Assembly: GCA_964016885.1 (NCBI GenBank)
Contig: OZ024744.1
Location: forward strand, 26,784,001 to 26,848,000
Origin: Eledone cirrhosa
Taxonomy: Eukaryota
Reading direction: 5' to 3'
Length of the DNA: 64,000 nt
Made by a program: the position numbers and the translations under genes. The notes beneath the pieces are model-generated. The model saw only the letters and a program-made list of their open reading frames with translations. It made no database searches and was not told the DNA's origin. Position 1 is the stretch's first letter. Every line of letters starts with the position of its first letter. Positions 1 to 64,000 of this stretch are shown one piece after another.

Positions 1-580
1 ACAACAAAACAACTGGTCATTTGACACAGCGGCTCAACACGGCCCGTAGCGCCTCATTTTTTGTTCTTGCATGCAACCTTCTGCTCAATTATTTTTTTCA
101 CTGATGTGCTCTTTCAGCATTTGTTCTTGCTTATTTAATATGTGAGTCCTTGGTTTCTTCGTTATCGATTTTCGCCTGAAAATCTAGTTGGAGGTGATGT
201 AGTGACCTACATTCCGCGGGCTCACATACATTCTCTGTGCGTGATTTGGCTCAGTTCAGCCAATCAGCGCCAGTAGAAGAGGATGTATCCCTACGCGCCC
301 TGAGGAAGAAATTCACCGCGAAGATTTGAAGAATCTCGCTCTTGTACCGGAAACTTCAAGCCAGCAACACGCATAATGTAACAGTGAGATATTGCACCCC
401 TAGCCTCACCGGCTTAACGGCGCAATGGCACATTCCCTTTTGTAACCTCTTTTTATCTGTAACTTCAACCATATAAATAAACAAACATTTCATCTCTAAT
501 TACTGCGGTTGAAGTCGTTGTTATGTTACTCGTGTCTCAATGACATCTTTAATCCATGCTGCTGGAATTGGCGACCTGAC
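1..580 (+). mobile_element. Possible LTR retrotransposon LTR remnant ending in a primer-binding site
   Basis: AATAAA at 476-481 followed ~90 nt later by TGGCGACC (569-576), complementary to a tRNA 3' end ...GGUCGCCA (Arg-type PBS used by some Gypsy elements). No gag/pol or second LTR is visible and the left boundary is unknown. Confidence 0.3.
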
Positions 581-724
581 GAAAGGAATATTGTGAATAG
601 ATGGAAAATAGATCGAGGGACCTTCCCTCACGTCTATGTCAACAAGATAATCCAACGAGGATACTATCACTTACCACACTGGCAACTAACGACCACTGAT
701 TCTACCACCCTGCTAAAGTGGCGA

Positions 725-2502
725 TAACATCTATAACTAATACTGCTAAAAAGACATGGAAAACGACACTCCTTTTGAATAGTGAAACGAAATCACTGGA
801 AGCTGGAGAAGTTAATATTAATTGTGGAATTTTTCAGGGTGACTCTTTATCACCGCTTTTATTCTGCATCGCACTTATACCATTAAGTAAAATGCTCAAT
901 GAAACAAAACATGGATATAAAGTCTATGACAAAACCATTAATCACCTGTTCTACATGGATGACCTGAAACTATTTGTAAAAAATGATGAACAATTGCAAG
1001 GGCTATTATCCACTGTCGAGCAGTTCAGTGATGACATTAAAATGGAGTTTGAACTGGATAAATGCGCCAAAGTAACGTTCACGAGAGGAAAGCTAATGAA
1101 AAGTTCAGACATTAATCTTGAACGGGTGAATGTGATAAGAGAACTTGATCAAGAGGAAACTTACAAATATCTAGGTGTTTGTGAAGCAGATGGAATCAAG
1201 CACTCGACAATGAGGGAAAGGATAAGGAAGTAATGTTACCGCAGAGTAAGAGCAATCTTAAGAACGGAATTGAATGCAAGGAATAGGATCGATGCCATAA
1301 ACACGCTTGCCATACCAGTAGTAACGTACAGTTACAATGTCATCAACTGGTCAAGCACAGAGATCCGTAGGCTCGATACAAAAATTAGAACATTCTTAAC
1401 CATGCACAGAATGCATCACCCTAAGGCATATATAGATAGAATATATCTCCCTAGGAAAGAAGGAGGACGTGGGTTAATCCAGTTAGACATTGCGTTGAAA
1501 ACTCCAACAATTGGATTATCTACATATCTAAGGGAATCACATGATTGGATGATCAAGCTCGTTTTGAAACACGAAAGCATCAAAAGATCATAATCTATTA
1601 CAAAAGATGCACAAAGATACAGTAATGGACTACACATTTCAGAAGTCCCATTTACTGCTGAAATGGAAAACACAGAAAAAGCAAAGTAGGTAAAAGTAAC
1701 TGCAAAGAAAGAACTGCTACAGAAACTGGCTAAGAAATGGCAAGAAAAGCCTCTGTATGGAAAATACCCAGAACGAGCTAACAATCCTGATGTTGACAAC
1801 ACTTTAACCCATCAGTGGTTGGCATCCTCTGGACTGAAATCGGAGACTGAAGGACTGATTATATCAGCACAAGATCAGTGTCTGCCAACAAAAAATTACC
1901 AAGTCAACATAATAAAGAATGGATGCAGCCCATTATGCCGTGCATGTAAAAAACAACCAGAGACCATTGACCATATAATTTCAATGTGCAGTCCTATAGC
2001 TCCAACCGAATACCTAAACAGGCATGACAGAGCTGCACAATACATACATTGGATAATGTGTAAGCATTTTGACCTGCCCCATCAACAGAATTGGTGGGAG
2101 CATCAACCACCTCCCATACTTGAAAAAGATTACATCTCAATCTTGTGGAACTTTAGCATCCAAACAGACCGAAAAATAGATGCAAATAGACCTGATATAA
2201 TATTGAAGGACTTTCAAAAGAGGGTATGCCTGCTAATTGATATGTCTGTTCCAATAGACAAGAAAGTATCTATAAAAACATTTGAAAAATTGAGCAAGTA
2301 TAAGGAACTGGAGATAGAAATTGGAAAAATGTGGAAATTGAGAACTAAAACAATACCAGTGGTTGTAGGCGCTCTAGGAATGATACCTAAGGGGTCTAAT
2401 GATTACTTATCGCAAATCCCAGGAAACCTGCGTAAAGGAGAAATACAAAAGATAGTAGTAATGGGAACTGCCCATATACTAAGGAAGATTCTGTCAATAT
2501 AA
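725..2502 (+). pseudogene. Disrupted RT-RLE ORF of R4/Dong copy 1
   Basis: ORFs 718-1233, 1270-1593 and 1819-2502 are one frame broken by in-frame stops (TAA 1231, TAA 1591, TAG 1687). Confidence 0.88.
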
Positions 2503-2668
2503 GTACATCACAAGTCTAAACACCTAAAGATGCATGTGTGAGTATGTATGTTCTTTCTTGAACATGGCGGACCTTGTTGTCTCTTGAGGTCACTGGTTGT
2601 GACTTGGTGATAACTCGTATGAACATAAAGCAAGATAAATGCAGTTGTAATAATAATAATAATAATAA
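725..2668 (+). mobile_element. 5'-truncated R4/Dong-clade non-LTR retrotransposon (RT + RLE endonuclease), copy 1
   Basis: RT motifs GIFQGDSLSPLLF and HLFYMDDLKLF; CCHC knuckle CRAC..ETIDHIISMC; RHD; RLE motif RPD..D...K; 3' UTR ending in (TAA)n at 2648-2668. Confidence 0.92.
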
Positions 2669-2904
2669 GGGAAGAAATAATAAGAACTTATTTATTAACC
2701 ACAAGGGTTTACATAAAGTAGACATTAAGAAATAATAATGATTTCTTTATTGGCCACAAGGGCTGACATCAAGAAAAACATTACAGACGGCACAGGACGG
2801 TACAGGACGGTACGATGTGGGTTTTGTGCGTGTAAATATTTTTATTATTTACATAAGAAAAGAAAAAAATGTACATAGATACATATATATAAACAATAAA
2901 AATA

Positions 2905-5023
2905 AAAATTGAGAGCGGTGCCGAGCATCTGGACGTGTCTGGTGCTCGACACCACCACGGTGACGTCGTCAGCGAGCCGACTCGGATTTCCCGCATCCGA
3001 GTTCGCGTGGACGCCCCTCATCGCCCCCAAATTGTGCAGTAACGGCTCGAGAGCCAATACGTACAAGAGGGACGAGAGGGGAAAACCCTGGCGGACAGAG
3101 CGCCTGATGCTGAACGGCTGCGACAGGTGAACGTTCACCCTCACAACTGAGCAGATGTCGCTGTTCATTGCTGTGATCCAACCCCTGAAAACGGGCCCGA
3201 AACCGGCTGCCACGAGGACCGCCGCCAGGTACTGATGGTCGAGCCTATCGAATGCTTTGGATTGATCCAAATTGATCAGGGCCCCACCCGTGCCAGGTTC
3301 TTTAACCACTCTGTCTATGATGTATCGCATGAGGTGGAGGTTGTCGTGTATGGATCTGTCCGGAATGGCGCATATCTGCGCCTCTCCCACCAGACCCTTG
3401 ACGACAAGTGCCAACCTCGTTGCTAACAACTTGGCCAAAATCTTGAACTCTGCGTTTAGCAGGGTTATGGGCTTGAAATTATCGATAACATCCCCCTTGT
3501 TTGGGTCTTTTCTCAGCAGCACCACTGCTCCCCGGCTCACAAAACTGTGAATGCTCCCGTTCTTCTGTCAGTTGCAGTAGACGTCTGCCAAGAGGTCACC
3601 GAACAAGTCTGGCATAAATGCATAAAGCTCGTAGGGCAGACCATCCAAACCTGGCGATTTACCCCTTGAGCAATTAGCCATCATTCCCGTATTTCACCGG
3701 ATGTTATTGGCTTTTCGCAACACTGTGCTGCGGTCGTCGAGAGCCGAGGGAGTCCGTCGAGCTATGCTCTGAAGTCCATACCCCGATTCGGGCCGCCACC
3801 GCTCCCGAACAGTTCAGCAAAGTGCTGCTGAAAAGCTTCCCACATCCGCTCGGGTTCGAGCATCACGCACCCGTTTTGGTCAGACAAAGATCGAATTGTG
3901 GCTTTGTTGCCACGTCGCGCCTCTGCCACCCGGGCCCATTGGACGGCTTTCGTCCCCTCGTGTTTCAGAGCACGTACTCTAGCTCTGACAACGCAGCCTT
4001 CGTGTTTTGCGTTGAAGAATTGGGCGAGTGCCAATCTCGCCGCAAACACGCCGGTTGCGATGCCTGTCGTAAACGCCACTTCTAGCTTTCTGACTAGCTC
4101 TTCCTCTACTCTATTTTCCTCTATCACTACTCCTTTGCTAAACCTAATCGACTCTACTTTAATTGCCCTTTTCAGGGCAAACCACCACCTGTTGTTGACG
4201 TCCGCTCCCATCAACGCCCGCTTAACTAATATGCTAATCCGGTCTCTGCAGGCTTTGCGTGCCGGGAAAGACGCGTTCAGCTTCCAATAACCAGGTCCTT
4301 GTCTATGAAGTCTGTCTATGTCGATCTCACAGATCACAAATTTGTGGTCTGTGTAGTCGACTATTTTAAATTGTGGACAACTTATACTAGCATTATCTAG
4401 TTCTCTGCAGAATACCCTATCCAGATACGATCTGGATGACCCGATGCGGTTTGTCCATGTCCACATTGGCACATTCGGGTGATCCAATCAATACCTGTCA
4501 GACAGTTCAAAACGTCTGAGCAGGTTGTTGAGGCTCTTGCACCCTCCTTCCCTATCCACTAGCCCCACACAATCCCAGCGTGCATCCAAGATACCGTTCC
4601 AGTCGCCCACTAACACTAAAGAGCGGAACGTTCCAAGAAGGGTCTCTAGACGTCTGAAGAAATCTGGCCGTCCTGCCCCTGATGGGGCGTAGGCGGCTAC
4701 TAGCCTGAAAGAATTGCCTTCTCTGCCGGTCACGTCCAGCACCACCGACTTACCTGCTGGGTCTAGGAATATGGCCCGTATGGCGAGATCCATGCCTCTC
4801 CGAAAAAGGACGGCAACCCCTCTACCCGATCCTGGACGGATGGGAGATGCGTATACATCGTAGCCGCCGAAGATCGGTGCGAAGGTTTGTGCTTCGGAGA
4901 TTCTGGTTTCACTGAAGGGCAGCACATCTATGTTTAGTGACCTGATGTCATTGAGCAGGTGACCCTGCTTCAAGATGACCCCAGGCCACGTGCATTTATA
5001 CTGCCTATTCTGAGTACGGCCAT
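2905..5023 (-). pseudogene. Tx1-type ORF2 (apurinic endonuclease + reverse transcriptase), frameshifted with stops
   Basis: Fragments 4488-4973, 3762-4487 and 2845-3540 are collinear parts of APE, linker and RT. Confidence 0.88.
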
Positions 5024-5059
5024 GTTGGATGAGAAACGGGGCAAGTGAGAAAGGGTCAT

Positions 5060-6325
5060 TTACCTTGATCGTGTGGTGAAGGGACAGTAGAACCGTCCCT
5101 TTGGCTGGTCATGGGTGTTTCCAAGAGGATGTAGTGTATATCCTCTTGGTAACCCACCCTGTGAAGTCTCCAACTTGGGGTGTTTTTGTTTTAAAGGTTT
5201 GTACTGTTCTATTGAGATTTCAATGTTGCTTATGTTTGTCGGGAGAGTTCTTGGTGTTGGTGGGGTGTAGTAGTTTTTTTCCTGTAATGTCTGTGTGCTG
5301 CTTTATATATTGTATGAGTTATTTTTTTACCATGTTTATGGCTGTGTACTTTTTGGGGGGAGGGGTGATTTTGTTGCTGTTTTCTTCTTGTTGCTGTTTG
5401 GTGTGTGTGTCTTGTTGTGTTTGCGTTGTTGGTGTTTGTGGTGGTGATGGTGGTGGTGTTGCTGCAAGTTTCCTTGCTGCCTTTACCCCTCTTTGTATGC
5501 CTTCGCTTTTGGAGGGTGAATCTAAGGTTTTTTTCTTTTTTCTTTTTTGTGGCAGACCGTTTGCCACTTCACTCCCGCCTCAAACTCCATGTCGGATTAT
5601 GTGGCGTCTGGGAGGGGTACGTGCTCCATGGCTGTTGGTGGTCGTAGTGGAGCCATCTTCGGCAATTTTGTTGCTGGTGTAGCTACTTCAAATGTAGCTA
5701 TTGGTGTTACCGCCACTGATGATGCTGCTTTAGTTGTCCGTGGCCTTGGTACGGGGGCCACGGACGTTGCCCTCCTACTCACCATGGAAGGGTCTTCTGC
5801 GTTTGTTTCCTGCCCTGCTCTTGGTAGCAGCGGACCAGGTATTGGAAGGAGAGGGGCCTTCTTCTTTGCTGTCTTCTGCGGGCAAAAGTTCCTGAGGTGA
5901 CCCTTCGACCCATAGAGATAACATTTTGGCCGTCTTCCTTCTACGCTTATACGGAGTTGGAGTCCTTCCTCGATGTCTATGATATCGGGGATAGCGCCGA
6001 TACATTCCTGATCAGTTTGTATAAGCATTTGCATGCCTATACCTGACCAGTTCTCTCTCCCTATTTTCTCTACTTGCTGCATGGTCGTTCTGTCCTCGAT
6101 TCCAGCAAGGACAGACACGTCCAGCCAAGGTATGGGCACGTCAGGTGGTACCTGGGTCACATTGACCCTCACAATTTTCTGCCCGCAGTAGGAGGGCACC
6201 AAGATTATCTCCTCACTCTTTAGGGTTACCAAAGTGTGAGATTTTGCTTCCTGGTGGAAAAATACGTCTACTGTGGCGTACTTTCTGCCTCGGGTGATGT
6301 GGGTTTTGCATGCCCAGACGCACGC
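5060..6325 (-). pseudogene. Tx1-type ORF1 (gag-like, CCHC knuckle, low-complexity C-terminus), 5'-truncated
   Basis: ORF 5597-6367 contains ISVEGRRPKCYLYGSKGHLRNFCP, followed by Pro/Thr/Lys-rich sequence (5319-5567) directly upstream of ORF2. Confidence 0.7.
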
Positions 6326-7892
6326 CAATGCAGGATACAAGTTGGGAAAGGGAGAGCTTACCATCAATCACCTCCTCTTCATGGACGATCTTAAGCTCTT
6401 CGGAAAGAGTGAGAAGGAGTTGGATGTGCTTGTTGACACTGTCCGTATTTTCAGTAATGATATATGTATGCAATTTGGTATTAGTAAGTGTGGAGTCCGT
6501 GTGATGAAGAGGGCTAAATTGAGCAGAAGCAACGGAATTCAAGTACCAACAGGTGAGATGATAAAGGAAATTGACACTGAAGAAGGATACAAGTATTTGT
6601 GTATTCTGGAGGCTGATGACATCAAGAACCAAAAATGAAGGAATTGATAAGATCTGAATACATTCGGAGATTAAGGAGCGTATTAAATTCACATCTGAAC
6701 AGTAGGAATGCCATAAGTGCAGTAAATTCCCGAGCTGTGTCTATTATTAGGTAGAGTGCGGGAATTCTGAGATGGAATGTTGCTGAACAAAAAGAAATGG
6801 ATAGGAAGACTAGGAAGCTATTGACTATCTACAATATGTTCCACAAGAGGAGTGATGTTGATAGACTCTACTTAAGGAGATCTGAAGGTGGAAGAGGTCT
6901 TATCAGCATAGAGGACTGTGTTCAGATGGAGAAAAACAACCTACACAAATACGTGACCGATAGTAAGGAGTCAATGCTCAAAATTGTACTGAAGGAAAGG
7001 ACAATAGACCAGGGGATGTCCAAGGAGGAAATAACAACAAGGAGAAAGACCAATCTTCATGAAAAATCCCTTCATAGTACCTTCTTTGAGAAAACGGAAT
7101 TCAGAGATCCACAGACATGGAACTGGTTGAGAAGAGGAGACTTTAAAAAGGCTACAGAAGGAATGATAATGGCTGCACAAGAGCAAGCCCTCAAAACGAA
7201 GTGGCTGAAACACCATATTTACAAGGAGGAGGCTAGCCCACTGTGCAGGATCTGTGGAGAGAGAGAGGAGACTGTGGCTCACATTGTATCCGAGTGTAAA
7301 CATCTAGCCCAGACTCACTATAAAGGCTGGAGACATGACGTGATGGGCAGGGTGATCCATTGGCACCTATGCAAAGTAAAGAATTTACCACATTCTGAGA
7401 AGTGGTATGAGCATAAGCCAGAGTCGGTGATAGAAAACAATCAGGTGAAGATGCTGTGGGAGTTTAGGATACAGACGGACAAGAAACTGGAACACAATAG
7501 ACCTTACCTGGTGGTTTTGGACAAGGAAAAAAGATCGTGCCTGATTGTGGATGTGGCTGCCCATTCGACACGAGAGTGCAAGAGATGGAGAGGGAGAAAA
7601 TTAACTGATACCATGACTTAAAGTAGGAGGTAAAAAGGATTTGGAACTGCCATGAAGTCAAAGTGATCCCGATTGTCATAGACGCACTAGGTACTATCTC
7701 AAAAAGTTTCCAGGGATGGTTAAAGAAAATTGGCCCCGCCCCGCTTTTTGGAACACTTCAAAAGGCACGCTTGCTGGGAACAGCAAGAACCCTCCGATAC
7801 GTCCTGAATATCTGAGGCTGCAGGTAGTGGCTTGATATTCATTTCAACAAACTTTCCAGTTAACTAACATCAATGACAGAGACTCAAAGAAC

Positions 7893-7933
<41 letters not shown>

Positions 7934-7950
7934 TAATAATAATAATAATA
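6326..7950 (+). mobile_element. 5'-truncated R4/Dong-clade retrotransposon, copy 2 (divergent family)
   Basis: INHLLFMDDLKLF, YKYL, GGRGL, CRICGEREETVAHIVSEC, RHD, RP...D motifs; frameshifts and stops; (TAA)n tail 7893-7950. Confidence 0.92.
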
Positions 7951-8294
7951 TATGTAGTAATAAACACAGTAAATTGTATGTCTAAAATTACGAGGGTTGA
8001 AATACCACGTTGGTTTGACAAATTTAACCTGAAGCAAACGGAATTCTAATTTAATTTAATTCTAATCTCTCGCTGATGATGCCGACAGATTATCTGTTGG
8101 AAACACAATTCTCAGGGCGAAACAGATTAAATCTGTAATCTGTCCGGGAGATGAAATAATTATTGTAACGGTCTGTATATTAATTCTGTATTTTCCGTTT
8201 ACTTCAGGTTATATTTGTCAAACCAACTTGGTATTTCAACCCTCGTAATTTAAGACACAAAATTGACTGTGTTTATTACTACATATATTATTAT
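7942..8294. mobile_element. Small foldback element (~100-bp inverted arms) enclosing a hammerhead ribozyme
   Basis: Arm 7942-8043 is the imperfect reverse complement of 8193-8294; the spacer contains the hammerhead at 8065-8152. Confidence 0.75.
8065..8152 (+). ncRNA. Type I hammerhead ribozyme, extended stem II, stable stem III
   Basis: Stem I ATCTCTCG/CGGGAGAT; CTGATGA 8073-8079; stem II GCC..GGC with an internal hairpin; GAAA 8119-8122; stem III CAGATTA/TAATCTG; GUC cleavage triplet ending at 8144. Confidence 0.85.
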
Positions 8295-8578
8295 GTAATG
8301 TTCAGTATTTATATTTTGAGCTTATTAATTACAGGGTATTATTATTAACTGGGCTTTTTATATATATATATATTAATAATCTCAAAGTATATATATCATT
8401 ATATATCAGTGGATATGTGGATATATATATATATATATATATATTTAATATTTAAATATTTAGCTCTGTTACTTACAGAGAGCACTCGTCATTTCTTTTA
8501 CTTTTTCCACGGAACTTTAACACTTATACATATATACACATATATATGTATATTATCGGTATATATATATGTGTATGT

Positions 8579-8657
<79 letters not shown>

Positions 8658-8661
<4 letters not shown>

Positions 8662-8860
8662 TTGAAATAAAATGAAAACGAAATTTCATTTCTCACTCTT
8701 AGTACAGCACTCTTAGTACGGCACTTACAAAAAGGTGACGTGGTTGCCTTAACACCGTACGGCATACAATTCAGTCTGTTCAGTTTGTTTACAAACGAAC
8801 AAAGCGGCGTTATAATAAGCGTCCGCTAAACTGATACGTGCATATATGTATGTGTACCTG

Positions 8861-8946
<86 letters not shown>

Positions 8947-9376
8947 TGCTACTGTACGTCTGTATACATATATGTATGTACGTATACACACATACTTACA
9001 TTTAAGTAAGTGCCGTACTAAGAGTGAGAAATGAAATTTCGTTTTCATTTTATTTCAACTTATCGTTTTCGGTATGCCTGACCGACTTAACTCACTCGAT
9101 ATGCAAATTAGGCTGCTCAGCCGTTAATTTTCATAAGGAAAGTATATACTTTCGAACGTTCAACTATCTGGCAGAAGGCTATACGGTGCTGATGATAGCT
9201 AACAAGCTTGAAACTAGTACATCGTTCCTGTGTCAGTGTTGAACAAAAAGGTGACGTGGTTGCCTTAACACCGTACGGCATAAAATTCAGGCTGTTCAGT
9301 TTGTTTACAAACGAACAAAGCGGCGTTATAATAAGCGTCCGCTAAACTGATACGTGCATATATATATGTGTACCTG

Positions 9377-9464
<88 letters not shown>

Positions 9465-9520
9465 TGCTACTGTACGTCTGTATACATATATGTATGTACG
9501 TATACACACATACTTACATT
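8658..9520 (+). mobile_element. Non-coding retrozyme/PLE-like element: inverted segment plus ~516-bp unit plus partial direct repeat, inserted in (TA)n
   Basis: 8658-8727 is an inverted copy of ~9006-9062; 8727-9003 is repeated at 9243-9520; hammerhead at 9182-9275; (TA)n on both flanks. Confidence 0.75.
9182..9275 (+). ncRNA. Minimal PLE-type hammerhead ribozyme with palindromic stem III
   Basis: TACGGTG (9182-9188) pairs with CACCGTA (9269-9275); CTGATGA 9189-9195; stem II AGCT-aaca-AGCT; GAAA 9210-9213; CTAG; UA cleavage at 9218-9219. Confidence 0.8.
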
Positions 9521-9523
9521 TAT

Positions 9524-9560
<37 letters not shown>

Positions 9561-9799
9561 TCGTTTCTGAATTTGTTTAGCAAGATTCTTTATCTGAAAA
9601 CGTGTGTTGAAACCGATATTGTTATATTTTGGGAGGGTCATGTTGCCAATAAAAAACACACGCACCAGTTGCATTCGCTTCAATTTATTATAATAAATTT
9701 ATAAATTTAGGAATTTATGAATTTCCGGTTGGTTGGTTGGTTCCACAACTTTAGCTTTTAACAAACGCACACAATTGCCGTCGCAGGTCGATGAACAAA

Positions 9800-10215
9800 C
9801 AGAAGCACAAGTTAGTATAGCTAGATCTAAACTTAGAAATATTATAGAATAGTCTAGCAAGAAGCATAATAGAATGGAGGCCCAGCAACTGGGAGAAAAA
9901 TCTGCAAATGGCTTGCGTAAGCTCATGCAGCGCTCACGTAATGGAGAGATAGCATGCTTTCCAACAGACAAGTCTGGCAGAATGTCGGTTGACAGTCTGC
10001 CAAACTACATCCAGGCGATGCAACCCCACATCACTAACACAAGAGAAGTAACACCACAAGAGCATGAGGATAGAGAAAAAGCCCTCAATACTCATATGGT
10101 GATGTGGACAAATATAATGCAGCCCAACAAAAGGATTGCCAACAACTTCCAGGCCTGGAACAATGACCTGCCAGCGTTGTATGGGCTTTGAAAAGACCAT
10201 AAAACGCAGTGACCC
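9800..10215 (+). pseudogene. Penelope-like element RT N-terminal fragment
   Basis: IACFPTDKSGRMSV (DKG motif) and LPALYGL*KDHK, matching the P..YGLPK.HK motif that opens PLE RT. Confidence 0.65.
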
Positions 10216-10217
10216 TC

Positions 10218-10646
10218 TCACGGGACCAGCATCACGGCCAGTCTGATCAGTGTGTGGTATCTGTCAGGGTTGACGAAATAGAGGTTTCCAGTTTTGTCCG
10301 AGTGCACCATGATGTCGTTGGTGTTTTCATACTCTGTTATTTTGCTACGGAGTTGTTGTAGGAATCTGTTGTGTCTGGGTTTGAATTTAATGCTCTTGAC
10401 CGGATGGAAAAGGTCGTTCTCGAAGGGTGAGAGCATAGGGTTCGGAGTAGGAGATTTGTAGGTGTTGAATCCGAATCTCCCCTTGGTGTCGAAGTCCTGA
10501 TTGTCGCGGTATCTATCGTAGAAAAAAGTTCTCCATCTCAGTCTTTTCGCAAAAAGGTCGATTTTTTGCGTGAGCATCCGAAGGTAAAGTTTTCTCGGTG
10601 GAACTGGGATGTTCTTGGTGGAGAAGTCGATGTTGTGTTTTCGCAT
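10218..10646 (-). pseudogene. Penelope-like element ORF N-terminus (Naiad-like), 3'-truncated
   Basis: FSTKNIPVP, KRLRWRTFF, GF..YKSP, FENDL, IKF and VHSDKTGNLY: the N-terminal pattern of a PLE ORF up to the DKG-like motif. Clade assignment is inference. Confidence 0.75.
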
Positions 10647-11203
10647 CGTGCGGGTGAAGAAACTTGAGCTGGGTGGAAAAGTCGGGATATGGCGTGGTAG
10701 AGTCGGAAAGTGCTCTACTACAGAGATAGGAGCTAAATAACAAAGGGATTATGGTAAGGAACCAGATGGACCATAACGCACCAGAGTACTCAATACTTAG
10801 GGTAGTAGAGTGGGAAATAGGAAAATGTATGACCTCGACGGCAGAGCTCAAGCCGTTGCTACGGCTATTTCTGGAGTAAATTAGAATTTTTAGCCTGGTG
10901 AATAAATAGCCGAACTTGTCAAGGAGGTACTGCCTTATATGGGAAGATTGGTTAACATTTGTTGTAAACACAAATAAGTCTATCATGGTATTTGGTGGGA
11001 GGTAGGTTAAGAATACAGGGTAGTCCCTTACAATTAAATAGCTCTAAGAAAAAAGCTTTTCCGAGCCGTACAATAAAATTGACTAAACAAGAGAGATGAA
11101 CACTAATATAAACATACATGTGTTCGAACCGTAAGGACCAAAATATGCTAGGGAGAAAAAATACTAACTACAGCAATATAGTTTGTTATCCTTAACTTTA
11201 AGT

Positions 11204-11306
11204 ATTAAATTAAGAAAAATAACAGACCTATATTGGGCAAATACCTGGTTACAAGGCATTTTTGCCCAATATAGGTCAGTTATTTTTCTTAATTTTTCTT
11301 AATTTA
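11204..11306. repeat. Short palindrome (~37-bp arms)
   Basis: AAATTAAGAAAAATAACAGACCTATATTGGGCAAA ... TTTGCCCAATATAGGTCAGTTATTTTTCTTAATTT, abutting (TA)n. Confidence 0.8.
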
Positions 11307-11462
11307 ATATATATATATATGAAGAGGCGGATTTTCAGGTCTTTACGAAGGTCCGATTTCATGCTGTGGCACGCCGCCCAAGCTTTGCTCTTCCTCTCAA
11401 CCACATCATCTTCCGTATTCCCAATCTTTGCTCCCGAATACAACCCATATATATCAGTATAT

Positions 11463-11509
<47 letters not shown>

Positions 11510-11511
<2 letters not shown>

Positions 11512-13122
11512 AACCAGTAAGACCCCGACAGCTGAGCTCAAGCCGTTTCGACGGCTAATTCTGGACTAAATGAAAATTTATCCTGGTATTTAAATAGCCG
11601 ATCTTCTCAAGGGGTAATTCCATATATGGTCAAAGTGATTGTCAAAAATCAGTAGTAATTCTGTGGTTGCAAATTAGTAGGGGAGATGGTGGCTAAACCT
11701 GCCAGTAGGAGAAAGAGGGGAGGGGGTGGAGTAGACCCAATCAAGCGTTGGTAGTGCCAGCTACAGCTGGGCATGAGGTCAAAGAAGATACAGGGGAGGG
11801 GGAGGGGGAGGAAGTCGGAACGGTAGGTAGAACAATGGGGGGTAGAAATATATAGGAAAGAAAAAAAATACTGAGAGTGAAGAAAAGCAAATAAGTGTAA
11901 AGAAAAAAGTAAAGTAAAGTAAATTCTACGACCTAGGTCTCAGGCTATTGTTAGGCTAGAATAAAATAAAGAAAGAAAGAAAGAAGTAAAGAAATAAATA
12001 AATAACGAAATAAGTAAAAGAACTAGGTGGGACGGCATAGGCAAGGACCCTTTTAAGAGGTATAAGTACGTAAATGATACGGTGACGGGTCAACAAAAGG
12101 GGCCAAAATACTAAAGAGACTACCACGAAATAAACAATAAAGGTTTCCATCCCGGGCCAGCAACGACCCAGTGCAGCAAAGTGAACTTGTACGAGATAAT
12201 AATTCTGAGTCCCGAGAAAAATATATACTAATGCTAACTCTAAAAGATCTAAAACAAGCTACATGAAAGTTCGTACGAAATAAAGGTAGAATACGGAGAA
12301 ATAAATTCAGAATCCACCCCGCCCAGAAGAAAAGCGAAGCAAGAAATACTGAAACGAAAAAATAAGGCATAAGTGCCACTAAGAAATATAGAGGGCACAG
12401 AGAATAGTGGGAGCGGTCGGAAAAAGGGGGCAAGTATCCGGGGTCTAAGCCAACTGCTATAAAGGGCGGAGTCCGCCAAATCTATCATAGACTAGGGGAG
12501 GGGGGGTGGGGGTACTAAGGCTACATGGGGCCAAAGGGCAGCCTCGGGTGGGCGAGAAAAGACGCCGACAAAGGAGAAGAGCTGGGGTAGAAGGACTAAG
12601 GAGAGAGGGGGAAGGAAATAAAGGAAGCGATAAAAGAATACAAAGAAGATCTTACGTCTTCCTTGGCAAGCAGGGGTTACCCATTGCAAAATCGGCAAGT
12701 GGGGTGTTATAGCCCTAGTCTACCCCCCCGGGTCATTATGGGGTTTGAGGGCGAGGTAAGTCCTACGCAATCTATGTTTACATGCAGTGACCAGTTCATC
12801 TTTCTTGTTTAGGAGTTGGTCCGTCGAAAACAGCATTTGTAAAGTTTCCTCCGAGCATAAATTGCACGGACGGCGTCCTCCCGTGTAAGAATTGGCTCTG
12901 GACAGTAATCTCCAAGTGAGATCATAGGTGATGTTGTTGTCCTTGAGGTCCCATATGTGGCCCGAAAGTGTAGTGGCGTGACGCCGGGCCGGGTTTCGGA
13001 AGGTATGTCTTCAAGGTATGACTTCAAGACCCGGCTTGGTTCCTATTACCCACTCTACTACCTCAAGTATTGAGTACTTTGGTGCGTTATGGTCCACCTG
13101 GTTCCTTACCACATTTCCTTCG
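11510..13122 (-). mobile_element. 5'-truncated PLE 3' end (GIY-YIG C-terminus + long UTR/pseudo-LTR) with an inverted terminal piece
   Basis: Coding remnant 12720-13010; 11520-11630 resembles 10835-10945; 13045-13115 is an inverted diverged copy of ~10750-10820; flanked by (TA)n. Confidence 0.7.
12720..13010 (-). pseudogene. C-terminal part of a PLE GIY-YIG endonuclease (not in the ORF track)
   Basis: Manual translation: [96 protein letters not shown], with LS.HIW.LK, CxLC, LLNK and CxH motifs. Confidence 0.8.
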
Positions 13123-13123
13123 T

Positions 13124-13448
<325 letters not shown>

Positions 13449-13785
13449 TTAGAAATTATAAGCTTTCACCGTATTTTAGACTAAAGAAATTTCTAGCCTG
13501 ATAGTGGGGTTTTTAACCCTCGGAGAAATGGAAAAAGATGAGTGTTGCCCTACATGTACATATATATATATATATGTATATATCAGTTTATATACATATA
13601 TAAGTATGTATACATATATATGTATATATGTATATATATATATAAGTAAGTATGTTTTGAAACAGTGAGCAGGTTTTAAATTAGAAAATAGAATAGCTTT
13701 CACCGTATTTTTGACTAAAGGAATTTTAGCCTGATAATGGGGTTTAGAACCCTCAGATAAATGGAAAAAGATGAGTATTGACGTA
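13449..13785 (+). repeat. Diverged ~100-bp direct repeat pair (period 232) separated by TA-rich sequence
   Basis: TTAGAAA..AGCTTTCACCGTATTTT.GACTAAAG.AATT.TAGCCTGATA.TGGGGTTT..AACCCTC.GA.AAATGGAAAAAGATGAGT at 13449 and 13681. Confidence 0.8.
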
Positions 13786-13827
13786 CATATATATATATAT
13801 ATATATTGACGTACATATATATATATA

Positions 13828-13990
13828 TGTATAAAGAATGAATAATAACAGGTAGACATCATAAAAAGGTAATTTATTCCGTGTGCTTACAAATGTGTCC
13901 ACGGTGGTACTACAGCTTAGTTATGCTATGTGCAAATTTACAACTATTTGCGGAACTCAAATATCCAATGCTGTGACCACTGTATCCTAT
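13828..13990 (-). mobile_element. Decayed reverse-oriented copy of the 16.1-16.4 kb hammerhead element
   Basis: Reverse complement matches 16231-16390; GAAAC has become GACAC and the CTG of the core is missing. Confidence 0.75.
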
Positions 13991-14051
13991 ACATATATAT
14001 GTATACATACATGTATATATATATATAAACTGATATATACATATATATATG

Positions 14052-14115
<64 letters not shown>

Positions 14116-14541
14116 CGATATTAATAAATGGAAACTATATTTATAAAACCATATTTATTTCATTATACATATTTCAGGGATACCAAATTAAACTATGGCA
14201 TGCCTTATTCAGACAAAATACAATATATAACAGTTTTACAAATAAGCTTTGACGTACCCTTTTAAAATGCAACCATTATTTTTGGAAGCCATCTGGATAG
14301 TGAATTGTTTATATTATTTTAATAAGTCTTAGTGTTAAGGACAATTAGGAAAAGACGGAGAGAAAGAAAAAAGACGGAGAGAGAAAAAAAAAGAAAAAGA
14401 AAAAAACGTGGCGAAATATCGGAGAAAGAGAAATGCATGGAGAAAAAAGAGAGAGATAAATAAAGACAGGAGGAAAGAAAGAAAAAAGAGAAGAAAAAAG
14501 GAAGAAATAAGAAAAACAGAAGAAAGCAACATATAAGCAAC

Positions 14542-14597
<56 letters not shown>

Positions 14598-14604
<7 letters not shown>

Positions 14605-15678
14605 GATCGAGTATCGGAAAATCGGCGCACGAGTTCACGATAAACAAAATTCGAAATGAGCGGCAGAGGGCTCAATAATTCAGATGAATCAGAGCTATAA
14701 CTATCGTTAAAATACCGTCACATATAGAACAAGTCTACAATCAACCATACGATAAAAAATCGATAATAGAAGATTCGGGACAAACAGATAAAAAATATCA
14801 ATAAAACAATACGTCAATAATTTAAATGATTTTACATTCATTTAAATTATTGACGTATTGTTTTATTGATATTTTTTATCTGTTTGTCCCGAATCTTCTA
14901 TTATCGATTTTTTATCGTATGGTTGATTGTAGACTTGTTCTATATGTGACGGTATTTTAACGATAGTTATAGCTCTGATTCATCTGAATTATTGAGCCCT
15001 CTGCCGCTCATTTCGAATTTTGTTTATCGTGAACTCGTGCGCCGATTTTTCGATACTCGATCTTTCTAATATTTTTAGCTCTGGACATAGCTATCCACCA
15101 GTTAATTTTATTGCTCATTTTTTGTCGATTCTATTGAGTGATGAATAGCTTTTGTTTTATTTTAACATGTCTATTGAGCACTCTTATTCGATATGTGTAT
15201 TTCCACATTCCCTCGAATTGTTTTCGCGGATATAGAGGTTATCTCCCTTGTCTAATGCCATGTGCGTTTTTCACTGGTAGTTAGCCCCTCTCCCGCCAGG
15301 AAAAAAGCTCGTTGAGAAAGTAAACTCCGTTCCGCTTACTCTAGTAGGCTTTTATATTTATATGTGAGCTGATAGAGTACAGTCTAAGGATTTACAGAAA
15401 CCCATGAAGCTAGATTTAACACCTGTCTAGTGGGTCCGGGTATGATTTTACATTCATTTAAATTATTGACGTATTGTTTTATTGATATTTTTTATCTGTT
15501 TGTACCGAATCTTCTATTATCGATTTTTTATCGTATGGTTGATTGTAGACTTGTTCTATATGTGACGGTATTTTAACGATAGTTATAGCTCTGATTCATC
15601 TGAATTATTGAGCCCTCTGCCGCTCATTTCGAATTTTGTTTATCGTGAACTCGTGCGCCGATTTTTCGATACTCGATC

Positions 15679-15686
<8 letters not shown>
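14598..15686 (+). mobile_element. Non-coding retrozyme/PLE-like element: ~230-bp inverted arm + 616-bp unit + ~245-bp direct repeat, inserted in (TA)n
   Basis: 14598-14829 is the reverse complement of 14838-15069; 14826-15070 is repeated at 15442-15686; near identity between copies; TA tracts on both sides. Confidence 0.85.
15307..15441 (+). ncRNA. Type I hammerhead ribozyme with U3:A8 variant core and long stems II and III
   Basis: Stem I GCTCG/CGGGT; core TTGAGAA 15312-15318; stem II GTAAAcTCC/GGATTTAC with inner TACTCTA/TAGAGTA; GAAA 15397-15400; stem III CCCA..CTAGA..TCTAG/TGGG; GUC ending at 15436. Confidence 0.72.
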
Positions 15687-15738
<52 letters not shown>

Positions 15739-15801
15739 TATATTGTGAGCGTGAAGCCAACAGTATTTCATAATATATAAGTGACTATAACGTCAAAATG
15801 G

Positions 15802-15988
<187 letters not shown>

Positions 15989-16125
15989 TAGGTATAGGAT
16001 TATCCAAGATGTAGTAATGGTTAATTACTACACTGGATATGGTTGACGTACGGTAAGAGGGTACTCTACGAGTTATGGAAGAATTGTTCAAGAAACTTAG
16101 TTCCTGATTCTTCAGTATTCCGGAG

Positions 16126-16390
16126 TGTATATAAAGAATGAATAATAACAGGTAGACATCATAAAAAGGTAATTTATTCCGTGTGCTTACAAGTCTTTCC
16201 ACGGTGGTACTGCAGCTTAGTTATGCTCTGAGGAAACAGTGGTCACAGCAATGGATATTCGAGTTCTGCAAGTACTTGTGAATTTGCACGTAGCATAACT
16301 AGGCTGCAGTACCACCGTGGAAACACTTGTAAGCACACGGAATAAATTACCTTTTTATGATGTCTACCTGTTATTATTCATTCTTTACAT
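16126..16390. mobile_element. Foldback element (~100-bp inverted arms) overlapping a long-stem-II hammerhead
   Basis: 16126-16227 is the reverse complement of 16292-16390. Confidence 0.8.
16224..16336 (+). ncRNA. Candidate hammerhead ribozyme with ~85-nt stem II domain
   Basis: TGCT/AGCA stem I; CTGAGGA 16228-16234; stem II ACAGTGGT..CAGC/GCTG..ACCACCGT; GAAA 16320-16323; minimal stem III; GUA ending at 16331. Confidence 0.6.
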
Positions 16391-16476
16391 ATATATATAT
16401 GTATATATATATATATACATATATATATATGTATATATCAGTTTATATATTTATATATAAGTATGTATACATATAT

Positions 16477-16555
<79 letters not shown>

Positions 16556-16594
16556 TATGTATACATACATGTATATATATATATATATAAACTG

Positions 16595-16660
<66 letters not shown>

Positions 16661-16663
<3 letters not shown>

Positions 16664-17781
16664 CCCAGTACACCGGCCCCACGCCCGAACTGTACGGTCG
16701 TTACATTGACGACTGTATCAGAGCCACGACCCTCACCCGAGTACAGCTCGACTCCTTTCTCTCCTTCTTCTGCTCCTCCCACCCCTCACTCCACTTCACC
16801 ACCTCTATCTCCTCCACCCACGTCCACTTCTTAGACATCTCCGTCGCCTTCGACCCCTCCCACCACTCCCTCGTCACCTCCGCCTTCTTCAAACCCACCG
16901 ACTTCCACTCTTACCTCGACTTCACCTCTTCCTACCCCACCCACACTAAACTCTCCATTCCCTACTCCCAACTTCTCAGGATCCGCCGCCTCTGTAGCCG
17001 AGATGCTGACTTCGAGTCCCAGGCCCTTTCCCTAGTCAGCCATTTCATCTGCAGAGGTTACCCCCCCCCCCCTCTCTCGTCCACACCGCTCTCACCCACG
17101 CCCGTGCTATCCCCCGCTCCACCACCCTCACCCCACGCCACCGCACACCTACCCACCGTCTCCCCTTCCCCATCACCTACCACCCCTCCACCTTACCCCT
17201 CCACCGCACCATCCGCCGCCTCTTCCTCCACCTCCAGTCCGACCCCTCCACCTCCCACATCTTCCCAACCCCACCACTCCCCTCCTTCAAACGCGCACGC
17301 AATCTCCGCACCCTCCTCGTCCACAGCTCCCTACCCCCCAACCCACGCTCCGTTCCCCCCCCCCGGTTCCTTCCCCTGTTCTAGGCCCCGCTGCAACACC
17401 TGCCCCCACATCACCAACACCACCACCTTCCAGGGTCCCAACGGCCACCCTCTCTCGGTCCGGCATGCCTTCCGCTGCACCTCCTCCAACCTAGTCTACG
17501 GACTTCGTTGCACGAGGTGCAGCGCGAATTATGTCGGACAGACGGGACGCCGCCTGGCGGACCGAGTCACGGAGCACCTCCGGGACATTCGTCTCGGGGG
17601 CAGTTCCCCCATCGCCCGCCACTTTGGTGGCCCTGGACACTCCGCACGCCATCTCACAGTCTGTGGCCTACTCCAGTGCCACGGAACACCCGCCCATCGC
17701 CTTACGGTCGAACAACGTACTATCTTCATCCTTCAGACCCACACTCCCCCCTGCCTGAACTCCCCACCCTTATTCCTTTAG
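16661..17781 (+). pseudogene. PLE RT C-terminal half + GIY-YIG endonuclease
   Basis: ORF 16621-17781; the Pro/Ser-rich middle looks out of frame between poly-C tracts at ~17061 and ~17355 (compensating frameshifts, inference). Confidence 0.85.
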
Positions 17782-18269
17782 CGTTCGACCGCCCCCCTCC
17801 CCCCACACTTATCCCCCACTAACACCACTAACACACCCCTCCTTTTCACCCCCACCTCACACTAACAATACTAACACCTCCACTCCACCCCTCATCTGAC
17901 CACCCTTCCCCAACTAACATACTAACATCCCTTCCCTCCCCTCTTCTCCTCCTCCCCCCTCCTTATCACACGCACACACGCACCCACTTACACCACCCAC
18001 CCCACACGCAACTAAAATCACTAACATCCTCCAACCCCACGCACACGTACCCACACACCCTCGTACACCACCAACTCTACACACCCTACCCCCACTAACC
18101 CCTACTCACACCCGCATTCCACCCCACCCCCACACCTCCCGTATACTAACACCCACTAACACCTTTCACCATACTACACACACACCAGTACACCACACTC
18201 CCTCCATAGAACCACACACACCCTTCTCTCCCCACTCCACACTCACTCATCCCACTAACACCCCTACTA

Positions 18270-18310
<41 letters not shown>

Positions 18311-19143
18311 CCTCACTCCAACTCTCACACCTACCCATCCTCGCCTCCCTACCATTCCGCCGACTGCTGCCATGCCCTTCCGACCACTGTCTCGGCACCA
18401 ACTGACCACAGCACTTCCACTGCTGACCACTTCCTGTTGCGCGCGCACCCCACATCTCTCCTCTTCCGACCACCGCTTCTTGGATTACCCACACGCGTTT
18501 TGACTTCCAACCAAAATCTCCATACATCCGTGTAACTTACCACTTTTCAACCATCCTCTTACATCATCACCTACATAACTCACCCACACATACACCCCAA
18601 AACAATTTTTTTTATCCACACGCCACCCACACCCACAACACGCTTAAACCACACACACGTGCTTCCCACCACTTATTTACACCCTCAGCCCCCTGATTCC
18701 TCTCCCCCCACCCCCTATCCACACACGCACAGACCCTCCGACCCACAAAAACACCCCCCACACACACCTTCCTGAACATGCAACCCCGTTCTTCCCCCAA
18801 CCCTCACTTTCACATACACACACACACACACGCACACCTAACCACACACACCACCTTCAGCCCTCCCCGCTCGGACACCCCGTCTCCCTCTCCCCACTCC
18901 ACCCGCCACCACCTCTACTCACCCCACACCCTTCCACCACCTGTTTACCCCCCTTTTATTTCAGTTTATTTTGATCATGCCTTTATTTTTAAATTTTCTC
19001 ATTCCTTGTATTTTGATCATGCTTTATTTTTATTATTTATTTATTATTTATTATATTTTTGTCTTTATTTGTTAATTTTTCATTCGCACCGTTTCCTTTC
19101 GCTATATGTCTCTCCACCACTCCCCTACACACCTTTTGTACTC

Positions 19144-19210
19144 TCACCTGAAGAAGGGCTTATGCCCGAAACGTCGTCCCCCACCTACCCCCCACTCTCC
19201 TGAGCGTGAA
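19144..19210 (+). ncRNA. Minimal PLE hammerhead ribozyme
   Basis: CTGAAGA 19148-19154; stem II GGGC-ttat-GCCC; GAAA 19168-19171; CGTCG; UC 19177-19178; TCAC may pair with distal GTGA (19206-19209). Confidence 0.85.
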
Positions 19211-19263
19211 TTTAATAAACATTTATCGTACTGCCTCTCTGTTCTGTCCCTGTTCAATTTTTC

Positions 19264-19297
<34 letters not shown>

Positions 19298-19734
19298 CAG
19301 TATATATATACTGAAATATACTGATATATACTGATATATACATACTGATAAAAACCAAATAAAAATGGAGAAACCAAGGGAATTAACATGGGAAATAGAA
19401 AAAGATCGGTGAAGGCGAAGAAATGAAAAGAATGAGAGTAACAGTGAAATAGCTATTTCTATCTATAGATGGAAGAACTTACTATTTTATCTTCCCTTTA
19501 TTTATTTAGTTTTATTATTCACTCATTTTATTTTATTTTATTAGTTATTTTGTTTATTTATTTTATTTTATTTTATTTATTTATCTTTTCTTTACTTTTT
19601 CGTAGGCGTGGGTGAAAATAACGATATTGTTGGTCGGAGAATACAACTCCAAGTCACTTGAAGAGAATATAGAGACTTCTTTGTTTATATGTGTCACCCT
19701 GTAATATCTGTTTACTGAGGAGACATCATGGCGA

Positions 19735-19870
19735 TAGACTTGACGTGGAGTATTAGGTACGAATGAAGAGACATAACAAGTGGTAACTATAAATTGGTAG
19801 ACAGCGGAGGAAAGGAATTTAAATGGTGACTGGTAGCCGTAGTGGTGAACAAAATAGTTACTTGGTAGAC
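19735..19870 (+). mobile_element. Highly decayed APE-endonuclease-like LINE fragment (RTE/CR1-like)
   Basis: Translates as ..SGNYKLVDSGGKE..VAVVVNK, resembling the N-terminal APE segment; very short. Confidence 0.3.
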
Positions 19871-20420
19871 TATGTTTGACTTTGGGGACAGTAGGGGACT
19901 GTAAGGGACTGTAGTGACCAATGGTTCCTTATCTCCTTATCCCTGTGTCTCTTAGGTGAGAGAACAACCGCGATATCTCGCCAATAGTATCTGTTTCCAT
20001 TCAAATTCTTCCTTGTCAATTCTAGTCCCTCACTAAGGTATCCTGGTATCTGAGTTTTCTTTAGAGAAGATCTCCCACAACAAAATGTGTGAGTCAGCTC
20101 ATATTTAGCGCGGAAATAGTTGCTAGCAAACCTTCTGCAAAAATGACCCATCATTACAATGTTAGACTATGGTAGGCAGCTTCGATGGTTACCATAAGTA
20201 AAATTGCTTTCACCACCACTCTCATTGTTTCCTTTTTTTCTGGACCCACGATGGGATATTGATCAGAAATGTTCAGGAGGGTATGTCCCTGTCTCCATCT
20301 TGCTCTACAACATACCTTCTCAGAGTGGGCGCTATCGCCTCCGGGGGGGGGGGGCATTAAGAAGGTCCAGCAGAGTGCTCGGTCCTAAGGGGGTGGTGAA
20401 GGGTGGTAAAGATGATATAA

Positions 20421-20677
20421 TCTATATATCTAAAACAGAGAATGTCTGTCTGTCTGGTTCCCTAAAACTCGAGAACCATCCAACCGATGTTTTTCAAACT
20501 TTACACATGTAATACCTATCTATAGATGTGTTTTGACAAAAGAAATTTCAAATTTTCAATTCCATAGGGACCGCATTAAGCGCCGAATGTCACGCCCTCA
20601 TAATATCTGTCTGTATGTCTGGCTGTCTGCATTACGACATTATGACGCTATATGTGTGTGTGTATATATATGTATAT

Positions 20678-20729
<52 letters not shown>

Positions 20730-21479
20730 GTGTGTAACGTTTTTAGAAATATTTACTACTGCGATCACAGATTGATTTTTTTTAGTTTCAGAAGATCCCG
20801 TTAAGGGTTAAAGCAGCGATTTTTTGCTTAAACTTTAATATGTGATTCTAATATATATATATATTCGTGTACAGATAGTTTTGCATACACAAAAACAAGA
20901 TATAAACAAACAAGGCCAGCGATTACATAGTCAACGTTTCGGAAATCACTTGCATCACTGACGAGTTTACTCCTTACTCTACCAGTTAGTCTTAGTGTAC
21001 TTCATCCTGCTTTTAGGTGATGCCTCGAAGGAAGAGATACTCGATTGGCTGAAATACTGCGAAAGCGGCAAGAAAAGAACAAGGTGGCAAACGAATCGTC
21101 AGTGGAATCTGCTATTCGACGGTCGCAAGATGCTGAACGTACTGCCACCAGAAGAGCACTTGAAACATACAACCAACGAACCATTCGCCGAACCGCTGAT
21201 GCTACATCAACTTCTGCTGCACAAGCTGCCGAGACAGAAGACCAGCGACAACGTCGTCGATGTGCTGATGCTTTGCTTTCGTGGCTTGAACATTTTACTC
21301 TCAGGCACCCAATTAAGTCAAACCTCTGGTAATCTACGACGAATTTTTTTTATAAGGGCAAAATGTAGACACCATCTCGAGGCCGAGGTATTCCGTACTT
21401 CTCTGTACTGTTTCAGAAAGGAGGGATAAACTGCCAATCTATGTTTAGAATCCCGAGCAACGCCGGGCAATTCTGCTAG
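20421..21479 (+). mobile_element. Non-autonomous Helitron
   Basis: Starts TCTATATATCTAAAA after an A; ends with hairpin CCCGAGC-aac-GCCGGG, an 8-nt spacer and CTAG before a T (A|T target, no TSD); internal remnant with ET..QR..RR repeats typical of RepHel N-termini (21019-21260). Confidence 0.88.
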
Positions 21480-22552
21480 TATCAAATTAGGTATCAAATG
21501 ATACATATATATATAAATGTAGTAAAATAAAAAATATATAATATTTATTTATACATAGTATATATTATATTATTTATTATATATAAATTAAAGATTTTAT
21601 TTAAAATATATTTACAATTTGTGTGTAGGTAGGTCTCTCTGGAAATAGGATTGGGGCCGCTGAGGGCATTAGTTGGCCGTGAGAGGGCTCGGTGGCCCAA
21701 AATGTTTGAGAACCTCCTCTCTACAACGATAACGACGATCAGTGTTTCAATATCTCTTGCTGTTTACTTGTGACGACTCATACACAGCCGTTCAAGTCTA
21801 TCTCTGGGTATATATTCCAATATCTCTTCTTTACATTCGGATTTGGAGATCACGTAGACACAGATATGTATCTTGCTCTGGACGACGGAAACGAAACACT
21901 TCCACGCGTCATTCGCGACTTTCTTCAATTCATCTTTGAAGGCAAATATTAAAGTCCCTTCTCTCTTAGTTATGACTCCTTATTTCTTGCCATTTTCCAT
22001 TGACGAATTCGTCGGGCATAGAGACAGGGTCTGTATTATCTTTACTTCCAAAATAATTCCTTTTCCCAACTTGCTATCTCCAGGCTTACAGGCGCATTGT
22101 GATAGTGCTGCTGATTGTAGTGGTGGTTGTGGAGCTGCTGCTGGTGGTGGTGCTATTGCTGGCGGTGGTGGTGCCACTAGGGCTGCTGCTGGTAGTGATG
22201 CTGCTGCTACTGCTGGGACTACTGCTGCTGGTGGTACCATTTCCTACATCTGGAATAATGCTCTACTAAATTGTTCTTTAGGTTGGTGGCGTTCTCGATG
22301 TTTCTTTTATATTTTCTATCTTTTGAATGTTGTTGATGTTGCTGATGTCGCATAGCATGTCATTTGTTTTTGTTATTGTCGTTCTTATATCCCCCTCTCT
22401 CTCTCTATCGCTCTCTCTCTCTCTTATAATGTCTACCATTCGTAATGCCATCACTTGATACTTTAGCATGAGTATCACGGACGTGGCTTTTTAATCCTGC
22501 TAGGGAATTGCCTATGCCCAGCAATACCATGCATCGTAAATAATTGTTTCTA

Positions 22553-22725
22553 CGTTAGGCACAAGGCCAGCAATTACCCAGTGTATTACTGGTACTTTAT
22601 TTTATCGACCCCGTAAGGATGAAAGGCAAAGTTAACCTCGGCGGCATTTGAACTCAGAATGGCAAGGGCCGTAACTCTATGCGTCAAAGCATGGCGTCCG
22701 ACCCTCTACCAATATTGCCATCGCA
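22553..22725 (-). mobile_element. tRNA-derived SINE with Nin-like central domain
   Basis: CTGGTACTTTATTTTATCGACCCCGTAAGGATGAAAGGCAAAGTTAACCTCGGCGGCATTTGAACTC resembles, from memory, an abundant octopus SINE; B-box GAGTTCAAAT on the minus strand. Confidence 0.75.
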
Positions 22726-23157
22726 AATAATGCCACATATCAATCGATGTCTGTGCTTGAAGCTTTTTAAGTGAAGAAAGGTTTTGCGAGGAGCCAATCC
22801 CTCTCTTAGAACATGAAATGCATTTGTCCAAAAAGAATTGGTCTACATTATTGGATGCAAACGAAGTCTCAGCTTTAATATCAGGGAGATGTCTTAATGA
22901 AGACTAGGAGTCTCTTGCTCCACAGGAAAAACAAAAAAACTTTATTGGATGGCCGTTGACTCTCCTGAATCCCTCCACCATTTGACGGGTTTCGTTTTTC
23001 CTCCAGCAGTATGTCCAAAATCACCCTCCACACCAAGCAGGATTAGTAGGGTGGCTGGTTTAGTCGGTAGTAACCCGGCCATGCACAGCTTACTCAGACG
23101 ATATGTACTAAAGAAAATACTATATATTTAGCGTTCAACAGATTGGCAAAGGTATAG

Positions 23158-23196
23158 AGTCCTGATGAAGGGTAATGACCCAGAAATATATTGATT
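23158..23196 (+). ncRNA. Minimal hammerhead ribozyme candidate (palindromic stem III)
   Basis: AGTC/GATT stem I; CTGATGA 23162-23168; stem II GGGT-aatg-ACCC; GAAA 23183-23186; TATA; UU 23191-23192. Confidence 0.65.
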
Positions 23197-23288
23197 GTTC
23201 CTCAAAGCCAGTGTTGAATAAACAGGTGACGATCTGTCATCGGCACGGAACAGCTTCAAATCGGGACGTTTGTTTACAAACGAATCGA

Positions 23289-24035
23289 ACATTATTATTA
23301 ATGTTCGATATACAGAGTTTAAGATTTTGGCCAAGGTGTTACCGAAGAGGTTGGCGCTTGTTGTCAGGGATTTAGTTGGGGAGGTGCAAACTCTTGCGCA
23401 ATCCCAATCAGGTCCATACACGACAACCTTCACCTAATGCGACACATCATAGAGAGGGTAGGGTGTAAACCTGGCTTTGATGGGGCTCTGATCAATTTAG
23501 ATCAATCGAAAGCATTCGATAGAGTCGACCATCGGTACCTGAAGGCTGTCCTCAAGGCGGCTGGCTTCGGCACCGTCTTCAGAAGCTGGATCGCTGCAAT
23601 GCACAGCGGCACCTGCTCGGTGGTCAAAATGAATGGCCACCTCTCGGAACCATTTCAGGTCTCCCGATCGGTCCGTCAAGGGTGCCCTCTATCCCCCCTT
23701 CTGTACGTATTGACTCTCGAGCCTTTACTGCGGAAGCTGGAGCTATAGCAGGGCATCCCGCTCGAACCGGAAAGGCTGTGTCGGCTTATGCGGACGACAT
23801 CACCGTGATGGTATCGGACACCTCAGATATCAAATTGGTCGGCAACTTATTGGAGCAATATGAAAGGTTGACAGGAGCAAAACTTAACCCGGAAAAGTCG
23901 GTGGGCTTGCAACTCCGCACCTGGAGAGGCAAGTCCATGCCGTCCATCAGCTTCGTTAGGCGCTGGACGGGCCGGTAAAGTTGCAGGTGTATAAGAATTG
24001 GGACGAGGTGACGGGCAGGGTAGCCAGTCTGCCCC
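23289..24035 (+). mobile_element. Tx1-type RT fragment, paralog of the 2.9-3.5 kb RT
   Basis: KILAKVL, HDNLHLMRHII, LINLDQSKAFDRVDH, VRQGCPLSPLLYVL, AYADD. Confidence 0.88.
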
Positions 24036-24269
24036 ATATAATCAGAGCTATATATCATAAAATATGTCTTTATAATCACTATATATAACATATACCATTT
24101 CCTCTACCAATTAGTATAATTAACCATATAAAAATTCAATTAGACCAAGCTATAAGAATAAAGGCTCCTCTGAAGAAATCTTCGACAAATAACCGAAAAG
24201 AGCCCCTTCGCGGTGGCTACAATAGATTATTTATCTAACATTTCGACAGCATGTAAAAATCGACGAGAT

Positions 24270-24365
24270 ATACAGTTTGTTTACAAACGAACAAAGCGAC
24301 GTTATAATAAGCGCCGCTAAACTGATACGTGCATATATGCATGTGTACCTGTATGCATATGTATA

Positions 24366-24396
<31 letters not shown>

Positions 24397-24517
24397 GTGC
24401 ATGCTACTGTACGTCTGTATACATATATGTATGTACGTATACATGCATACTTACATTTAAGTAAGTGCCATACTAAGAGTGAGAAATGAAATTTCGTTTT
24501 CATTTTGTTTCAATTTA
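24270..24517 (+). mobile_element. Partial third copy of the 8.7-9.5 kb element family
   Basis: CAGTTTGTTTACAAACGAACAAAGCG...CATGCTACTGTACGTCTG...GAGTGAGAAATGAAATTTCGTTTTCATTTT, collinear with 8781-9060; ends in (TA)n. Confidence 0.85.
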
Positions 24518-24528
24518 TATATATATAC

Positions 24529-24597
<69 letters not shown>

Positions 24598-24795
24598 ATT
24601 GTTGTTCATAGAGAGTCTACTCTCTTCCACACTGTTGTGTTGTAGCAGAGAAATACTGGTATTGTCTGAGACACCGCACATCTACCTACTTCTGGCTACA
24701 CTTTCCAGGCACAAGACTAAAAATGAATTCAAGATAGAAGTAGTTTAATAATTTTGATTCCCAAATATTTTAAGTAAGAACGATAGTTTCAATGT

Positions 24796-24863
<68 letters not shown>

Positions 24864-24864
24864 T

Positions 24865-24902
<38 letters not shown>

Positions 24903-24903
24903 T

Positions 24904-24936
<33 letters not shown>

Positions 24937-24986
24937 CCCCACTACTACTACTACTACTACTACTGCTACTACTACTACTACCACCA

Positions 24987-25064
<78 letters not shown>

Positions 25065-25090
25065 ATGCTGCTGATGCTGCTGTTACTACT
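24796..25090. repeat. Compound trinucleotide microsatellite (TAC)n/(CAC)n/(TGC)n
   Basis: Direct reading; source of the poly-V/S/L ORFs. Confidence 0.97.
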
Positions 25091-25697
25091 CTGAAGACTT
25101 TCATGGCTGCTTCCCACTCAGTAAAATATCTTTCAAATTTCTTGAAATGCTTAATAAGATACCAGTTTTGTGGCTGCAGACATGAAGAGAAAATAGTTAT
25201 ATTTCTCCTATCATGAGAATACCAACTTACTTTGCAAACCGTCTTCCTCCGGAGAATTCTTTAAAAAAAGTAACACTACTAACTTTCTTAACTCATAGCA
25301 TTCAATTGTTAATCATTAATTCTGAACATTTAATGATCAATATTGAAACCTATTTTCTAATTTCTAATTTCTAATTTCTAGACCCTAGTATTAATCAAAT
25401 ATACAGATAGGTAGATAAAATCCAGGGAGATAACTTTCAATAAGTTATTCTTGAATCACTACCTACTTACGGACAACTGACGCTGCACATCAGGTACGAA
25501 ACACGGAAGAGACGAACTGCCACGATCATCACCACTACCTCTCCCACCCGCCCCATCTCTCCCTATTATGAGCAAATGTGGTCCCACGTGCTGGCCGACT
25601 CATGGCCCCGGCGGACAGAATGGAGAAGGCGTCTCCCCGGAGTATGGTAAGGGAGATGCGCTAGAAGAGCCATTCCATATCGCGAGGCTAACACCTG

Positions 25698-28600
25698 CGG
25701 CTAGACAGCTCAGCACCTATGGTGGTAAGTAGGGAGGTAGCCCTAGGGCCAAGGACACCATAAGTCTCCACTGCTACAGGTAGCCAGCTCAGTGCATGCG
25801 GTGGTAAGTAGGGAGGTAGCCCTAGGGCCAAGGACACCAGAAGACTCCACTGTTACGGCTAGGCATCTCAGTGTATGTGGTGGTAAGAAGGGAGGTAACC
25901 TTAGGGCCAAGGACACCAGAAGTCTCCACTGTTACGGCAAGGCATCTCAGTGCATGTGGTGGTAAGAAGGGAGGTAACCTTAGGGCCAGGGACAACAGAA
26001 GACTCCACTGTTACGGCTAGGCATCTCAGTGCATGTGGTGGTAAGAAGGGAGGTAACCTTAGGGCCAGGGACACCAGAAGACTCCACTGTTACGGCTAGG
26101 CATGTCAGTGCATGTGGTGGTAAGAAGGGAGGTAACCTTAGGGCCAAGGACACCAGAAGTCTACACTGTTACGGCTAGGCATCTCAGTGCATGTGGTGGT
26201 AAGAAGGGAGGTAACCTTAGGGCCAGGGACACCAGACGTCTCCACTGCTACGGCTAGGCATCTCAGTGCATGTCGTGGTAAGAAGGGAGGTAACATTAGG
26301 GCCAAGGACACCAGGAGACTCCACTGCTACGGCTAGGCATCTCAGTGCATGTGGTGGTAAGAGGGAGGTAACCTTAGGGCCAGGGTCACCAGAAGTATCC
26401 ACTGTTACGGCTAGGCATCTCAGTGCATGTAGTGGTAAGAAAGGAGGTAACCTTAGGGCCAGGGACACCAGAAGTCTCCACTGCTACGGCTAGGCATCAC
26501 AGTGCATGTGGTGGTAAGAAGGGAGGTAACCTTAGGGCTAGGGACACCAGAAGTCTCCACTGTTACGGCTAGGTATCTCAGTGCATGTGGTGGTAAGAAG
26601 GGAGCTTACCTTATGGCCAAGGACACCAGAAGTCTCCACTGCTACGGCTAGGCATCTCAGTGAATGTGGTGGTAAGAAGGGAGGTAACCTTAGGGCCAGG
26701 GACACCAGAAGTCTCCACTGTTACGGCTAGGCATCTCAGTGCATGTGCTGGTAAGAAGGGAGGTAACCTTAGGGCCAAGGACACCAGAAGTCTCCACTGT
26801 TACGGCTAGGCATCTCAGTGCATGTGGTGGTAAGAAGGGAGGTAACCTTAGGGCCAGGGACACCAGAAGTCTCCACTGTTACGGCTAGGCATCTCAGTGC
26901 ATGTGGTGGTAAGAAGGGAGGTAACCTTAGGGCCAGGGACACCAGAAGTCTCCACTGTTACGGCTAGGCATCTCAGTGCATGTGGTGGTAAGAAGGGAGG
27001 TAACCTTAGGGCCAGGGACACCAGAAGTCTCTACTGTTACGGCTAGGCATCTCAGTGCATGTGGTGGTAAGAAGGGAGGTAACCATAGGGCCAAGGACAA
27101 CAGAAGTCTCCACTGTTACGGCTAGGCAACTCAGTGCATGTGGTGGTAAGAAGGGAGGTAACCTTAGGGCCAGGGACACCAGAAGTCTCCACTGTTACGG
27201 CTAGGCATCTCAGTGCATGTGGTGGTAAGAAGGGAGGTAACCTTAGGGCCAGGGACACCAGAAGTCTCCACTGCTACGGCTAGGCATCTCAGTGCATGTG
27301 GTGGTAAGAGGGGAGGTAACCTTAGGGCCAGGGACACCAGAAGATTCCACTGCTACGGCTAGGCATCTCAGTGCATGTGGTGGTAAGAAAGGAGGTAACC
27401 TTAGGGCCAGGGACACCAGAAGTCTCCACTGCTACGGCTAGGCATCTCAGTGCATGTGGTGGTAAGAAGGGAGGTAAACTTTGGGCCAGGGACACCAGAA
27501 GTCTCCACTGCTACGGCTAGGCATCTCAGTGCATGTGGTGGTAAGATGGAGGTAACCTTTGGGCCAGGGACACCAGAAGTCTCCACTGCTACGGCTAGGC
27601 ATCTCAGTGCATGTGGTGGTAAGAAGGGAGGTAACCTTAGGGCCAGGGACACCAGAAGTCGCCACTTTTACGGCTAGGCATCTCAGTGCATGTGGTGGTA
27701 AGAAGGGAGGTAACCTTAGGGCCAGGGACAGCAGAAGTCTCCACTGCCACGGCTAGGCATCTCAGTGCATGTGGTGGTAAGAAGGGAGGTAACCTTAGGG
27801 CCAAGGACACCAGAAGTCTACACTGTTACGGCTAGGCATCTCAGTGCATGTGGTGGTAAGAAGGGAGGTAACCTTAGGGCCAGGGACACCAGACGTCTCC
27901 ACTGCTACGGCTAGGCATCTCAGTGCATGTCGTGGTAAGAAGGGAGGTAATCTTAGGTCCAGGGACACCAGACGTCTCCACTGCTACGGCTAGGCATCTC
28001 AGTGCATATGGTGGTAAGAATGGAGGCAACCTTAGGGCCAAGGACACCAGGAGTCTCCACTGCTACGGCTAGGCATCTCAGTGCATGTGGTGGTAAGAAA
28101 GGAGGTAACCTTAGGGCCAGGGACACCAGAAGTCTCCACTGGTACGGCTAGGCATCTCAGTGCATGTGGTGGTAAGAAGGGAGGTAACCTTAGGGCCAGG
28201 GACACCAGACGTCTCCACTGCTACGGCCGGCATCTCAGTGCATATGGTGGTAAGAAGGGAGGTAACCTTTGGGCTAGGGACACCAGAAGTCTCCACTGTT
28301 ACGGCTAGGTATCTCAGCGCATGTGGTGGTAAGAAGGGAGGTAACCTTAGGGCCAGGGACACCAGAAGACTCCACTGTTACGGCTAGGCATCTCAGTGCA
28401 TGTGGTGGTAAGAAGGGAGGTTACCTTATGGCCAAGGGCACCAGAAGTCTCCACTGCTACGGCTAGGCATCTCAGTGAATGTGGTGGTAAGAAGGGAGGT
28501 AACCTTAGGGCCAGGGACACCAGAAGTCTGCACTGTTACGGCTAGGCATCTCCGTGCATGTGGTGGTGAGAAGGGAGGTAACCTTAGGGCCAGGGAAAAC

Positions 28601-31600
28601 CAGAAGTCTCCACTGTTACGGCTAGGCATCTCAGTGCATGTGGTGGTAAGAAGGGAGGTAACGTTAGGGACAGGGACACCAGAAGATTCCACTGCTACGG
28701 CTAGGCATCTCAGTGCATGTGGTGGTAAGAAGGGAGGTAACCATAGGTCCAAGGACAACAGAAGTCTCCACTGTTACGGCTAGGCATCTCAGTGCATGTG
28801 GTGGTAAGAAGGGAGGTAACCTTAATCCCAAGGACACCAGAAGTCTCCAGCGTTACGGCTAGGTATCTCAGTGCATGTGGTGGTAAGGAGGGAGGTAATC
28901 TTAGGGCCAGGGACACCAGAAGTCTCCACTGTTACGGCTAGGCATCTCAGTGCATGTGGTGGTAAGAAGGGAGGTAACCTTAGGGACAAGGACACCAGAA
29001 GTCTCCACTGTTACGGCTAGGCATATCAGTGCATGTGGTGGTAAGAAGGGAGGTAACCTTAGGGCCAGGGACACCAGAAGTTTCCACTGCTACGGCTAGG
29101 CATGTCAGTGCATGTGGTGGTAAGAAAGGAGGTAACCTTAGGGCCAGGGACACCAGACGTCTCCACTGTTACGGCTAGGAATCTCAGTGCATGTGGTGGT
29201 AAGAAGGGAGGTAACCTTAGGGCCAGGGACACCAGAAGTCTCCACTGTTACGGCTAGGCATCTCAGTGCATGTGGTGGTAAGAAGGGAGGTAACCTTAGG
29301 GCCAAGGACACCAGAAGTCTACACTGTTACGGCTAGGCATCTCAGTGCATGTGGTGGTAAGAAGGGAGGTAACCTTAGGGCCAGGGACACCAGACGTCTC
29401 CACTGCTACGGCTAGGCATCTCAGTGCATGTCGTGGTGAGAAGGGAGGTAACATTAGGGCCAAGGACACCAGGAGTCTCCACTGCTACGGCTAGGCATCT
29501 CAGTGCATGTGGTGGTAAGAAGGGAGGTAACCTTAGGGCCAGGGACACCAGAAGTATCCACTGTTACGGCTAGGCATCTCAGTGCATGTGGTGGTAAGAA
29601 AGGAGGTAACCTTAGGGCCAGGGACACCAGAAGTCTCCACTGCTACGGCTAGGCATCACAGTGCATGTGGTGGTAAGAAGGGAGGTAACCTTAGGGCCAG
29701 GGACACCAAACGTCTCCAATGCTACGGCTAGGCATCTCAGTGCATATGGTGGTAAGAAGGGAGGTAACCTTAGGGCTAGGGACACCAGAAGTCTCCACTG
29801 TTACGGCTAGGTATCTCAGTGCATGTGGTGGTAAGAAGGGAGGTAACCTTAGGGCCAGGGACACCAGGAGACTCCACTGTTACGGCTAGGCATCTCAGTG
29901 CATGTGGTGGTAAGAAGGGAGGTTACCTTATGGCCAAGGACACCAGAAGTCTCCACTGCTACGGCTAGGCATCTCAGTGAATGTGGTGGTAAGATGGAGG
30001 TAACCTTAGGGCCAGGGACACCAGAAGTCTCCACTGTTACGGCTAGGCATCTCAGTGCATGTGCTGGTTAGAAGGGAGGTAACCTTAGGGCCAAGGACAC
30101 CAGAAGTCTCCACTCTTACGGCTAGGCATCTCAGTGCATGTGGTGGTAAGAAGGGAGGTAACCATAGGGCCAAGGACAACAGAAGTCTCCACTGTTACGG
30201 CTAGGCATCTCAGTGCATTTGGTGGTAAGAAGGGAGGTAACCTTAGGGCCAGGGACACCAGAAGTCTCCACTGTTACGGCTAGGCATCTCAGTGCATGTG
30301 GTGGTAAGGAGGTAGGTAATCTTAGGGCCAGTGACACCAGAAGTCTCCACTGTTACGGCTAGGCATCTCAGTGCATGTGGTGGTAAGAAGGGAGGCAACC
30401 TTAGGGCCAGGGACACCAGAAGTCTCCACTGCTACAGCTAGGCATCTCAGTGCATGTGGTGGTAAGAAGGGAGGTAACCATAGGGCCAAGGACAACAGAA
30501 GTCTCCACTGTTACGGCTAGGCATCTCAGTGCATGTGTTGGTAAGAAGGGAGGTAACCTTAGGGCCAGGGACACCAGAACTCTCCACTGTTACGGCTAGG
30601 CATATCAGTGCATGTGGTGGTAAGAAGGGAGGTAACCTTAGGGCCAGGGACACCAGAAGTCTCCACTGTTACGGCTAGGCATCTCAGTGCATGTGGTGGT
30701 AAGAAGGGAGGTAACCTTTGGGCCAGGGACACCAGAAGTTTCCACTGCTACGGCTAGGCATGTCAGTGCATGTGGTGGTAAGAAAGGAGGTAACCTTAGG
30801 GCCACGGACACCAGAAGTCTCCACTGTTACGGCTAGGAATCTCAGTGCATGTGGTGGTAAGAAGGGAGGTAACCTTAGGGCCAGGGACACCAGAAGTCTC
30901 CACTGTTACGGCTAGGCATCTCAGTGCATGTGCTGGTAAGAAGGGATGTAACCTTAGGGCCAAGGACACCAGAAGTCTACACTGTTACGGCTAGGCATCT
31001 CAGTGCATGTGGTGGTAAGAAGGGAGGTAACCTTAGGGCCAGGGACACCAGAAGTCTCCACTGTTACGGCTAGGCATCTCAGTGCATGTGGTGGTAAGAA
31101 GGGAGGCAACCTTAGGGCCAAGGACACCAGAAGTCTCCACTGTTACGGCTAGGCATCTCAGTGCATGTGGTGGTAAGAAGGGAGGTAACCTTAGGGCCAG
31201 GGACACCAGAAGTCTCCACTGTTACGGCTAGGCATCTCAGTGCATGTGGTGGTAAGAAGGGAGCTAACCTTAGGGCCAGGGACACCAGAAGTCTCCACTG
31301 CTACGGCTAGGCATCTCAGTGCATATGGTGGTAAGAGGGGAGGTAACATTAGAGCCAGGGACACCAGAAGAATCCACTGCTACGGCTAGGCATCTCAGTG
31401 CATGTGGTGGTAAGAAAGGAGGTAACCTTAGGGCCAGGGACACCAGAAGTCTCCACTGCTACGGCTAGGCATCTCAGTGCATGTGGTGGTAAGAAGGGAG
31501 GTAAACTTTGGGCCAGGGACACCAGAAGTCTCCACTGCTACGGCTAGGCATCTCAGTGCATGTGGTGGTAAGAAGGGAGGTAACCTTTGGGCCAGGGACA

Positions 31601-34600
31601 CCAGAATTCTCCACTGCTACGGCTAGGCATCTCAGTGCATGTGGTGGTAAGAAGGGAGGTATCCTTAGGGCCAGGGACACCAGAAGTTTCCACTGCTACG
31701 GCTAGGCATCTCAGTGCATGTGGTGGTAAGAAGGGGGGTAACCTTAGGGCCAGGGACACCAGAATTCGCCACTTTTACGGCTAGGCATCTCAGTGCATGT
31801 GGTGGTAAGAAGGGAGGTAACCTTAGGGCCAGGGACAGCAGAAGTCTCCACTGCTACGGCTAGGCATCTCAGTGCATGTGGTGGTAAGAAGGGAGGTAAC
31901 CTTAGGGCCAAGGACACCAGAAGTCTACACTGTTACGGCTAGGCATCTCAGTGCATGTGGTGGTAAGAAGGGAGGTAACCTTAGGGCCAGGGACACCAGA
32001 CGTCTCCACTGCTACGGCTAGGCATCTCAGTGCATGTCGTGGTAAGAAGGGAGGTAACCTTAGGTCCAGGGACACCAGACGTCTCCCCTGCTACGGCTAG
32101 GCATCTCAGTGCATGTGGTGGTAAGAATGGAGGTAACCTTAGGGCCAAGGACACCAGGAGTCTCCACTGCTACGGCTAGGCATCTCAGTGCATGTGGTGG
32201 TAAGAAGGAAGTAACCTTAAGGCCAAGGACACCAGAAGTCTCCACTGTTACGGCTAGGCATCTCAGTGCATGTGGTGGTAAGAAGGGAGGTAACCTTAGG
32301 GTCAGGGACACCAGAAGTCTCCACTGCTACGGCTAGGCATCTCAGTGCATGTGGTGGTAAGAAGGAAGGAACCGTAGGGCCAAGGACACCAGAAGTCTCC
32401 ACTCTTACGGCTAGGCATCTCAGTGCATGTGGTTGTAAGAAGGGAAGTAACCTTAGGGCCAGGGACACCAGAAGTCTCCACTGCTACGGCTAGACATCTC
32501 AGTGCATGCGGTGGTAAGAAGGGAGGTAACCTAAGGGCCAGGGACACCAGAAGTCTCCACTGTTACGGCTAGGCATCTCAGTGCATGTGGTGGTAAGAAG
32601 AGAGGTAACCTTAGGGCCAGGGACACCAGAAGTCTCCACAGCTACGGCTAGGCATCTCAGTGCATGTGGTGGTAAGAAGGAAGTAACCTTAGGGCCAAGG
32701 ACACCAGAAGTCTCCACTGTTACGGCTAGGCATCTCAGTGCATGTGGTGGTATGAAGGGAGGTAACCTTAGGGCCAAGGACACCAGAAGTCTTCACTGTT
32801 ACGGCTAGGCATGTCAGTGAATGTGGTGGTAAGAAGGGTGGTAACCTTAGTGCCAGGGACACCAGAAGTCTCCACTGTTACGGCTAGGCATCTCAGTGCA
32901 TGTGGTGGTAAGAAAGGAGGTAAACTTAGGGCCGGGGACACCAGAAGTCTCCACTGTTACGGCTAGGCATCTCAGTGCATGTGGTGGTAAGATGGGAGGT
33001 AACCTTAGGGCCAGGGACACCAGAAGTCTCCACTGTTACGGCTAGGCATCTCAGTGCATGTGGTGCTAAGAAGGGAGGTAACCTTAGGGCCAGGGACACC
33101 AGAGATCTCCACTGCTACGGCTAGGCATCTCAGTGCATGTGGTGGTAAGAAGGGAGGTAACCTTAGGGCCAGGGACGGCAGAAGTCTCCACTGCTACCGC
33201 TAGGCATCTCAGTGCATGTGGTGGTAAGAAGGGAGGTAACCTTAGGGCCAGGGACACCAGACGTCTTCACTGTTACGGGTAGGCATCTTAGTGCATGTGG
33301 TGGTAAGAAGGGAGGTAACCTTACGGCCAAGGACACCAGAAATCTCCACTGTTACGGCTAGGCATCTCAGTGCATGTGATGGTAAGAAGGGAGGTAACCT
33401 TAGGGCCAGGGACAGCAGAAGACTCCACTGTTACGGCTAGGCATCTCAGTGCATGTGGAGGTAAGAAGGGAGGTAACCTTAGGGCCAGGGACACTAGAAG
33501 ACTCCACTTTAACGGCTAGGCATCTCAGTGCATGTGGTGGTAAGAAAGGAAGTAACCTTTGGGCCAAGGACACCAGAAGTCTCCACTGTTACGGCTAGGC
33601 ATCTCACTGCATGTGGTGGTAAGAAGGGAGGTAACCTTAGGGCCAGGGACACCAGAAGTTTCCACTGCAACGGCTAGGCATCTCAGTGCATGTGGTGGTA
33701 AGAAGGGAGGTAAACTTAGGGCCAAGGACACCAGAAGTCTCCACTGCTACGGCTAGGCATCTCAGTGCATGTGGTGGTAAGAAAGGAGGTAACCTTAGGG
33801 CCAGGGACACCATAAGTCTCCACTACTACGGCTAGGCATCTCAGTGCACGTGGTGGTAAGAAAGGAGGTAACCTTAGGGCCAGGGACACCAGAAGACTTC
33901 ACTGTTACGGCTAGGCATCTCAATGCATGTGGTGGTAAGAAGGGAGGTAACCTTATGGGCCAAGGACAGCAGAAGTATCCACTGCTACGGCTAGGCATCT
34001 CAGTGCATGTGGTGGTAAGAAGGAAGTAACCTTAGGGCCAAGGACACCAGAAGTCTCCACTGTTACGGCTAGGCATCTCAGTGCATGTGGTGGTAAGAAG
34101 GGAGGTAACCTTAGGGCCAAGGACACCAGAAGTCTTCACTGTTACGGCTAGGCATGTCAGTGCATGTGGTGGTAAGAAGGGTGGTAACCTTAGTGCCAGG
34201 GACACCAGAAGTCTCCACTGTTACGGCTAGGCATCTCAGTGCATGTGGTTGTAAGAAAGGAGGTAAACTTAGGGCCAGGGACACCAGAAGTCTCCACTGT
34301 TACGGCTAGGCATCTCAGTGCATGTGGTGGTAAGAAGGGAGGCAACCTTAGGGCCAGGGACACCAGAAGTCTCCACTGTTACGGCTAGGCATCTCAGTGC
34401 ATGTGGTGCTAAGAAGGGAGTTAACCTTAGGGCCAGGGACACCAGAAGTCTCCACTGCTACGGCTAGGCATCTCAGTGCATGTGGTGGTAAGAAGGGAGG
34501 GAACCTTAGGGCCAGGGACAGCAGAAGTCTCCACTGCTACCGCTAGGCATCTCAGTGCATGTGGTGGTAAGAAGGGAGGTAACCTTAGGGCCAGGGACAC

Positions 34601-37600
34601 CAGACGTCTCCACTCTTACGGGTAGGCATCTCAGTGCATGTGGTGGTAAGAAAGGAAGTAACCTTTGGGCCAAGGACACCAGAAGTCTCCACTGTTACGG
34701 CTAGGCATCTCAGTGCATGTGGTGGTAAGAAGGGAGGTAACCTTAGGGCCAGGGACACCAGAAGTCTCCACTGCTACGGCTAGGCATCTCAGTGCATGTG
34801 GTGGTAAGAAGGAAGTAACCTTAGGGCCAAGGACACCAGAAGTCTCCACTGTTACGGCTAGGCATCTCAGTGCATGTGGTGGTAAGAAGGGAGGTAACCT
34901 TAGGGCCAGGGACACCAGAAGACTCCACTGCTACGGCTAGGCATCTCAGTGCATGTGGTGGTAAGAAGGAAGTAAACTTAGGGCCAGGGACACCAGAAGT
35001 CTCCACTGCTACGGCTAGACATCTCAGTGCATGTGGTGGTAAGAAGGGAGGTAACCTTAAGGCCAGGGACACCAGAAGACTCCACTGTTACGGCTAGGCA
35101 TCTCAGTGCATGTGGTGGTAAGTATGGAGGTAACCTTAGGGCCAAGGACACCAGAAATCTCCACTGTTACGGCTAGGCATCTCAGTGCATGTGGTGGTAA
35201 GAAAGGAAGTAACCTTTGGGCCAAGGACACCAGAAGTCTCCACTGTTACGTCTAGGCATCTCAGTGCATGTGGTGGTAAGAAGGGAGGTAACCTTAGGGC
35301 CAGGGACGGCAGAAGTCTCCACTGCTACCGCTAGGCATCTCAGTGCATGTGGTGGTAAGAAGGGAGGTAACCTTAGGGCCAGGGACACCAGACGTCTTCA
35401 CTGTTACGGGTAGGCATCTCAGTGCATGTGGTGGTAAGAAGGGAGGTAACCTTACGGCCAAGGACACCAGAAATCTCCACTGTTACGGCTAGGCATCTCA
35501 GTGCATGTGATGGTAAGAAGGGAGGTAACCTTAGGGCCAGGGACACCAAAAGACTCCACTGTTACGGCTAGGCATCTCAGTGCATGTGGTGGTAAGAAGG
35601 GAGGTAACCTTAGGGCCAGGGACACTAGAAGACTCCACTTTAACGGCTAGGCATCTCAGTGCATGTGGTGGTAAGAAAGGAAGTAACCTTTGGGCCAAGG
35701 ACACCAGAAGTCTCCACTGTTACGGCTAGGCATCTCAGTGCATGTGGTGGTAAGAAGGGAGGTAACCTTAGGGCCAGGGACACCAGAAGTTTCCACTGCT
35801 ACGGCTAGGCATCTCAGTGCATGTGGTGGTAAGAAGGAAGTAACCTTAGGGCCAAGGACACCAGAAGTCTCCACTGTTACGGCTAGGCATCTCAGTGCAT
35901 GTGGTGGTAAGAAGGGAGGTAACCTCAGGGCCAGGGACACCAGAAGTCTCCACTGCTACGGCTAGGCATCTCAGTGCATGTGGTGGTAAGAAGGAAGTAA
36001 CCTTAGGGCCAAGGACACCAGAAGTCTCCACTGTTACGGCTAGGCATCTCAGTGCATGTGGTCGTAAGAAGGGAGGTAACCTTAGGGCCAAGGACACCAG
36101 AAGTCTTCACTGTTACGGCTAGGCATGTCAGTGCATGTGGTGGTAAGAAGGGTGGTAACCTTAGTGCCAGGGACACCAGAAGTCTCCACTGTTACGGCTA
36201 GGCATCTCAGTGCATGTGGTTGTAAGAAAGGAGGTAAACTTAGGGCCAGGGACACCAGAAGTCTCCACTGTTACGGCTAGGCATCTCAGTGCATGTGGTG
36301 CTAAGAAGGGAGTTAACCTTAGGGCCAGGGACACCAGAAGTCTCCACTGCTACGGCTAGGCATCTCAGTGCATGTGGTGGAAAGAAGGGAGGGAACCTTA
36401 GGGCCAGGGACAGCAGAAGTCTCCACTGCTACCGCTAGGCATCTCAGTGCATGTGGTGGTAAGAAGGGAGGTAACCTTAGGGCCAGGGACACCAGACGTC
36501 TCCACTCTTACGGGTAGGCATCTCAGTGCATGTGGTGGTAAGAAGGGAGGTAACCTTAGGGCCAGGGACACCAGAAGTCTCCACTGCTACGGCTAGGCAT
36601 CTCAGTGCATGTGGTGGTAAGAAGGGAGGTAACCTTAAGGCCAGGGACACCAGAAGACTCCACTGTTACGGCTAGGCATCTCAGTGCATGTGGTGGTAAG
36701 TATGGAGGTAACCTTAGGGCCAAGGACACCAGAAATCTCCACTGTTACGGCTAGGCATCTCAGTGCATGTGGTGGTAAGAAAGGAAGTAACCTTTGGGCC
36801 AAGGACACCAGAAGTCTCCACTGTTACGTCTAGGCATCTCAGTGCATGTGGTGGTAAGAAGGGAGGTAACCTCAGGGCCAGGGACACCAGAAGTCTCTAC
36901 TGCTACGGCTAGGCATCTCAGTGCATGTGGTGGTAAGAAGGAAGTAACCTTAGGGCCAAGGACACCAGAAGTCTCCACTGTTACGGCTAGGCATGTCAGT
37001 GCATGTGGTGGTAAGAAGGGTGGTAACCTTAGTGCCAGGGACACCAGAAGTCTCCACTGTTACGGCTAGGCATCTCAGTGCATATGGTTGTAAGAAAGGG
37101 GGTAAACTTAGGGCCAGGGACACCAGAAGTCTCCACTCTTACGGCTAGGCATCTCAGTGGATGTGGTGGTAAGAAGGGAGGTAACCTTAGGGCCAGGGAC
37201 ACCAGAAGTCTCCACTGTTACGGCTAGGCATCTCAGTGCATGTGGTGCTAAGAAGTGAGGTAACCTTAGGGCCAGGGACACCAGAAGTCTCCACTGCTAC
37301 GGCTAGGCATCTCAGTGCATGTGGTGGTAAGAAGGGAGCTAACCTTAGGGCCAGGGACAGCAGAAGTCTCCACTGCTACCGCTAGGCATCTCAGTGCATG
37401 AGGTGGTAAGAAGGGAGGTAACCTTAGGGTCAGGAACACCAACGTCTCCACTGCTACGGCTAGGCATCTCAGTGCATGTGGTGGTAAGAAGGAAGTAACC
37501 TTAAGGCCAAGGACACCAGAAGTCTCCACTGTTACGGCTAGGCATCTCAGTGCATGTGGTGGTAAGAAGGGAGGTAACCTTAGGGCCAGGGACACCAGAA

Positions 37601-40600
37601 GTCTCCACTGCTACGGCTAGGCATCTCAGTGCATGTGGTGGTAAGAAGGAAGGAACCGTAGGGCCAAGGACACCAGAAGTCTCCACTCTTACGGCTAGGC
37701 ATCTCAGTGCATGTGGTTGTAAGAACGGAAGTAACCTTAGGGCCAGGGACACCAGAAGTCTCCACTGCTACGGCTAGGCATCTCAGTGCATGTGGTGGTA
37801 AGAAGGAAGTAACCTTAGGGCCAGGGACACCAGAAGTCTCCACTGCTACGGCTAGACATCTCAGTGCATGTGGTGGTAAGAAGGGAGGTAACATAAGGGC
37901 CAGGGACACCAGAAGTCTCCACTGCTACGGCTAGGCATCTCAGTGCATGTGGTGGTAAGAAGGGAGGTAACCTTAGGGCCAGGGACAGCAGAAGTCTCCA
38001 CTGCTACCGCTAGGCATCTCAGTGCATGAGGTGGTAAGAAGGGAGGTAACCTTAGGGCCAGGGACACCAACGTCTCCACTGCTACGGCTAGGCATCTCAG
38101 TGCATGTGGTGGTAAGAAGGAAGTAACCTTAAGGCCAAGGACACCAGAAGTCTCCACTGTTACGGCTAGGCATCTCAGTGCATGTGGTGGTAAGAAGGGA
38201 GGTAACCTTAGGGCCAGGGACACCAGAAGTCTCCACTGCTACGGCTAGGCATCTCAGTGCATGTGGTGGTAAGAAGGAAGGAACCGTAGGGCCAAGGACA
38301 CCAGAAGTCTCCACTCTTACGGCTAGGCATCTCAGTGCATGTGGTTGTAAGAAGGGAAGTAACCTTAGGGCCAGGGACACCAGAAGTCTCCACTGCTACG
38401 GCTAGGCATCTCAGTGCATGTGGTGGTAAGAAGGAAGTAACCTTAGGGCCAGGGACACCAGAAGTCTCCACTGTTACGGCTAGGCATGTCAGTGCATGAG
38501 GTGGTAAGAAGGGAGGTAACCTTAGGGCCAGGGACACCAAAAGTCTCCACTGCTACGGCTAGGCATCTCAGTGCATGTGGTGGTAAGAAGGGAGGTAACC
38601 TTAGGGCCAGGGACACCAGAAGTCTCCACTGCTACGGCTAGGCATCTCAGTGCATGTGGTGGTAAGAAGGAAGTAACCTCAGGGCCAAGGACACCAGAAG
38701 TCTCCACTGTTACGGCTAGGCATCTCAGTGCATGTGGTGGTAAGAAGGGAGGTAACATTAGGGCCAGGGACACCAGAAGTCTCCACTGTTACGGCTAGGC
38801 ATCTCAGTGCATGTGGTGGTATGAAGGGAGGTAACCTTAGGGCCAAGGACACCAGAAGTCTTCACTGTTACGGCTAGGCATGTCAGTGAATGTGGTGGTA
38901 AGAAGGGTGGTAACCTTAGTGCCAGGGACACCAGAAGTCTCCACTGTTACGGCTAGGCATGTCAGTGCATGTGGTGGTAAAAAAGGAGGTAAACTTAGGG
39001 CCAGGGACACCAGAAGTCTCCACTGTTACGGCTAGGCATCTCAGTGCATGTGGTGGTAAGAAGGGAGGTAACCTTAGAGCCAGGGACACCAGAAGTCTCC
39101 ACTATTACGGCTAGGCATCTCAGTGCATGTGGTTCTAAGAAGGGAGGTAACCTTAGGGCCAGGGACACCAGAGGTCTCCACTGCTACGGCTAGGCATCTC
39201 AGTGCATCTGGTGGTAAGAAGGGAGGTAACCTTAGGGCCAGGGACGGCAGAAGTCTCCACTGCTACCGCTAGGCATCTCAGTGCATGTGGTGGTAAGAAG
39301 GGAGGTAACCTTAGGGCCAGGGACACCAGACGCCTTCACTGTTACGGGTAGGCATCTCAGTGCATGTGGTGGTAAGAAGGGAGGTAACCTTACGGCCAAG
39401 GACACCAGAAATCTCCACTGTTACGGCTAGGCATCTCAGTGCATGTGGTGGTAAGAAGGGAGGTAACCTTAGGGCCAGGGACACCAGAAGACTCCACTGT
39501 TACGGCTAGGCATCTCAGTGCATGTGGTGGTAAGAAGGGAGGTAACCTTAGGGCCAGGGACACTAGAAGACTCCACTTTAACGGCTAGGCATCTCAGTGC
39601 ATGTGGTGGTAAGAAAGGAAGTAACCTTTGGGCCAAGGACACCAGAAGTCTCCACTGTTACGGCTAGGCATCTCAGTGCATCTGGTGGTAAGAAGGGAGG
39701 TAACCTTAGGGCCAGGGACACCAGAAGTCTCCACTGCTACGGCTAGGCATCTCAGTGCATGTGGTGGTAAGAAGGAAGTAACCTTAGGGCCAAGGACACC
39801 AGAAGTCTCCACTGTTACGGCTAGGCATCTCAGTGCATGTGGTGGTAAGAAGGGAGGTAACCTTACGGCCAAGGACACCAGAAGTCTCCACTGTTACGGC
39901 TAGGCATCTCAGTGCATGTGGTGGTAAGAAGGGAGGTAACCTTAGGGCCAGGGACACCAGAAGACTCCACTGTTACGGCTAGGCATCTCAGTGCATGTGG
40001 TGGTAAGAAGGGAGGTAACCTTAGGGCCAGGGACACTAGAAGACTCCACTTTAACGGCTAGGCATCTCAGTGCATGTGGTGGTAAGAAAGGAAGTAACCT
40101 TTGGGCCAAGGACACCAGAAGTCTCCACTGTTACGGCTAGGCATCTCAGTGTATGTGGTGGTAAGAAGGGAGGTAACCTTAGGGCCAGGGACACCAGAAG
40201 TCTCCACTGTTACGGCTAGGCATCTCAGTGCATGTGGTGGTAAGAAGGGAGGTAACCTCAGGGCCAGGGACACCAGAAGTCTCCACTGCTACGGCTAGGC
40301 ATCTCAGTGCATGTGGTGGTAAGAAGGAAGTAAACTTAGGGCCAAGGACACCAGAAGTCTCCACTGTTACGGCTAGGCATCTCAGTGCATGTGGTGGTAA
40401 GAAGGGAGGTAACCTTAGGGCCAAGGACACCAGAAGTCTTCACTGTTACGGCTAGGCATGTCAGTGCATGTGGTGGTAAGAAGGGTGGTAACCTTAGTGC
40501 CAGAGACACCAGAAGTCTCCACTGTTACGGCTAGGCATCTCAGTGCATGTGGTTGTAAGAAAGGAGGTAAACTTAGGGCCAGGGACACCAGAAGTCTCCA

Positions 40601-43600
40601 CTGTTACGGCTAGGCATCTCAGTGCATGTGGTGGTAAGAAGGGAGGCAACCTTAGGGCCAGGGACACCAGAAGTCTCCACTGTTACGGCTAGGCATCTCA
40701 GTGCATGTGGTGCTAAGAAGGGAGTTAACCTTAGGGCCAGGGACACCAGAAGTCTCCACTGCTACGGCTAGGCATCTCAGTGCATGTGGTGGTAAGAAGG
40801 GAGGTAACCTTAGGGCCAGGGACAGCAGAAGTCTCCACTGCTACCGCTAGGCATCTCAGTGCATGTGGTGGTAAGAAGGGAGGTAACCTTAGGGCCAGGG
40901 ACACCAGACGTCTCCACTCTTACGGGTAGGCATCTCAGTGCATGTGGTGGTAAGAAAGGAAGTAACCTTTGGGCCAAGGACACCAGAAGTCTCCACTGTT
41001 ACGGCTACGCATCTCAGTGCATGTGGTGGTAAGAAGGAAGTAACCTTAGGGCCAAGGACACCAGAAGTCTCCACTGTTACGGCTAGGCATCTCAGTGCAT
41101 GTGGTGGTAAGAAGGAAGTAACCTTAGGGCCAGGGACACCAGAAGTCTCCACTGCTACGGCTAGACATCTCAGTGCATGTGGTGGTAAGAAGGGAGGTAA
41201 CCTTAAGGCCAGGGACACCAGAAGACTCCACTGTTACGGCTAGGCATCTCAGTGCATGTGGTGGTAAGTATGGAGGTAACCTTATGGCCAAGGACACCAG
41301 AAATCTCCACTGTTACGGCTAGGCATCTCAGTGCATGTGGTGGTAAGAAAGGAAGTAACCTTTGGGCCAAGGACACCAGAAGTCTCCACTGTTACGTCTA
41401 GGCATCTCAGTGCATGTGGTGGTAAGAAGGGAGGTAACCTCAGGGCCAGGGACACCAGAAGTCTCTACTGCTACGGCTAGGCATCTCAGTGCATGTGGTG
41501 GTAAGAAGGAAGTAACCTTAGGGCCAAGGACACCAGAAGTTTCCACTGTTACGGCTAGGCATCTCAGTGCATGTGGTGGTAAGAAGGGAGGTAACCTTAG
41601 GGCCAAGGACACCAGAAGTCTTCACTGTTACGGCTAGGCATGTCAGTGCATGTGGTGGTAAGAAGGGTGGTAACCTTAGTGCCAGGGACACCAGAAGTCT
41701 CCACTGTTACGGCTAGGCATCTCAGTGCATATGGTTGTAAGAAAGGAGGTAAACTTAGGGCCAGGGACACCAGAAGTCTCCACTGTTACGGCTAGGCATC
41801 TCAGTGGATGTGGTGGTAAGAAGGGAGGTAACCTTAGGGCCAGGGACACCAGAAGTCTCCACTGTTACGGCTAGGCATCTCAGTGCATGTGGTGCTAAGA
41901 AGAGAGGTAACCTTAGGGCCAGGGACACCAGAAGTCTCCACTGCTACGGCTAGGCATCTCAGTGCATGTGGTGGTAAGAAGGGAGGTAACCTTAGGGCCA
42001 GGGACAGCAGAAGTCTCCACTGCTACCGCTAGGCATCTCAGTGCATGAGGTGGTAAGAAGGGAGGTAACCTTAGGGCCAGGGCCACCAAAGTCTCCACTG
42101 CTACGGCTAGGCATCTCAGTGCATGTGGTGGTAAGAAGGGAGGTAACCTTCGGGCCAGGGACACCAGAAGTCTCCACTGCTACGGCTAGGCATCTCAGTG
42201 CATGTGGTGGTAAGAAGGAAGTAACCTCAGGGCCAAGGACACCAGAAGTCTCCACTGCTACGACTAGGCATCTCAGTGCATGTGGTGGTAAGAAGGGAGG
42301 TAACCTGAGGGTCAGGGACACCAGACGTCTCCACTGTTACGGGTAGGCATCTCAGTGCATGTGTTGCTAAGAAGGGAGGTAACCTTAGGGCCAGGGACAG
42401 CAGAAGTCTCCACTGCTACCGCTAGGCATCTCAGTGCATGTGGTGGTAAGAAAGGAAGTAACCTTTGGGCCAAGGACACCAGAAGTCTCCACTGTTACGG
42501 CTAGGCATCTCAGTGCATGTGGTGGTGAGAAAGGAGGTAACCTTAGGGCCAGGGACACCAGAAGTCTCCACTGCTACGGCTAGGCATCTCAGTGCATGTG
42601 GTGGTAAGAAGGAAGTAACCTTAGGGCCAAGGACACCAGAAGTCTCCACTGTTACGGCTAGGCATCTCAGTGCATGTGGTGGTAAGAAGGGAGGCAACCT
42701 TAGGGCCAGGGACACCAGAAGTCTCTACTGCTACGGCTAGGCATCTCAGTGCATGTGGTGGTAAGAAGGAAGTAACCTTAGGGCCAAGGACACCAGAAGT
42801 TTCCACTGTTACGGCTAGGCATCTCAGTGCATGTGGTGCTAAGAAGAGAGGTAACCTTAGGGCCAGGGACACCAGAAGTCTCCACTGCTACGGCTAGGCA
42901 TCTCAGTGCATGTGGTGGTAAGTAGGGAGGTAACCTTAGGGCCAGGGACAGCAGAAGTCTCCACTGCTACCGCTAGGCATCTCAGTGCATGAGGTGGTAA
43001 GAAGGGAGGTAACCTTAGGGCCAGGGCCACCAAAGTCTCCACTGCTACGGCTAGGCATCTCAGTGCATGTGGTGGTAAGAAGGGAGGTAACCTTCGGGCC
43101 AGGGACACCAGAAGTCTCCACTGCTACGGCTAGGCATCTCAGTGCATGTGGTGGTAAGAAGGAAGTAACGTCAGGGCCAAGGACACCAGAAGTCTCCACT
43201 GCTACGACTAGGCATCTCAGTGCATGTGGTGGTAAGAAGGGAGGTAACCTGAGGGCCAGGGACACCAGACGTCTCCACTGTTACGGGTAGGCATCTCAGT
43301 GCATGTGTTGCTAAGAAGGGAGGTAACCTTAGGGCCAGGGACAGCAGAAGTCTCCACTGCTACCGCTAGGCATCTCAGTGCATGTGGTGGTAAGAAGGGA
43401 GGTAACCTGAGGGCCAGGGACACCAGACGTCTCCACTGTTACGGGTAGGCATCTCAGTGCATGTGGTGGTAAGAAGGGAGGTAACCTTAGGGCCAAGGAC
43501 ACCAGAAATCTCCACTGTTACGGCTAGGCATCTCAGTGCATGTGGTGGTAAGAAAGGAAGTAACCTTTGGGCCAAGGACACCAGAAGTCTCCACTGTTAC

Positions 43601-46600
43601 GGCTAGGCATCTCAGTGCATGTGGTGGTAAGAAGGGAGGTAACCTTAGGGCCAGGGACACCAGAAGTCTCCACTGCTACGGCTAGGCATCTCAGTGCATG
43701 TGGTGGTAAGAAGGAAGTAACCTTAGGGCCAAGGACACCAGAAGTCTCCACTGTTACGGCTAGGCATCTCAGTGCATGTGGTGGTAAGAAGGGAGGCAAC
43801 CTTAGGGCCAGGGACACCAGAAGTCTCCACTGTTACGGCTAGGCATCTCAGTGCATGTGGTGCTAAGAAGGGAGTTAACCTTAGGGCCAGGGACACCAGA
43901 AGTCTCCACTGCTACGGCTAGGCATCTCAGTGCATGTGGTGGTAAGAAGGGAGGTAACCTTAGGGCCAGGGACAGCAGAAGTCTCCACTGCTACCGCTAG
44001 GCATCTCAGTGCATGTGGTGGTAAGAAGGGAGGTAACCTTAGGGCCAGGGACACCAGACGTCTCCACTGCTACCGCTAGGCATCTCAGTGGATGTGGTGG
44101 TAAGAAGGGAGGTAACCTTAGGGCCAGGGACACCAGAAGTCTCCACTGTTACGGCTAGGCATCTCAGTGCATGTGGTGCTAAGAAGAGAGGTAACCTTAG
44201 GGCCAGGGACACCAGAAGTCTCCACTGCTACGGCTAGGCATCTCAGTGCATGTGGTGGTAAGAAGGGAGGTAACCTGAGGGCCAGGGACACCAGACGTCT
44301 CCACTGTTACGGGTAGGCATCTCAGTGCATGTGTTGCTAAGAAGGGAGGTAACCTTAGGGCCAGGGACAGCAGAAGTCTCCACTGCTACCGCTAGGCATC
44401 TCAGTGCATGTGGTGGTAAGAAGGTAGGTAACCTGAGGGCCAGGGACACCAGACGTCTCCACTGTTACGGGTAGGCATCTCAGTGCATGTGGTGGTAAGA
44501 AGGGAGGTAACCTTAGGGCCAAGGACACCAGAAATCTCCACTGTTACGGCTAGGCATCTCAGTGCATGTGGTGGTAAGAAAGGAAGTAACCTTTGGGCCA
44601 AGGACACCAGAAGTCTCCACTGTTACGGCTAGGCATCTCAGTGCATGTGGTGGTAAGAAGGGAGGTAACCTTAGGGCAGGGACACCAGAAGTCTCCACTG
44701 CTACGGCTAGGCATCTCAGTGCATGTGGTGGTAAGAAGGAAGTAACCTTAGGGCCAAGGACACCAGAAGTCTCCACTGTTACGGCTAGGCATCTCAGTGC
44801 ATGTGGTGGTAAGAAGGGAGGCAACCTTAGGGCCAGGGACACCAGAAGTCTCCACTGTTACGGCTAGGCATCTCAGTGCATGTGGTGCTAAGAAGGGAGT
44901 TAACCTTAGGGCCAGGGACACCAGAAGTCTCCACTTCTACGGCTAGGCATCTCAGTGCATGTGGTGGTAAGAAGGGAGGTAACCTTAGGGCCAGGGACAG
45001 CAGAAGTCTCCACTGCTACCGTTAGGCATCTCAGTGCATGTGGTGATAAGAAGGGAGGTAACCTTAGGGCCAGGGACACCAGACGTCTCCACTCTTACGG
45101 GTAGGCATCTCAGTGCATGTGGTGGTAAGAAAGGAAGTAACCTTTGGGCCAAGGACACCAGAAGTCTCCACTGTTACGGCTAGGCATCTCAGTGCATGTG
45201 GTGGTAAGAAGGGAGGTAACCTTAGGGCCAGGGACACCAGAAGTCTCCACTGTTACGGCTAGGCATCTCAGTGCATGTGGTGGTAAGAAGGAAGTAACCT
45301 TAGGGCCAAGGACACCAGAAGTCTCCACTGTTACGGCTAGGCATCTCAGTGCATGTGGTGGTAAGAAGGGAGGTAACCTTAGGACCAGGGACACCAGAAG
45401 ACTCCACTGCTACGGCTAGGCATCTCAGTGCATGTGGTGGTAAGAAGGAAGTAACCTTAGGGCCAGGGACACCAGAAGTCTCCACTGCTACGGCTAGACA
45501 TCTCAGTGCATGTGGTGGTAAGAAGGGAGGTAACCTTAAGGCCAGGGACACCAGAAGACTCCACTGTTACGGCTAGGCATCTCAGTGCATGTGGTGGTAA
45601 GTATGGAGGTAACCTTAGGGCCAAGGACACCAGAAATCTCCAATGTTACGGCTAGGCATCTCAGTGCATGTGGTGGTAAGAAAGGAAGTAACCTTTGGGC
45701 CAAGGAATCCAGAAGTCTCCACTGTTACGGCTAGGCATCTCAGTGCATGTGGTGGTAAGAAGGGAGGTAACCTCAGGGCCAGGGACACCAGAAGTCTCTA
45801 CTGCTACGGCTAGGCATCTCAGTGCATGTGGTGGTAAGAAGGAAGTAACCTTAGGGCCAAGGACACCAGAAGTCTCCACTGTTACGGCTAGGCATCTCAG
45901 TGCATGTGGTGGTAAGAAGGGAGGTAACCTTAGGGCCAAGGACACCAGAAGTCTTCACTGTTACGGCTAGGCATGTCAGTGCATGTGGTGGTAAGAAGGG
46001 AGGTAACCTCAGGGCCAGGGACACCAGAAGTCTCTACTGCTACGGCTAGGCATCTCAGTGCATGTGGTGGTAAGAAGGAAGTAACCTTAGGGCCAAGGAC
46101 ACCAGAAGTTTCCACTGTTACGGCTAGGCATCTCAGTGCATGTGGTGGTAAGAAGGGAGGTAACCTTAGGGCCAAGGACACCAGAAGTCTTCACTGTTAC
46201 GGCTAGGCATGTCAGTGCATGTGGTGGTAAGAAGGGTGGTAACCTTAGTGCCAGGGACACCAGAAGTCTCCACTGTTACGGCTAGGCATCTCAGTGCATA
46301 TGGTTGTAAGAAAGGAGGTTAACTTAGGGCCAGGGACACCAGACGTCTCCACTGTTACGGCTAGGCATCTCAGTGCATGTGGTGGTAAGAAGGGAGGTAA
46401 CCTTAGGGCCAGGGACAGCAGAAGTCTCCACTGCTACCGCTAGGCATCTCAGTGCATGAGGTGGTAAGAAGGGAGGTAACCTTAGGGCCAGGGACACCAA
46501 AGTCTCCACTGCTACGGCTAGGCATCTCAGTGCATGTGGTGGTAAGAAGGGAGGTAACCTTCGGGCCAGGGACACCAGAAGTCTCCACTGTTACGTCTAG

Positions 46601-49600
46601 GCATCTCAGTGCATGTGGTGGTAAGAAGGGAGGTAACCTCAGGGCCAGGGACACCAGAAGTCTCTACTGCTACGGCTAGGCATCTCAGTGCATGTGGTGG
46701 TAAGAAGGAAGTAACCTTAGGGCCAAGGACACCAGAAGTCTCCACTGTTACGGCTAGGCATGTCAGTGCATGTGGTGGTAAGAAGGGTGGTAACCTTAGT
46801 GCCAGGGACACCAGAAGTCTCCACTGTTACGGCTAGGCATCTCAGTGCATATGGTTGTAAGAAAGGGGGTAAACTTAGGGCCAGGGACACCAGAAGTCTC
46901 CACTCTTACGGCTAGGCATCTCAGTGGATGTGGTGGTAAGAAGGGAGGTAACCTTAGGGCCAGGGACACCAGAAGTCTCCACTGTTACGGCTAGGCATCT
47001 CAGTGCATGTGGTGCTAAGAAGTGAGGTAACCTTAGGGCCAGGGACACCAGAAGTCTCCACTGCTACGGCTAGGCATCTCAGTGCATGTGGTGGTAAGAA
47101 GGGAGCTAACCTTAGGGCCAGGGACAGCAGAAGTCTCCACTGCTACCGCTAGGCATCTCAGTGCATGAGGTGGTAAGAAGGGAGGTAACCTTAGGGTCAG
47201 GAACACCAACGTCTCCACTGCTACGGCTAGGCATCTCAGTGCATGTGGTGGTAAGAAGGAAGTAACCTTAAGGCCAAGGACACCAGAAGTCTCCACTGTT
47301 ACGGCTAGGCATCTCAGTGCATGTGGTGGTAAGAAGGGAGGTAACCTTAGGGCCAGGGACACCAGAAGTCTCCACTGCTACGGCTAGGCATCTCAGTGCA
47401 TGTGGTGGTAAGAAGGAAGGAACCGTAGGGCCAAGGACACCAGAAGTCTCCACTCTTACGGCTAGGCATCTCAGTGCATGTGGTTGTAAGAACGGAAGTA
47501 ACCTTAGGGCCAGGGACACCAGAAGTCTCCACTGCTACGGCTAGGCATCTCAGTGCATGTGGTGGTAAGAAGGAAGTAACCTTAGGGCCAGGGACACCAG
47601 AAGTCTCCACTGCTACGGCTAGACATCTCAGTGCATGTGGTGGTAAGAAGGGAGGTAACATAAGGGCCAGGGACACCAGAAGTCTCCACTGCTACGGCTA
47701 GGCATCTCAGTGCATGTGGTGGTAAGAAGGGAGGTAACCTTAGGGCCAGGGACAGCAGAAGTCTCCACTGCTACCGCTAGGCATCTCAGTGCATGAGGTG
47801 GTAAGAAGGGAGGTAACCTTAGGGCCAGGGACACCAACGTCTCCACTGCTACGGCTAGGCATCTCAGTGCATGTGGTGGTAAGAAGGAAGTAACCTTAAG
47901 GCCAAGGACACCAGAAGTCTCCACTGTTACGGCTAGGCATCTCAGTGCATGTGGTGGTAAGAAGGGAGGTAACCTTAGGGCCAGGGACACCAGAAGTCTC
48001 CACTGCTACGGCTAGGCATCTCAGTGCATGTGGTGGTAAGAAGGAAGGAACCGTAGGGCCAAGGACACCAGAAGTCTCCACTCTTACGGCTAGGCATCTC
48101 AGTGCATGTGGTTGTAAGAAGGGAAGTAACCTTAGGGCCAGGGACACCAGAAGTCTCCACTGCTACGGCTAGGCATCTCAGTGCATGTGGTGGTAAGAAG
48201 GAAGTAACCTTAGGGCCAGGGACACCAGAAGTCTCCACTGTTACGGCTAGGCATGTCAGTGCATGAGGTGGTAAGAAGGGAGGTAACCTTAGGGCCAGGG
48301 ACACCAAAAGTCTCCACTGCTACGGCTAGGCATCTCAGTGCATGTGGTGGTAAGAAGGGAGGTAACCTTAGGGCCAGGGACACCAGAAGTCTCCACTGCT
48401 ACGGCTAGGCATCTCAGTGCATGTGGTGGTAAGAAGGAAGTAACCTCAGGGCCAAGGACACCAGAAGTCTCCACTGTTACGGCTAGGCATCTCAGTGCAT
48501 GTGGTGGTAAGAAGGGAGGTAACATTAGGGCCAGGGACACCAGAAGTCTCCACTGTTACGGCTAGGCATCTCAGTGCATGTGGTGGTATGAAGGGAGGTA
48601 ACCTTAGGGCCAAGGACACCAGAAGTCTTCACTGTTACGGCTAGGCATGTCAGTGAATGTGGTGGTAAGAAGGGTGGTAACCTTAGTGCCAGGGACACCA
48701 GAAGTCTCCACTGTTACGGCTAGGCATGTCAGTGCATGTGGTGGTAAAAAAGGAGGTAAACTTAGGGCCAGGGACACCAGAAGTCTCCACTGTTACGGCT
48801 AGGCATCTCAGTGCATGTGGTGGTAAGAAGGGAGGTAACCTTAGAGCCAGGGACACCAGAAGTCTCCACTATTACGGCTAGGCATCTCAGTGCATGTGGT
48901 TCTAAGAAGGGAGGTAACCTTAGGGCCAGGGACACCAGAGGTCTCCACTGCTACGGCTAGGCATCTCAGTGCATCTGGTGGTAAGAAGGGAGGTAACCTT
49001 AGGGCCAGGGACGGCAGAAGTCTCCACTGCTACCGCTAGGCATCTCAGTGCATGTGGTGGTAAGAAGGGAGGTAACCTTAGGGCCAGGGACACCAGACGC
49101 CTTCACTGTTACGGGTAGGCATCTCAGTGCATGTGGTGGTAAGAAGGGAGGTAACCTTACGGCCAAGGACACCAGAAATCTCCACTGTTACGGCTAGGCA
49201 TCTCAGTGCATGTGGTGGTAAGAAGGGAGGTAACCTTAGGGCCAGGGACACCAGAAGACTCCACTGTTACGGCTAGGCATCTCAGTGCATGTGGTGGTAA
49301 GAAGGGAGGTAACCTTAGGGCCAGGGACACTAGAAGACTCCACTTTAACGGCTAGGCATCTCAGTGCATGTGGTGGTAAGAAAGGAAGTAACCTTTGGGC
49401 CAAGGACACCAGAAGTCTCCACTGTTACGGCTAGGCATCTCAGTGCATCTGGTGGTAAGAAGGGAGGTAACCTTAGGGCCAGGGACACCAGAAGTCTCCA
49501 CTGCTACGGCTAGGCATCTCAGTGCATGTGGTGGTAAGAAGGAAGTAACCTTAGGGCCAAGGACACCAGAAGTCTCCACTGTTACGGCTAGGCATCTCAG

Positions 49601-52600
49601 TGCATGTGGTGGTAAGAAGGGAGGTAACCTTACGGCCAAGGACACCAGAAGTCTCCACTGTTACGGCTAGGCATCTCAGTGCATGTGGTGGTAAGAAGGG
49701 AGGTAACCTTAGGGCCAGGGACACCAGAAGACTCCACTGTTACGGCTAGGCATCTCAGTGCATGTGGTGGTAAGAAGGGAGGTAACCTTAGGGCCAGGGA
49801 CACTAGAAGACTCCACTTTAACGGCTAGGCATCTCAGTGCATGTGGTGGTAAGAAAGGAAGTAACCTTTGGGCCAAGGACACCAGAAGTCTCCACTGTTA
49901 CGGCTAGGCATCTCAGTGTATGTGGTGGTAAGAAGGGAGGTAACCTTAGGGCCAGGGACACCAGAAGTCTCCACTGTTACGGCTAGGCATCTCAGTGCAT
50001 GTGGTGGTAAGAAGGGAGGTAACCTCAGGGCCAGGGACACCAGAAGTCTCCACTGCTACGGCTAGGCATCTCAGTGCATGTGGTGGTAAGAAGGAAGTAA
50101 ACTTAGGGCCAAGGACACCAGAAGTCTCCACTGTTACGGCTAGGCATCTCAGTGCATGTGGTGGTAAGAAGGGAGGTAACCTTAGGGCCAAGGACACCAG
50201 AAGTCTTCACTGTTACGGCTAGGCATGTCAGTGCATGTGGTGGTAAGAAGGGTGGTAACCTTAGTGCCAGAGACACCAGAAGTCTCCACTGTTACGGCTA
50301 GGCATCTCAGTGCATGTGGTTGTAAGAAAGGAGGTAAACTTAGGGCCAGGGACACCAGAAGTCTCCACTGTTACGGCTAGGCATCTCAGTGCATGTGGTG
50401 GTAAGAAGGGAGGCAACCTTAGGGCCAGGGACACCAGAAGTCTCCACTGTTACGGCTAGGCATCTCAGTGCATGTGGTGCTAAGAAGGGAGTTAACCTTA
50501 GGGCCAGGGACACCAGAAGTCTCCACTGCTACGGCTAGGCATCTCAGTGCATGTGGTGGTAAGAAGGGAGGTAACCTTAGGGCCAGGGACAGCAGAAGTC
50601 TCCACTGCTACCGCTAGGCATCTCAGTGCATGTGGTGGTAAGAAGGGAGGTAACCTTAGGGCCAGGGACACCAGACGTCTCCACTCTTACGGGTAGGCAT
50701 CTCAGTGCATGTGGTGGTAAGAAAGGAAGTAACCTTTGGGCCAAGGACACCAGAAGTCTCCACTGTTACGGCTACGCATCTCAGTGCATGTGGTGGTAAG
50801 AAGGAAGTAACCTTAGGGCCAAGGACACCAGAAGTCTCCACTGTTACGGCTAGGCATCTCAGTGCATGTGGTGGTAAGAAGGAAGTAACCTTAGGGCCAG
50901 GGACACCAGAAGTCTCCACTGCTACGGCTAGACATCTCAGTGCATGTGGTGGTAAGAAGGGAGGTAACCTTAAGGCCAGGGACACCAGAAGACTCCACTG
51001 TTACGGCTAGGCATCTCAGTGCATGTGGTGGTAAGTATGGAGGTAACCTTATGGCCAAGGACACCAGAAATCTCCACTGTTACGGCTAGGCATCTCAGTG
51101 CATGTGGTGGTAAGAAAGGAAGTAACCTTTGGGCCAAGGACACCAGAAGTCTCCACTGTTACGTCTAGGCATCTCAGTGCATGTGGTGGTAAGAAGGGAG
51201 GTAACCTCAGGGCCAGGGACACCAGAAGTCTCTACTGCTACGGCTAGGCATCTCAGTGCATGTGGTGGTAAGAAGGAAGTAACCTTAGGGCCAAGGACAC
51301 CAGAAGTTTCCACTGTTACGGCTAGGCATCTCAGTGCATGTGGTGGTAAGAAGGGAGGTAACCTTAGGGCCAAGGACACCAGAAGTCTTCACTGTTACGG
51401 CTAGGCATGTCAGTGCATGTGGTGGTAAGAAGGGTGGTAACCTTAGTGCCAGGGACACCAGAAGTCTCCACTGTTACGGCTAGGCATCTCAGTGCATATG
51501 GTTGTAAGAAAGGAGGTAAACTTAGGGCCAGGGACACCAGAAGTCTCCACTGTTACGGCTAGGCATCTCAGTGGATGTGGTGGTAAGAAGGGAGGTAACC
51601 TTAGGGCCAGGGACACCAGAAGTCTCCACTGTTACGGCTAGGCATCTCAGTGCATGTGGTGCTAAGAAGAGAGGTAACCTTAGGGCCAGGGACACCAGAA
51701 GTCTCCACTGCTACGGCTAGGCATCTCAGTGCATGTGGTGGTAAGAAGGGAGGTAACCTTAGGGCCAGGGACAGCAGAAGTCTCCACTGCTACCGCTAGG
51801 CATCTCAGTGCATGAGGTGGTAAGAAGGGAGGTAACCTTAGGGCCAGGGCCACCAAAGTCTCCACTGCTACGGCTAGGCATCTCAGTGCATGTGGTGGTA
51901 AGAAGGGAGGTAACCTTCGGGCCAGGGACACCAGAAGTCTCCACTGCTACGGCTAGGCATCTCAGTGCATGTGGTGGTAAGAAGGAAGTAACCTCAGGGC
52001 CAAGGACACCAGAAGTCTCCACTGCTACGACTAGGCATCTCAGTGCATGTGGTGGTAAGAAGGGAGGTAACCTGAGGGTCAGGGACACCAGACGTCTCCA
52101 CTGTTACGGGTAGGCATCTCAGTGCATGTGTTGCTAAGAAGGGAGGTAACCTTAGGGCCAGGGACAGCAGAAGTCTCCACTGCTACCGCTAGGCATCTCA
52201 GTGCATGTGGTGGTAAGAAAGGAAGTAACCTTTGGGCCAAGGACACCAGAAGTCTCCACTGTTACGGCTAGGCATCTCAGTGCATGTGGTGGTGAGAAAG
52301 GAGGTAACCTTAGGGCCAGGGACACCAGAAGTCTCCACTGCTACGGCTAGGCATCTCAGTGCATGTGGTGGTAAGAAGGAAGTAACCTTAGGGCCAAGGA
52401 CACCAGAAGTCTCCACTGTTACGGCTAGGCATCTCAGTGCATGTGGTGGTAAGAAGGGAGGCAACCTTAGGGCCAGGGACACCAGAAGTCTCTACTGCTA
52501 CGGCTAGGCATCTCAGTGCATGTGGTGGTAAGAAGGAAGTAACCTTAGGGCCAAGGACACCAGAAGTTTCCACTGTTACGGCTAGGCATCTCAGTGCATG

Positions 52601-55600
52601 TGGTGCTAAGAAGAGAGGTAACCTTAGGGCCAGGGACACCAGAAGTCTCCACTGCTACGGCTAGGCATCTCAGTGCATGTGGTGGTAAGTAGGGAGGTAA
52701 CCTTAGGGCCAGGGACAGCAGAAGTCTCCACTGCTACCGCTAGGCATCTCAGTGCATGAGGTGGTAAGAAGGGAGGTAACCTTAGGGCCAGGGCCACCAA
52801 AGTCTCCACTGCTACGGCTAGGCATCTCAGTGCATGTGGTGGTAAGAAGGGAGGTAACCTTCGGGCCAGGGACACCAGAAGTCTCCACTGCTACGGCTAG
52901 GCATCTCAGTGCATGTGGTGGTAAGAAGGAAGTAACGTCAGGGCCAAGGACACCAGAAGTCTCCACTGCTACGACTAGGCATCTCAGTGCATGTGGTGGT
53001 AAGAAGGGAGGTAACCTGAGGGCCAGGGACACCAGACGTCTCCACTGTTACGGGTAGGCATCTCAGTGCATGTGTTGCTAAGAAGGGAGGTAACCTTAGG
53101 GCCAGGGACAGCAGAAGTCTCCACTGCTACCGCTAGGCATCTCAGTGCATGTGGTGGTAAGAAGGGAGGTAACCTGAGGGCCAGGGACACCAGACGTCTC
53201 CACTGTTACGGGTAGGCATCTCAGTGCATGTGGTGGTAAGAAGGGAGGTAACCTTAGGGCCAAGGACACCAGAAATCTCCACTGTTACGGCTAGGCATCT
53301 CAGTGCATGTGGTGGTAAGAAAGGAAGTAACCTTTGGGCCAAGGACACCAGAAGTCTCCACTGTTACGGCTAGGCATCTCAGTGCATGTGGTGGTAAGAA
53401 GGGAGGTAACCTTAGGGCCAGGGACACCAGAAGTCTCCACTGCTACGGCTAGGCATCTCAGTGCATGTGGTGGTAAGAAGGAAGTAACCTTAGGGCCAAG
53501 GACACCAGAAGTCTCCACTGTTACGGCTAGGCATCTCAGTGCATGTGGTGGTAAGAAGGGAGGCAACCTTAGGGCCAGGGACACCAGAAGTCTCCACTGT
53601 TACGGCTAGGCATCTCAGTGCATGTGGTGCTAAGAAGGGAGTTAACCTTAGGGCCAGGGACACCAGAAGTCTCCACTGCTACGGCTAGGCATCTCAGTGC
53701 ATGTGGTGGTAAGAAGGGAGGTAACCTTAGGGCCAGGGACAGCAGAAGTCTCCACTGCTACCGCTAGGCATCTCAGTGCATGTGGTGGTAAGAAGGGAGG
53801 TAACCTTAGGGCCAGGGACACCAGACGTCTCCACTGCTACCGCTAGGCATCTCAGTGGATGTGGTGGTAAGAAGGGAGGTAACCTTAGGGCCAGGGACAC
53901 CAGAAGTCTCCACTGTTACGGCTAGGCATCTCAGTGCATGTGGTGCTAAGAAGAGAGGTAACCTTAGGGCCAGGGACACCAGAAGTCTCCACTGCTACGG
54001 CTAGGCATCTCAGTGCATGTGGTGGTAAGAAGGGAGGTAACCTGAGGGCCAGGGACACCAGACGTCTCCACTGTTACGGGTAGGCATCTCAGTGCATGTG
54101 TTGCTAAGAAGGGAGGTAACCTTAGGGCCAGGGACAGCAGAAGTCTCCACTGCTACCGCTAGGCATCTCAGTGCATGTGGTGGTAAGAAGGTAGGTAACC
54201 TGAGGGCCAGGGACACCAGACGTCTCCACTGTTACGGGTAGGCATCTCAGTGCATGTGGTGGTAAGAAGGGAGGTAACCTTAGGGCCAAGGACACCAGAA
54301 ATCTCCACTGTTACGGCTAGGCATCTCAGTGCATGTGGTGGTAAGAAAGGAAGTAACCTTTGGGCCAAGGACACCAGAAGTCTCCACTGTTACGGCTAGG
54401 CATCTCAGTGCATGTGGTGGTAAGAAGGGAGGTAACCTTAGGGCAGGGACACCAGAAGTCTCCACTGCTACGGCTAGGCATCTCAGTGCATGTGGTGGTA
54501 AGAAGGAAGTAACCTTAGGGCCAAGGACACCAGAAGTCTCCACTGTTACGGCTAGGCATCTCAGTGCATGTGGTGGTAAGAAGGGAGGCAACCTTAGGGC
54601 CAGGGACACCAGAAGTCTCCACTGTTACGGCTAGGCATCTCAGTGCATGTGGTGCTAAGAAGGGAGTTAACCTTAGGGCCAGGGACACCAGAAGTCTCCA
54701 CTTCTACGGCTAGGCATCTCAGTGCATGTGGTGGTAAGAAGGGAGGTAACCTTAGGGCCAGGGACAGCAGAAGTCTCCACTGCTACCGTTAGGCATCTCA
54801 GTGCATGTGGTGATAAGAAGGGAGGTAACCTTAGGGCCAGGGACACCAGACGTCTCCACTCTTACGGGTAGGCATCTCAGTGCATGTGGTGGTAAGAAAG
54901 GAAGTAACCTTTGGGCCAAGGACACCAGAAGTCTCCACTGTTACGGCTAGGCATCTCAGTGCATGTGGTGGTAAGAAGGGAGGTAACCTTAGGGCCAGGG
55001 ACACCAGAAGTCTCCACTGTTACGGCTAGGCATCTCAGTGCATGTGGTGGTAAGAAGGAAGTAACCTTAGGGCCAAGGACACCAGAAGTCTCCACTGTTA
55101 CGGCTAGGCATCTCAGTGCATGTGGTGGTAAGAAGGGAGGTAACCTTAGGACCAGGGACACCAGAAGACTCCACTGCTACGGCTAGGCATCTCAGTGCAT
55201 GTGGTGGTAAGAAGGAAGTAACCTTAGGGCCAGGGACACCAGAAGTCTCCACTGCTACGGCTAGACATCTCAGTGCATGTGGTGGTAAGAAGGGAGGTAA
55301 CCTTAAGGCCAGGGACACCAGAAGACTCCACTGTTACGGCTAGGCATCTCAGTGCATGTGGTGGTAAGTATGGAGGTAACCTTAGGGCCAAGGACACCAG
55401 AAATCTCCAATGTTACGGCTAGGCATCTCAGTGCATGTGGTGGTAAGAAAGGAAGTAACCTTTGGGCCAAGGAATCCAGAAGTCTCCACTGTTACGGCTA
55501 GGCATCTCAGTGCATGTGGTGGTAAGAAGGGAGGTAACCTCAGGGCCAGGGACACCAGAAGTCTCTACTGCTACGGCTAGGCATCTCAGTGCATGTGGTG

Positions 55601-58600
55601 GTAAGAAGGAAGTAACCTTAGGGCCAAGGACACCAGAAGTCTCCACTGTTACGGCTAGGCATCTCAGTGCATGTGGTGGTAAGAAGGGAGGTAACCTTAG
55701 GGCCAAGGACACCAGAAGTCTTCACTGTTACGGCTAGGCATGTCAGTGCATGTGGTGGTAAGAAGGGAGGTAACCTCAGGGCCAGGGACACCAGAAGTCT
55801 CTACTGCTACGGCTAGGCATCTCAGTGCATGTGGTGGTAAGAAGGAAGTAACCTTAGGGCCAAGGACACCAGAAGTTTCCACTGTTACGGCTAGGCATCT
55901 CAGTGCATGTGGTGGTAAGAAGGGAGGTAACCTTAGGGCCAAGGACACCAGAAGTCTTCACTGTTACGGCTAGGCATGTCAGTGCATGTGGTGGTAAGAA
56001 GGGTGGTAACCTTAGTGCCAGGGACACCAGAAGTCTCCACTGTTACGGCTAGGCATCTCAGTGCATATGGTTGTAAGAAAGGAGGTTAACTTAGGGCCAG
56101 GGACACCAGACGTCTCCACTGTTACGGCTAGGCATCTCAGTGCATGTGGTGGTAAGAAGGGAGGTAACCTTAGGGCCAGGGACAGCAGAAGTCTCCACTG
56201 CTACCGCTAGGCATCTCAGTGCATGAGGTGGTAAGAAGGGAGGTAACCTTAGGGCCAGGGACACCAAAGTCTCCACTGCTACGGCTAGGCATCTCAGTGC
56301 ATGTGGTGGTAAGAAGGGAGGTAACCTTCGGGCCAGGGACACCAGAAGTCTCCACTGCTACGGCTAGGCATCTCAGTGCATGTGGTGGTAAGAAGGAAGT
56401 AACCTCAGGGCCAAGGACACCAGAAGTCTCCACTGCTACGACTAGGCATCTCAGTGCATGTGGTGGTAAGAAGGGAGGTAACCTGAGGGCCAGGGACACC
56501 AGACGTCTCCACTGTTACGGGTAGGCATCTCAGTGCATGTGTTGCTAAGAAGGGAGGTAACCTTAGGGCCAGGGACAGCAGAAGTTTCCACTGCTACCGC
56601 TAGGCATCTCAGTGCATGTGGTGGTAAGAAGGGAGGTAACCTGAGGGCCAGGGACACCAGACGTCTCCACTGTTACGGGTAGGCATCTCAGTGCATGTGG
56701 TGGTAAGAAGGGAGGTAACCTTAGGGCCAAGGACACCAGAAATCTCCACTGTTACGGCTAGGCATCTCAGTGCATGTGGTGGTAAGAAAGGAAGTAACCT
56801 TTGGGCCAAGGACACCAGAAGTCTCCACTGTTACGGCTAGGCATCTCAGTGCATGTGGTGGTAAGAAGGGAGGTAACCTTAGGGCCAGGGACACCAGAAG
56901 TCTCCACTGCTACGGCTAGGCATCTCAGTGCATGTGGTGGTAAGAAGGAAGTAACCTTAGGGCCAAGGACACCAGAAGTCTCCACTGTTACGGCTAGGCA
57001 TCTCAGTGCATGTGGTGGTAAGAAGGGAGGCAACCTTAGGGCCAGGGACACCAGAAGTCTCCACTGTTACGGCTAGGCATCTCAGTGCATGTGGTGCTAA
57101 GAAGGGAGTTAACCTTAGGGCCAGGGACACCAGAAGTCTCCACTGCTACGGCTAGGCATCTCAGTGCATGTGGTGGTAAGAAGGGAGGTAACCTTAGGGC
57201 CAGGGACAGCAGAAGTCTCCACTGCTACCGCTAGGCATCTCAGTGCATGTGGTGGTAAGAAGGGAGGTAACCTTAGGGCCAGGGACACCAGACGTCTCCA
57301 CTCTTACGGGTAGGCATCTCAGTGCATGTGGTGGTAAGAAAGGAAGTAACCTTTGGGCCAAGGACACCAGAAGTCTCCACTGTTACGGCTAGGCATCTCA
57401 GTGCATGTGGTGGTAAGAAGGGAGGTAACCTTAGGGCCAGGGACACCAGAAGTCTCCACTGCTACGGCTAGGCATCTCAGTGCATGTGGTGGTAAGAAGG
57501 AAGTAACCTTAGGGCCAAGGACACCAGAAGTCTCCACTGTTACGGCTAGGCATCTCAGTGCATGTGGTGGTAAGAAGGGAGGTAACCTTAGGGCCAGGGA
57601 CACCAGAAGACTCCACTGCTACGGCTAGGCATCTCAGTGCATGTGGTGGTAAGAAGGAAGTAACCTTAGGGCCAGGGACACCAGAAGTCTCCACTGCTAC
57701 GGCTAGACATCTCAGTGCATGTGGTGGTAAGAAGGGAGGTAACCTTAAGGCCAGGGACACCAGAAGACTCCACTGTTACGGCTAGGCATCTCAGTGCATG
57801 TGGTGGTAAGTATGGAGGTAACCTTAGGGCCAAGGACACCAGAAATCTCCAATGTTACGGCTAGGCATCTCAGTGCATGTGGTGGTAAGAAATGAAGTAA
57901 CCTTTGGGCCAAGGACTCCAGAAGTCTCCACTGTTACGGCTAGGCATCTCAGTGCATGTGGTGGTAAGAAGGGAGGTAACCTCAGGGCCAGGGACACCAG
58001 AAGTCTCTACTGCTACGGCTAGGCATCTCAGTGCATGTGGTGGTAAGAAGGAAGTAACCTTAGGGCCAAGGACACCAGAAGTCTCCACTGTTACGGCTAG
58101 GCATCTCAGTGCATGTGGTGGTAAGAAGGGAGGTAACCTTAGGTCCAAGGACACCAGAAGTCTTCACTGTTACGGCTAGGCATGTCAGTGCATGTGGTGG
58201 TAAGAAGGGTGGTAACCTTAGTGCCAGGGACACCAGAAGTCTCCACTGTTACGGCTAGGCATCTCAGTGCATATGGTTGTAAGAAAGGAGGTAAACTTAG
58301 GGCCAGCGACACCAGAAGTCTCCACTGTTACGACTAGGCATCTCAGTGGATGTGGTGGTAAGAAGGGAGGTAACCTTAGGGCCAGGGACACCAGAAGTCT
58401 CCACTGTTACGGCTAGGCATCTCAGTGCATGTGGTGCTAAAAAGGGAGGTAACCTTAGGGCCAGGGACACCAGAAGTCTCCACTGCTAAGGCTAGGCATC
58501 TCAGTGCATGTGGTGGTAAGAAGGGAGGTAACCTTAGGGCCAGGGACAACAGAAGTCTCCACTGCTACCGCTAGGCATCTCAGTGCATGAGGTGGTAAGA

Positions 58601-61600
58601 AGGGAGGTAACCTTAGGGCCAGGGACACCAAAGTCTCCACTGCTACGGCTAGGCTTCTCAGTGCATGTGGTGGTAAGAAGGGATGTAACCTTCGGGCCAG
58701 GGACACCAGAAGTCTCCACTGCTACGGCTAGGCATCTCAGTGCATGTGGTGGTAAGAAGGAAGTAACCTCAGGGCCAAGGACACCAGAAGTCTCCACTGC
58801 TACGACTAGGCATCTCAGTGCATGTGGTGGTAAGAAGGGAGGTAACCTGAGGGCCGGGGACACCAGACGTCTCCACTGTTACGGGTAGGCATCTCAGTGC
58901 ATGTGTTGCTAAGAAGGGAGGTAACCTTAGGGCCAGGGACAGCAGAAGTCTCCACTGCTACCGCTAGGCATCTCAGTGCATGTGGTGGTAAGAAGGGAGG
59001 TAACCTGAGGGCCAGGGACACCAGACGTCTCCACTGCTACGGCTAGACATCTCAGTGCATGTGGTGGTAAGAAGGAAGTAACCTTAGGGCCAAGGACACC
59101 AGAAGTCTCCACTGTTACGGCTAGGCATCTCAGTGCATGTGGTGGTAAGAAGGGAGGTAACCTCAGGGCCAGGGACACCAGAAGTATCCACTGCTACGGC
59201 TAGGCATCTCAGTGCATGTGGTGGTAAGAAGGAAGTAACCTTAGGGCCAAGGACACCAGAAGTCTCCACTGTTACGGCTAGGCATCTCAGTGCATGTGGT
59301 GGTAAGAAGGGAGGTAACCTTAGGGCCAGGGACACCAGAAGTCTCCACTGCTACGGCTAGGCATCTCAGTGCATGTGGTGGTAAGAAGGAAGGAACCGTA
59401 GGGCCAAGGACACCAGAAGTCTCCACTCTTACGGCTAGGCATCTCAGTGCATGTAGTTGTAAGAAGGGAAGTAACCTTAGGGCCAGGGACACCAGAAGTC
59501 TCCACTGCTACGGCTAGGCATCTCAGTGCATGTGGTGGTAAGAAGGAAGTAACCTTAGGGCCAGGGACACCAGAAGTCTCCACTGCTACGGCTAGACATC
59601 TCAGTGCATGTGGTGGTAAGAAGGGAGGTAACCTAAGGGCCAGGGACACCAGAAGTCTCCACTGTTACGGCTAGGCATCTCAGTGCTAGTGGTGGTAAGA
59701 AGGGAGGTAACCTTAGGGCCAGGGACACCAGAAGTCTCCACTGTTACGGCTAGGCATGTCAGTGCATGAGGTGGTAAGAAGGGTGGTAACCTTAGGGCCA
59801 GGGACACCAAAAGTCTCCACTGCTACGGCTAGGCATCTCAGTGCATGTGGTGGTAAGAAGGGAGGTAACTTTAGGGCCAGGGACACCAGAAGTCTCCACT
59901 GCTACGGCTAGGCATCTCAGTGCATGTGGTGGTAAGAAGGAAGTAACCTCAGGGCCAAGGACACCAAAAGTCTCCACTGTTACGGCTAGGCATCTCAGTG
60001 CATGTGGTGGTAAGAAGGAAGTAACCTCAGGGCCAAGGACACCAGAAGTCTCCACTGCTACGACTAGGCATCTCAGTGCATGTGGTGGTAAGAAGGGAGG
60101 TAACCTTAGGGCCAGGGACACCAGACGTCTCCACTGTTACGGGTAGGCATCTCAGTGCATGTGTTGCTAAGAAGTGAGGTAACCTTAGGGCCAGGGACAG
60201 CAGAAGTCTCCACTGCTACCGCTAGGCATCTCAGTGCATGTGGTGGTAAGAAGGTAGGTAACCTGAGGGCCAGGGACACCAGACGTCTCCACTGCTACGG
60301 CTAGGCATCTCAGTGCATGTGGTGGTAAGAAGGAAGTAACCTTAGGGCCAAGGACACCAGAAGTCTCCACTGTTACGGCTAGGCATCTCAGTGCATGTGG
60401 TGGTAAGAAGGGAGGTAACCTTAGGGCCAGGGACACCAGAAGTCTCCACTGCTACGGCTAGGCATCTCAGTGCATGTGGTGGTAAGAAGGAAGTAACCTT
60501 AGGGCCAGGGACACCAGAAGTCTCCACTGCTACGGCTAGACATCTCAGTGCATGTGGTGGTAAGAAGGGAGGTAACCTAAAGGCCAGGGACACCAGAAGT
60601 CTCCACTGTTACGGCTAGGCATCTCAGTGCTAGTGGTGGTAAGAAGGGAGGTAACCTTAGGGCCAGGGACACCAGAAGTCTCCACTGTTACGGCTAGGCA
60701 TGTCAGTGCATGAGGTGGTAAGAAGGGTGGTAACTTTAGGGCCAGGGACACCAAAAGTCTCCACTGCTACGGCTAGGCATCTCAGTGCATGTGGTGGTAA
60801 GAAGGGAGGTAACCTTAGGGCCAGGGACACCAGAAGTCTCCACTGCTACGGCTAGGCATCTCAGTGCATGTGGTGGTAAGAAGGAAGTAACCTCAGGGCC
60901 AAGGACACCAAAAGTCTCCACTGTTACGGCTAGGCATCTCAGTGCATGTGGTGGTAAGAAGGGAGGTAACCTTAGGGCCAGGGACACCAGAAGTCTCCAC
61001 TGCTACGGCTAGGCATCTCAGTGCATGTGGTGGTAAGAAGGGAGGTAACCTTAGGGCCAAGGACACCAGAAGTCTCCACTGTTACGGCTAGGCATCTCAG
61101 TGCATGTGGTGGTAAGAAGGGAGGTAACCTTAGGACCAGCGACACCAGAAGTCTCCACTGCTACGACTAGGCATCTCAGTGCATGTGGTGGTAAGAAGGG
61201 AGGTAACCTTAGGGCCAGGGACACCAGAAGTCTCCACTGCTACGACTAGGCATCTCAGTGCATGTGGTGGTAAGAAGGGAGGTAACCTGAGGGCCAGGGA
61301 CACCAGACGTCTCCACTGTTACGGGTAGGCATCTCAGTGCATGTGGTGCTAAGAAGGGAGGTAACCTTAGGGCCAGGGACAGCAGAAGTCTCCACTGCTA
61401 CCTCTAGGCATCTCAGTGCATGTGGTGGTAAGAAGGGAGGTAACCTGAGGGCCAGGGACACCAGACGTCTCCACTGTTACGTCTAGGCGTCTCAGTGCAT
61501 GTGGTGGTAAGAAGGGAGGTAACCTCAGGGCCAGGGACACCAGAAGTCTCTACTGCTACGGCTAGGCATCTCAGTGCATGTGGTGGTAAGAAGGAAGTAA

Positions 61601-64000
61601 CCTTAGGGCCAAGGACACCAGAAGTCTCCACTGTTATGGCTAGGCATCTCAGTGCATGTGGTGGTAAGAAGAGAGGTAACCTTAGGGCCAAGGACACCAG
61701 AAGTCTTCACTGTTACGGCTAGGCATGTCAGTGCATGTGGTGGTAAGAAGGGTGGTAACCTTAGTGCCAGGGACACCAGAAGTCTCCACTGTTACGGCTA
61801 GGCATCTCAGTGCATATGGTTGTAAGAAAGGAGGTAAACTTAGGGCCAGGGACACCAGAAGTCTCCACTGTTACGGCTAGGCATCTCAGTGGATGTGGTG
61901 GTAAGAAGGGAGGTAACCTTAGGGCCAGGGACACCAGAAGTCTCCACTGTTACGGCTAGGCATCTCAGTGCATGTGGTGCTAAGAAGGGAGGTAACCTTA
62001 GGGCCAGGGACACCAGAAGTCTCCACTGCTACGGCTAGGCATCTCAGTGCATGTGGTGGTAAGAAGGGAGGTAACCTGAGGGCCAGGGACACCAGACGTC
62101 TCCACTGTTACGGGTAGGCATCTCAGTGCATGTGGTGGTAACAAGGGAGGTAACCTTAGGGCCAAGGACACCAGAAATCTCCACTGTTGCGGCTAGGCAT
62201 CTCAGTGCATGTGGTGGTAAGAAAGGAAGTAACCTTTGGGCCAAGGACACCAGAAGTCTCCACTGTTACGGCTAGGCATCTCAGTGCATGTGGTGGTAAG
62301 AAGGGAGGTAACCTTAGGGCCAGGGACACCAGAAGTCTCCACTGCTACGGCTAGGCATCTCAGTGCATGTGGTGGTAAGAAGGAAGTAACCTTAGGGCCA
62401 AGGACACCAGAAGTCTCCACTGTTACGGCTAGGCATCTCAGTGCATGTGGTGGTAAGAAGGGAGGCAACCTTAGGGCCAGGGACACCAGAAGTCTCCACT
62501 GTTACGGCTAGGCATCTCAGTGCATGTGGTGCTAAGAAGGGAGTTAACCTTAGGGCCAGGGACACCAGAAGTCTCCACTGCTACGGCTAGGCATCTCAGT
62601 GCATGTGGTGGTAAGAAGGGAGGTAACCTTAGAGCCAGGGACAGCAGAAGTCTCCACTGCTACCGCTAGGCATCTCAGTGCATGTGGTGGTAAGAAGGGA
62701 GGTAACCTTAGGGCCAGGGACACCAGACGTCTCCAATGTTACGGCTAGGCATCTCAGTGCATGTGGTGGTAAGAAATGAAGTAACCTTTGGGCCAAGGAC
62801 TCCAGAAGTCTCCACTGTTACGGCTAGGCATCTCAGTGCATGTGGTGGTAAGAAGGGAGGTAACCTCAGGGCCAGGGACACCAGAAGTCTCTACTGCTAC
62901 GGCTAGGCATCTCAGTGCATGTGGTGGTAAGAAGGAAGTAACCTTAGGGCCAAGGACACCAGAAGTCTCCACTGTTACGGCTAGGCATCTCAGTGCATGT
63001 GGTGGTAAGAAGGGAGGTAACCTTAGGGCCAAGGACACCAGAAGTCTTCACTGTTACGGCTAGGCATGTCAGTGCATGTGGTGGTAAGAAGGGTGGTAAC
63101 CTTAGTGCCAGGGACACCAGAAGTCTCCACTGTTACGGCTAGGCATCTCAGTGCATATGGTTGTAAGAAAGGAGGTAAACTTAGGGCCAGCGACACCAGA
63201 AGTCTCCACTGTTACGACTAGGCATCTCAGTGGATGTGGTGGTAAGAAGGGAGGTAACCTTAGGGCCAGGGACACCAGAAGTCTCCACTGTTACGGCTAG
63301 GCATCTCAGTGCATGTGGTGCTAAAAAGGGAGGTAACCTTAGGGCCAGGGACACCAGAAGTCTCCACTGCTAAGGCTAGGCATCTCAGTGCATGTGGTGG
63401 TAAGAAGGGAGGTAACCTTAGGGCCAGGGACAACAGAAGTCTCCACTGCTACCGCTAGGCATCTCAGTGCATGAGGTGGTAAGAAGGGAGGTAACCTTAG
63501 GGCCAGGGACACCAAAGTCTCCACTGCTACGGCTAGGCTTCTCAGTGCATGTGGTGGTAAGAAGGGATGTAACCTTCGGGCCAGGGACACCAGGAGTCTC
63601 CACTGCTACGGCTAGGCATCTCAGTGCATGTGGTGGTAAGAAGGAAGTAACCTCAGGGCCAAGGACACCAGAAGTCTCCACTGCTACGACTAGGCATCTC
63701 AGTGCATGTGGTGGTAAGAAGGGAGGTAACCTGAGGGCCAGGGACACCAGACGTCTCCACTGTTACGGGTAGGCATCTCAGTGCATGTGTTGCTAAGAAG
63801 GGAGGTAACCTTAGGGCCAGGGACAGCAGAAGTCTCCACTGCTACCGCTAGGCATCTCAGTGCATGTGGTGGTAAGAAGGGAGGTAACCTGAGGGCCAGG
63901 GACACCAGACGTCTCCACTGCTACGGCTAGGCATCTCAGTGCATGTGGTGGTAAGAAGGAAGTAACCTTAGGGCCAAGGACACCAGAAGTCTCCACTGTT
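25698..64000. repeat. 79-bp satellite array (>38 kb, about 485 monomers, runs off the window end)
   Basis: Consensus GGCTAGGCATCTCAGTGCATGTGGTGGTAAGAAGGGAGGTAACCTTAGGGCCAGGGACACCAGAAGTCTCCACTGYTAC, head-to-tail, single orientation, with 78-bp variants and no visible TE insertions. Confidence 0.99.
36803..56357. repeat. 9,767-bp tandem duplication within the satellite
   Basis: Every ORF-track entry from 37266 to 46324 recurs with identical translation at +9767 (47033 to 56091); rare monomer variants recur at the same offset. Confidence 0.93.

What the first reader, a model, noticed from the sequence alone, without database searches (positions are those of the whole stretch)
14598..15686. 616-nt unit whose repeat junction lies 5 nt after the predicted ribozyme cut, preceded by a ~470-bp near-perfect palindrome
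Seen: the direct repeat restarts at 15442 (ATGATTTTACATTC, also at 14826), just after cleavage site 15436, and the first ~230 bp is also present inverted. Copies differ by only one or two visible bases, so the insertion is young. Inference: a 1.4-mer copy is what reverse transcription around a circular (or tandem) ribozyme-processed RNA followed by fold-back would leave. There is no ORF.
Basis: partly seen in the sequence, partly recalled or inferred. Interest (0 to 1): 0.75.

Follow-up and report, generated by a model that had tools for sequence, protein, structure and literature searches.

The report
Head-to-head hammerhead retrozyme, Penelope footprint
This is one of at least 775 young insertions of a 616-base non-coding repeat with a predicted self-cutting RNA motif, likely pasted into TA microsatellites by a Penelope-type retrotransposon enzyme; its mirror-image half was likely written from the other side of the DNA break, which makes it a new family of a known kind of parasite with unusually readable footprints.

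Summary
In detail: a 478-bp palindrome, a 616-nt unit and a 247-nt partial copy, between (TA)n tracts, no ORF. The genome has 775 exact 3' ends of this family in (TA)n. The 3' end is fixed (unit position 247), 5' ends vary, and arrays reach 18 full units, so this is neither a MITE nor a circularly permuted family. Position 15442 is not a junction in tandem arrays; it marks where this copy's 5' end lies. 5' ends do pile up just after the predicted cut at 15436 (11 of 79 against 1.35 expected). The hammerhead is a type I variant (U3-A8 core at 15312, long stem II); cutting is untested. Twelve other head-to-head copies exist; 11 pair the 247 end with a second start site at 140-146, with independent lengths, and two cannot be fold-backs. 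Best reading: two cDNAs primed from both ends of a cut (TA)n and joined head to head; for this copy on a linear, 5'-cut oligomeric RNA rather than a circle. The partner element was not found and no RNA was seen. The scan noted the same kind of insertion for other families in this genome.

The parts
14546..14598 (.). left (TA)n target tract
   Evidence: sequence; boundary with the arm is ambiguous by a few bases
14595..14829 (-). inverted arm, unit positions 247 back to 13; outer end at the family's main 3' end
   Evidence: same haplotype as the middle unit except one private change
14826..14841 (.). head-to-head junction: 4-nt microhomology (ATGA/TCAT) around 8 nt; lies 5-21 nt after the predicted cut position of the unit
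   Evidence: this exact junction occurs once in the genome
14826..15441 (+). full 616-nt unit (U1-616), no ORF
14965..14971 (+). U140-146: minor outer end of the family (inferred second reverse-transcription start site); also at 15581-15587; not used as an end in this copy
   Evidence: 15 insertions end here into (TA)n
15307..15441 (+). predicted type I hammerhead variant: stem I 15307-15311/15437-15441, core TTGAGAA 15312-15318, unpaired A 15319, branched stem II 15320-15395, extra A 15396, GAAA 15397-15400, stem III to 15435, cut after C15436
   Evidence: activity not tested; no Rfam match
15369..15376 (+). CTGATAGA: looks like a core but sits in a hairpin inside stem II
   Evidence: gives only a 1-bp stem I; its last A varies A/T/G
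15442..15688 (+). terminal partial unit U1-247, ending at the family's fixed 3' end (inferred main start of reverse transcription, 252 nt after the cut)
15686..15733 (.). right (TA)n target tract
   Evidence: sequence

Best explanation
This is an insertion of a non-coding 616-nt tandem-repeat family with a fixed 3' end in (TA)n and a predicted hammerhead ribozyme, likely mobilised in trans by a Penelope-like element (PLE) protein, and its palindrome likely comes from two cDNAs primed on both ends of the cut target. Steps: (1, inferred) tandem copies are transcribed and the hammerhead cuts some junctions after U611, giving RNAs with a hard 5' end; (2, inferred) a PLE RT-endonuclease cuts (TA)n and starts reverse transcription inside the RNA at U247, or less often at U140-146; (3, shown as structure) the copy ends at a variable 5' point, most often just after the cut, and is joined to TA; (4, inferred) in about 2% or more of events the second target end primes its own cDNA and the two are joined head to head. 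In this copy both cDNAs started at a U247 and both ended at the cut, one after 235 nt and one after 863 nt, which fits one linear RNA of at least 1.4 units, cut at its 5' ribozyme and uncut at the internal one.
For: Fixed 3' end: 16 of 16 insertions found with U245-616; 775 exact end+TA matches against 1619 internal-unit matches; older sister families (78-94% identity) keep the same end. 5' ends in 89 of the 100 listed C1 insertions (77 with a visible 5' end): first-passage stops in U612-U25 in 11 of 79 against 1.35 expected, p=2e-7; the equally AT-rich U26-55 has 1; one insertion starts exactly at U612. Hammerhead: the unconstrained fold gives the three-way junction (z -1.99); 13 core positions are invariant in 24 of 24 rows while N7, position 8 and the unpaired base vary; stem I 99%, proximal stem II 97% paired. 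U3-A8 cores and an unpaired base before stem II are reported for PLE hammerheads (PMC4209133). Head-to-head copies: of 15 insertions with an outer end at U140-146, 11 are head-to-head with the other end at U247 and 4 stand alone; halves have independent lengths; L267 and L268 cannot be made by copying either half from the other (my arithmetic); 4 of these 11 junctions lie at the cut, p=0.001. Later-passage stops at the cut: 5 of 26 in close relatives of this copy, p=2e-5. A purified PLE protein cuts and extends both strands of AT-rich DNA and starts at two internal RNA sites (PMC11167929); partial tandem + inverted 5'-truncated copy + one-sided tail + (TA)n bias is the described PLE footprint (PMC8557442). 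Intact, young, PLE families exist in this genome, one with a fixed end in (TA)n.
Against: No autonomous partner found: two PLE families checked share no real similarity with the unit (only about 65%-identity AT-rich hits). No RNA data. The ribozyme has no Rfam match even at E 10, carries an extra A before GAAA in all rows, has U3.G8 rather than U3-A8 in 11 of 24 rows, and the consensus fold prefers a competing hairpin to proximal stem II; both-side changes in the core stems come from one sequence, and 86 of 162 columns are invariant anyway. This copy is the only one of 13 head-to-head insertions with both ends at U247, and its junction also fits a snap-back. In the unbiased set later-passage stops are not enriched (3 against 2.3); the 5-of-26 set was chosen by likeness to this copy. 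Long arrays that are internally identical, 12 of 33 with fixed private variants, fit a circle better than a linear oligomer. In vitro, a PLE hammerhead was dispensable for insertion and no RNA ends were found at its cut (PMC11167929).
Confidence: 0.68

Rival explanations
1. Same element, but this copy's arm is a snap-back: one cDNA reached the RNA 5' end, folded on the native ATGA/TCAT hairpin, copied itself for 235 nt and was joined to the target through the ATAT at U244-247.
For: 4-nt stem with an 8-nt loop at the junction; arm and body share a haplotype, as in the other cases (including a private deletion in both halves of L204); 3 of the 11 other U146-type junctions fit a short hairpin in geometry.
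Against: 2 of 11 cannot be snap-backs, 1 only with untemplated bases, 5 would need loop-outs of about 360-580 nt (my arithmetic); the arm ends exactly at the main start site, 1 of 12 TATA/ATAT words in the unit; U140-146 also occurs as a stand-alone end (4 of 15).
Confidence: 0.25
2. The template is a covalently closed 616-nt circle copied by rolling-circle reverse transcription, for this copy too; the ends near the cut are due to pausing at the ligation junction or to AT microhomology.
For: Arrays of up to 18 identical full units; 12 of 33 multi-unit arrays carry variants fixed in all units and seen nowhere else in the sample; later-passage stops 3 of 170 outside this subfamily; circles are shown for other animal retrozymes (PMC7229834). 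Probably true for many long arrays.
Against: A circle has no end: here both halves stop at the cut, one on the second passage; in L243 both halves stop there on the third passage; 5 of 33 arrays carry variants at intermediate frequency, which one circle cannot give without later exchange.
Confidence: 0.2
3. The motif does not cut; the 5' pile-up marks a transcription start site near U612-U10.
For: No Rfam match; non-canonical core details; 8 of 9 tested frog retrozymes did not cleave (bioRxiv 10.64898/2026.07.22.740005).
Against: The pile-up begins at the predicted scissile bond; core conservation with variation at the positions expected to be free.
Confidence: 0.2
4. Assembly or chimeric-read artefact, or a DNA MITE.
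For: Not checked with long reads of this animal; no strand-changing joint appeared in 4 runs laid on the unit (contigs and RAD reads, which need not hold a single-locus junction).
Against: The arm stops at the family end and runs into (TA)n and a different flank, unlike a fold-back read, which would mirror everything; 12 other head-to-head copies have their own junctions; 0 of 77 ordinary copies have inverted ends and 5' ends vary.
Confidence: 0.03

Closest known systems
Metazoan non-LTR retrozymes (Cervera & de la Pena 2020, PMC7229834: passages and Discussion read; Li, Clavereau & Pollet 2026, bioRxiv 10.64898/2026.07.22.740005: parts 1-3 of 5 read, supplements not seen)
   Same: Non-coding tandem repeats with one type I hammerhead per unit; unit length within the reported 51-972 bp; monomers to multimers; co-occurrence with PLEs.
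   Different: Longer than the 170-400 nt of the 2020 paper; hammerhead with U3-A8/G8 core, a 76-nt branched stem II and a long stem III; no RNA shown; no sequence link to a pLTR found. In what I read, those papers do not map fixed 3' ends, a second start site or head-to-head copies.
Endonuclease-bearing Penelope-like elements and their insertion footprint (Craig et al. 2021, PMC8557442: passages read; Frangieh et al. 2024, PMC11167929: parts 1-2 of 4 read, supplement not seen)
   Same: 5' truncation, partial tandems, inverted 5'-truncated copy, one end longer than the other, (TA)n bias, internal start downstream of the hammerhead, both strands extended.
   Different: No RT or GIY-YIG ORF; the two start sites are about 100 nt apart rather than 30-40; inverted copies are rare here (13 found against 775 ends). 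Non-autonomous PLE derivatives with multicopy tandems (MRC1) are described in Chlamydomonas.
PLE hammerhead variants (Cervera & de la Pena 2014, PMC4209133: parts 1-2 of 4 read)
   Same: Type I order, U3-A8 covariation, unpaired base between positions 9 and 10.1, G10.1-C11.1, 5-bp stem I.
   Different: Not minimal: large stems II and III, so no need to dimerise; an extra A before GAAA; frequent U3.G8.
L1 twin priming (recalled, not read)
   Same: Second target end primes its own cDNA, giving an inversion.
   Different: Here the inverted part duplicates sequence already in the body and starts at set sites.

Membership tests
non-LTR retrozyme | tandem repeat units dispersed in the genome | tested here: met
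non-LTR retrozyme | no protein-coding capacity | tested here: met
   longest frame 62 aa; none of 120 aa or more over the locus
non-LTR retrozyme | a type I hammerhead motif in each unit | tested here: met
   motif and fold, with deviations; no Rfam match
non-LTR retrozyme | self-cleavage of the RNA | not testable with these tools
   indirect only: 5' ends pile up after the predicted cut
non-LTR retrozyme | expressed as monomeric linear and circular RNA | not testable with these tools
   no RNA holder listed
non-autonomous PLE derivative | PLE footprint: fixed internal 3' end, variable 5' end, partial tandem, inverted 5' copy, microsatellite target | tested here: met
non-autonomous PLE derivative | sequence shared with the pLTR of an autonomous PLE | tested here: inconclusive
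   none in 2 families checked (29 + 29 loci) nor in the window's own PLE pieces; other families not examined
autonomous PLE | RT plus GIY-YIG ORF | tested here: not met
MITE | both termini fixed, terminal inverted repeats in all copies | tested here: not met
   0 of 77 visible 5' ends inverted; 5' ends spread over the unit
non-circularly permuted hammerhead (type SGC etc., PMC10085705, passages read) | blocks in non-circular order | tested here: not met
   a scan of all block orders within 130 nt on both strands returned only the type I order

The most novel reading that the evidence does not exclude
This family is a natural record of the PLE reaction on a retrozyme: two start sites 100 nt apart serving the two target ends, in vivo hammerhead cutting readable in genomic 5' ends, and linear part-cut oligomers, not only circles, as templates, with the share differing between subfamilies; the ribozyme itself is an undescribed type I variant with a branched stem II that may act as a folding switch.
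Probability: 0.35. Interest if true: 0.62.

Novelty: new member of a known kind. Interest (0 to 1): 0.42.

Why it matters
How animal retrozymes are copied into DNA, and what the hammerhead does in Penelope-type elements, are stated as open in the papers read (PMC7229834, PMC8557442, bioRxiv 10.64898/2026.07.22.740005; PMC11167929 found no RNA ends at the cut). This young family gives exact, testable predictions: cut after U611, start at U247 and U140-146, head-to-head joining of two cDNAs. The architecture itself is known for PLEs, and the scan has noted it for other families in this genome, so a specialist would find it useful rather than surprising.

Tried and rejected
Ribozyme core at CTGATAGA (15369): my first reading; dropped because it leaves a 1-bp stem I and a better core lies at 15312. 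The idea that the A>T change in the long-array subfamily weakens the ribozyme fell with it: that base belongs to a competing hairpin. A second cut register after 15442 scores lower and was not pursued. Snap-back as the family mechanism (my reading) was dropped; a notebook line saying L262/L265 exclude it outright was too strong (they need loop-outs over 500 nt). Rfam: nothing at gathering score or E 10. Partner search: two PLE families, no link. Sequencing runs: no RNA holder listed; one search shows the 616->1 joint and many ends at 15072 into TA in a DNA run, and no strand-changing joint; low-depth contigs under other organism labels carry the long-array haplotype and were not used as evidence for other hosts. 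Papers: Penelope + inverted + snap-back + retrotransposon gave 0; some searches gave the papers cited; I claim no wider absence from print. Earlier findings by sequence and near the locus: none. Rows dropped: L082 (wrong side, refetched as L102); 11 of the 100 listed C1 ends not entered; 12 of 89 censored; alignment A1 holds 24 hand-picked variants and leaves out a unit with a broken core (3 hits), one with GAAA changed, and a truncated one.

Full report
Observation. The region reads (TA)n, an inverted 235-nt arm, a 616-nt unit U (14826-15441), U1-247 again (15442-15688), (TA)n. The arm and the last copy each differ from the middle unit at one base, and both changes are private to this locus among the copies fetched. 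The palindrome spans 478 bp with an 8-nt loop, and the unit has no frame over 62 aa. The genome is a 3.0-Gb assembly rich in retroelements and TA tracts.

Family. Sixteen insertions found with U245-616 all end at U247 followed by (TA)n, while their 5' ends vary. Exact patterns give 775 such ends and 1619 internal units. Arrays run through 616->1 without a seam and reach 18 full units, so 15442 is not a family junction. Sister families at 78-94% identity, with periods of 602-612 nt, keep the same end. One array ends at U113 next to an assembly gap, and four stand-alone insertions end at U140-146; these are the exceptions seen.

5' ends. I entered 89 of the 100 listed C1 insertions, 77 with a visible 5' end read from BLAST alignments, which can overrun a few bases into TA. 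On the first passage 11 of 79 stop in U612-U25 against 1.35 expected (p=2e-7); the equally AT-rich next window has 1 event; a second hot spot, U116-145, has 11 against 4.3. One insertion begins exactly at U612. Later passages show 3 stops against 2.3 expected in this set. By subfamily: relatives of this copy stop 7 of 24 times on the first passage, and 0 of 4 (unbiased) and 5 of 26 (set chosen by likeness) on later ones; the others 4 of 55 and 3 of 170.

Ribozyme. Rfam finds nothing. The obvious CTGATAGA gives a poor structure. The free fold gives this junction (7 of 200 shuffles fold as well). In 24 hand-picked variants 13 core positions are invariant; N7, position 8 and the unpaired base after A9 vary. 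Stem I is 99% paired with three one-sided changes; proximal stem II is 97% paired with two both-sided changes from one sequence; the inner stem II helix has three pairs with both-sided changes. Against: the alignment is 85% identical, an extra A precedes GAAA, 11 rows have U3.G8, and the consensus fold favours a competing hairpin. U3-A8 cores and the unpaired base are described for PLE hammerheads (PMC4209133). Cleavage is inferred, about 0.7.

Palindrome. The exact junction is unique, and 0 of 77 ordinary C1 insertions are inverted. Searches aimed at junctions near U1-20 found five more head-to-head copies of different haplotypes, the two halves sharing their variants. A search independent of junction position, for outer ends at U140-146, gave 15 insertions: 11 head-to-head, all with the other end at U247, and 4 stand-alone. 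With L245 (arm end U120) and this locus that makes 13, a lower bound of 1.7% of 775. The halves have independent lengths (for example 1376 and 996, 269 and 5199). By my arithmetic on those coordinates, L267 and L268 cannot arise by copying either half from the other, L240 only with untemplated bases, five need loop-outs of about 360-580 nt, and three fit a short hairpin (overlaps of 0, 3 and 4 nt). Four of the 11 junctions lie at the cut (p=0.001). This points to two cDNAs, one from each target end. The present copy is atypical in having both ends at U247, and its 4-nt/8-nt junction still allows a snap-back.

Template. Long arrays are nearly uniform inside; 12 of 33 have fixed variants seen nowhere else in the sample and 5 of 33 have variants at intermediate frequency. 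The first fits repeated copying of one monomer (circle), the second later exchange or mixed templates. For this copy and for L243, where both halves end at the cut on a later passage, a linear oligomer cut only at its 5' ribozyme is the simpler template. Template jumping between cut monomers is not excluded.

Partner. Two young PLE families with long intact ORFs, hammerhead-like cores and, in one, a fixed end in (TA)n are present, but neither shares sequence with U. PLE mobilisation therefore rests on the footprint: partial tandem, inverted 5' copy, one-sided tail and (TA)n bias (PMC8557442), and a PLE protein that cuts and extends both strands and starts at two internal sites (PMC11167929).

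Comparison and verdict. It works like, and on the testable features is, a metazoan non-LTR retrozyme (PMC7229834; bioRxiv 10.64898/2026.07.22.740005; supplements not seen and could list a similar family), moved like a non-autonomous PLE. It is not a MITE, not an autonomous PLE and not a scrambled hammerhead (PMC10085705). No RNA was seen and the locus was not checked with long reads. New member of a known kind; interest 0.42, for the sharp predictions rather than for surprise.

Noticed in passing
window 25720-64000: 79-bp satellite, about 486 copies, 92% matches
   Followed up: no
window 16663-17781 (+) and L143-L171, L236-L239: 5'-truncated Neptune-type PLE (RT, cysteine linker, GIY-YIG-like end; type named from recalled motifs, no Pfam hit); family has 28,719 candidates, ORFs over 800 aa, a minimal hammerhead and a fixed 3' end about 95 nt later in (TA)n
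   Followed up: partly
window 9874-10210 (+) and L230-L235: Fragment of a second young PLE family with ORFs of 1150-1260 aa, a hammerhead-like core in both flanking repeats, and several head-to-head pairs in the hit list
   Followed up: partly
window 10748-10900, 11509-11600, 13022-13120; ORF 10218-10748 (-): A third (TA)n-targeting repeat that very often forms palindromes with one arm ending at a fixed site; may be one of the families with scrambled hammerheads in earlier notes, not checked
   Followed up: partly
L081:2115-2440: The retrozyme's 5' end at U612 abuts the end of an arm of that third repeat with no TA between; either an insertion at the edge of an older copy or a joint event
   Followed up: partly
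window 13830-13988 / 16130-16390 and 8660-9070: Further short repeats in direct and inverted arrangement among (TA)n tracts
   Followed up: no
L008; L271; L272: An internal deletion (U401 to U188) in one insertion, and short duplicated stretches at two head-to-head junctions, suggesting template slips during joining
   Followed up: no
window 700-7621 and 23323-23978: Broken LINE-type RT fragments; two match Pfam RVT_1
   Followed up: no
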